In this document: positions 1-32,000 of the stretch, piece after piece | Position numbering within the stretch: the first letter of the stretch is position 1 | Layout: each line of letters opens with the position of its first letter | Assembly (NCBI GenBank): GCA_001552015.1 | Contig: CP010514.1 | Coordinates: forward strand, 150,001 to 182,000 | DNA: 32,000 nt | From: Candidatus Nanopusillus acidilobi | GTDB lineage: Archaea; Nanobdellota; Nanobdellia; Nanobdellales; Nanobdellaceae | Reading direction: 5' to 3' | Position numbers and translations under genes: made by a program | The notes under the pieces: generated by a model | Database searches by the model: none | Seen by the model: the letters and a program-made list of their open reading frames with translations, nothing else | What the model was told of the DNA's origin: nothing

Positions 1-624
1 TTCATTTAATTGTTTTTCAAAGTTAAAATAATCTTCTATAAAGAATTTTTTATATTTATCAAAATATTTGCTAGATTTGTCTAGATAAATCTTAAAATAA
101 TTTGTTGGTTCTTTTTCAATCAATATTTGAAAATGTAAATGTTCCTGTGATGCACCTGCAGGAAATCCTTTATTTAAATTAATAAATATATATTTATAAT
201 CTCCTTCAGGTACCCTTTCATAGAATTCTTTTATTAGCATAAATGAATTATAAAGATCTAAATAATCTATTTGAGAGAAATTCTTTACATGTTTTTTATA
301 ATTTGGAACTAATACTGCATGATATTTTCCATATGGATATTTATTTGAAAAGAGGACAGAATTTCCATTATATATTTTCTTTGAAAAATCAAAATCTGGA
401 GCTTCATTATCAGGATCACAAAAAGGACATTTTGATTTTTTTGAATAAATTTTTCCATAATTTCTTGGTTTATTTTTTATAGATTTATTTATTCTTACCT
501 TGAAATTAGTTATTGGGTCGATTCTTTCTTCAATTATAAATCTTTCAAGTTCATTATTAAAAAAATTCCTTACATTATATTCCTGAGATATTAATTTTAT
601 GTCTTCATTATATATTCTTTCCAT
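1..624 (-). CDS. GalT-like HIT-superfamily nucleotidyltransferase (galactose-1-phosphate uridylyltransferase family), N-terminal 208 codons; gene continues past window start
   Basis: Absent from the ORF track because it is open at the edge. Reverse-strand ATG at 624-622, open to position 1 (624 nt, exactly 208 codons). Translation MERIYNEDIKL...SKCPFCDPDNE (CxxC zinc knuckle as in GalT)...FINLNKGFPAGASQEHLHFQI (HxHxQ nucleotidyl-transfer motif). Confidence 0.7.
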   Translation of the reverse strand, partial: MERIYNEDIKLISQEYNVRNFFNNELERFIIEERIDPITNFKVRINKSIKNKPRNYGKIYSKKSKCPFCDPDNEAPDFDFSKKIYNGNSVLFSNKYPYGKYHAVLVPNYKKHVKNFSQIDYLDLYNSFMLIKEFYERVPEGDYKYIFINLNKGFPAGASQEHLHFQILIEKEPTNYFKIYLDKSSKYFDKYKKFFIEDYFNFEKQLNE

Positions 625-699
625 TTTTAAGTTAGGGTCTTTAGTAAATAAAAATATTTAAATTTGGTTATCATTTAAATGATAACTAAAAAGAAATAT

Positions 700-1140
700 T
701 TATGAATGAATTATTGGTGATTGCCTATTTTGTTGATGATAGGCATCTAATTTTTGGCATTCACCTTTTTCAGATAGATATTTCCTAAAGATACCAAGTA
801 TTTCATCATAATCTTTTTTTATTAAATTATAATAGGCTACAGATTTATCTTTACTACTATTATTTTCATCAATTTTATATATTTCGTTTTCAATTTTATC
901 TATTTTGTCCAATATTTCTCTTCTTTTATTTTCATCTTCTTCGTATAAAAAAACTATAGTATGCGCATATTCTGATAATGTTAAGATTGTTTGTTTTAGT
1001 TCTCTGATATTATTAACTACTTCGGTTCTCGCTTTTGTATAATTTAATATATAATTGTTAATAAGATTTTTAATTTTTTTAAAATCTATAATTTCTTCTT
1101 TATTTTTTTCTTTTATTATTATTTCATCTAAATCATCCAT
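700..1140 (-). CDS. hypothetical protein, Lys/Glu-rich, predicted coiled coil
   Basis: 146-aa ORF with ATG start; heptad-like charged sequence (KIDKIENEIYKIDENN); no recognisable family motif. Confidence 0.5.
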   Translation of the reverse strand: MDDLDEIIIKEKNKEEIIDFKKIKNLINNYILNYTKARTEVVNNIRELKQTILTLSEYAHTIVFLYEEDENKRREILDKIDKIENEIYKIDENNSSKDKSVAYYNLIKKDYDEILGIFRKYLSEKGECQKLDAYHQQNRQSPIIHS

Positions 1141-1366
1141 AGTATTTTATAATTTCTTTTTTTATATTTTGGCCTTTATTTTCATATTTCTTATATAGTA
1201 CATTTGAAGAAAACAGTAATTTCATTTTAATATTTTATTTGTTAGTTTTATAAATATTTTTTAACAATTTATTACTGATGATTTGTTATCGATTAAATAT
1301 CTTTGTAGTCTTTGAAACTTTATATATTAATCTAATTTGACCAATTTAAATATCTTTTTATATTTC

Positions 1367-1864
1367 ATGATAAATTATTATAAAATGAGTGATCTGGGAA
1401 CGGCAATAGTGACAATTAGCGGTATAGCTATAGTAATAGTATTTCTTATATTGGAATGGATCATTATTACAATACCTGCTTATTTGGCTGCCAAACTTTT
1501 TGGTAGTGATGCATCATTTTCAAGGGCCATGGGTGCTGTTTTACTTTCAGAAATAGCAGCTGTCATAATAATAATATTTTTTATATTTATTTCGATTGTA
1601 TATAAAAGTTTCATATTAGGTATTTCAGGATTAATTATAGCCTTTATAGCTGTTTTAGGTGTATATAAATCTATGTTTAATGTGGGTTGGGGAGCAGCAT
1701 TTGGTATAATAATTGTATCTATTATAATAGTAATTATCTTTAATCTGATATTGTCCTTGTTTGGTATTAATATCTTTCCTTTACCTGGTGGCTCTCAATT
1801 GCAATCATTTTTATCCCCATTATTCAATCTAACCAATATTTTTCATGGCTTTAACCTAGGTTGA
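1367..1864 (+). CDS. multi-pass membrane protein, paralog family A (single module)
   Basis: Hydrophobic ORF. Shares the ordered motifs Y-x(2,3)-AK-x-[FL]-x(3,4)-SF and YK-x2-FN-x-[GS]W-x2-AFG-x2-IVS with 2825..3631 (twice) and 11092..11571. Start ambiguous: TTG 1337, ATG 1367 (MINYYKMSDLG) or ATG 1385 (MSDLG). The YYKM context is also present in the 11571 paralog. Confidence 0.7.
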   Translation: MINYYKMSDLGTAIVTISGIAIVIVFLILEWIIITIPAYLAAKLFGSDASFSRAMGAVLLSEIAAVIIIIFFIFISIVYKSFILGISGLIIAFIAVLGVYKSMFNVGWGAAFGIIIVSIIIVIIFNLILSLFGINIFPLPGGSQLQSFLSPLFNLTNIFHGFNLG

Positions 1865-2066
1865 AACATCTTAAATGTTTTTTAATAATTTTGAGATTTT
1901 TATATGAAGACTATTAGAAAATTAAAAAAATTTTATTTAAAGTAAATATATTTATATTATAGCATTAACAAATTTTAAAAATAATAAAATTATTATTCCT
2001 TTTATTAAGGTTTGGCTTATTATTCTCGTAGTAATTTTAATATTAATAGTAGGATTTTTTATAGCA

Positions 2067-2510
2067 ATGTATAATTCTCTAATAGCATTAAAGAAAAATG
2101 CAGAAAAGGCATGGTATGATATAGATGTATTATTGCAAAAGAGACATGATGTGTTAGCAAAATTAGTAGAAACAGTAAGTAGTTATTTAACATATGAAAG
2201 AACAGTTCTTGAAAAATTAACACAAATGAGAACTCAATATATGAATTTACCATCAAATGACATACAATCAAAAATAAATTTATCAAATCAAATTACAGGA
2301 GCTTTTAGATATTTATTTGCAGATACTGGAAAAATGATAGATATGAAGCCAGTAAAGGTTACTGTTCCAGATATGTCAACCGGAATTTTATGGTTATCTA
2401 TAACAAGGATATTTGGACGTGAATTCATTGGATGGGCAGCTTTAGATATATTCTTTGGAATAGGTTTTTTGATTTTGACAATTTGGATATTAACTAAATT
2501 TTTATTATAA
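2067..2510 (+). CDS. lemA: LemA-family protein (divergent C-terminus with extra TM segment); true start probably upstream of the first ATG
   Basis: MYNSLIALKKNAEKAWYDIDVLLQKRHDVLAKLVETV matches the LemA signature YNxLVxLRxxVxxAWsxIDVqLkrRxDLIPnLVEtV. The frame is open upstream to 1941 and encodes the expected N-terminal anchor helix (VWLIILVVILILIVGFFIA) with no ATG/GTG/TTG. Confidence 0.7.
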   Translation: MYNSLIALKKNAEKAWYDIDVLLQKRHDVLAKLVETVSSYLTYERTVLEKLTQMRTQYMNLPSNDIQSKINLSNQITGAFRYLFADTGKMIDMKPVKVTVPDMSTGILWLSITRIFGREFIGWAALDIFFGIGFLILTIWILTKFLL

Positions 2511-2824
2511 GAATTATTTATATATCAGTACCTAAGATAGATAAAAATTTAGAAAAAGAGATTATAGAGATAATAAAACCTGTTTTGTGTAATGCTTCAT
2601 AAAGTTTTTATATTTTTCAAATCTTTAATGTGTATTTGTCAGCAAGCGCCTTATAATATTCTGCAGATATTTTTACATCTTTTTTATGGAATATATCTTT
2701 CCTTTTTCAAAAGTTTCAAATATTATGTTTGTAACCTTTATAATGGAAAATATAATAAACTTATAAAAGTTAGATATTCTTTAGCTAAAAATATATATAA
2801 TTCGGAATTTTTATATTTTATAGA

Positions 2825-3631
2825 ATGAATGATCTAGAATTATTATCAGTAATTCTTGGGCTGAGAATCTCAGAAGCACTCATGATTCTTGTACTAGGAT
2901 GGATTATAGGTTCGATACCTATTTATTTTGTTGCTAAGCATTTTAATAAAAATGTATCATTTGAGAAGATTTTAGGTTTTATTATACTTTTAGGAATATT
3001 ATACTTTATAATAATAGTAAAATTTAATTATTTCTTTTATATAATTGGAATAATTATAGATTTTATAATATTTTTAAATTTTATAATATTTCTAAGTATC
3101 TATAAAATTGTATTTAATGCAAGTTGGAGAGTGGCTTTTGGTATGTCTATTGTATCTATTGTAGCTATCATGATAGAGATTATCTTAATATCGGTAGTAT
3201 TTGCGGTAGCTGATGGAATATCTACAGTATATATACCGGTAGGAAAAATGGAAATAGAAATTATTGGAATAATAATGTGGTTTATGTTGGGATTAATTTT
3301 GTCTGTAATATTTATCTATTTGATTGCTAAACTTCTTAATATAAACATATCCTTTTTAGAGAATTCAACAGTCAACTTATTTCCAGGAACATTATCTTTT
3401 ATAATAATCATAATTTCTGTCTTACTATATATATTAGCAGAAAACAATGTAGGATTCTTTATAGGAGCAGGTATAATTTTCATAGTAGTTTCAATTTCCT
3501 ATAAATATATACTTAATATAAGTTGGAGAAAAGCTATTCTTATGTCAATTATATTTAGTGTATTATGGCCTATTATTGGTCTAAAAATATTACCTTATTA
3601 TATTCATATCTATTATATGGCTTGTTGCTAA
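2825..3631 (+). CDS. multi-pass membrane protein, paralog family A (tandem duplicated module)
   Basis: 268 aa with two copies of the family A module. Copy 1: IYFVAKHFNKNVSF...YKIVFNASWRVAFGMSIVS. Copy 2: IYLIAKLLNINISF...YKYILNISWRKAILMSIIFS. Confidence 0.75.
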   Translation: MNDLELLSVILGLRISEALMILVLGWIIGSIPIYFVAKHFNKNVSFEKILGFIILLGILYFIIIVKFNYFFYIIGIIIDFIIFLNFIIFLSIYKIVFNASWRVAFGMSIVSIVAIMIEIILISVVFAVADGISTVYIPVGKMEIEIIGIIMWFMLGLILSVIFIYLIAKLLNINISFLENSTVNLFPGTLSFIIIIISVLLYILAENNVGFFIGAGIIFIVVSISYKYILNISWRKAILMSIIFSVLWPIIGLKILPYYIHIYYMACC

Positions 3632-4106
3632 TATATTTGTGTGTCCTTATAAAGTACATATACGGTATGATTCCATGTCGTATAACAGAAATTATCCGTC
3701 ATGGTTCCTGAATGAGTTGGGGTAGGTATAGCGTGGTATGATTTTTGGAGATAAGTTTTGGTATAGTTAATCTAGGTTAATTAATATAGTTTTTGTAATT
3801 CTAAGAACATAATTTCTATATAGAAAGGGCCAAAATGTTCCAGAACTAATTAGTTTTATATTAGCTTTAGTAATTCTATATTATCTGTACATTTAACAGA
3901 ATTTTTGTGGGATTTATATAATATCTATGGTAAATGAATAATATATGCTATTTATTATGTTTTGTGTATATCTTTTTAATACTCTTTAAAATTGATTCTA
4001 TTTTTTAATGTTACTAAATATTAAAAATTTTTAAACACATTTAAATGAAAGATCTTCCTTTTATTTAATATAAATTTTTTGATATAAAGAATATTTTATT
4101 GTTAAT

Positions 4107-4538
4107 CTAGTATTTTTTCTTCAAACAATTGTAAACTTCTTTAGACTTATAATAACAAAACATTGTAAAACTTATTATTATAAATATTATTATAATAAAT
4201 GTACCAAAGCTATATATTCCTGCTAAATATGAACTAATTATTGAAAAATAACTAGTTAGATGGTTATTATTCAAGATTATCTCATAAATATAAAATTTTA
4301 ACTCAAAATCTCCCATAATGGATATTAAAATGCCGGGTAGTAATAATAAATAGGAAATATTAAAGAGCATTATAAATATTTTAGCACTATTTGATATGTT
4401 AATTCTTAGAGTTATGATTAAAACTATTAGTGGTAAAATTAATAATACTAAGAATATTAAAGGATAATATGATAAAGATGCAACGTTACTTACTGAGGCT
4501 GTTATTGTATAATTAAAGCTAACGTTTGCTGTTACCAC
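4107..4538 (-). CDS. membrane protein, paralog family B (N-module only)
   Basis: GTG start. SNSAKIFIMLFNISYLLLLPG...IILNNNHLTSYFSIISSYLAGIY...FCYYKSKEVYNCLKK aligns colinearly with the N-terminal third of 7817..9061 (PNKTKIFILCFNMIYSLLLLY...VILNNMYMTSYFSIFSSILTEIY...MCLYKFKETRNFKEY). Confidence 0.6.
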   Translation of the reverse strand: MVTANVSFNYTITASVSNVASLSYYPLIFLVLLILPLIVLIITLRINISNSAKIFIMLFNISYLLLLPGILISIMGDFELKFYIYEIILNNNHLTSYFSIISSYLAGIYSFGTFIIIIFIIISFTMFCYYKSKEVYNCLKKKY

Positions 4539-4550
4539 ATTATGTTAATA

Positions 4551-4883
4551 TTAGTAATTCAAACTACGTTTAGACCGTTTAGCCTTTAGATAACACAAAG
4601 TATCCAATATCAAAAAGATAGACATTATCAGATCTTCGAATACATCAATTATATACTCTAATACATCCTTAAATTTTATTGTGCTATTTGAGATAGATAC
4701 TAACTCTGTAGTAGTTAGATTGGCTAATATGGTTTGTTGATTGGATGTTGCCACCTGCGATACCTCAATAGGAAATAATGCAAGCACGTATGTGGTTAAA
4801 AGGTATTGTACTAATAATATTATTAAAATTATTAATAAATCTTTTAAAAGATATTCAAAAAAGTTAGCTGTAATATCATCCAT
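4551..4883 (-). CDS. hypothetical membrane-associated protein
   Basis: 110-aa ORF with ATG start and one clear hydrophobic helix near the N-terminus. Same reading frame as 4107..4538, separated from it by TAA-TAT-TAA-CAT-AAT. Confidence 0.5.
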   Translation of the reverse strand: MDDITANFFEYLLKDLLIILIILLVQYLLTTYVLALFPIEVSQVATSNQQTILANLTTTELVSISNSTIKFKDVLEYIIDVFEDLIMSIFLILDTLCYLKAKRSKRSLNY

Positions 4884-5129
4884 AATCTTTTTTATTATGA
4901 GATAAATCTATAAACTTAGAGATTTACCAAAGACAATATCAAAATCATCGAGTCATATATATTAATGCTGCTATTATTGATATACCTTTTTGATGATGAA
5001 TTTAAAATATTTAAGGTATGATTAGTTTATATACTCCAAATATGTTTATAATTTTATAATATTTCAGCATATTTGAACATCTTTTAAGTTATATTATGAG
5101 CATTTTTAAGTTTATTAAACATACAAAAA

Positions 5130-5678
5130 TTACAATTGCCTAATAAACCAGTTGTAATAGTCCCATATATTTATAGTTCTGGCTCTTTGAATTAAATTAT
5201 AAAAATCTAATAAGTCGGACATGTTGGGATGTATAATTAAATTTTGACCTTCTAATTCTTTTACTTTAATAGGCCGTCCATTTACTTTTTTAGTTAAATT
5301 TAATAATTTTTTTATTTTAAAGGGTTCAACATTAGATAATTTCATTAAAAGCCAGTACATTCCAGCTATATAGTATATATATTTATTAGATGAATTTTTT
5401 AAATCCTCTAAATTTGGAATTTTTGTATTTGGTATTTTATATTTTATTAAGGGCAATCCATAATATAGTAAGATAGCCTTTACTTTACATTCTTGATCAT
5501 TATCCTCAATAGTCCATTCATCAATAAAGCTATAAAGTCCAAACTCGTCTAATAAGTATTTGTTTAATATTTTTTCTGCAATATCAATATATACAGACGG
5601 TGAATTATAACAAATTAGATAAATTTTATTATCTTTAAAAAAAGGTTTTTTTCTATTGCAGATATTGGTATGAAACAT
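5130..5678 (-). CDS. hypothetical protein (no recognisable motif)
   Basis: 182-aa ORF with ATG start, separated by one nucleotide from the stop of 5680..5964 (operon-like). Confidence 0.6.
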   Translation of the reverse strand: MFHTNICNRKKPFFKDNKIYLICYNSPSVYIDIAEKILNKYLLDEFGLYSFIDEWTIEDNDQECKVKAILLYYGLPLIKYKIPNTKIPNLEDLKNSSNKYIYYIAGMYWLLMKLSNVEPFKIKKLLNLTKKVNGRPIKVKELEGQNLIIHPNMSDLLDFYNLIQRARTINIWDYYNWFIRQL

Positions 5679-5679
5679 T

Positions 5680-5964
5680 TTAGTGTGAGTTTTTTGATAA
5701 ATCTTGTTTTTTGTTGCTTATATTTCTTATTAATTCTTTATAAATATTTTTTGATGCTTTATATGTATTTTTTAATGAATCAATTTCTGTTTTTATAAAT
5801 ATCATAACTTCTTCTAACAATTCTTTTGTAGCTTCGTCCTTTATTTGTTCTGAATCTAAAGCCTTTTGAAGTCTTGAATAATGTTGATTCAAACCATTCA
5901 CGATTTTCGATAACTCCCCCAAATATAAAGTTAATGCTGCTACTAATAATCTTTCATCATTCAT
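5680..5964 (-). CDS. hypothetical helical protein
   Basis: 94-aa ORF with ATG start; predicted all-helical, charged; immediately upstream of 5130..5678. Confidence 0.55.
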   Translation of the reverse strand: MNDERLLVAALTLYLGELSKIVNGLNQHYSRLQKALDSEQIKDEATKELLEEVMIFIKTEIDSLKNTYKASKNIYKELIRNISNKKQDLSKNSH

Positions 5965-6194
5965 AAATATTATATATTAGATTTATCTTATATTGTTTAT
6001 TATCTGAGCAATTTTTGCATAATTATGTTATTGCATAACAACGTAGGAGATCTTCCTGCATCCGAATTATCAATTATAATACTTTTATTTTCTTCTTTAA
6101 TCAATCTTTTTATTAACAGATTGATCCTTATAAAACTCATTCTAAAGTAGAAATAAACACATATAAAGATCTTTATAAAAATATAAATCCCTAC

Positions 6195-6400
6195 TATAAG
6201 TTAAGAAAAGGTGTTTTTCTTTATACTTTCGAAAACTATCAAAGATACAGTTTCTTTTACTCCTTTAATTTCTCTTATCTTATCTATTTCTGCTTTGGAT
6301 ATTTGATTCTATTTTGCCGATTTTTCTAATATTTTTTACAATCATTAGAGGATATTAAAAAATCTAAATAAGGAAGTTGAAATAAAATCTAATGAAATTA
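6195..6400 (-). pseudogene. decayed Lrp/AsnC-family paralog (C-terminal RAM-domain remnant with stop and frameshifts)
   Basis: 6195..6286 aligns with 9176..9266 (3' end of the intact lrp), including a 55-nt perfect match (6232..6286 = 9212..9266). Reverse translation gives SKAEIDKIREIKGVKETVSLIVFESIKKNTFS* versus GKAVLDKIREIKGVKETVSLIVFESVKETTFLNL*. Further upstream only weak, frame-broken similarity remains (PLMIVKNIRKIGKIE vs DMIAKVREKDVEG; QLPYLDFLISSND vs NLPEIQEVHIIAGDWD). The upper boundary is approximate. Confidence 0.65.
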
Positions 6401-6563
6401 AGAATTATTTATAGAATAGGCATCAAGCTTTTTATCTCTAAATTAATAGATTTATATATCTATATTTTATTAATATCTTTTCAGTTTAATAAAATAAATC
6501 ATTATAATAAATTATTTTTTAAGAGTGTTAAAGGTTTATAAAAAGGCAATAAAATGTTAATGT

Positions 6564-7505
6564 ATGTCTATAAACAATAATCAAATATTGATAGTATTTC
6601 TAATAGGCTGCTGGTCTATTCTGTTAGGAACATATTTTAGCAAATTTATAGAATTGTTATCATCAAATCTTATATCGGAAAATCTTACATCATTAATACA
6701 GATCATAGGGATTATAGCCATGTTTTTTCTTTCTGTATTATTAGCATCATATATAGTGCCAAAGATGAAGGATGAAAATGAAGGTATAGCACTAAAATTG
6801 ACCGTAGGGTTGTCTATATTGTCTATATTATATATAATTGGATTCTTATTAGCCATCATTTCTACTAATAATCTAACTATGTTTGAATGTTACGTAATAA
6901 TATTAATAATATCTATAATATCAATATTATTATATTTTTATCTCAGAGGGGAAGGATATTTATTTATGAATAGTAATGAGTTATTAAAAAATTTTGTATT
7001 TTGGGCAGTAATTTGGTCTATTATGTTGGGATGGTATTTCTTTAAATCTATAAAATTTATAGCATATGTATTGTCAACATCTCTAATATATCCATTATCT
7101 CTAATATACTCATCACCTATTATAGGGTTTATTTTCCTTATATTATTAGTACCATATTTTTTATCCGAGATAGAAGATTTAGATGATGAAAAATTAAAAA
7201 GATTATCTATTTATATAACGATATTATATCTAATAGGAGACATACTTGTTGTTAAAGTCGATTGGCTTATATTAATATGGATTGGAATATTTGCAGTTAT
7301 ATTATTTATATTGTCATTATTAGAAGGATTGGGCAAAGCGGAAAATGATTTGTTTGCATTACTTTTATTATTAGCAGGTTTTTTAATAATCATATTGATA
7401 ATGGGGATTATACTAAATACATTAGTAGGTTCTCTATTAATGTTAACAATATTAATAATCCAGGCTGTAATTATGATATTAATATATAATGCATATTATT
7501 ATTAG
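6564..7505 (+). CDS. polytopic membrane protein, paralog family B (two C-type modules)
   Basis: 313 aa, almost entirely TM helices. Internal repeat marked by CWSILLGTYFSKFIE and IWSIMLGWYFFKSIK. The same motif (SWSSLLGLNFFGIKK) occurs in the C-terminal half of 7817..9061. Confidence 0.75.
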   Translation: MSINNNQILIVFLIGCWSILLGTYFSKFIELLSSNLISENLTSLIQIIGIIAMFFLSVLLASYIVPKMKDENEGIALKLTVGLSILSILYIIGFLLAIISTNNLTMFECYVIILIISIISILLYFYLRGEGYLFMNSNELLKNFVFWAVIWSIMLGWYFFKSIKFIAYVLSTSLIYPLSLIYSSPIIGFIFLILLVPYFLSEIEDLDDEKLKRLSIYITILYLIGDILVVKVDWLILIWIGIFAVILFILSLLEGLGKAENDLFALLLLLAGFLIIILIMGIILNTLVGSLLMLTILIIQAVIMILIYNAYYY

Positions 7506-7720
7506 ACTAATGTAATACTATCGCATATTATTCATAAATGAGTAATAAATTACCGTTAGTTTATCTATAATTCATAATCAGGGTTTTTTATTATGAGTTC
7601 GGAAATTTGTATATTTGAAAAATCTAGTATTTATAATTTTTTGGATTGTAGTTTAGGTATATAACCTTTAAATTAAGTTTCTATTTTGGGATACAAAGAA
7701 GTTTAAACGATAATAAACTT

Positions 7721-7763
7721 TATATATGTATAATTACAATTAGTATAATTATGATTATACAAA
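7721..7763 (+). repeat. 43-bp perfect direct repeat, copy A (partner at 16026..16068)
   Basis: tatatatgtataattacaattagtataattatgattatacaaa is identical at both sites. It contains TATA-like tracts and an ATG followed by ATT ATA CAA. Confidence 0.9.
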
Positions 7764-7816
7764 ATTTCAAAGATAGAAAAGAAGAGATACCCCTGTTGAT
7801 GCCATATTTAATAATT

Positions 7817-9061
7817 TTATTTTTCTGGTATTAAATTATTTTTATCATGATCATCATTTTTATTAATATATTTTATAACAAGGTATGGATAAACAATAAA
7901 TAAACCTACATATCCTATTGCTATATAAAGAACAAATTTTTTTACAAAAATGAAGATAGTATCAGTTGAAAATGCATATAGTATCGAAATTCTACTTAAA
8001 ATATTATCCCAATTTTTTTTATTGATATTTTTTAAGATATGTGAATAAATGCAACAATAAAGATACATAAAAATACAAAAACTTGAAAGTCCTATTATTA
8101 TATACCAAATCGATCTGTTTACAAAAAGATAAACGTCAATAAGAGAAATAGTAAGAAGTGAAATTGAAGATCCTCCTAATATAATCCATTTAACCATATT
8201 TTCTAGATTTCTATTTGTGTTTACTGTGTATACATAAAGAGACATTATAGATATTAAAAGAAAAATCGTTATTACAATAATGACAGAAGTAATTAATATA
8301 TATGGAATAGAATAATATCCAAATATATATTCTACAGATTTTTTGATCCCAAAAAAGTTCAATCCTAATAGAGAAGACCACGAACTTATAAATTCGATAG
8401 TGCTTTCCGATAATGAATTGCTTTTATCTTCTATATTTTTTCGGTTAGATAATAAAATGTATGACAATATGGATGCTATTAATAATATAATTAAAAAGAA
8501 AATATGTATATAATAACTAGAATATGCTGTTAATATAAGTAAGATGAGGAAGAATCCAGATATAAGAGATATAAACGATGCTACTATGAAGAATTTTTTA
8601 TTTTTACTAAAATATTCTTTAAAATTGCGTGTTTCTTTAAATTTGTAAAGACACATTCTTCTAAATGCTATAATTATCATTATAAAACATACTATTACAA
8701 TTATTGCATATAGTATGATAAATAATACAATATTTCTATATATTTCTGTCAAGATTGAGCTAAATATAGAAAAATAACTTGTCATATACATATTATTTAA
8801 AATCACCTTCTCATAATTTAGAATAATTAGTAATAATTTTGGAATATATAGTAATAATAATGAATAAATCATATTAAAGCACAATATGAATATTTTGGTC
8901 TTATTTGGTATGCTAGAACTCAAAGTTGCAATTAAAAGTATTATTGGCGAAATTATTAATATTAAAAGTAATTCAGTTAGATAAAAATAAGCAGAACTTA
9001 ATATATAAGGTAATAATATTTCGAGAATTTCTGATACTAATATATTTATCATTATTATCAC
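7817..9061 (-). CDS. polytopic membrane protein, paralog family B (N-module + C-module mosaic)
   Basis: 414 aa. The N-terminal ~140 aa are homologous to 4107..4538, and the C-terminal part carries the WS-x-LLG-x(1,2)-[YF]F motif of 6564..7505. Start is GTG 9061 or ATG 9052. Confidence 0.75.
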   Translation of the reverse strand: MIIMINILVSEILEILLPYILSSAYFYLTELLLILIISPIILLIATLSSSIPNKTKIFILCFNMIYSLLLLYIPKLLLIILNYEKVILNNMYMTSYFSIFSSILTEIYRNIVLFIILYAIIVIVCFIMIIIAFRRMCLYKFKETRNFKEYFSKNKKFFIVASFISLISGFFLILLILTAYSSYYIHIFFLIILLIASILSYILLSNRKNIEDKSNSLSESTIEFISSWSSLLGLNFFGIKKSVEYIFGYYSIPYILITSVIIVITIFLLISIMSLYVYTVNTNRNLENMVKWIILGGSSISLLTISLIDVYLFVNRSIWYIIIGLSSFCIFMYLYCCIYSHILKNINKKNWDNILSRISILYAFSTDTIFIFVKKFVLYIAIGYVGLFIVYPYLVIKYINKNDDHDKNNLIPEK

Positions 9062-9174
9062 AATAATATAAGTAAAAATTAAAAATGGATATTTTGACTA
9101 TATTTCTTCCTATAAAACCTATTTCATAGTAACAATAAGCTCATTTAAATATTTGTATAAAAAATGAATTCTTT

Positions 9175-9633
9175 TTATAAGTTAAGAAAGGTCGTTTCTT
9201 TTACACTTTCAAAAACTATCAAAGATACAGTTTCTTTTACTCCTTTAATTTCTCTTATCTTATCTAAAACAGCTTTTCCTAAACCTTCAACATCTTTTTC
9301 CCTAACCTTTGCAATCATATCCCAATCCCCAGCTATTATATGGACTTCTTGAATTTCTGGTAAGTTTGCAATTTTTTCCGCAACCTCTCTTTGTGTGAAA
9401 CCAGAAGAAGGATCATATTTTATTAAAACAAAAGATAAAACATTTTTACCAATAGCTTTAGGATCTAAAATTGCTCTATATTCTTTTATTATTCCTGCAT
9501 TCTCTAATTTCTTTATTCTAGCGAAAATTGTAGTTTCTCTCATTTCTGTAATTTGTGAAAGTTCTCTTAAAGAGAGTTTGCAATTCTTCTGTAAAAGTGA
9601 AAGTAATTGTTTATCCTTTTCATCTATCTTCAT
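9175..9633 (-). CDS. lrp: Lrp/AsnC-family transcriptional regulator
   Basis: MKIDEKDKQLLSLLQKNCKLSLRELSQITEMRETTIFARIKKLENAGIIKEYRAILDP is the canonical HTH_AsnC N-domain. The C-terminal RAM domain is VLIKYD...VHIIAGDWDMIAKV. Confidence 0.9.
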   Translation of the reverse strand: MKIDEKDKQLLSLLQKNCKLSLRELSQITEMRETTIFARIKKLENAGIIKEYRAILDPKAIGKNVLSFVLIKYDPSSGFTQREVAEKIANLPEIQEVHIIAGDWDMIAKVREKDVEGLGKAVLDKIREIKGVKETVSLIVFESVKETTFLNL

Positions 9634-9735
9634 AAAAAATTCATATTTTTTAAAAATTTAAGTATTTTATTCAAAGTATCTTCAAATTTTATGAAATTTA
9701 TATATACTATATCCTATCAATTAATAAATTAAATT

Positions 9736-9750
9736 TTGAAAAATATTCAA
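9736..9750. promoter_or_regulatory. candidate Lrp/FFRP operator 1 (TTGAA-N5-TTCAA palindrome)
   Basis: ttgaaaaatattcaa in the lrp / asnA-like divergent intergenic region. The core TGAAAAATATTCA resembles the TGAAA-WWW-TTTCA type palindrome recalled for Pyrococcus FL11. Confidence 0.4.
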
Positions 9751-9776
9751 TTTTTATATCAAATTTAAGTAATTTT

Positions 9777-9791
9777 TTGAATCTTTTTCAA
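9777..9791. promoter_or_regulatory. candidate Lrp/FFRP operator 2 (TTGAA-N5-TTCAA palindrome) abutting a TATA-like box
   Basis: ttgaatctttttcaa lies 41 bp centre-to-centre from operator 1. It is directly upstream of tttataaaa (about 9797-9805), which sits about 35 nt before the 9838 ATG. Confidence 0.4.
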
Positions 9792-9837
9792 AAAATTTTA
9801 TAAAAAATTTAAGAACAGGAAATAGAAATATTAGCGA

Positions 9838-10770
9838 ATGGCGGTAGAAGAAATGATATCTCATCTAAAAGAAATGAAACCAATATTAAGAATACAAACA
9901 GTAGTATTAAAGGAAATGCAATCATTTATGGTAGATAGAGGCTTTGTACAATTATTACCAGTAATAACTTCAAAATTTACAGATCCATTGGCTCCAGATC
10001 CAGCATCTAGTGTTATTTTTACACCATCATTTGAGTATTATTCGCAAAAACTAGTGATAACACAAAGTATGATTTTACACAAACAACTTTCCCTTATAGC
10101 AGCTGATAAGATATTCACTTTTTCACCAAACGTTAGATTAGAAAAAAGTGAAAAAGCTAAAACTGGAAGACATGCTTTTGAATTTACGCAAATGGATTTT
10201 GAGATGGCATATGCAAAGATGAAAGATGTAATGGATTTAGTTGAGGATTTAATAATCCATGTAATCAAAAAAGTTAAAGAAGAATGTAAAGAAGAATTAG
10301 ATCTTTTAGGTAGAGAATTAAGAGTTCCTTCAAAACCATTCAAAGTTTACAGATATTCAGAAGTTTTAGAAAAATATGGTAGTGATGATGCTTTAAGTGT
10401 AGAAGAAAAAGATCCATTCTGGATTATTGATATAAAAAGAGAGTTCTATGATAAGGAAGATGAAGATCATCCAGGTCATTTCTTAAACTATGATTTAATT
10501 TTGCCAGAAGGATATGGGGAAGTTTTATCTGGAGGAGAAAGAGAATATAAATATGAGAGAATTATGGAAAAGATGAAAGAATTAGAAAAAGAAGGTAGAG
10601 ATTATTCATCATATAAAGACTATCTAGAAGTTGCTAAAAGAGGATTGTTAAAACCAAGTGCTGGAGGAGGAATTGGTGTTGAAAGATTATTAAGATTCTT
10701 ATCTGGAAAGAAGCATATAAGGGAAGTTCAATTATTCCCAAGAATTCCTGGCGAGGAAGTAGTTTTCTAG
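9838..10770 (+). CDS. stand-alone class IIb aminoacyl-tRNA-synthetase catalytic core (archaeal AsnA-like asparagine synthetase / AspRS-AsnRS paralog lacking the anticodon-binding domain)
   Basis: Class II motif 2 region GRHAFEFTQMDFEMAY and motif 3 SAGGGIGVERLLRFLSG. At 310 aa there is no N-terminal OB fold. Confidence 0.8.
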   Translation: MAVEEMISHLKEMKPILRIQTVVLKEMQSFMVDRGFVQLLPVITSKFTDPLAPDPASSVIFTPSFEYYSQKLVITQSMILHKQLSLIAADKIFTFSPNVRLEKSEKAKTGRHAFEFTQMDFEMAYAKMKDVMDLVEDLIIHVIKKVKEECKEELDLLGRELRVPSKPFKVYRYSEVLEKYGSDDALSVEEKDPFWIIDIKREFYDKEDEDHPGHFLNYDLILPEGYGEVLSGGEREYKYERIMEKMKELEKEGRDYSSYKDYLEVAKRGLLKPSAGGGIGVERLLRFLSGKKHIREVQLFPRIPGEEVVF

Positions 10771-11091
10771 ATTTTTTTTTTAATAAAATTTTTTAATAAA
10801 TATTATAGAAACTGAAAAGATTTTAGAAAAATCAAAAAAGTAAAAAATTGCAATCTATTAAACTAGATAATGAGAAAGGTTTATTAATAGAAAAACTTTT
10901 ATCTAAGTAAATACAAAAAGTCTTAATTAAAATTTTTTAAATAATTACTCATTAACTATAAAGAATAATCCTAAATTTGATATAAGTTTTAATATGATTA
11001 AGGGAGGTTAAATGAGTAATTCTTAATCAAATAATATAAAAAGGATTATTGGCATAATAAAAATTATAGATTATCTCTATAGATGTTTATT

Positions 11092-11571
11092 TTAATAACA
11101 TATTCGATCATAACAAGGATTTAGTAAGACATTTAGCACATAATTTACCGTAATATATACTATAATAGTAAAGGTAAGCCAAGTTAAAAGACTTGCAAAT
11201 GACATAACAATAGCTACTCCTAAACCTGCGTTGGACAGATATTTATAGGCAATTAAACTTGTTATAAAAACTGGAACTATAGTGGCTGTAAATATTTCTA
11301 AGGTTAGTGTAGTTAAAGCAATAGAATATGAGAAATATAGAGAGATAAAGATGAGAGTTATTATAAAAGATGTCATTCCTGAAAGAAAAGTAATAGCCCA
11401 AGTTTTAGAAAATGATATATTTATATTCAAATAACGTTTAGCAAATGAATAAATAAGTTTTGAAAATATATATGAATATCCGATCCAACCCAATATAAAA
11501 GGTGACAATTCTATTATTGAAATAATTGCTAATGCTATTATACTTAAACCGTCCATTTTATAATATGTCAT
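11092..11571 (-). CDS. multi-pass membrane protein, paralog family A (single module)
   Basis: MTYYKMDGLSIIAL...YSFAKRYLNINISFSK...YKYLSNAGLGVAIVMS carries the same ordered motifs as 1367..1864 and 2825..3631. The track start (TTG 11658) is probably too long; ATG 11571 or 11556 is preferred. Confidence 0.7.
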   Translation of the reverse strand: MTYYKMDGLSIIALAIISIIELSPFILGWIGYSYIFSKLIYSFAKRYLNINISFSKTWAITFLSGMTSFIITLIFISLYFSYSIALTTLTLEIFTATIVPVFITSLIAYKYLSNAGLGVAIVMSFASLLTWLTFTIIVYITVNYVLNVLLNPCYDRICY

Positions 11572-11749
11572 TACCTCATATAAAAATATATTTTGATGGT
11601 TATCGGAGATTATTATTGTTGTAATTGAAATATTTATATTTCGAAGAAATTTTATCAAAAATAATCTAGCGATATTAGCAATGTTTATTTATATTATTTG
11701 AATAAAAATTGTTTTAAGAAAATATTAATGTTTTTATAATTAATAAAAT

Positions 11750-14700
11750 TTATTTTCCAGAAAGTATTTCCATTAATTCTTTAAATCCTTCTAATTCTTC
11801 TTTAGAAATTCCATATAATTCAGCAACTGCTAAATCGATTTTTTCTTCAACTTTTTTAAGTTCTTCCTTTGCATTAATATTTTTACAATAATCAGGTTTA
11901 TTATTGGAATATATACATTTTGCTAATTCATGAGCTCTTTCAGATAATTCAGTAATTTTATTATGTAAATTATTATCGGGGTCGAATTTTGGTATTTTAA
12001 TGATATCTATAATATGTGTTTCTTGTCTTAACTCATATGTATAAGATGCTATTATTGAACGAACTATAGTTGAATTTAAAACTCCCGCAATATAATAAGC
12101 TTCATTAGGAGATTTGGCTTCCACTAATATAATTCCATCATCAGGTATTACAGGTTTTTCATTAATAGGTTCAACAACTGCGCAAGCAAAGCTTACCGCT
12201 TTACCGGTAATGGCGCCGGCAATTCTGGTCCATACAACTTTATAGGGTGCTAAGGATGCCTTAACATTGTTCATAACATAATAAAATGGTACAGTCATTT
12301 TCTCAGCTTTATAGAATGGATACTTTTTATAAGGTGCCATTTTTTGTTTTAGGAATCCTCCACTTCTATTTATTAAATCATTAAAGAATTGATAGAAATA
12401 TTGATATGTATAAGGATATTTTGTTTTCATTATATGATGTGGAATAGGATCTCCTTCTTTATCATGTGGCAATATTATATATTTATCTTTAAACTCTACG
12501 TACCATTTCTTTATATCTCTGCCCCTAACTAATGGATAAATAAGATCTGATTCTACTCTAGCTTCAACCTGTTTGACATTTTTCTTCTGTCCACTTTCAG
12601 GCGGATTTGTTATGATTAACATACCATCGGGAGTTTTTTCAAGTACTTTAATATAATAAATCTGGTTAAGAGCTGTATAAACTCCTGCATATGCCTCATA
12701 ATATTGATTTCCGTTTATTATTTTTCTAATTGAATTTATAATATTGGGTTTAACTTGCATCCATGGTGATGTAGGATCATTAAGTATTAAAGGAATCATT
12801 GTTATTTCATAATGTTTCGTCATCTTAATGACATCTTTTAAAGATGTATTTGGATCTATTTTCTTTCCAGTCCATACAATATGTTTAATGCCATTCATAT
12901 TTTCTTTCTGTATTTCTTTAATAATTGTACATTCATTATCATTCATATTATCTAATTCACAAACTTTTTCAACAATAATAATTCCTGTTCTATTTATTGC
13001 ACCTTCAAAGGGCATTAATGTTACTAAATCATGAATAACATGTATTTTTGTTTTTCTAGCTAAGAAATTTCTAAATCCAGCACCTGCTTGTGTTTTAAAT
13101 ACTGTAAATGTTATTACAAATCCTAATTTTCCACCTACTTTTAAATATAAGTCAAAACATCTTGCTAAGAATAGCATAGATAAATCTTTTTTGAATTTAT
13201 TGATTCCAGTTTTTCCTTCAATTTCTAATAATCCATATTTTTTCCAAAGTTCTTTACTCGATTCTCTATATTGTTCAGGCAAGTCATCCCATCTTATCCA
13301 TGGGGGGTTTCCAATTACATAATCAAATTTACCCTTTAATATTGGAGCAAATGCATTTCTAATTATAGCTATCCATACATCATCTTTACCTTGTAGTCTA
13401 AGATCAAGTAATTTTTTATAAAGATCAATTAAACTCTTTTTCTCTGAAGAATTTAAACCATATGGTGAAATTCTAAATTCAAATTCTTTAGGTGTACATC
13501 CATTCTCTAAACACATTTTTATTTCGTCTAATATTTTTCTTAAAAGATCTGTATTTTGTGCAGTATTAACAGGTATTTTAAATTCACCAACTGCAGTCCT
13601 TAATATATAATACTTTTCAGTAATTTCTGCTTTTGTTTCAATCATTATAGAATCTGCTAAGTAAATTGGAATTTCAATACTTCCTAATCCACTTTGTTGT
13701 AATAGATCCGCAATGGTTAATAAATAATTTGTTCTTGCGGTTAAGACTGCTAATGGATTTAAATCATAACCAACAACATTTTCAAGTATATATTTAGCTA
13801 ATGTATCTGTTAAGTAATGTTCATTGGCATATCTTATTAATCTACTAATATAAAGTATAAGAAAGGTACCTGATCCGCATGCAGGATCTAAAACTCTAAT
13901 TTCTAAAGGTTTTAATGGATCGTCTTTTCCCATATTTTCTAAATTTTCATAACTTAATCCAACTTCATTAATTATTAATTCTGCTAACCAATCAGGTGTA
14001 TAATATTCTCCTAAATTATGTCTAATATCTCTTGGAACAAGATTTTGATATAATTTCTTTAATAAATCTCTGGCAAATTCAGGTTCTAATTGTGGAGTTG
14101 CTATTTCGTAATCAGAAAGTCTTCTTGCAATTTCAGCAATAACATCTCCTAATTCTTGATCTATTTCTTCAACATACCATGAAAAATAGTCTCCTTCTAA
14201 AAAGTTTTCAATACCTAATAATTTTTTAAATATACCACCGCTTTCTAATTCTTTTAATATATTTTTTAAACCTTCAATACCTTTAGATGTATAAGCATTA
14301 TCAAGTTCTACAATATATGATTTATAAAATCTACCGCTTCCATATAAATAAGCTATTTCGGCAGCAATTAATTTCATTATCAATGCATAATATGTATGTA
14401 TGGCAAAAATTAGAATATCATAATTAATATTAGACTTTTCAAATCCATAATCTTCTGCTAATTCTTTTAATTCTTTAAATTTATTTGGATCATAACCTGT
14501 GGCCTGTTTAAATAATCTCGTCCAATCTTCAAATAATATTTTTGTTTTTTCATTTTTTGTATTTAATAATTTTGTATAAAGTAATTTTATTGACCTTTTA
14601 GATATTTGAGAATTCATACCAAAATCTTTAGCAATTTCTTCTGCACTCAAAATTTTTCTTCTTAAACCTCTTAAAGCTTCTATTAATTTTATAATAGATT

Positions 14701-15136
14701 CTCTTCTAATTTCATAAGGTCCTCTTAATATCCATATATTATTTCTTTTATCATATCTAACAAATGCAATTTTATCACTAATAATTATTCCTAAAAATTT
14801 ATCATAATTACTTTTGTCTCCAGCTTCAGTGATTATATATTTAATAGCTTGTTCCTTTACTTTTTGAATATCGGAATCTGTTGATAATTTACCAGGGGCT
14901 TTGTATTCAATAATAACATGTCCATATAAAGCATCTACTCTCTTACCAGAAGCTAAAGTATATTCATATTTACCTTCAAAAGGTATATTTAATGGTTTTA
15001 ATATTTTTTCTTCAATGCAATTTGATACTCTAATTCTCAAATCTTCTTCTGTACGTGCTTGAAGAATTCCATTTCTAATACATATTAATATGTCATCAAT
15101 ATCAAACTGATTTAGAGAATTACTATTAGGAGGCAT
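11750..15136 (-). CDS. Type IIG/IIL-like fused restriction-modification enzyme: N-terminal PD-(D/E)xK (MmeI-like) + gamma-class N6-adenine DNA methyltransferase + C-terminal target-recognition region
   Basis: D68-X8-E77-X-K79 in RVDALYGHVIIEYKAPGKL (nt 14900..14935). MTase motif X YYTPDWLAE, motif I VLDPACGSGTFL (about nt 13862..13891), motif IV VIGNPPWIRW (NPPW at about 13299..13310). The C-terminal YPLVRGRDIKKWYV...IDLAVAELYGISKEELEGF is typical of Eco57I/TaqI_C-type TRDs. Confidence 0.85.
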   Translation of the reverse strand: MPPNSNSLNQFDIDDILICIRNGILQARTEEDLRIRVSNCIEEKILKPLNIPFEGKYEYTLASGKRVDALYGHVIIEYKAPGKLSTDSDIQKVKEQAIKYIITEAGDKSNYDKFLGIIISDKIAFVRYDKRNNIWILRGPYEIRRESIIKLIEALRGLRRKILSAEEIAKDFGMNSQISKRSIKLLYTKLLNTKNEKTKILFEDWTRLFKQATGYDPNKFKELKELAEDYGFEKSNINYDILIFAIHTYYALIMKLIAAEIAYLYGSGRFYKSYIVELDNAYTSKGIEGLKNILKELESGGIFKKLLGIENFLEGDYFSWYVEEIDQELGDVIAEIARRLSDYEIATPQLEPEFARDLLKKLYQNLVPRDIRHNLGEYYTPDWLAELIINEVGLSYENLENMGKDDPLKPLEIRVLDPACGSGTFLILYISRLIRYANEHYLTDTLAKYILENVVGYDLNPLAVLTARTNYLLTIADLLQQSGLGSIEIPIYLADSIMIETKAEITEKYYILRTAVGEFKIPVNTAQNTDLLRKILDEIKMCLENGCTPKEFEFRISPYGLNSSEKKSLIDLYKKLLDLRLQGKDDVWIAIIRNAFAPILKGKFDYVIGNPPWIRWDDLPEQYRESSKELWKKYGLLEIEGKTGINKFKKDLSMLFLARCFDLYLKVGGKLGFVITFTVFKTQAGAGFRNFLARKTKIHVIHDLVTLMPFEGAINRTGIIIVEKVCELDNMNDNECTIIKEIQKENMNGIKHIVWTGKKIDPNTSLKDVIKMTKHYEITMIPLILNDPTSPWMQVKPNIINSIRKIINGNQYYEAYAGVYTALNQIYYIKVLEKTPDGMLIITNPPESGQKKNVKQVEARVESDLIYPLVRGRDIKKWYVEFKDKYIILPHDKEGDPIPHHIMKTKYPYTYQYFYQFFNDLINRSGGFLKQKMAPYKKYPFYKAEKMTVPFYYVMNNVKASLAPYKVVWTRIAGAITGKAVSFACAVVEPINEKPVIPDDGIILVEAKSPNEAYYIAGVLNSTIVRSIIASYTYELRQETHIIDIIKIPKFDPDNNLHNKITELSERAHELAKCIYSNNKPDYCKNINAKEELKKVEEKIDLAVAELYGISKEELEGFKELMEILSGK

Positions 15137-15349
15137 AATATTATAATTTATAAATTATTTAAGAATTTTACTTTTAGTTTTTAGTATGAAATAATAAGAA
15201 CGTTATATTAATTTTATTTAACTATTTTCATTATCTTAAATAGTGTGAAAAATATGTCAGTAATTTAATAGTTTTTTGTTTTATTCAAATATACTGGAAG
15301 AAGCATAAATACATGCTATGTTAATAAAATTTTACACAAATTCATAATA

Positions 15350-15955
15350 ATGGTAAGATGTCCCTTTTGTGGTTCAGAAGATTTAACATTAATTAGTTCA
15401 TGGAAATATGGGGCTTTTGATGTATATAGATATAAATGTAATAAATGTGGAAATAAGTTTAATTATTATAAAGGAAAAATTACAGAATTTTATATACCAA
15501 AATCAAAAAACCAAAAAATGAATAAAGAAGAAAATAAAGAAGTTGATTATAATCATGAAGAAGTAAAGTCTTGGTTACAGGAGATTGGTGAAGTATTAGG
15601 ATATTATACTTATCCTGAATTTGGAGATGAACAATATAGGTTTGATATTGTCTATAAATTGTTTAATAGTGAAAAACAACCACCTGTAGCAGTTTTTGAA
15701 GTTGTAGATAGTAATACTGTTGATAACTCTCTTTCAAGATTATTTTATGCATATAGAACTTTTAGACCTGAGGGATTATATTTAATAGTTTTAGATAATA
15801 AATATCAAGAAAGGGCAAAGAAATTGTTAGAAAATACATATCCAGAAATAAAGGATAAAGTAGAAATATTAGATGCAAATAAAATAAAAGAATTAAGAGA
15901 TATATTAAATAAATATGGAGATGAAATAAAGAAATTAATAAATCTGGGAAAGTAA
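15350..15955 (+). CDS. Zn-ribbon protein with C-terminal restriction-endonuclease-like (PD-(D/E)xK-fold-like) domain
   Basis: N-terminus CPFCGSEDL...YRYKCNKCGNKF is a C4 ribbon resembling the IS1/IS1595-type transposase zinc ribbon. After a Lys/Glu linker comes HEEVKSWLQEIGEVLGYYTYPE...RFDIVYKLF...PPVAVFEVVDS...SLSRL, the H..I...L..IG..LGY / hDhhW-Y / hFEV pattern of small RE-like modules. No canonical Lys follows the Glu. Confidence 0.65.
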   Translation: MVRCPFCGSEDLTLISSWKYGAFDVYRYKCNKCGNKFNYYKGKITEFYIPKSKNQKMNKEENKEVDYNHEEVKSWLQEIGEVLGYYTYPEFGDEQYRFDIVYKLFNSEKQPPVAVFEVVDSNTVDNSLSRLFYAYRTFRPEGLYLIVLDNKYQERAKKLLENTYPEIKDKVEILDANKIKELRDILNKYGDEIKKLINLGK

Positions 15956-16025
15956 ATATTAAAATCATACACTTTTTAGTCATTTAAGTATTTTATCTTG
16001 AGCTATAATTTTTCGTTATATTTTC

Positions 16026-16068
16026 TATATATGTATAATTACAATTAGTATAATTATGATTATACAAA
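16026..16068 (+). repeat. 43-bp perfect direct repeat, copy B (partner at 7721..7763)
   Basis: Identical 43-mer. It supplies the ATG and first four codons (MIIQ) of ORF 16056..16295. Confidence 0.9.
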
Positions 16069-16295
16069 TAATGAAAAATACTAGGGATATATATTTAATA
16101 GAATGTAAATATTCTGATAATATAAATCCAAAAGAAATATTAGAAAATCTAAAGGAAAAATCCGAATATTTAAATTTAGATATAAGAAATAAATACTATA
16201 TAATATTTGCAAAAAGTTTTAAAGAAAGAATTAAAGAAAATAATTTATATTTATTTGATTTAGAAGATTTAGAAAATATAATGTATCGAATATAA
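16056..16295 (+). CDS. DUF234-like C-terminal fragment of an archaeal ATPase (probable gene remnant)
   Basis: NTRDIYLIECKYSDNINPKEILENLKEKSEYLNLD...IIFAKSFKERIKENNLYLFDLEDLENI matches the C-terminal DUF234 module (..ECKW....v....L.eK......F..sGF......L.dL.dl) of ~450-aa Arch_ATPase proteins. The AAA part is absent, and the start codon lies inside the 43-bp repeat. Confidence 0.55.
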   Translation: MIIQIMKNTRDIYLIECKYSDNINPKEILENLKEKSEYLNLDIRNKYYIIFAKSFKERIKENNLYLFDLEDLENIMYRI

Positions 16296-16416
16296 GAGTT
16301 ACATAATTTATTGTTATCAATTATTGAGCTAAATAAATTAGCATTATACTTATACTAGATATATTTGCTAGAATAATATAATTCTTTTTAAAATAAAATT
16401 TTTATTATATCTTATA

Positions 16417-16465
16417 ATGAAGAAAAACTCATCGGCTGATAAATGATGAGGGTCTTGAGCTCAGA
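16417..16465 (+). ncRNA. C/D-box sRNA candidate 1
   Basis: ATGAAGA(16417-23)-aaaactcatcgg-CTGA(16436-39)-taaa-TGATGA(16444-49)-gggtcttgagct-CAGA(16462-65), followed by T6. Box spacing is identical to candidate 2 and both guides are 12 nt. Confidence 0.65.
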
Positions 16466-16471
16466 TTTTTT
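16466..16471 (+). terminator. oligo-T tract after C/D sRNA candidate 1
   Basis: tttttt directly after the D-like box. Archaeal RNAP terminates at T-runs. Confidence 0.35.
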
Positions 16472-16494
16472 AATATTTTATTGAACAATTATTA

Positions 16495-16716
16495 ATGGAA
16501 GAAGAATTGTATGCAACAAAATATGAACTTTATATTTCTTTAATAATTACATTGATAGTTATTGCAATAATAACGAATACATTAATTAATTTACCATATA
16601 AAAACCTATATTACATGTCAACACTGATTATATTAACATTAATTATTATAGATGTTTATGTATATTTATCATATAAAGGAAAAATACCCTTATATAAGGT
16701 AAAGAAAAAAGATTAA
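16495..16716 (+). CDS. small two-TM membrane protein (hypothetical)
   Basis: 73-aa ORF with ATG start and two hydrophobic helices. Its stop overlaps the stop of the convergent 16713..17048 in a shared TTAA. Confidence 0.4.
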   Translation: MEEELYATKYELYISLIITLIVIAIITNTLINLPYKNLYYMSTLIILTLIIIDVYVYLSYKGKIPLYKVKKKD

Positions 16717-17048
16717 TTCTTTTTAGATTTTGCAATATCTAAAGCTCTTATTTTAACTAAATCTTCAATTCTATCATATAATATTGATTCAGCTAACTTA
16801 TATTTATATTCAATATCTTTATATACTAGATAAGCTTTCTTTATTTGATTATTTTTCATATATTCATCAAATATTTTCTTTCTTTCAACAATATCCTCCA
16901 AAATATTTAATATATCATTATCTTTAAATGACATTAATAATAACATCTTTGCTTCACTATCTTGTATTCTATTAAATAATTTTTTTGCATGTAATCTATA
17001 CAAACTAATTAACATGGTCAAGTTGTTAATCATATTGTCAATCTTCAT
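16713..17048 (-). CDS. hypothetical helical protein
   Basis: 111-aa ORF with ATG start, 34 nt downstream of tyrS on the same strand. Confidence 0.55.
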   Translation of the reverse strand: MKIDNMINNLTMLISLYRLHAKKLFNRIQDSEAKMLLLMSFKDNDILNILEDIVERKKIFDEYMKNNQIKKAYLVYKDIEYKYKLAESILYDRIEDLVKIRALDIAKSKKN

Positions 17049-17082
17049 AAATTATCATTGATAAAAAAATTTATAAATGAAA

Positions 17083-18357
17083 CTACCTAGTGATCTTAAC
17101 AGAATCTAGTTCTTCCTTATATTTCTTACCAGGTCCCTCGGTAAAATATTTATATACAGGTTCCAATTTATTTGCCAACCATTTTCCAACAGCTTTCTTT
17201 AAATCCAATGGATGTATTTTTCCTTCAACCCAATCTTTTCTCAAATCCCATAAATTATTATATATTTTTCTTTCTCCAGTTTTTTCATTAATTATCTCAA
17301 ATTCAATATCTTTATATGAATATTTATATAATTCATTAGATTCTTTATCAATTATTTTATATATTTCATTCCAATTTATCTTATTTTTATTCTTTAATTC
17401 TTCATATATGTCATAATTTATATTTTTGATATTTTCTATTTTATATAAATTATTATCATACAAATATTTTATTACCCCATAACCTTCCTGGTCCCTAAAT
17501 ATTAAATATTCAACTATCTCCCATATTGGATTGAATTCCAATTCTCTTTGAGGACAGAATGCTTTATTTATTTTATCAATAACTTCTGAAGGACTATCAT
17601 GAACAAATATTGCAGAACCTGGTATAGATTTAGACATTTTTAGTTCAGATAATTCTTCTTTAGCTTCTTTTATATTTCCAGATTTTAATTTTTGGAATGT
17701 TTCATATGGTAATTGTAGATTTGTTATTAATTGATGATGTACTGCAATTAAATCATAATTTATTTTATCAGCATATTCAATTGTAATTACATGTGCCTTT
17801 CTTTGATCAATTCCAGCATGTGCAATATTTATTTTTTGGAATATTATATCTGCGGCTTGCATTAATGGATATATTAAATTTGCAGATGGCATTGATTCTT
17901 CGTATTTCCTTCCCATAACTGTAACAGATCTTAGTACCCTATTTAATGTAGTATTTTTTCCAATTTTAATTACTTCTGCCCAATAATCATTATTATATAT
18001 TTCTGATGCCAAAACAAATTTTATTTTATCAGGATCCCCACCTAAAGATTTTATTGTTTGTTTCATTGCTTCAGTAAAATATCCTTTTCCAATTCTTTTA
18101 ATTACTTCTTGATCACCACTTAATTTATTATTTATTACTGAATGCCAATCTGCTAAAAATACTTCTGTTTCTGCAAAATTCATAAAATCAATTAATTTAT
18201 ATCCAGATACAACTGCAGTACCCAAATGAACATATCCAGATATTTCATATCCTATATAATGTCTGAAATTATTTATTTTATTTGCCTTTTCTTCATTCAA
18301 TACTTCTATTGCTGGCTTTTTCCATAAAAGTAATTTTATAATGTTCTTATCCATCAT
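17083..18357 (-). CDS. tyrS: tyrosyl-tRNA synthetase (archaeal type, with lineage-specific insertions)
   Basis: Colinear with M. jannaschii TyrRS from memory. Matches are HYIGYEISGYVHLG (Tyr32 equivalent and HIGH-like), FLADWHSVINNKLSG, YPLMQAADI (Asp158 equivalent), KMSKS, FVHDSPSEVIDKINKAFCP and IHPLDLKKAV...LEPV. TrpRS is not fully excluded. Confidence 0.8.
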   Translation of the reverse strand: MMDKNIIKLLLWKKPAIEVLNEEKANKINNFRHYIGYEISGYVHLGTAVVSGYKLIDFMNFAETEVFLADWHSVINNKLSGDQEVIKRIGKGYFTEAMKQTIKSLGGDPDKIKFVLASEIYNNDYWAEVIKIGKNTTLNRVLRSVTVMGRKYEESMPSANLIYPLMQAADIIFQKINIAHAGIDQRKAHVITIEYADKINYDLIAVHHQLITNLQLPYETFQKLKSGNIKEAKEELSELKMSKSIPGSAIFVHDSPSEVIDKINKAFCPQRELEFNPIWEIVEYLIFRDQEGYGVIKYLYDNNLYKIENIKNINYDIYEELKNKNKINWNEIYKIIDKESNELYKYSYKDIEFEIINEKTGERKIYNNLWDLRKDWVEGKIHPLDLKKAVGKWLANKLEPVYKYFTEGPGKKYKEELDSVKITR

Positions 18358-18432
18358 AATTATTTATAACAAAATTTTTGGCCTTTTTAATACCGATCCA
18401 TAATTAAATTAATTCTAAGAAAAATTTATTAA

Positions 18433-20109
18433 TTATACTGAAAATGGTAATGATGAAGGTCCATTTATATAGAAGTTCTTCAATATTTCCCATACTTCAA
18501 AGAAATCAAATATTTCATTTTCAACCATCTTTTTTAATATTCTAGCTCTATAATCTAATATTTCGTATATCTTTCTTTTATCATTTATTTTCATTAATGG
18601 TGCAATTTTCTTTTCTAATATATAACTATTATATTTTCCAACAAACATATGTTTATCCTGTACAGAATTCCATGTAAATACGTCTCTAACAGCAACTTTC
18701 TTTAATTCTGCAATATATTTTTCTATTTCGTATATATTTGTTACTCTTCTTTCATATCTTCCTTTTACTGTTACTGATGTTGTAAATACAGCAATATTTA
18801 AGTTATCTATAAATGTAATTGGTATATTTATTGGTTCTCCAGTCAATCTTTCTATTAGTGAAGTTATATTACCTGAGTGGAATGTTGTCATAACTGGATG
18901 ACCTGTTTGCATTGCCTGGAATGCTACATATCCTTCTTTACCTCTTATCTCACCTATTAGTATATAATTTGGTCTAGATCTTAATGCTGCTCTTAATAAA
19001 TCATACATAGATACATCTGCGCTTTTTCCGACTTCTCTTGTAATCAATCTTTGCCATATATTATGTGGTATATTTAATTCAGGTGTATCTTCTACAGAAT
19101 AAACCTTTGCATCTGGTTTAATAAATGTTGTCAATGCATTTAATAATGTAGTTTTTCCTGATGCTGTTTCTCCAGATATTATTATGTTCATTCCATTTTC
19201 AATTGCTAACCATAAATATGCAGCTTCCTCTGGAGAAATTGTACCAAATGAAATTAATTGTGTTATACTTAATGGTTTTGCAGAGAATTTTCTTATTGTA
19301 AATGAAGATCCATGTAAAGATATATCTTTACCATATATAAAATTAACTCTTGATCCATCTGGTAATATTGCATCAACTATTGGTCTTGTTTCTGATGCAG
19401 GTCTATCAACTATTTGTGAATATTTAATTATATATTTATTTAAATCTTCCTCATTTTTAAATTCTCTATTTGTTTTAAGCATTCCAAATATTTTATGTAC
19501 AACATAGATTGGACCTAAACCCAATATGTGGACGTCCTCTAAATAAGGATCTCTTAAAAATGGTTCTAAAAAACCATAACCAAATCTTTCCCTAATTAAG
19601 AAATATAATAACTTATCATATTCTTCTTGATTTTTTATATATACTTTATCAGAAAATAATTTTCTTCTTTGAAAATCAATAACCTTATTAAATAGGTCGA
19701 TTATATATCTTCTTACTTCTTCAATATTATTAAAGTTAATATCCTCTATTGCATATTTAACAATTTTTGTTTGTATTTGATCTAATTTTTTCTTTTCATT
19801 ATCATTTAATTCTGGTTCTATTACATTATATATTGCTTCTCCAGATGGTAATTTATATATATGAATAAATATTGGATCTCCAACAGGATATAATATATTA
19901 AATTCAGTTCTAGATCTAAGAGAAAAATCTAGAGAAGTCATCCATTCTGGAGGCCCAATTTTTAATGATATTTCATTAACATAATTTCTAAGATGTTCAT
20001 ATTTATTCAATGCCTCATCAAATGATTCAGTTATATCATTAGTTATTACTTTTGCATTTTCCCTCTTTATTACATATTCTTCTTTTGTTTCTTGTATTTG
20101 TTCAGGCAT
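18433..20109 (-). CDS. arlI: archaellum assembly ATPase ArlI (FlaI), type II/IV secretion NTPase family
   Basis: Walker A ISGETASGKTTLLNAL, the IGEIRGKEGYVAFQAMQTGH box, length 558 aa, and position after arlH with a TAATG stop-start overlap. Confidence 0.9.
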   Translation of the reverse strand: MPEQIQETKEEYVIKRENAKVITNDITESFDEALNKYEHLRNYVNEISLKIGPPEWMTSLDFSLRSRTEFNILYPVGDPIFIHIYKLPSGEAIYNVIEPELNDNEKKKLDQIQTKIVKYAIEDINFNNIEEVRRYIIDLFNKVIDFQRRKLFSDKVYIKNQEEYDKLLYFLIRERFGYGFLEPFLRDPYLEDVHILGLGPIYVVHKIFGMLKTNREFKNEEDLNKYIIKYSQIVDRPASETRPIVDAILPDGSRVNFIYGKDISLHGSSFTIRKFSAKPLSITQLISFGTISPEEAAYLWLAIENGMNIIISGETASGKTTLLNALTTFIKPDAKVYSVEDTPELNIPHNIWQRLITREVGKSADVSMYDLLRAALRSRPNYILIGEIRGKEGYVAFQAMQTGHPVMTTFHSGNITSLIERLTGEPINIPITFIDNLNIAVFTTSVTVKGRYERRVTNIYEIEKYIAELKKVAVRDVFTWNSVQDKHMFVGKYNSYILEKKIAPLMKINDKRKIYEILDYRARILKKMVENEIFDFFEVWEILKNFYINGPSSLPFSV

Positions 20110-20813
20110 TATACATATGAAGATATCTCAATTATTAGCCCTATATTTGGCTCTACTCTAAATGGTATTAATGTATTATATATTCCCATTGGATATCTAA
20201 ACCTCTTTACTTCTATCATTTTTAATAGTGATGATTCTCCAATGGAAGAAAACCTTAAATTAAAGTATATATCTGCAATTCTCCTTATATTTCTTACAAA
20301 AAATCTATTTATTTCTGAAGGATTATATGTTAAAATAATTGTTTTATCTAGATTTTTTATTTTACTTAAAAATTCAATTAATCTTATTGAATCCATTTTA
20401 TCTAACCCATTTATTAATGGATATGATAATGAATCTAATATTATTAACTCATTTTCTAATAGTTTTTTAGATTTTTCTTTTGTTAATTCAAATATTAAAT
20501 TTTCTCTCTCCTTTATTCTATTAAATAAATTAAGTGTTGGTATAAATAATAATTTTTGATTTAATAAATAATCTTTTATATCATAACCTAATGATTCCAT
20601 TTGTTTAATAAAATCTACAACAGATAATTCTGTAGAAATATATGTTGCAGTATGATTATTTGATAATGCTCCATATAATATTCTTTGACATACTATACTC
20701 TTTCCAGTTCCATTTTCTCCTTCAATTATAAATATACTACCTTTTGGAATTCCTCCCCCAATCCTATTTGAAAATTCATCCCTATCTAAATAAATATCGA
20801 TGTATTCTACCAT
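20109..20813 (-). CDS. arlH: archaellum protein ArlH (FlaH), KaiC/RecA-like ATP-binding protein
   Basis: GGGIPKGSIFIIEGENGTGKSIVCQR (RecA/KaiC-type Walker A); 234 aa; translationally coupled on both sides. Confidence 0.85.
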   Translation of the reverse strand: MVEYIDIYLDRDEFSNRIGGGIPKGSIFIIEGENGTGKSIVCQRILYGALSNNHTATYISTELSVVDFIKQMESLGYDIKDYLLNQKLLFIPTLNLFNRIKERENLIFELTKEKSKKLLENELIILDSLSYPLINGLDKMDSIRLIEFLSKIKNLDKTIILTYNPSEINRFFVRNIRRIADIYFNLRFSSIGESSLLKMIEVKRFRYPMGIYNTLIPFRVEPNIGLIIEISSYV

Positions 20814-21199
20814 TATGGACTAATATAATATAAAGATGATTGGCCATTACAAAATGTTACTGTTAAATTATCTCCAGCATTTACTGGATAACTTACATTT
20901 AATTCTATTGTATATTGATTTAATACCTTATATGTAAAGTTAACCATTGTATTTCCAACTTCTATGCTATTTATACAATTAGATGGATTTATATTTTGTA
21001 CCAAATATAGTATTGAATAATTACCATAATTATTATAATTTACTATATAATTTACTTGACTTACAAATGTTGGATTTGTAATATTTGATATTTCTTTTGC
21101 AATTATTTTTCCTGCTGAAGAATAAAAGTTGAAAAATGTACTTAAAACTAGATATCCGGCTATAAATAAAATAAATAAGTATATTAATTCCTTTATCAT
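20813..21199 (-). CDS. ArlF/ArlG-like (FlaF/FlaG) archaellum stator-type protein
   Basis: 128 aa with an N-terminal TM helix followed by an Asn/Ser/Thr/Tyr-rich beta-type domain. It occupies the flaF/flaG slot between arlCDE and arlH, with ATGA and TAATG overlaps. Confidence 0.6.
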   Translation of the reverse strand: MIKELIYLFILFIAGYLVLSTFFNFYSSAGKIIAKEISNITNPTFVSQVNYIVNYNNYGNYSILYLVQNINPSNCINSIEVGNTMVNFTYKVLNQYTIELNVSYPVNAGDNLTVTFCNGQSSLYYISP

Positions 21200-21930
21200 C
21201 TTGTTATTGGCGATATATATCCTTTTTGAATTAGCTCATTATATAGGTCTTTTAACCTTTCTATATTATCTGAACTACTTATTTGTGCCAATTTTGTTAT
21301 TATATATAGACTTACTATATGATCCATTGGTAATAATTTTTTATTTTCTCCCTCAACACTCTTTAATCCATTTAGATATTCCTTTAATTTTATTTTTATT
21401 TTTTCAGTTATCCAATTAATTGATTCATAATAATCTAAAGCATCATCTACTTCTTCTATATTTGATTTTTTAACTAAATATGCTAGCCAACCAATTATAA
21501 TTGAAGAAACAGTTGGATTATCATCAAGTTTACTTAATGGTAATATATTATTTTCTTGATTTTCTACATTATTTTCATTTATAACCTGAACATTTGGTTC
21601 TTCTTCTTTTTCTTCTTCTACAAAAGGATTATAATTTTTTATTAGCATTTCATATATAGAAAAAACCTTTTCTAAATTATTTTTAATACTATTTATTTCG
21701 TTTTGATGGCTTTCTACTGTAGAACTAATACTTGAAATATTGCTTGAAATTTCAGATACTTTATTCTCCAATTCTCTTACACTTTTAGCTAAACCTTCAA
21801 TGGAGTTAGTAATATTTTTTATTTCAGATGTATAATTTTGACTTACAATATTTTGTTGTGGTATAACATTAATGTTTTGGGTATTTTTATTATCATTTTT
21901 CTTCCTAAATATATTTGAAAATATACTCAT
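21196..21930 (-). CDS. ArlC/D/E-type archaellum protein (FlaC-like coiled coil fused to FlaD/E domain)
   Basis: The N-terminal coiled coil ends in SIYEMLIKNYNPF (FlaC-like YE..NPF). The C-terminal LPLSKLDDNPTVSSIIIGWLAYLVKKSNIEEVDDALDYYESINWITEKIKIKLKEYL matches the FlaD/E signature (dp....l.WLefLv....ealdYY..igWIs). Confidence 0.7.
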   Translation of the reverse strand: MSIFSNIFRKKNDNKNTQNINVIPQQNIVSQNYTSEIKNITNSIEGLAKSVRELENKVSEISSNISSISSTVESHQNEINSIKNNLEKVFSIYEMLIKNYNPFVEEEKEEEPNVQVINENNVENQENNILPLSKLDDNPTVSSIIIGWLAYLVKKSNIEEVDDALDYYESINWITEKIKIKLKEYLNGLKSVEGENKKLLPMDHIVSLYIITKLAQISSSDNIERLKDLYNELIQKGYISPITR

Positions 21931-21993
21931 ACAATTTTTAAATATCCTGAAATATATAAGTTTTATAATTATTGTTGATAATCATTATTGATA

Positions 21994-22623
21994 ATGATAG
22001 TTAAAAAGGCAGATTATATTAGTATATCATCTATAGGTATTGTAATGCATATGTTTGATGATTTTCTTATAGCAAGTAAAAGCGAAAAAAATAATATTGA
22101 AAGATTAAATATTGATATAAAAAAATATTATATAGAATCACCAGTTGTTTCTCCATATTTTATAGAATATGATAATAAAATAATTATTAGCTCTAATGCT
22201 CCTGAAGAATTAAAGAATATATTAAAGAATTATTTTGATATAATTGAAATAGATTTTATAGAAAATCTAATAGGAAATATATTTTTAATTGGGAAAAATG
22301 GAATAATTTATTCTCATGGAAAAGAAGAGGATGTAAAGAAAATATCTCAAAAATTATCTTTACCAGCATATAAAATAAAAACAAAATATCTTTTTGGAAG
22401 CATATCAAAATTATATAATAATAAATTATTAATAAGTCAGGAATTAAGTGATAAAATAATAGAGAAAGTAAAGGAAATTGCAGGTTATAATTTAGATATT
22501 GGATCAATTAATTTTGGAAGTCCATATTTAAGATACGGAATAGAAATTAATAAGGAATATTTAATAATTGGAAAATATTCTACTGGTCATGAAATTGTTA
22601 AGGTTGAGGAGTTCTTTTCATAG
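21994..22623 (+). CDS. eif6: translation initiation factor 6 (aIF6)
   Basis: Pentein-like repeats: ISISSIGIVMHMF, IENLIGNIFLIGKNGIIYSH, LFGSISKLYNNKLLISQEL, GSINFGSPYLRYGIEINKEYLIIGKYSTGHEIVKVEEFF (compare M. jannaschii ...GGDTTGPELLIIEDAL). It sits in the conserved neighbourhood with rplX and pfdA. ATG 21994 is preferred over TTG 21988. Confidence 0.75.
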   Translation: MIVKKADYISISSIGIVMHMFDDFLIASKSEKNNIERLNIDIKKYYIESPVVSPYFIEYDNKIIISSNAPEELKNILKNYFDIIEIDFIENLIGNIFLIGKNGIIYSHGKEEDVKKISQKLSLPAYKIKTKYLFGSISKLYNNKLLISQELSDKIIEKVKEIAGYNLDIGSINFGSPYLRYGIEINKEYLIIGKYSTGHEIVKVEEFFS

Positions 22624-22933
22624 ATATTTCATTTATTTTTGCTTTTATTTCATTTAGGTCCTGATTTAGTTTATTTATTATATCATCTATCAATTTTAAA
22701 ACTTCATCCTTGCTTTTTTCAGTAAATATATTTCTTCCAATATTTATTAATAAGTTTTGGTCATCTTTTATTGATCCTCTAACAAATATTAATCCTCCCA
22801 AATTTATATATGTATCTTCCTGCTTTTTTAGTTCATTAATAAAGCTTTTTATCAATTCATATTCTAATATCTTATTTTGTATATCTTCCAATTGACTATA
22901 TAAAAAATCTAATAGTTCATCAGAATTTTCCAT
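22598..22933 (-). CDS. pfdA: prefoldin alpha subunit
   Basis: Two beta-hairpins flanked by coiled coils: TYINLGGLIFVRGSIKDDQNLLINIGRNIFTEKSKDEVLKLI (compare lvplG..lyv.g.l.d.dkvlvdiG.g..vEks.deA). It is adjacent to rplX. Confidence 0.7.
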   Translation of the reverse strand: MENSDELLDFLYSQLEDIQNKILEYELIKSFINELKKQEDTYINLGGLIFVRGSIKDDQNLLINIGRNIFTEKSKDEVLKLIDDIINKLNQDLNEIKAKINEISMKRTPQP

Positions 22934-23216
22934 TTTTAATATTTTCTATAAATTTCTTTAAATTCTTATCCTTTATATCATTTTCACCAATTTCTTCAAT
23001 TTTTAATATTTTTATTTTATTTCTTTTTACTTTATATGCACTTCCAAATAATGAATATATTCTTTCTAAAACATCATTTTCATTTATTCCCAATATTTCT
23101 TTTGTAAATTTATATACTACCTTTCTTTTTGTTAAAACTCCTTCCTTTTTCTTTAAATTTCTTAAAATCTTTGTTTTAAATATTAATCCTTCAACTCTAT
23201 ATATTTTTACTTCCAT
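22920..23216 (-). CDS. rplX: 50S ribosomal protein LX (L18Ae / eL20)
   Basis: MEVKIYRVEG...FTKEILGINENDVLERIYSLFGSAYKVKRNKIKILKIEEI matches the LX signature (..Y.v.G....F..ev.a..e..A.e.vys..GS.HkvkR..I.I..veei). Confidence 0.8.
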   Translation of the reverse strand: MEVKIYRVEGLIFKTKILRNLKKKEGVLTKRKVVYKFTKEILGINENDVLERIYSLFGSAYKVKRNKIKILKIEEIGENDIKDKNLKKFIENIKNGKF

Positions 23217-23217
23217 C

Positions 23218-24195
23218 TTAATTTTTTGGTGATAATGATATATATTCTATGCCTATTTTTTCAGGATTCCTTGGTGGTCTTATTGCTTTTCTTAATATCA
23301 ATAATCTTTTCTTTGCTCCTATTACTGAACCTTTTAGCATTACATATGTATTCTTTACAATTCCATAATGTGGCCAGCCAGAACTTGGATTTATTTCATT
23401 ATAATTATCAGAAATCTTTATTATTAATTTATTATATTCTGTTCTTCTAAAGAATCCATATTGACCTGGCATTGGTGTTGTTGGAAATATTCTTCTCATT
23501 CCTCTTGACCCCCTGGCACCTATATGTCTTACAGATTTACTTCTCTTTACTTCTCTATATTGAACTGTTATTCCATATCTTTTTACTTCTCCTTGGAGTC
23601 CTTTTCCTTTTGTTACTCCAATTATATCTACATATTCTCCCTCATTAAATACATCATTTATTTTTATTTGATTTCCTAATAAATTTTTTGCATAATTAAA
23701 TATTTCTTTAATATTATTTCCTCCAACAGGTATTTCAAATATCTCAGGTTTCTTCTTTTTAATTGTTGTTAGCCATGGTTGTGTATATACAATCAATTTT
23801 ATTAATGAAACTTTATCTAATAATTGTTCTGCATCTTGAAGATCCTTTTCTAAATCTTCATTTGGTTCTAATGTTTTTATTCTTCTTTTAACATGTTCAT
23901 CAAAATTATTAGAAATAATATCCTTTAAAGATAAGAATCCTTTATTTGTATCTTTTTTATATAATCTAATTCCAAGAACCTTTAACGGAGGAGTTTCTAT
24001 AATTGATACAGGTACATATTTTCCTTCTTTTGTTAAAATATGCGTCATACCAACTTTATATCCAGCAAATGCAACTGGTTGAATATTATTGATAGAAGGC
24101 CAACTCTTTATTATTGGATAGATTCTTTTAGCTCTTACTCTTGGCCAAAATTGCATAGATACTGCTCTAGGCTGATGTCTACCATGCTGTGGCAT
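23218..24195 (-). CDS. rpl3: 50S ribosomal protein L3 (uL3)
   Basis: FWPRVRAKR near the N-terminus, then GYKVGMTH, VDIIGVTKGKGLQGEVKRYG and HIGARGSRGMRRIFPTTPMPGQYGFFRRTEYNK. Confidence 0.92.
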   Translation of the reverse strand: MPQHGRHQPRAVSMQFWPRVRAKRIYPIIKSWPSINNIQPVAFAGYKVGMTHILTKEGKYVPVSIIETPPLKVLGIRLYKKDTNKGFLSLKDIISNNFDEHVKRRIKTLEPNEDLEKDLQDAEQLLDKVSLIKLIVYTQPWLTTIKKKKPEIFEIPVGGNNIKEIFNYAKNLLGNQIKINDVFNEGEYVDIIGVTKGKGLQGEVKRYGITVQYREVKRSKSVRHIGARGSRGMRRIFPTTPMPGQYGFFRRTEYNKLIIKISDNYNEINPSSGWPHYGIVKNTYVMLKGSVIGAKKRLLILRKAIRPPRNPEKIGIEYISLSPKN

Positions 24196-24251
24196 TTTTT
24201 AATATGTTGTTAAAAACTCTTTTAAATTTTTGAAAAATCTTTTATTTTTAA

Positions 24252-24322
24252 GGGACCGTAGGCTAGTGGTAGGCTACTGGGTTTGGGTCCCAGGGATCGG
24301 GGTTCGAATCCCCGCGGTCCCA
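24252..24322 (+). tRNA. tRNA-Pro (anticodon UGG), no encoded CCA
   Basis: Hand-folded cloverleaf. Acceptor GGGACCG/CGGTCCC. Anticodon stem CTGGG/CCCAG with loop ttTGGgt (G37). T-arm CGGGG-TTCGAAT-CCCCG. Discriminator A. Confidence 0.95.
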
Positions 24323-24328
24323 TTTTTT
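24323..24328 (+). terminator. oligo-T tract after tRNA-Pro
   Basis: tttttt immediately 3' of the discriminator base. Confidence 0.35.
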
Positions 24329-24390
24329 GACTCAATCTTTATAATGTTTTTGACTATAATTTTAATACTTCATTTATATTATATATTATA

Positions 24391-24439
24391 GTGAAGATGC
24401 AAGGCATTGCTGATAAATGATGAAACATCGATATACAGA
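24391..24439 (+). ncRNA. C/D-box sRNA candidate 2 (between tRNA-Pro and tRNA-Arg)
   Basis: GTGAAGA(24391-97)-tgcaaggcattg-CTGA(24410-13)-taaa-TGATGA(24418-23)-aacatcgatata-CAGA(24436-39). It shares the 15-mer gctgataaatgatga and all box spacings with candidate 1, while the guides are unrelated. Confidence 0.7.
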
Positions 24440-24482
24440 TGGAATTAAGTATTTTAATTTTTCATAATAATATTTTATAATT

Positions 24483-24557
24483 GGACCCGTAGCTCAGCAT
24501 GGATAGAGCGACGGCCTTCTAAGCCGTAGGTCGGGGGTTCGAATCCCCCCGGGTCCG
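24483..24557 (+). tRNA. tRNA-Arg (anticodon UCU), no encoded CCA
   Basis: Acceptor GGACCCG/CGGGTCC. D-arm GCTC-agcatggata-GAGC. Anticodon stem ACGGC/GCCGT with loop ctTCTaa. T-arm GGGGG-TTCGAAT-CCCCC. Discriminator G. Confidence 0.95.
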
Positions 24558-25013
24558 CTATTGATTTGAAATTTTAAATGGCAAAGGAGCTTGTTGTACA
24601 GTATTTCCATATGTAAATGAAAATAAATAAGATCCACTATTTGATAATAAATTACTTATAATTGTATCTTCATTTGTACAATTTAATTCAATTGTCTCTT
24701 GACTATTTGAAGGTAATGTATAATTATTTGTAACTATATTACATGTACCTTGATAACTATTTTGACTATATGTATATGTAACTTTCATATTACTTAGATT
24801 AATATTAGGTCCAGCATTATATATTATTGCATATATACCATTCGAAGTAAAGTACATATATGATATTTTAAATGATGCAGAATTGGATGATGAAGTACTC
24901 TTACCCAAAAATTTCAAAATTACTTGTGGAGGTACAAATAAATATAAAATAACAGCAACTCCTAATATAATGCCAAATATTATAATAAGGGTTGTTAGGA
25001 AGTCACTCCTCAT
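24558..25013 (-). CDS. membrane-anchored beta-rich protein, paralog of the ArlF/G-like protein (possible second FlaF/FlaG or pilin-like protein)
   Basis: N-terminal MRSDFLTTLIIIFGIILGVAVILYLF helix. It shares the ordered motifs NINLSN...VTYTY...ETIELN with NINPSN...VNFTY...YTIELN of 20813..21199. Confidence 0.45.
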   Translation of the reverse strand: MRSDFLTTLIIIFGIILGVAVILYLFVPPQVILKFLGKSTSSSNSASFKISYMYFTSNGIYAIIYNAGPNINLSNMKVTYTYSQNSYQGTCNIVTNNYTLPSNSQETIELNCTNEDTIISNLLSNSGSYLFSFTYGNTVQQAPLPFKISNQ

Positions 25014-25046
25014 TATAATAAAATAATTTTATGATATTTTTAAATT

Positions 25047-25988
25047 TTAGTTTTTTATAACTTTAAAATCTATACAAACCCTATAATTTCCTGGGGCTAT
25101 ATCTCCAACTTTTAATATATTTAATATCTCATATTTAAAGTTTAATTCATTGGAATATTTTTCTAATAATTCTATTGCCCTTTCTTTTATTTTTTCTTCT
25201 TCAAAGAATTGATATAGATGTATTATTCCATTATTTTTTATTAGAGGTATTGCATATTCTAAAAATGTATGACTTTCCTTTGGTAATGGCATTATAATTC
25301 TATCAAAATTTTTATTAAATTTTTCTAAATTTTCCAATTCGCTAATATATCTTAATTTTTTATATTTTATATTTTTTATCATTTCATCATATTCATAAAT
25401 ATATAAATTGTTTATTTCTAATCCAGAATCAATTATATCCTTTATATATTCTTTATCATTTTTTATTATTCCATCTCCATTTTCTAAATGACCTATATAT
25501 TTTGATACATCCCTTACATCCCCCAATAATGTAATAACATTATTTACCTTATTTATTTTTAAATTTTCTAATCCATATTTTACTGCAAAAGGATTTAATT
25601 CAATTGAATATACTATTTTAGCCTTTGAATATTTTGCTATATATATTGGATATACATTTACACCAGAAAACATTACTAAAACTTCTTCATTTTCTTTTAC
25701 TTGTTTTGCAATCCTATATCTTTCATTACTTAATCTTGGGGAATAATAGCATCTAAAAACATCTACTTTGAATCTTAATCCATATTCAATATTAATTGTT
25801 TCAGTTTTATTTTCTCCATACAAAATTTTATATTTCGGAATCCTATATGGAGGTAAAACATCTGTTTCTTGTAGTAAAATTGTCCTTATAAATTTGTGTT
25901 TTTCTAATATTCTCTTTATATATTCTTCTTCTTCATATTTTAATGGTTTTTTAATTACAGCTATATCACCTATAATATCATAAGACAT
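25047..25988 (-). CDS. trm5: tRNA (guanine37-N1)-methyltransferase Trm5 / Taw22 family (Met-10+ like)
   Basis: YDIIGDIAVIK, EYGLRFKVDVFRCYYSPRLSNERYRI, EEVLVMFSGVNVYPIYIAK, VYSIELNPFAVKYGLENLKINKV, DRIIMPLPKES and IIHLYQF follow the Trm5 motif order. There is a ~55-aa insertion before the IMPLP motif. Confidence 0.8.
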   Translation of the reverse strand: MSYDIIGDIAVIKKPLKYEEEEYIKRILEKHKFIRTILLQETDVLPPYRIPKYKILYGENKTETINIEYGLRFKVDVFRCYYSPRLSNERYRIAKQVKENEEVLVMFSGVNVYPIYIAKYSKAKIVYSIELNPFAVKYGLENLKINKVNNVITLLGDVRDVSKYIGHLENGDGIIKNDKEYIKDIIDSGLEINNLYIYEYDEMIKNIKYKKLRYISELENLEKFNKNFDRIIMPLPKESHTFLEYAIPLIKNNGIIHLYQFFEEEKIKERAIELLEKYSNELNFKYEILNILKVGDIAPGNYRVCIDFKVIKN

Positions 25989-26494
25989 AATATATTTTAA
26001 ACGGAAAACAATAAAAATATTATTTTTTTATTAAATAAATTTATGCTATTTATTTTTCCTTTCTTTATTTTTAATTTTTCTCATTATTCAAAATATAATG
26101 GTTATTCTATCTTTTAGCTAATATTGATATATATATTAAGGCTTTGGGTACCTAAATTGTATATATTATTTAAATGTTTCTATGTATTCTGATTACTTTA
26201 TAAATATTTATAAATAACCTTTTTATAAATTATTTATAAATATTTACCCCGTTCAACCTTTTACTACATATTAGTATTCATTTGAAGTCATAAAAAAATG
26301 AAAGATTTTTAAACATTTTATATAATAATATATCATGGCAAAGAAAGGTGAAAAGAAAGAAGAAAAGAAACAGTAAAGATAAAGCATAATATATAGAATA
26401 TTTATTTGTGAAATATACTAAATATAGTAGACGCGGGTTTTCATCGGCTTTATCCATATTTTTAATTTTTTATTTTTGGCTTATAAATTTTTAT

Positions 26495-28630
26495 TTATAA
26501 ATCTATGGAGGGTTTAGTTACAGTCTCCCTCAATTTATTTATTAAATTATCATCAACCTTATTAAATAGGACCTGGGGTTCTTTAACTATCTCTATAACT
26601 ATATTATTAGAAAATTGTAGAAGGGTATTTAGGTTATCAAAGGATATTTCCTTATAATTTATAAATTCAAAGAATTTTTCTGAAGAATTTGGTATAAATG
26701 GATATAACATTGTATATATAGAAATTAATAATATAATTAAAGATTTAACTAAACTTTTATTATTTTCAGGATTTTCCCATGGTTTATTTTCTTGAAATAT
26801 TTTATTTCCATAACTAGATAATTCTAATATTTTCCTTAATGCTAAATTAAATTCTCCTTTATCCATATATTTATAATATTCATTTAATGTATTATTTATT
26901 GTGTTTATTACATCTTTTCTAACATTACCATCTATTTTATTATTATAATATTTTCTAACAAAAGACAAAATTCTATGTGTAAGATTTCCTATATTATTTA
27001 CTAGTTCATTATTTATAACAGATTGAAAATCTTCCCATTTAAAATCGGAATCTCTATTATATGGTAAAATATATGAAAGATAGAATCTCCAATAATCAGG
27101 ATCAAGTTCTGATTTAATTAAAGAATCACAAAATATACCCCAATTTTGACTTTTGCTAATTTTTCTATTTTCATATGTTAAATAAGATAATCCAATTACA
27201 TTATATGGTAAACTATAATTATCCAATTTTGTATATTCAAAGAATTCTTTATAATTATCACTTACATTATGTGTAGATAACAAAATTGCTGGCCAAAATA
27301 CTGCATGAAATGGAATATTATCTTTACCTAAAAAGTGGTATACTTTTCCATTTATCCAAAATTCCCTCCAATTAATATCTAAAACAATTTTTATAACTTT
27401 TTTATTTTCAAATAAGAATTTTAATATTTTATATAAATTAAAAAATTCACTATATAATCCCGATAAATATAAAACACTTCCATCTATTTTATATTCCAAT
27501 TCATATACTTTATTATTTATTTTTATTTTAATTATTTTTCCATTATCTTCTAATAAAGATAAGTCATTAATATTTTCATCTTTTACATCATCATATATAT
27601 ATTCTTCCTTTAATTTTTGTGCAATAAATGATATATATCCAATTAATGCATCATACCAAACATATAATACTTTATCCTTATATTCTTCAAAATGATTATA
27701 TAGATTTAATATACTATCAACTTTTGGCCAATTTTCTTCTACAATTTTTAAAATATTTGTGTATTCATCTGTATTTATAACTAGACCCTCTTCTTTTAAT
27801 GCATTTATTAAAGAATCAACAAAAGTATCTTTTGAATTAAATGATAATTTGTCAAATATTTTCTTAATTGTTACTTGCCATAATTCTTTATATGGAACTG
27901 GTACTCCAAAGGATAGATCTCTAGTTATACTTCTTTCCTTTAATCCCTCTTTTATCCATGATAGAGACATTGTTATTGCTAGATCTGTAAATATGTCTTT
28001 CTTACTTTCTAAATATTCTTTTATTTTATCCTCTAATTTAGTTAAATTTAAATATAGATGTTTTGTTTTTCTAAATATAATTTTATTTCCAGTAATTGAA
28101 TTCCTCGGATCAATTAGTTCTTTAGGATCTAATAATCTACCACAACTTTCACATTGATCTCCTCTAGCATTTTCATATCCACAATATGGGCATTTTCCTA
28201 CAACAAATCTATCGGCTAGAAATTTATTCCACTCAGGATCATATGGTAATTCAACCTCTTTTTCTACTATATAACCATTTATATATGCTTTAATAAACAA
28301 TTCTTGTACTATTTTATAATGTAGAGGATTATTTGACGTTTGACTAAATTGATCAAATGATAGATTAAACCATTTATATACTTCTTCATGTATATTATGA
28401 AAAAAATTAACAATTTCTTCTGGTTTTTTATTTCTTTTAATTGCTTCTACTTCTGTAGCAGATCCATGATCATCTGTTCCGCATAAATAAAATACAATAT
28501 TACCTTTTAATCTATTGTATCTTGCAAATATATCTGAGGGTAAAAGACTTCCAGCAATGTGTCCTATATGCGGTACATTATTTACATATGGTAATGCTGA
28601 TGTAATTAATACAATATCTTTACTTTCCAT
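26495..28630 (-). CDS. metG: methionyl-tRNA synthetase with two large internal insertions
   Basis: ITSALPYVNNVPHIGHIAGS (HIGH), zinc knuckle CPYCGYENARGDQCESCG, VLYVWYDALIGYIS, YHFLGKDNIPFHAVFWPAILL and KISKS (KMSKS). Confidence 0.95.
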   Translation of the reverse strand: MESKDIVLITSALPYVNNVPHIGHIAGSLLPSDIFARYNRLKGNIVFYLCGTDDHGSATEVEAIKRNKKPEEIVNFFHNIHEEVYKWFNLSFDQFSQTSNNPLHYKIVQELFIKAYINGYIVEKEVELPYDPEWNKFLADRFVVGKCPYCGYENARGDQCESCGRLLDPKELIDPRNSITGNKIIFRKTKHLYLNLTKLEDKIKEYLESKKDIFTDLAITMSLSWIKEGLKERSITRDLSFGVPVPYKELWQVTIKKIFDKLSFNSKDTFVDSLINALKEEGLVINTDEYTNILKIVEENWPKVDSILNLYNHFEEYKDKVLYVWYDALIGYISFIAQKLKEEYIYDDVKDENINDLSLLEDNGKIIKIKINNKVYELEYKIDGSVLYLSGLYSEFFNLYKILKFLFENKKVIKIVLDINWREFWINGKVYHFLGKDNIPFHAVFWPAILLSTHNVSDNYKEFFEYTKLDNYSLPYNVIGLSYLTYENRKISKSQNWGIFCDSLIKSELDPDYWRFYLSYILPYNRDSDFKWEDFQSVINNELVNNIGNLTHRILSFVRKYYNNKIDGNVRKDVINTINNTLNEYYKYMDKGEFNLALRKILELSSYGNKIFQENKPWENPENNKSLVKSLIILLISIYTMLYPFIPNSSEKFFEFINYKEISFDNLNTLLQFSNNIVIEIVKEPQVLFNKVDDNLINKLRETVTKPSIDL

Positions 28631-28661
28631 AAAATCATTGTTAATTATTATTTTTATAAAT

Positions 28662-31094
28662 TCATAACAGATCTTCTATATCTTCTTTATTCTTTGATAC
28701 GAAATTTGTATATATTTCAGAATAATGACTGAATTTTATTATGTCATTCTTATATTTTGGTAAGTTTTTTATCATGAATTGTTTTATATCTTTTACAATA
28801 TTTCCAGTATATGCTTCAAATAAGCTTCTTATAACATCTCTTATAACTAAATATGCATTTTCATATTTTTTTATTTCACTAATATTATCTCTAAACCATT
28901 GATATAATACATAAACAACCTCTGGATTTTTTGATATATTTGTAAATAATGTTCTCCAATCTTGTAATTTTATATGATTATCTATTGCTTTATCTAATAA
29001 ATCTACAATTATGTTAGTTCTTCTAAAGTTAGATAATCCTCTTAATAATATTATTCTTTCCTCAGGGTTTTGTGATTTGGAATATAGATTATACATTCTT
29101 ATATATTCATTTGTTCCTCCATGCAAACCAATTATATCAGATATAACTTGTCTATCATTATTATTTAATTTTTCCCATTCTTTGAATTTATTAAATGAAT
29201 CTTTTATTATATTGTAATCATTTAAGAATCCTTGAGTTTTATATGCCAATCTTTTTAACATTAAACTATTATAATCCTTTATTTCTATATTATAATAATT
29301 CTTAAATATATCTTTATATTGTTCAAATATTCTTCTTTCTTCTATATTAAAGTAAAATGATATATCATATAATATTGTATATAATATTGATAAAACCAGC
29401 CAATTATCTTCATTTCTATAATATTCAATTAATTCGAATAATTTCTTTAATTTAATTTTATTCATTAATGCTAATAAATAATAATCATGTAAAATAACAG
29501 CCCTACTTAATGATGATATTTTCTTTTCCTTAATTGCATTTCCTATATATTCCAAATTTTCATAATTTGATATATAAAAACCAATAGCATCTCTATTAAT
29601 TATAAAATATCTAGGATCTCTTTTAAGTATAATCTTTCCCTTTGATTTATTGAATAATATATTCATTTTTTCTCCTTCAATATCTAAAAATAAAGGAATT
29701 GTCCATTTCTTATTTTCTTTCTTATTATATAAAAATCTTGATTGAGATAAATGTATTACAAGATTATTATAATGTACATTTATTATTGGATAACCAGGAG
29801 AATTTACAAATTTTTCAATTATTTCTCTTATATATTTCCCGCCTATCAATTCAAATTCTTTAAATAGATCTGAAGAACTAGCATTAGAATATTTATATTT
29901 ATGTAAATAATTTATTATTGCAACCCTAAATTTATCATATCCTAAATAATTATCTATCATTCTTAATATATTTCCGCCTTTTCCATAACTTATACTATCA
30001 AAAATACTCTCAATTTCTTCTTCTTTTTCTACTTTAACATTTATTGGATGTGTATAAATTGTCGAATCTTCAAATTTTGCTTCATATGTATCAACAGCAT
30101 ACATATAATTTGATCCAATATTATTTTCATTTAATAATTCATCCATAGCTTTATATGCCATATATGTTGCAAAAGATTCATTTAACCAAAGATCATCCCA
30201 CCATTTCATAGTAACCAAATTTCCAGACCATTGGTGCCATAATTCATGAGCTATAACTTCATATATTCTTAATTTCTGTCCATATGAATAATAATCCTCT
30301 TTATATAATAGTGCAGATTCTCTAAATGTAATTGCACCCCAATTTTCCATTGCCCCAGCAGCAAAATCTGGTATGGCAATTAAATCCAATTTTTCTAATG
30401 GATATTCTATTGAAGAATATTTTTCATAATATTCTAATACTTTTTTTGCCCAATCTAAAGCATTTTCTCCATCCTTAGCTTTACCAATATCAGTAACAAT
30501 TCTTATTTTCTTATTTTCATATTTATCTTCTAGATAATCAAATTTTCCTATTCCCAAATATAATAAATATGTAGACATTGGTGGAGTTTTCTTAAATTTT
30601 ACAATTTTATAATCTTCATTTGTTTCTTCATTTTCTATTTCTGTATTTGATATTACATCATAATCTTTATCTACCTTTACTTCTAATTCGAATTCTGCTT
30701 TAAACTCTGGTTCATCAAAGCATGGGATAAAATATCTTGCATATGTAGGTTCAAATTGTGTAGTTAATATTATATTTTTTCCTTTACTTAAATAAAATCC
30801 AATTAGATCATTTCTTATCTTTCCCTTAAATTTTATATATAATTTATTTTTTCCATAATATTTATTATATAGATTTATTTCAACTGTTTCATTGTCTATA
30901 TTTCTAAAACTTACCTTTTTATTATCTAACTTTATTAATTCTATTTTTATGTCTTTTGAATGTAAATATATTTTATTTGTAGGTTTATTTATATCAATTT
31001 CTATATTTTCTTCTCCTCTATATTCTAAATTATTAATATCTACATCTAATTTTATATAATATTTGATTGGTTTTACATCCTTAGGCAATCTCAT
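28662..31094 (-). CDS. M1-family zinc aminopeptidase (tricorn-interacting factor F2/F3 / PepN-like)
   Basis: GAMENWG exopeptidase motif and HELWHQWSGNLVTMKWWDDLWLNESFA (HExxH-X18-E); 810 aa. Confidence 0.92.
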   Translation of the reverse strand: MRLPKDVKPIKYYIKLDVDINNLEYRGEENIEIDINKPTNKIYLHSKDIKIELIKLDNKKVSFRNIDNETVEINLYNKYYGKNKLYIKFKGKIRNDLIGFYLSKGKNIILTTQFEPTYARYFIPCFDEPEFKAEFELEVKVDKDYDVISNTEIENEETNEDYKIVKFKKTPPMSTYLLYLGIGKFDYLEDKYENKKIRIVTDIGKAKDGENALDWAKKVLEYYEKYSSIEYPLEKLDLIAIPDFAAGAMENWGAITFRESALLYKEDYYSYGQKLRIYEVIAHELWHQWSGNLVTMKWWDDLWLNESFATYMAYKAMDELLNENNIGSNYMYAVDTYEAKFEDSTIYTHPINVKVEKEEEIESIFDSISYGKGGNILRMIDNYLGYDKFRVAIINYLHKYKYSNASSSDLFKEFELIGGKYIREIIEKFVNSPGYPIINVHYNNLVIHLSQSRFLYNKKENKKWTIPLFLDIEGEKMNILFNKSKGKIILKRDPRYFIINRDAIGFYISNYENLEYIGNAIKEKKISSLSRAVILHDYYLLALMNKIKLKKLFELIEYYRNEDNWLVLSILYTILYDISFYFNIEERRIFEQYKDIFKNYYNIEIKDYNSLMLKRLAYKTQGFLNDYNIIKDSFNKFKEWEKLNNNDRQVISDIIGLHGGTNEYIRMYNLYSKSQNPEERIILLRGLSNFRRTNIIVDLLDKAIDNHIKLQDWRTLFTNISKNPEVVYVLYQWFRDNISEIKKYENAYLVIRDVIRSLFEAYTGNIVKDIKQFMIKNLPKYKNDIIKFSHYSEIYTNFVSKNKEDIEDLL

Positions 31095-31126
31095 TAATAT
31101 ATAAAATATTCCGATATATTTTTAAT

Positions 31127-31759
31127 ATGAATAAGGTTTACAAATTGCTGGGCTTTCCAATAACAATATGGTTAATAATTATACTCTTTATAGTATATAT
31201 TATAGAATTAATGTATCCATCAATATTAAATATAATTGCTTTTTATCCACATTATGCTATAAGATATCCATGGATGTTTATAACATCTATTTTTGGGGAT
31301 TATGATTTAACACAATTATTCTTTGATGGATTAGCACTGTTTTTTCTTGGTTTATTATTTGAATATTTATATGGAAGTAAAGATCTTTTAATATTATTTT
31401 TCTTATCCGGTATTATTGGAAATATATTCTTTTTATTTCAATATTATAATAACCCTCTAGTTAGTGGAATTGGATCTTCTGCTGCTATATCTGGTATATT
31501 GGGTGCATTGGGGATATTGAGACCAAAAGAGAAAGTAATAATATTTCCAATAATAATTCCAATCGATATGATATATGCTGCAATATTTTGGGCTATATTT
31601 AACTTAATTGGAATATTTTATCCCTTTGTACCTTTGGGATTTTCTGCACATCTGGGTGGTACATTATTTGGATTTTTATATGGATATATATTAAAAAAAT
31701 ATAAAGGAAAAACATCAATAGATAATATTTTTGATAATCAAGAAGAGATTTATTTATAA
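31127..31759 (+). CDS. rhomboid-family intramembrane serine protease
   Basis: Six TM helices. The catalytic Ser motif is GIGSSAAISGILGA (GxSxxxxG) and the His motif is FSAHLGGTLFGFLYG. Confidence 0.85.
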   Translation: MNKVYKLLGFPITIWLIIILFIVYIIELMYPSILNIIAFYPHYAIRYPWMFITSIFGDYDLTQLFFDGLALFFLGLLFEYLYGSKDLLILFFLSGIIGNIFFLFQYYNNPLVSGIGSSAAISGILGALGILRPKEKVIIFPIIIPIDMIYAAIFWAIFNLIGIFYPFVPLGFSAHLGGTLFGFLYGYILKKYKGKTSIDNIFDNQEEIYL

Positions 31760-31806
31760 TTTTTTGCTTAATAAAATTATATAAATTATAAAGTGTAATT
31801 ATTAAA

Positions 31807-32000
31807 ATGGAAGCAAAAGTCGAAAACACAAACGAAAAATTAATAAAGGAAATAAGAACAAAATTGGCTACATTATCTACAAATACACTTTTAAGATATT
31901 ATGAAGATATTAGATCAAAGATTATCCCTTCAAATTTGTCATATTATTCTCAATATTTATCATATGAAGAATTATTAGATAATGTTGAAAGGGAATTAAT
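31807..32000 (+). CDS. hypothetical protein, 5' partial (runs off window end)
   Basis: ATG at 31807, open to the window end: MEAKVENTNEKLIKEIRTKLATLSTNTLLRYYEDIRSK... Not in the ORF track because it has no stop. No motif recognised. Confidence 0.4.
   Translation, partial: MEAKVENTNEKLIKEIRTKLATLSTNTLLRYYEDIRSKIIPSNLSYYSQYLSYEELLDNVEREL

Follow-up and report, generated by a model that had tools for sequence, protein, structure and literature searches.

A divergent Zn-ribbon/nuclease-fold gene beside a type IIG enzyme in Candidatus Nanopusillus acidilobi points to a multi-component variant of type IIG restriction-modification

The islet analysed here lies at positions 11750-16295 (genes AMD29661-3) of a window of 32,000 nucleotides from the Candidatus Nanopusillus acidilobi genome (contig CP010514.1, positions 150,001 to 182,000). 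Its three open reading frames (ORFs) were all found at the coordinates given by the initial annotation. Features are listed below in window coordinates.

11750..15136, minus strand: type IIG restriction-modification enzyme gene (1128 aa; AMD29661.1, annotated 'N-6 DNA methylase')
11996..12535, minus strand: target-recognition region, residues 868-1047 (weak TaqI_C match; mosaic among homologues)
13298..13309, minus strand: methyltransferase motif IV, NPPW, residues 610-613 (catalytic motif of N6-adenine methyltransferases)
13859..13894, minus strand: methyltransferase motif I, AdoMet-binding, VLDPACGSGTFL, residues 415-426
14900..14941, minus strand: putative PD-ExK nuclease motif R66-V-D68-X8-E77-Y-K79, RVDALYGHVIIEYK, residues 66-79
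15137..15349, no strand: divergent intergenic region of 213 bp, holding both promoters; very A+T-rich
15350..15955, plus strand: Zn-ribbon/PD-(D/E)xK protein gene (201 aa; AMD29662.1, annotated 'hypothetical')
15350..15508, plus strand: Zn-ribbon module, residues 1-53 (C4, C7, C30, C33, W18, motif EFYIPK; from the alignment)
15548..15952, plus strand: PD-(D/E)xK-fold domain, residues 67-201 (from homologues, conservation profile, AlphaFold model and fold neighbours)
16056..16295, plus strand: 79-aa ORF, at most a candidate member of the system (AMD29663.1; GC 15.4%)

The large ORF had been read as a nuclease-methyltransferase fusion, and this was confirmed by the PADLOC model PDLC03630 (REase_MTase_IIG, REBASE-derived), which covers it end to end (model positions 1-1100 of 1100, 1714 bits); taken alone, it is of a kind already catalogued. 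Pfam matches were Eco57I, N6_Mtase, MmeI_Mtase and, weakly, TaqI_C, and the GC content of the gene is 27.2% versus 23.6% for the window. Motif I precedes motif IV in the large ORF, the gamma-class order. Among 24 homologues (59-97% identity) the methyltransferase motifs were invariant. Residues D68, E77 and K79 were invariant as well; the motif is therefore no chance match, and the N-terminus is regarded as a putative PD-ExK nuclease. Four of the 24 also displayed a weak match to Pfam Tox-REase-9. The TaqI_C match (E=5.5e-4, under the Pfam cut-off) was present in 20 of the 24, and at least four interchangeable sequence variants occurred at alignment columns ~1000-1200. AMD29661.1 represents a short form, devoid of a ~100-aa C-terminal extension.

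The order of PD-ExK motif, helical connector, gamma-class N6-adenine methyltransferase and C-terminal recognition region is shared with the IIG/IIL enzymes Eco57I, MmeI and BpuSI. The description of the large ORF as 'MmeI-like' and some 200 aa longer than MmeI was accurate as to length (1128 aa versus 919 aa for MmeI in the PDB), and the MmeI_Mtase family does score 28.5 against a cut-off of 27, but the relationship is distant: the profile match to the MmeI structure reached only E=0.026, as against E=3e-9 for PglX/BrxX, and the N-terminal, helical and TRD Pfam families of MmeI gave no match. Among solved structures, those of the BREX proteins PglX/BrxX (8c45, 9ewz, 8zek) matched the methyltransferase region best (E=3e-9 to 6e-7), and long-form IIG relatives are followed by a protein carrying BrxL_N and BrxL_ATPase. 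Unlike BREX systems, however, the islet contains no PglZ, BrxC, BrxA, BrxB or BrxL-like gene, and the large ORF retains the PD-ExK motif and scores 27-50 bits on NCBIfam BREX methyltransferase models with cut-offs of 400-900. In the relatives, the BrxL-like protein (~475 aa) covers no more than the first ~470 positions of BrxL models of ~680-700 residues and has no Lon-protease Pfam match.

The small ORF combines, as had been proposed, a Zn ribbon with a restriction-endonuclease-like domain. The ribbon (CxxC...CxxC, formed by C4, C7, C30 and C33) stands ahead of the nuclease-fold core and is homologous to a family of ~60-70-aa stand-alone proteins in Thermoproteota; structurally it is closest to NrdR- and TFIIS-type ribbons, and it bears a basic C-terminal tail. 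The AlphaFold model of the protein (pLDDT 90.8) shows an alpha-beta-beta-beta-alpha-beta core after the ribbon, with the PD-(D/E)xK nucleases NucS/EndoMS, EcoT38I, MUS81 and OkrAI as best structural neighbours, together with viral models labelled 'PD-(D/E)XK nuclease' or 'restriction enzyme'; no relative of the protein was encoded on the viral contigs searched. NucS/EndoMS, the archaeal mismatch endonuclease, was the best solved-structure neighbour (Foldseek E=3.6e-3, probability 0.99) and likewise has two domains, a beta-rich N-terminal one and a C-terminal PD-(D/E)xK one. The TM-score was nevertheless only 0.35 at 12% sequence identity, no sequence-profile relationship was found, and NucS differs in lacking a Zn ribbon and in its genomic context. 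Values of dN/dS among four Nanopusillus alleles were 0.13-0.31 for both domains, and the 201-aa ORF is therefore a real gene under purifying selection. It matches no PADLOC model.

Searches with the nuclease-fold domain retrieved 228 distant relatives (E<=1e-3), and the N-terminal partners among the 61 scanned were EVE (9), Mrr_N (8), DUF1802 (2) and MrcB_N (1). A winged helix was another N-terminal module swapped in among these relatives. The domain itself is covered neither by Pfam (Mrr_cat included) nor by any PDB sequence. The established design of modification-dependent restriction enzymes is a reader joined to a PD-(D/E)xK nuclease (PMC6765204, PMC7641849), these being type IV enzymes combining PUA/EVE/SRA readers or Mrr_N fusions with such a nuclease (PMC6765204, PMC7641849, PMC2938202). 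The C-terminal domain of the 201-aa protein shares the nuclease fold and is homologous to that of the EVE-, Mrr_N-, MrcB_N- and DUF1802-fused proteins, but a Zn ribbon replaces the modified-base reader, the domain subtype lacks several consensus polar residues, and linkage to a methyltransferase-bearing enzyme is unusual for type IV. According to the conservation profile, the Nanopusillus domain retains H69, E90, D99 and E117, while V119, F132, Y133, R136 and P165 stand where the family consensus has Q/E, K, H, D and H. Its nuclease activity is uncertain because the valine at position 119 occupies the K/Q/E position of the (D/E)xK triad. This consensus-lacking subtype is itself conserved, with EVE as well as Zn N-termini. 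A P0134-type fusion and a split EVE-domain gene encode nuclease-fold domains that are ~90% identical, and fusions therefore arise when the EVE part is simply deleted.

Exactly 213 bp separate the large gene from the divergent small one, as first reported. This stretch contains a perfect palindrome (ATAATTTATAA/TTATAAATTAT, 15143-15158), and in four Nanopusillus loci it is conserved at both ends, next to the genes. Downstream of the small gene, the 79-aa ORF had been taken for a DUF234 remnant. The string D-x4-E-C-K is present, but no Pfam, NCBIfam or PADLOC match was obtained even at E<=1, PDB sequences yielded nothing meaningful, and an ATPase remnant sought upstream was not found, the intervening genes in one relative coding for membrane proteins; the DUF234 identity was not confirmed. 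Only a 16-aa piece of this ORF recurs, in a related Nanopusillus contig. Of the three PD-(D/E)xK-type modules originally claimed, those of the large and 201-aa ORFs hold, leaving two nuclease-fold modules rather than three because the putative remnant is without support.

Linkage was surveyed in ~100 fetched loci (numbered L). Ribbon and nuclease domain formed a single protein or were split between neighbouring genes, in either order, and adjoined Eco57I-type IIG genes co-directionally, divergently or convergently, sometimes together with a BrxL-like ATPase. Among loci fetched through the ribbon or domain, IIG genes of the same family were co-directional in L053, L055-58, L072, L078, L084, L087, L089 and L094, and related ones lay tail-to-tail in L010, L048-52, L059 and L062-63. 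An Eco57I-type gene was found within 4.5 kb in 9 of the 14 Zn sequence clusters listed, and in Nanopusillus an IIG gene adjoins 22 of 24 ribbon genes. When only the large enzyme was used to fetch loci, the ribbon was present in four of the eight from outside Nanopusillus, one of them also with an EVE-domain gene. The initial annotation had suggested that conservation of the small nuclease-like gene would point to a two-component variant, and homologues of this gene, fused or split into two neighbouring genes, do accompany Eco57I-type IIG genes at many loci of another phylum, in three orientations. PADLOC does not contain this partnership of ribbon, nuclease domain and IIG enzyme, which is conserved in different phyla, and we regard it as a multi-component variant of type IIG restriction-modification.

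Type IIG is defined in textbook terms as 'a type IIG module alone' (PMC12988326, PMC10609329). In contrast, the family of the large ORF recurrently occurs with a Zn-ribbon gene and a reader- or ribbon-fused nuclease gene, and its long form also with a BrxL-like ATPase gene. The earlier statement that such enzymes need no partner stands in part: half of the sampled IIG homologues have no ribbon nearby, so the enzyme clearly works without it, but relatives are often accompanied by a BrxL-like ATPase and a Zn ribbon. IIG enzymes thought self-sufficient thus seem to have a regular, undescribed partner.

It is about an even call, in our estimation, that the islet is a laterally acquired compact module in which the small protein is a conserved partner, probably a second nuclease with the ribbon as docking or control element. 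Restriction modules of this kind are common in hot-spring Thermoproteota, and the islet would be a compact form of one. The N-terminal PD-ExK nuclease of the single-chain IIG enzyme would cut DNA lacking the mark, which the gamma-class N6-adenine methyltransferase and the mosaic target-recognition region would place on the cell's own DNA. The divergent protein would be a partner of such IIG enzymes and no chance neighbour, joining a restriction-modification-linked Zn ribbon to a nuclease-fold domain that in relatives is the effector part of type IV-like reader-nuclease enzymes. It would most likely bring a second nuclease activity to the module, the ribbon taking the place of the EVE reader as a nucleic-acid-binding or docking and control element. 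The data show the identity of the domains, their fold, purifying selection and the conserved linkage of ribbon, nuclease domain and IIG gene, whereas catalysis by either nuclease, physical contact between the proteins and a binding target for the ribbon are inferred, and the small protein may act as second nuclease arm or as controller. Linkage evidence is guilt by association throughout, and defence islands also bring together restriction and type IV genes that do not cooperate.

A possible but rather doubtful alternative is that the Zn ribbon is an archaeal counterpart of a C protein, regulating the divergent promoter region rather than cutting DNA. Such a small nucleic-acid-binding regulator would time or limit expression of nuclease-bearing genes, and in Nanopusillus would be fused to a catalytically weakened domain, now serving mainly for dimerisation or DNA binding. 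Stand-alone ribbons are typically the first gene of an operon, 5-100 bp upstream of IIG or EVE-nuclease genes (L024, L025, L022, L087, L107), and they also adjoin type I HsdR and HsdS genes and a beta-class methyltransferase, as expected of a generic regulator; first-in-operon ribbons beside such varied restriction genes agree with a general controller role no less than with a subunit role. The divergent layout with a conserved shared region, the basic tail and the missing consensus residues (Q/E119, K132, H133, D136, H165) point the same way, as does a ~23-nt element (TTGTAACCGAAACACCYAAATWA) conserved upstream of ribbon genes amid otherwise unrelated DNA, although it resembles an ordinary BRE/TATA promoter. 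Like C proteins, Mu Com, Rac Lar and the structurally close ribbon of the NrdR repressor, the ribbon is small, and it lies at the 5' edge of several kinds of restriction operon. C proteins of type II restriction-modification are helix-turn-helix proteins, however, and the islet encodes none; the operator and DNA binding by the ribbon are putative, and the weak Lar and Com matches were all under family cut-offs and inconsistent (3 of 10 ribbons). Moreover, the invariance of H69, E90, D99 and E117 under purifying selection is hard to explain if the domain is purely structural, the 'degenerate' subtype is conserved with both types of N-terminus, and repeated fusion or adjacency with the nuclease domain suggests a physical partnership beyond transcriptional control alone.

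It is unlikely that the small protein works on its own as a type IV-like or type II-like endonuclease with a Zn-ribbon DNA-binding module, merely sharing a defence islet or integration hot spot with the IIG enzyme. The free swapping of N-terminal modules (EVE, Mrr_N, MrcB_N, winged helix, Zn ribbon) would agree with such independence, as would seven informative Thermoproteota loci with ribbon and domain and without an IIG gene, a module flanked by two integrase genes (L107) and a relative lying among MazE-like, BrxL-remnant and MkoA-like helicase genes (L011). The IIG partner is also exchangeable for a different family: in L028 a GC-rich Caldivirga-like Eco57I-type gene has replaced it, and the small gene stays put. 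Left unexplained, however, would be stand-alone ribbons beside IIG genes without a nuclease domain (L003, L004, L024, L025, L107) or right beside EVE-domain genes in both orders, as well as short, operon-like gaps and an adjacency persisting in fused, split, divergent, co-directional and convergent layouts. Very improbable is a decay scenario, with the small gene and the 79-aa ORF as functionless leftovers of a larger system that came from the host (EVE-nuclease, ribbon, IIG, BrxL-like). Nanopusillus does lack the EVE part, the BrxL-like gene and the IIG C-terminal extension, and degraded versions exist elsewhere (a deletion remnant in L011/L071, BrxL fragments in L084, a fragmented IIG gene in L022), but the dN/dS values, frames intact in most of more than 20 Nanopusillus contigs, and retention of the small gene in a 606-kb genome, even after the IIG gene next to it had been exchanged, argue against it. 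Thermoproteota of hot springs include lineages that host Nanopusillus, and the same pairing recurs in these host lineages of a tiny symbiotic archaeon.

The three predicted proteins of the islet were exact matches to AMD29661.1, AMD29662.1 and AMD29663.1 of Candidatus Nanopusillus acidilobi (genome of 605,887 bp), and the ORF positions put forward by the initial annotation were recovered unchanged. The first two genes are divergent, with a spacing of 213 bp:

11750-15136, minus strand: large enzyme, 1128 aa, AMD29661.1
15350-15955, plus strand: small protein, 201 aa, AMD29662.1
16056-16295, plus strand: 79-aa ORF, AMD29663.1, 15.4% G+C
16001-17000: lowest-G+C stretch of the window (18.2% G+C), directly after the islet

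Overall G+C content of the window was about 23.6%. No tRNA or integrase gene flanked the islet within the window, where the only tRNAs lie at 24.2-24.6 kb.

The large ORF was covered over positions 1-1100 of 1100 (1713.7 bits) by the REBASE-derived PADLOC model PDLC03630 (REase_MTase_IIG). This full-length match to a curated profile assigns it to type IIG, in which nuclease and methyltransferase share a single polypeptide. Pfam matches were Eco57I (E=4e-18), N6_Mtase, a marginal MmeI_Mtase and a sub-threshold TaqI_C. Motif I (DPACGSGTFL, 417-426) precedes motif IV (NPPW, 610-613), the order of gamma-class N6-adenine methyltransferases, and both D417-F425 and NPPW were unchanged across 24 homologues sharing 59-97% identity. 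No PDB sequence match covered the N-terminus. Its putative nuclease assignment rests on the curated profile and on motif invariance, D68, E77 and K79 of the D68-X8-E77-X-K79 motif being invariant in the 24 aligned homologues; four of these also gave a weak match to the restriction-fold toxin family Tox-REase-9. Taken alone, the large ORF adds one more, new example to an enzyme type that is already catalogued.

Its description as MmeI-like was found to hold at superfamily level, and not for the strict MmeI (type IIL) family: MmeI_Mtase alone matched, spanning 64 residues and scoring 28.5 bits where 27 is the cut-off, while the other MmeI Pfam families (helical spacer, TRD, C-terminal) were not matched. 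Against the MmeI structure 5hr4, the large-enzyme profile reached E=0.026, whereas the methyltransferase region was nearer by sequence to PglX/BrxX structures (E=3e-9). Membership in BREX, which combines a PglX-type methyltransferase with PglZ and BrxC (in types 1 and 4 also with BrxL), was rejected, NCBIfam BREX methyltransferase models scoring far under their cut-offs. Homologues of BrxL, PglZ and BrxC were not found in the window, and relatives of the large enzyme elsewhere have a BrxL-like gene only. These relatives come in two forms (L-numbers designate fetched genomic or metagenomic loci).

Forms of the large enzyme among its homologues
Long form, with a C-terminal beta-rich extension of ~100 aa: L003, L004/L005, L006, L024, L058, L072, L107, L108-110
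Short form: L007-L009, L057, L084 and all Nanopusillus loci (window 11750-15136)

The long form was always directly followed by a gene of ~475 aa carrying BrxL_N and BrxL_ATPase, intact in most loci, split into two ORFs in L107 and interrupted by the contig end in L072. An intact copy was never found beside the short form, including that of the window; L084 combines the short form with BrxL fragments. The extension may be a docking site for the BrxL-like ATPase.

A word-index search with the small protein retrieved only Nanopusillus proteins (80-95% identical), and PDB sequence searches with the protein and its family profile gave chance matches only. A profile of residues 58-201 recovered 228 relatives among 1.84 billion representatives. 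The shared domain corresponds to no Pfam family and was C-terminal in every relative scanned; N-terminal partners in these 61 relatives were EVE (nine), Mrr_N (eight), DUF1802 (two) and MrcB_N (one), with winged-helix domains in others. Modification-dependent restriction enzymes are built in this way, as a reader joined to a nuclease (PMC6765204, PMC7641849). The putative nuclease domain of the small protein is homologous to that of these reader-fused type IV enzymes, but no reader (EVE/PUA/SRA, Mrr_N, McrB_N) was detected in it by Pfam, NCBIfam or PADLOC, and residues 1-53 form a Zn ribbon instead. The protein matched no PADLOC model. A viral origin was discarded, since no relative was present among 2.9 million viral contigs.

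An AlphaFold model built on a 60-sequence alignment reached a pLDDT of 90.8 (an earlier run on 14 near-identical sequences, with a pLDDT of 62, was too poor). It displayed a four-stranded ribbon (12-49), a disordered linker (54-61) and a core made of helix 69-82, strands 86-93, 96-103 and 114-119, helix 124-138 and strand 142-147. As modelled, residues 67-201 adopt the PD-(D/E)xK core topology. The best solved neighbours in Foldseek were NucS/EndoMS, EcoT38I, MUS81 and OkrAI, with the NrdR ribbon as best neighbour of the N-terminus, and a viral structure library returned entries named 'PD-(D/E)XK nuclease' and 'restriction enzyme' together with NrdR-like ribbons. Residues conserved family-wide are H69, E78, G80, E90, D99, W102, F116, E117, Q/E119, K132, H133, D136 and F164-H165-E166. 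The window protein retains H69, E90, D99 and E117, and carries F132, Y133, R136, P165 and V119, the last at a position where the family has Q, E or H and where, two residues behind the second acid, K, Q or E is expected of a PD-(D/E)xK nuclease. This altered subtype is not the product of random decay; it also occurs in archaeal contigs of higher G+C with either an EVE or a Zn N-terminus. Within Nanopusillus, dN/dS of the small gene was 0.13-0.31, with purifying selection in both halves; that the gene is a relic is accordingly the least probable of the explanations considered here, a very improbable one.

A scan of 185,579 species genomes yielded two Nanopusillus loci and thirteen loci from Thermoproteota. 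In 12 of the latter the match was limited to the ribbon (from residues 1-39 to 1-56), encoded by stand-alone genes of ~60-77 codons (ribbon and basic tail); in the thirteenth, L014, it spanned an EVE-domain gene and the adjoining ribbon gene. Eco57I-type enzymes adjoined the ribbon in five loci, L014 and the first four listed below.

Restriction genes next to ribbon genes
L024: ribbon, IIG and BrxL-like gene in a single operon
L025: ribbon, then IIG
L022: ribbon, then fragmented IIG
L020: ribbon divergent from a 1331-aa enzyme
Other neighbours: type I HsdR (L015), type I S subunit (L021), beta-class methyltransferase (L019), SNF2/NOV_C helicase (L016)

Where loci were collected with the large enzyme as sole query, the sample carries no bias for or against the ribbon. 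It was present in four of eight such loci (Acidilobus L003, Caldivirga maquilingensis L004, L107 and Pyrobaculum L108-110) and absent from L006-L009. Com and Lar were considered as identities of the ribbon and rejected, every score being inconsistent and below cut-off. For the Lar model (TIGR03655), the window protein scored 26.6 bits against a curated cut-off of 39.6, and among ten stand-alone ribbons three scored 18-23 bits and the rest had no match.

A metagenome scan provided 80 further loci, which were mapped with HMMs of the ribbon, the nuclease domain, the large enzyme and the BrxL-like protein; taxonomy of these contigs was inferred from G+C content and matches to named genomes.

Arrangements of ribbon, nuclease domain and IIG gene in metagenomic and genomic loci
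Ribbon and domain fused (contigs of 38-51% G+C): for example L048-L061, L070, L071, L078, L081
Ribbon, then adjacent EVE-domain gene (also 38-51% G+C contigs): L062-64, L073, L077, L079-80, L085-89
EVE-domain gene, then adjacent ribbon (also 38-51% G+C contigs): L014, L072, L074, L076, L082-84, L092, L094
IIG gene of the same family following within about 100 bp: L053, L055-58, L072, L078, L084, L087, L089, L094
Related IIG-type gene tail-to-tail: L010, L048-52, L059, L062-63

A BrxL-like gene was additionally present in L058 and L072. In L011 and L071, the fused gene is directly followed by a deletion remnant in which ~45 N-terminal residues of the IIG enzyme run into the C-terminal portion of a BrxL ATPase. 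Among the tabulated ribbon sequence clusters, 9 of 14 had an Eco57I-type gene within 4.5 kb, as did the minus-strand ribbon of L004, outside these clusters. Seven informative loci with ribbon and domain lacked an IIG gene. The divergent pair was nearly universal in Nanopusillus-like contigs of 21-27% G+C (22 of 24). Since surveys report well under one type IIG gene per Thermoproteota genome (PMC10609329), this adjacency cannot be due to chance. It constitutes an association, not proof of joint function; independent co-location of the small protein and the IIG gene is nonetheless unlikely, albeit less so than a relic.

We therefore regard the locus as a variant type IIG system whose accessory proteins are conserved. 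The models for its working build on domain content, fold, selection and linkage, from which we infer what the accessory proteins do. The IIG enzyme would be the autonomous core, methylating its own site and cutting unmarked DNA, as half of its relatives occur without the ribbon. The small protein would be an accessory to it: that ribbon and nuclease domain are repeatedly fused or adjacent suggests, by the gene-fusion argument, that they act together, and as the ribbon also adjoins IIG genes independently, it would be the hub that links the enzyme to the accessory nuclease. The model we favour, with about even confidence, is that of an additional nuclease arm which the ribbon tethers or controls.

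Its main rival, clearly less probable and still well ahead of independent co-location, is that the ribbon acts as a controller. It is in line with the first-gene position of the ribbon, its association with several restriction types, its NrdR-like structure, the conserved element upstream of ribbon genes and the consensus residues missing from the Nanopusillus domain. Known controller (C) proteins bind DNA through a helix-turn-helix (HTH) and have a C-box operator ahead of their own gene. No HTH match was obtained for the islet proteins, and the spacer contained only A+T-rich palindromes of uncertain meaning; by analogy, the small protein may have a C-protein-like role.

Beyond the tethered nuclease arm, a broader proposal can be put forward tentatively. 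Hot-spring archaea and their nanoarchaeal symbionts might share a hitherto undescribed multi-component restriction system, with a dedicated Zn-ribbon adaptor linking a type IIG enzyme to a nuclease domain. In the full version an EVE domain would guide the nuclease, in the minimal one of Nanopusillus the nuclease would be fused to the ribbon, and the ~100-aa extension of the long form would couple the enzyme to a BrxL-like AAA+ ring. The Nanopusillus locus would then be the smallest working form and would trade IIG cassettes with the lineage of its host. A system of this kind would link BREX to classical restriction-modification and to modification-dependent restriction. By definition and in annotation, type IIG enzymes stand alone. 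If they regularly have partners, namely a Zn ribbon, a reader- or ribbon-fused nuclease and a BrxL-like ATPase, their loci would have to be detected and interpreted differently in archaea, for which few defence systems are known (PMC12988326). Such a partner set would also offer a small tractable system for an open question in BREX, namely how ATPases of the BrxL type work together with PglX-type methyltransferases, and a context for more than 200 uncharacterised nuclease-domain proteins and a small Zn-ribbon family. The literature searched covered EVE-restriction associations in general terms, and the combination of ribbon, nuclease, IIG and BrxL-like protein was not found in it.

The nearest relatives of the large enzyme outside Nanopusillus (60-72% identical) were from Acidilobus, Caldivirga, Pyrobaculum, Thermofilum, Sulfolobus and a Verstraetearchaeota MAG, and the G+C content of its gene is slightly raised (27.2% against 23.6% in the surroundings); these two features fit a lateral acquisition from the host community. 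The recognition region is a mosaic, with at least four unrelated sequence variants at columns ~1000-1200 of the homologue alignment (window residues ~880-1010; about 12100-12500), shuffled independently of overall relatedness, which suggests frequent specificity switching through recombination. The variant of the window is shared with the metagenomic protein P0033 (72% identical) and not with P0049 from Acidilobus. Between L002/L013 and the window, small proteins were 88% identical and the adjoining large enzymes only about 65-68%, implying a much higher rate of divergence or exchange for the restriction gene than for the gene beside it.

In two contigs (L028 579-4038 and L038 3141-6602), an Eco57I-type gene of 42-51% G+C replaces the usual IIG beside a Nanopusillus-type small gene. 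At the DNA level this gene was 87.7% (L028) and up to 95% (L038) identical to that of Caldivirga sp. L014, and in L028 it is flanked on both sides by A+T-rich Nanopusillus DNA. Two samples show this junction, 92% identical between them, so that a genuine, recent cassette swap from host lineage to symbiont is more probable than a mis-assembly. In a 606-kb obligate symbiont, a pair kept under purifying selection and a restriction cassette swapped with host-like DNA bear on gene flow and virus defence in the host-symbiont pair.

Several other loci displayed particular contexts. On a 492-kb contig (L107 2677-12227), ribbon, long-form IIG, split BrxL-like and PLD-family nuclease genes lie between two integrase genes and adjoin a histidyl-tRNA synthetase gene, which suggests that the module travels on an integrative element. 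In A+T-rich Nanopusillus-like contigs L037 (357-2405) and L041 (7903-11050), the small gene borders on a segment of 43-50% G+C with genes for 606/683-aa and 450-aa proteins; in L037 the 683-aa ORF continues the reading frame of the Zn-ribbon N-terminus, either through insertion into the ribbon gene or as an assembly artefact. In L011 (4381-7692, MAG GCA_038835675.1) and L071, the fused gene for ribbon and nuclease is 36% identical; it overlaps an upstream MazE/AbrB-type gene and is followed by the IIG/BrxL remnant and a 634-aa SF1 helicase matching Mokosh MkoA models, a cluster that resembles a defence island. In Pyrobaculum sp. (L108-110 1178-4357), the ribbon/IIG/BrxL-like operon is preceded by an EVE-domain nuclease gene and by another Eco57I/TaqI_C methyltransferase gene, which is shorter (466 aa) and has a partner of 287 aa encoded on the other strand, so that two Eco57I-type systems lie side by side.

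A 127-aa ORF without Pfam match was observed immediately upstream of the ribbon gene in L010 (735-1118) and about 25 other loci of the Thermoproteota-like group (for example L048, L053, L059-61, L078, L080-81, L085-88, L095, L097-102 and L104-105), and is absent in Nanopusillus; possibly the module includes this ORF as well. The 79-aa ORF had been regarded as a DUF234 (PF03008) fragment. Its D-x4-E-C-K string is present, but no family was matched at E<=1, and Pfam, NCBIfam, PADLOC and PDB lent no support to this identity. An ATPase remnant was found neither in the window nor in L002, a related locus, and the upstream frame is closed. It had no entry in the contig index, and only a 16-residue stretch of it recurs, in a related contig.

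The element TTGTAACCGAAACACCYAAATWA was conserved about 25-45 nt upstream of ribbon start codons, even where DNA further upstream is unrelated (L010, L014, L016, L038, L048, L053, L055, L058-L064, L069, L072-L074 and L076-L106). It resembles a BRE/TATA promoter travelling with the cassette and could also be an operator. An operator search of the 213-bp spacer (15137-15349) itself gave only A+T-rich palindromes indistinguishable from background. A perfect overlapping 11-nt palindrome (ATAATTTATAA/TTATAAATTAT) lies at 15143-15158, 7-22 nt upstream of the large-gene start codon and inside a stretch that does not vary among four Nanopusillus loci; this could be no more than the TATA box.

Follow-up and report, generated by a model that had tools for sequence, protein, structure and literature searches.

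In the 32,000 nt stretch of Candidatus Nanopusillus acidilobi DNA analysed here (the window; contig CP010514.1, positions 150,001 to 182,000) two intergenic segments on the forward strand were assigned as C/D box sRNA genes. sRNA gene 1 (16417..16465) reads ATGAAGA-AAAACTCATCGG-CTGA-TAAA-TGATGA-GGGTCTTGAGCT-CAGA and extends from the C box AUGAAGA (16417-16423) through the D' guide (16424-16435), the D' box CUGA (16436-16439), a loop (16440-16442), the C' box AUGAUGA (16443-16449) and the D guide (16450-16461) to the D box CAGA (16462-16465). sRNA gene 2 (24391..24439) reads GTGAAGA-TGCAAGGCATTG-CTGA-TAAA-TGATGA-AACATCGATATA-CAGA, with the C box GUGAAGA (24391-24397), the D' guide (24398-24409), the D' box CUGA (24410-24413), the loop (24414-24416), the C' box AUGAUGA (24417-24423), the D guide (24424-24435) and the D box CAGA (24436-24439). 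A direct reading of both loci reproduced the pattern given in the first-pass annotation, RTGAAGA-N12-CTGA-TAAA-TGATGA-N12-CAGA, with the same coordinates, boxes and spacers: the layout is exactly 7-12-4-3-7-12-4, the GA dinucleotides are intact, and the four mutually unrelated guides are each exactly 12 nt long, as they are in all orthologues. The internal D' and C' boxes, described there as canonical, are indeed CUGA and AUGAUGA in both loci and in their orthologues.

Using a relaxed regular expression, which allowed any base at C-box position 5 and at D-box position 2, guides of 10–14 nt and a loop of 2–8 nt, we obtained these two loci as the sole matches in the window on either strand, and none of 300 first-order Markov shuffles gave a match. 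The central 14-mer CTGATAAATGATGA is present in exactly two copies, and 1.2 copies are expected when two mismatches are allowed, so that as a word alone it is not significant and the evidence lies in the full architecture. The objection already raised with the first-pass annotation, that the shared word could simply be a common AT-rich one, thus applies to the 14-mer with two mismatches and fails for the full pattern. The same behaviour of the 14-mer, together with the G+C content of the window (23%), speaks for a reading in which the loci arose by chance or belong to a short AT-rich repeat and have no RNA function; the shuffles speak against it, and so do the comparative data described below.

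Orthologues of both loci were found in Nanobdella, strain YN1, Nanoclepta, KM4331-08 and many MAGs. As expected for C/D box genes the boxes are invariant and the guide cores (ACTCATCG, GGTCTTGAGC, GCAAGGCATT and ACATCGAT) are kept, with the loop, the guide ends and the flanks drifting. The orthologues of sRNA 1 in YN1, Nanobdella and Nanoclepta show 90–94% identity with changes confined to the guide ends and the loop, and those of sRNA 2 show 88–96% identity and are syntenic, with tRNA-Pro and tRNA-Arg as their flanking genes in Nanopusillus MAGs, KM4331-08 and Nanobdella; four Candidatus Nanopusillus MAGs carry the identical sRNA 2 sequence. In agreement with this lineage, the ribosomal protein L3 from the window shows 93% identity to a protein of a Nanopusillus MAG, its best named relatives belonging to Nanopusillaceae and Nanobdella, and a look-up of the exact L3 protein gave no record. 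With syntenic orthologues across genera and this conservation of boxes and guide cores, the chance reading can be regarded as refuted, with hardly any probability left to it. In an Rfam search over the window tRNAs alone reached their gathering score and no C/D family passed; the best sub-threshold matches, both full-length and on the forward strand, were the Pyrococcus C/D families sR14 (at locus 1, 21.3 bits against a threshold of 38, E = 3.6e-4) and sR9 (16.2 bits), and such low scores are expected because these models encode other guides. The assignment to a C/D sRNA family, already made in the first-pass annotation, is therefore upheld by the architecture, the shuffles, the orthologues and the pairing with a tRNA that is shown below.

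Both loci are accompanied by possible transcription signals. A putative box A (TATA-like) promoter element TTTAAAA (16387..16393, forward strand) is centred ~27 nt upstream of the C box of sRNA 1, which matches in position the N. equitans box A consensus TTTAAA at -26/-27 (Randau 2012); it is kept in six orthologous loci of Nanopusillus and Nanobsidianus, the sequence farther upstream having diverged. The element TTTTAATA (24360..24367, forward strand) is likewise centred ~27 nt upstream of the C box of sRNA 2, where it may serve as box A, and is kept as (A)TTTTAA(T/C)A in Nanopusillus orthologues. Directly 3' of box D of sRNA 1 a T6 run (16466..16471, forward strand) represents a likely archaeal transcription terminator, and a T5–T6 run follows box D in 9/9 orthologues. 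sRNA 2 is located downstream of tRNA-Pro(UGG) (24252..24322, forward strand), which is followed by a T6 run of its own, and upstream of tRNA-Arg(UCU) (24483..24558, forward strand). From these elements we infer the expression of both loci as independent transcripts of ~50 nt as well as the RNA ends. In N. equitans several sRNA genes also adjoin tRNA genes, and some possess their own box-A promoter and T-stretch terminator (Randau 2012).

According to the established model of the C/D RNP, boxes C and D would form the terminal k-turn and boxes D' and C' the internal k-loop, each motif would bind L7Ae followed by recruitment of Nop5 and fibrillarin, and the 12-nt guide would pair with its target, in which the nucleotide facing the guide base five positions upstream of D or D' would become 2'-O-methylated. 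Genes for L7Ae, Nop5 or fibrillarin were present neither in the window nor in the fetched loci; N. equitans encodes fibrillarin (NEQ125) and Nop56 (NEQ342) (Randau 2012). The internal motif is CUGA-UAA-AUGAUGA in both loci and varies among the orthologues in the loop only. The terminal boxes RUGAAGA and CAGA retain the purine, both GA dinucleotides and the G6-C1 pair, their sole difference from the archaeal C/D motif being the 3b:3n pair, which is A•A and not U•U.

For the D guide of sRNA 1 a target could be identified. The D guide of the YN1 orthologue forms 11 contiguous Watson–Crick pairs with tRNA-Leu(CAA) of the same strain, with the first anticodon base at N+5, and all 12 nt of the D guide from the window pair with tRNA-Leu(CAA) of YN1 and KM4331-08 (11 Watson–Crick pairs and one G-U pair), the Nanopusillaceae tRNA-Leu(CAA) genes having been located by synteny with apgM. 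The threshold used for a target, at least 9 bp with the nucleotide to be modified at N+5 relative to D or D', is thereby exceeded, and among 2000 shuffled guides none reached 11 pairs with tRNA-Leu(CAA), the maximum being 9. That an 11-bp match sets the wobble base of a tRNA exactly at N+5 is a further argument against the chance reading. On the basis of this pairing the D guide of sRNA 1 is predicted to direct formation of Cm34 at the wobble position of tRNA-Leu(CAA). C34 of this tRNA was earlier predicted as a C/D target in Pyrococcus, for which guides acting on tRNAs have reportedly been described.

The core GGUCUUGAG of the same guide is common to sR12 from N. equitans and sR108 from S. 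acidocaldarius. In N. equitans sR12 it is part of the D' guide AGGUCUUGAGCC with the boxes UGAUGA/AUGA and not of the D guide as in locus 1; in sR108 it is also part of the D guide (AGGUCUUGAGUA), the adjoining boxes being UGAGGA/CUGA, unlike those of locus 1. The published PLEXY target of N. equitans sR12 is position 17 of the 23S rRNA and includes G-U pairs. As tRNA-Leu fits better with 11 Watson–Crick pairs, the published rRNA prediction is probably corrected thereby.

No convincing target was found for the D' guide of sRNA 1 (target-side word CGAUGAGU), which forms only 6–7 bp with the real Nanopusillaceae tRNA-Leu(CAA) genes. The idea that both guides act on one tRNA-Leu(CAA) was therefore rejected for D', its D part being confirmed. 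The composite 20-mer GCTCAAGACCCGATGAGTTT, predicted for a tRNA-Leu(CAA) with both guide sites, was absent from viral contigs, and its lone metagenome match was considered as chance because the contig has 65% G+C and is without a tRNA. Similarly, an exact match to a 12-mer target at L046:871 is a chance match in AT-rich intergenic DNA. With tRNA-Leu(UAG) from N. equitans the D' guide forms 10 bp, and another tRNA-Leu isoacceptor is a possible target. As it stands the D' guide is an orphan, and orphan guides are common among archaeal sRNAs.

sRNA 2 would most likely methylate the 23S rRNA at two sites in its functional centre. Its D' guide is predicted to act on the G equivalent to E. coli 1940 within the conserved stretch AAAUGCCUUGCC (E. 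coli 1936-1947), a methylation-dense region in Dennis et al. 2015, and the D' core is exactly complementary to the 23S consensus AAUGCCUUGC built from the rRNA of other archaea. For the D guide, U2500 of the peptidyl-transferase loop is the predicted target. Here the guide of the KM4331-08 orthologue is complementary to S. acidocaldarius 23S rRNA (UACAUCGAUGUC) at 12/12 positions, and the guide from the window matches Sulfolobus 23S rRNA at 10/12 positions with one mismatch two nt from the predicted methylation site. Universal rRNA motifs and G+C-rich islands were found in none of the 127 fetched loci, and the 23S targets thus rest on the rRNA of other archaea. The anticodon arm of tRNA-Ala(UGC) was rejected as a target of the D' guide, as it offers only 8 bp, a value equalled by 86/2000 shuffles, and the 23S site fits better. 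The search of the four guides against rRNA and tRNA that had been proposed at first pass was consequently positive for the D guide of sRNA 1 and, against the 23S rRNA of other archaea, for both guides of sRNA 2, and negative for the D' guide of sRNA 1.

To return to the terminal boxes, C-box position 5 and D-box position 2 correspond to positions 3b and 3n of the k-turn, where U:U is the usual pair (Ashraf et al. 2017), in agreement with the facing U-U positions named in the first-pass annotation. The 3b:3n pair is known to determine how a k-turn folds and which conformational class (N3 or N1) it adopts, and the k-turns of box C/D are tuned in such a way that folding requires the binding of L7Ae (McPhee 2014; Huang 2016; Ashraf 2017). 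In the papers of the Lilley laboratory box C/D is strongly U:U in archaea as well as in humans, whereas loci 1 and 2 both have A:A at the terminal k-turn beside a canonical U:U internal motif in the same RNA. In the literature searched, including full-text searches for UGAAGA with box C/D terms, we found no paper that describes A:A as an alternative covarying in box C/D.

The change at both positions, called a consistent double change at first pass, is a true covariation. Among the terminal motifs of the RNA-seq-verified N. equitans sRNAs (n = 24) there are 14 U/U, 8 A/A, 2 A/U and 0 U/A, and A•A is the internal motif in 4/24, exactly one A•A motif being present in 12/24 sRNAs; A(C5)/U(D2) accounts for 5/48 motifs. 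Fisher's test gave p = 6e-5 to 2e-7 for this set and p = 2.5e-5 for S. acidocaldarius (pooled 2x2 table [[53,1],[7,7]]), where terminal A•A is found in about 3/58 sRNAs (~5%), namely in the expressed, RNA-seq-verified sR12, sR14 and sR125. In both organisms U(C5)/A(D2) is essentially never seen. A genome scan for UGAAGA/CAGA yielded 44 blocks from Nanoarchaeota, 48 from other archaea and 26 from bacteria. The base 5' of UGAAGA was free in the search pattern and is a purine in 31/31 matches from Nanoarchaeota, 46/47 from other archaea and 10/21 from bacteria, the archaeal values again being at odds with chance matches. Conserved A•A families were also detected in Vulcanisaeta, Desulfurococcaceae, Sulfolobaceae, Woesearchaeota, Micrarchaeota and Thermococcus, the variant as such also occurring in Thermoproteota and further groups. 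All sRNAs detected in ~137 kb of Nanopusillaceae DNA that had been chosen independently of the search pattern carry A•A at the terminal motif. A•A is, on these sequences, an alternative that covaries in place of U•U; most archaea have it rarely and N. equitans commonly, and in Nanopusillaceae it is nearly the rule. It is strongly enriched in Nanoarchaeota, yet not unique to them, and is already contained in published sequences. Whether UGAAGA/CAGA is the norm of the lineage, as asked at first pass, can be affirmed for nearly every detected Nanopusillaceae sRNA, but the pair also occurs in other archaeal phyla.

The first-pass annotation had suggested a lineage-specific recognition of the k-turn by L7Ae, with a protein that co-evolved with the new box consensus. 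In its favour, A•A is far commoner in Nanoarchaeota than elsewhere, as seen from the N. equitans and Sulfolobus frequencies and the unselected Nanopusillaceae DNA given above, and sequence logos in the literature give U:U as the archaeal norm. However, A•A always occurs in genomes with canonical U•U motifs and usually within the same RNA, where both would be bound by the same L7Ae, and the variant neither replaces the canonical pair throughout the lineage nor is it absent elsewhere: canonical-only and internal-A•A orthologues exist inside Nanopusillaceae (L015, L023, L076), and the families from the other archaea named above as well as the three expressed sRNAs from Sulfolobus carry it. The syntenic orthologues of one sRNA, the ACATCGGTTCTT family, switch state, being U•U/U•U or having A•A at either the internal or the terminal motif. 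From the coexistence in single RNAs, the switching orthologues and the wide occurrence it follows that a single L7Ae must accept both forms, and as A•A is not lineage-specific and shares its genomes with U•U, a special recognition by L7Ae is not needed. We regard this suggestion as largely refuted and very improbable. In our opinion it is instead highly probable that both loci are box C/D sRNA genes whose A•A pair is accepted by an ordinary archaeal L7Ae and whose targets are C34 of tRNA-Leu(CAA) and, most likely, the 23S rRNA.

As to why A•A is so frequent, we slightly favour that it is a neutral equivalent of U•U and that its frequency in Nanopusillaceae reflects history, i.e. descent or gene conversion within a small sRNA set of a reduced genome. 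Orthologous families flip between the states, and loci 1 and 2 share the D'-loop-C' segment within one genome and differ between genomes (TAAA in Nanopusillus, GATA in Nanobdella), which suggests concerted evolution of their non-guide parts, a loop coincidence in two genomes being weak evidence. Furthermore, the published 3b:3n rules, from which the behaviour of A•A is derived here, predict it to be U•U-like (no G at 3n, no C at 3b), and a purine at 3b tends toward the N3 class. The strictly homotypic pairs and the near absence of U/A do not fit well to neutrality, as they show selection on the pair itself.

Alternatively, the combination of one A•A and one U•U motif could itself be functional, either because two non-equivalent K-motifs favour the pairing of C with D and of C' with D' or because they allow an asymmetric or ordered assembly or action of the RNP. 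Correct pairing would be favoured because mispairing gives an A-U Watson–Crick pair at 3b:3n, and as the termini of nanoarchaeal sRNAs are unpaired (Randau 2012), the choice of partner rests on the boxes alone. In agreement with this, U(C5)/A(D2) is essentially absent, and the shift of A•A from the internal motif to the terminal one in the ACATCGGTTCTT family involved a joint change of all four positions. Exactly one A•A is present not only in the N. equitans half mentioned above but in nearly all Nanopusillaceae sRNAs, although the selection pattern fixed the internal motif of the Nanopusillaceae blocks as canonical, so that a double A•A, of which none was seen, is hardly findable there. Double A•A is also found in 0 parsed N. 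equitans sRNAs; by chance ~1.3 are expected (8/24 terminal, 4/24 internal), and the zero is therefore not significant. Moreover, A(C5)/U(D2) motifs do exist, and half of the N. equitans and most of the Sulfolobus sRNAs are U•U/U•U and evidently working. This functional explanation is thus rather unlikely. If true, it would mean that partner choice within box C/D RNAs follows a code in their sequence, and such a code is so far undescribed.

Loci 1 and 2 give no hint of a new mechanism or a new RNA class, and for k-turn biology they add a natural and frequently used A:A at box C/D 3b:3n. Their nearest relatives among known systems are the N. equitans sRNAs 8, 9, 14, 16, 17, 19, 21 and 23 (Randau 2012, Genome Biol 13:R63), with which they share the 12-nt guides, a D'-C' loop of 3–4 nt, unpaired termini and the box set (C RUGAAGA, D' CUGA, C' RUGAUGA but GUGAAGA in sRNA21, D CAGA). 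N. equitans sRNAs with identical boxes were verified by RNA-seq with >3000 reads each (Randau 2012). The differences are the Nanopusillaceae organism, the 23% G+C, mostly different guides, and the terminal A•A, which makes up about one third of the N. equitans motifs and is found in nearly every detected Nanopusillaceae sRNA. In S. acidocaldarius the sRNAs sR125, sR12 and sR14 (Dennis et al. 2015) also combine a terminal UGAAGA/CAGA with a canonical internal motif, but unlike in Nanopusillaceae they are a small minority (about 5%) of the set. The D guide of sR125 (AAAGGCAUUUGU) and the D' guide of sRNA 2 both point to one 23S stretch (CAAAUGCCUU), in registers that differ by a few nt.

Two non-coding RNA genes can now be annotated in the genome of an uncultured lineage where Rfam gives tRNAs alone, and one of them has a concrete and testable target, Cm34 of tRNA-Leu(CAA). 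As UGAAGA/CAGA is a genuine covarying alternative across the Archaea, search models based on the canonical boxes will miss most Nanopusillaceae sRNAs. In N. equitans snoscan failed on seven sRNAs, and eight rows of the published table are given as 'no prediction' (Randau 2012); among these eight, the complete terminal pair UGAAGA/CAGA is present in four, and UGAAGA combined with CUGA in another two.

The coordinates and sequence pattern which the first-pass annotation had given for two C/D-box sRNA candidates match the window exactly: sRNA 1 at 16417–16465 (+) reads ATGAAGA-AAAACTCATCGG-CTGA-TAAA-TGATGA-GGGTCTTGAGCT-CAGA and sRNA 2 at 24391–24439 (+) reads GTGAAGA-TGCAAGGCATTG-CTGA-TAAA-TGATGA-AACATCGATATA-CAGA, the two guides in each standing before the D' and D boxes. 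Both loci are intergenic, the second being flanked by tRNA-Pro(UGG) and tRNA-Arg(UCU). Using a relaxed pattern with any base at position 5 of box C and position 2 of box D and with variable guide and loop lengths, we recovered the two loci and no other site in the window, and 300 shuffles gave no match. Rfam at its gathering thresholds returned two tRNAs only and neither sRNA locus, and at permissive thresholds both loci gave full-length, sub-threshold matches on the + strand, mostly to Pyrococcus C/D box families (best matches sR14, 21.3 bits, E = 3.6e-4, and sR9, 16.2 bits).

The window has a G+C content of 21–29% and encodes the archaeal housekeeping proteins L3 (ribosomal), MetRS, a class Ib aminoacyl-tRNA synthetase and Trm5/Tyw2 as well as the archaellum ATPase FlaI; its L3 shares 93% identity with a protein encoded on a Candidatus Nanopusillus MAG contig, 77% with those of strain YN1 and a Nanopusillaceae MAG and 68% with that of Nanobdella aerobiophila. 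The sequence of locus 2 is present, identical, in at least four Candidatus Nanopusillus MAGs, and we therefore assign the window to a Nanopusillus genome (Nanopusillaceae, Nanoarchaeota). Syntenic orthologues were found for locus 1 in Nanopusillus and Nanobsidianus MAGs, YN1, Nanobdella and Nanoclepta and for locus 2 in Nanopusillus MAGs, KM4331-08 and Nanobdella, the latter invariably flanked by tRNA-Pro and tRNA-Arg. Between genera the 49-nt bodies share 88–96% identity, with all four boxes and the guide cores ACTCATCG, GGTCTTGAGC, GCAAGGCATT and ACATCGAT invariant and the substitutions confined to the D'-C' loop and the first or last guide positions, while the flanks diverge, a pattern that argues for a guide RNA rather than a repeat or a protein-coding fragment. 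The relaxed scan, this cross-genus conservation and the tRNA target of locus 1 described below all agree with the proposed C/D-box identity, and we judge both loci to be real, newly recognised members of the archaeal C/D box sRNA class, of use in annotation and a fair starting point for k-turn biochemistry rather than a new kind of system.

Both sRNAs carry A at position 5 of box C and at position 2 of box D, which had been proposed to face each other, and these are indeed 3b and 3n of the k-turn, a pair described as strongly U:U in the box C/D RNAs of archaea and humans (Ashraf et al. 2017). Among 24 parsed, RNA-seq-verified sRNAs of N. equitans the terminal pair is U/U in 14, A/A in eight, A/U in two and U/A in none, and the internal C'5/D'2 pair is U/U in 15, A/A in four, A/U in three, A/C in one and C/U in one (Fisher p = 6e-5 terminal, 1.6e-7 pooled). 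In 61 sRNAs of S. acidocaldarius we counted 44 U/U, 3 A/A, 3 A/U, 1 U/A and 7 other terminal pairs, the lone U/A being a mis-parse with the true D box CUGA 3 nt downstream, and 9 U/U, 4 A/A, 4 A/U and 9 other internal pairs (pooled p = 2.5e-5). The consistent double change thus reappears as significant covariation in both organisms, and archaeal box C/D motifs use A•A at 3b:3n as a covarying alternative to U•U. The distinctive feature here is its frequency, with A/A in about 5% of Sulfolobus terminal motifs, one third of those in N. equitans and nearly all Nanopusillaceae sRNAs found, the last being a sample and not a complete count. Within about 137 kb of Nanopusillaceae DNA outside the pattern selection only the families of locus 1 and locus 2 were found, all with terminal A/A; four further sRNAs lay in pattern-selected blocks, three of them with an internal A/A, which occurred in none of ten further sRNAs from other archaea. 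A bacterial control of 183 kb gave no sRNA candidates. In the literature searchable here we found no description of the UGAAGA/CAGA covariation, although the sequences themselves have been public since 2012; this k-turn variant is known in sequence but little remarked.

One genome per GTDB species was then scanned with TGAAGA-N12-CTGA-N3-6-TGATGA-N11-13-CAGA, leaving the base preceding TGAAGA free, which gave at least 118 matching blocks (at least 44 Nanoarchaeota, 48 other archaea and 26 bacteria). Among the matches listed are conserved families in Vulcanisaeta and other Thermoproteales, Desulfurococcaceae and Sulfolobaceae, as well as sites in Woesearchaeota, Micrarchaeota, Thermococcus, Archaeoglobaceae and others, and with at least 48 listed blocks from other archaea UGAAGA/CAGA is not confined to the lineage. 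A purine precedes TGAAGA in 31/31 Nanoarchaeota, 46/47 other archaea and 10/21 bacteria among the matches listed, and because of this bias we take the archaeal matches as real C boxes and the bacterial ones as noise. The bacterial chance matches include four Neisseria contigs (L017, L087, L115, L120) with almost the same sequence; as they contain GTCGTCTGAA, resembling the Neisseria DNA uptake sequence, they are a repeat-driven false positive. In Methanopyrus kandleri many sRNAs combine UGAGGA or UGACGA with CCGA, which sets G or C against C at 3b:3n (Dennis et al. 2015, Additional file 1); lineages elsewhere in the archaea therefore favour a pair of their own at this position as well.

Concerted switching is clearest in a third sRNA family (D' guide ACATCGGTTCTT), which always runs divergently from the adjoining tRNA-Ala(GGC) and whose five syntenic orthologues show three box states: all canonical (L015 3506–3555, +), A•A in the internal k-loop (L023 2675–2723, −; L076 2921–2970, −) and A•A in the terminal k-turn (L011 978–1026, −; L093 3525–3573, +), all four box positions having switched in concert. 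None of the 24 parsed N. equitans sRNAs has A/A in both motifs. That carrying two different K-motifs per RNA serves a function, and so accounts for the high A•A frequency, seems improbable to us, and we lean slightly towards a neutral history in a small gene family. Every genome with A•A also uses U•U, usually within the same RNA, and A•A is present in distant archaeal lineages too; one ordinary L7Ae must therefore bind both forms, which leaves the suggested lineage-specific L7Ae/k-turn recognition unsupported. According to published 3b:3n rules metal-ion folding needs G at 3n or C at 3b, and a purine at 3b tends toward the N3 class, which U•U also adopts, so A•A is predicted to keep the protein-dependent folding typical of box C/D.

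The complement of the locus 1 D guide, AGCUCAAGACCC, resembles the anticodon loop CU-CAA-GA and was first matched in the tRNA-Leu(CAA) adjoining apgM in the Nanoarchaeota MAG MC-1 (L104). Using apgM homologues to reach the syntenic regions of Nanobdella, YN1 and KM4331-08, we found tRNA-Leu(CAA) in all three. The YN1 D guide forms 11 contiguous Watson–Crick pairs with its own tRNA-Leu(CAA), the first anticodon base facing the fifth guide nucleotide upstream of box D (N+5), and the window guide pairs at 12/12 positions (11 Watson–Crick and one G-U) with the YN1 and KM4331-08 tRNAs, again with C34 at N+5; of 2000 shuffled guides none reached 11 pairs against 42 Nanopusillaceae tRNAs (maximum 9). 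The Nanobdella tRNA, with a diverged anticodon stem, offers 7 Watson–Crick pairs, a G-U and one further Watson–Crick pair. C34 of tRNA-Leu(CAA) had earlier been predicted as a C/D target in Pyrococcus, the guide core recurs in N. equitans sR12 and Sulfolobus sR108, and tRNA-Leu(CAA) is a well-supported predicted target of the locus 1 D guide. For sR12 (AE017199.1 315990–316045) the published prediction is a weak one at 23S position 17 with G-U pairs (Randau 2012, Additional file 2); its D' guide complements the nanoarchaeal tRNA-Leu(CAA) anticodon loop perfectly over 11 nt and sets C34 at N+5, a much better fit, and the 23S prediction is probably wrong. For the locus 1 D' guide, with its core ACTCATCG conserved among orthologues, no target was found: its pairing extends over 6–7 bp in Nanopusillaceae tRNA-Leu(CAA) and over 10 bp in N. 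equitans tRNA-Leu(UAG), and a composite target for both guides on one tRNA-Leu(CAA) failed as a prediction. The gene order tRNA-Leu(CAA)–apgM–S3–L22 is kept from MC-1 to Nanobdella, YN1 and KM4331-08 (L104 243–412, L125 9866–11236, L126 9877–11239, L127 9854–11239), and MC-1 has an extra A•A-type sRNA (GTGAAGA-TGCCGAGGACAG-CTGA...CAGA) between tRNA-Leu(CAA) and apgM.

The locus 2 guides were compared with a seven-species archaeal 23S alignment (supplement of Dennis et al. 2015), hence with rRNA from outside the Nanopusillaceae. In the D' guide the core is exactly complementary to AAUGCCUUGC within the archaeal consensus CAAAUGCCUUGCCGG (E. coli 1936–1947, counted from the E. coli alignment row), and under the N+5 rule methylation would fall on the archaeal G that corresponds to E. 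coli 1940. This stretch already has annotated sRNAs, Sulfolobus sR125 and others from Pyrobaculum, Thermoproteus and Ignicoccus (Dennis et al. 2015), and a Woesearchaeota sRNA with canonical boxes has an almost identical guide. The D guides, as a family, point to the peptidyl-transferase loop: GACATCGATGTA, the KM4331-08 version, is complementary at 12/12 positions to S. acidocaldarius 23S UACAUCGAUGUC (E. coli 2496–2507, N+5 at U2500), and the window guide AACATCGATATA fits it at 10/12 positions. The rRNA complementarity looked for thus exists for both guides, for the D guide incompletely against Sulfolobus, and both assignments, made on the rRNA of other archaea, are plausible. The D guide (24424–24435) is also complementary to the D' guide of another Nanopusillaceae family, TATCGATGTCGA / AAAGAGGGTAAT (L023 1213–1261, −; L025 3198–3247, −; L076 1046–1094, −; L093 4702–4750, +); both seem to aim at the palindromic peptidyl-transferase loop segment ACAUCGAUGU, which would put methylation at E. 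coli positions 2500 and 2498. The boxes of the L093 orthologue are canonical, and a 6-nt shift of its guide still leaves C2498 at N+5.

About 27 nt upstream of the C boxes lie TTTAAAA (locus 1) and TTTTAATA (locus 2), both kept in Nanopusillus orthologues, and T5–T6 directly follows locus 1 in every orthologue, in line with where box A lies in N. equitans and with the T-stretch terminators described there. As the tRNA-Pro gene that precedes locus 2 is followed by a T6 run of its own, this sRNA is probably transcribed independently and not as a tRNA-sRNA dicistron. The D'-loop-C' segment (16436–16449, 24410–24423) is the same at both loci within a genome and differs between genomes, with the loop TAAA in Nanopusillus versus GATA in Nanobdella (L004 9530–9578, 20026–20074); the cause may be gene conversion of the non-guide core, selection on the loop or, with just two genomes compared, coincidence. 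Upstream of sRNA 1 is a 1128-aa Eco57I/MmeI-type restriction-modification fusion gene (11750–15136, −), replaced by a glycosyltransferase on a 93%-related contig (L001 17834–18769) and by yet other neighbours in YN1 and Nanobdella, which puts sRNA 1 at a synteny breakpoint, as likewise reported for N. equitans sRNAs. Between the two loci an archaellum cluster (FlaC/D/E-like, FlaH-like ATPase, FlaI; 18433–21930, −) is kept in all relatives examined. In YN1 the FlaI-type ATPase (L002 14098–17229) has 1043 aa versus 557–559 aa in relatives, and the 1649-aa ribonucleotide reductase (L126 2794–7743) matches intein and LAGLIDADG domains, which suggests intein insertions in both genes.
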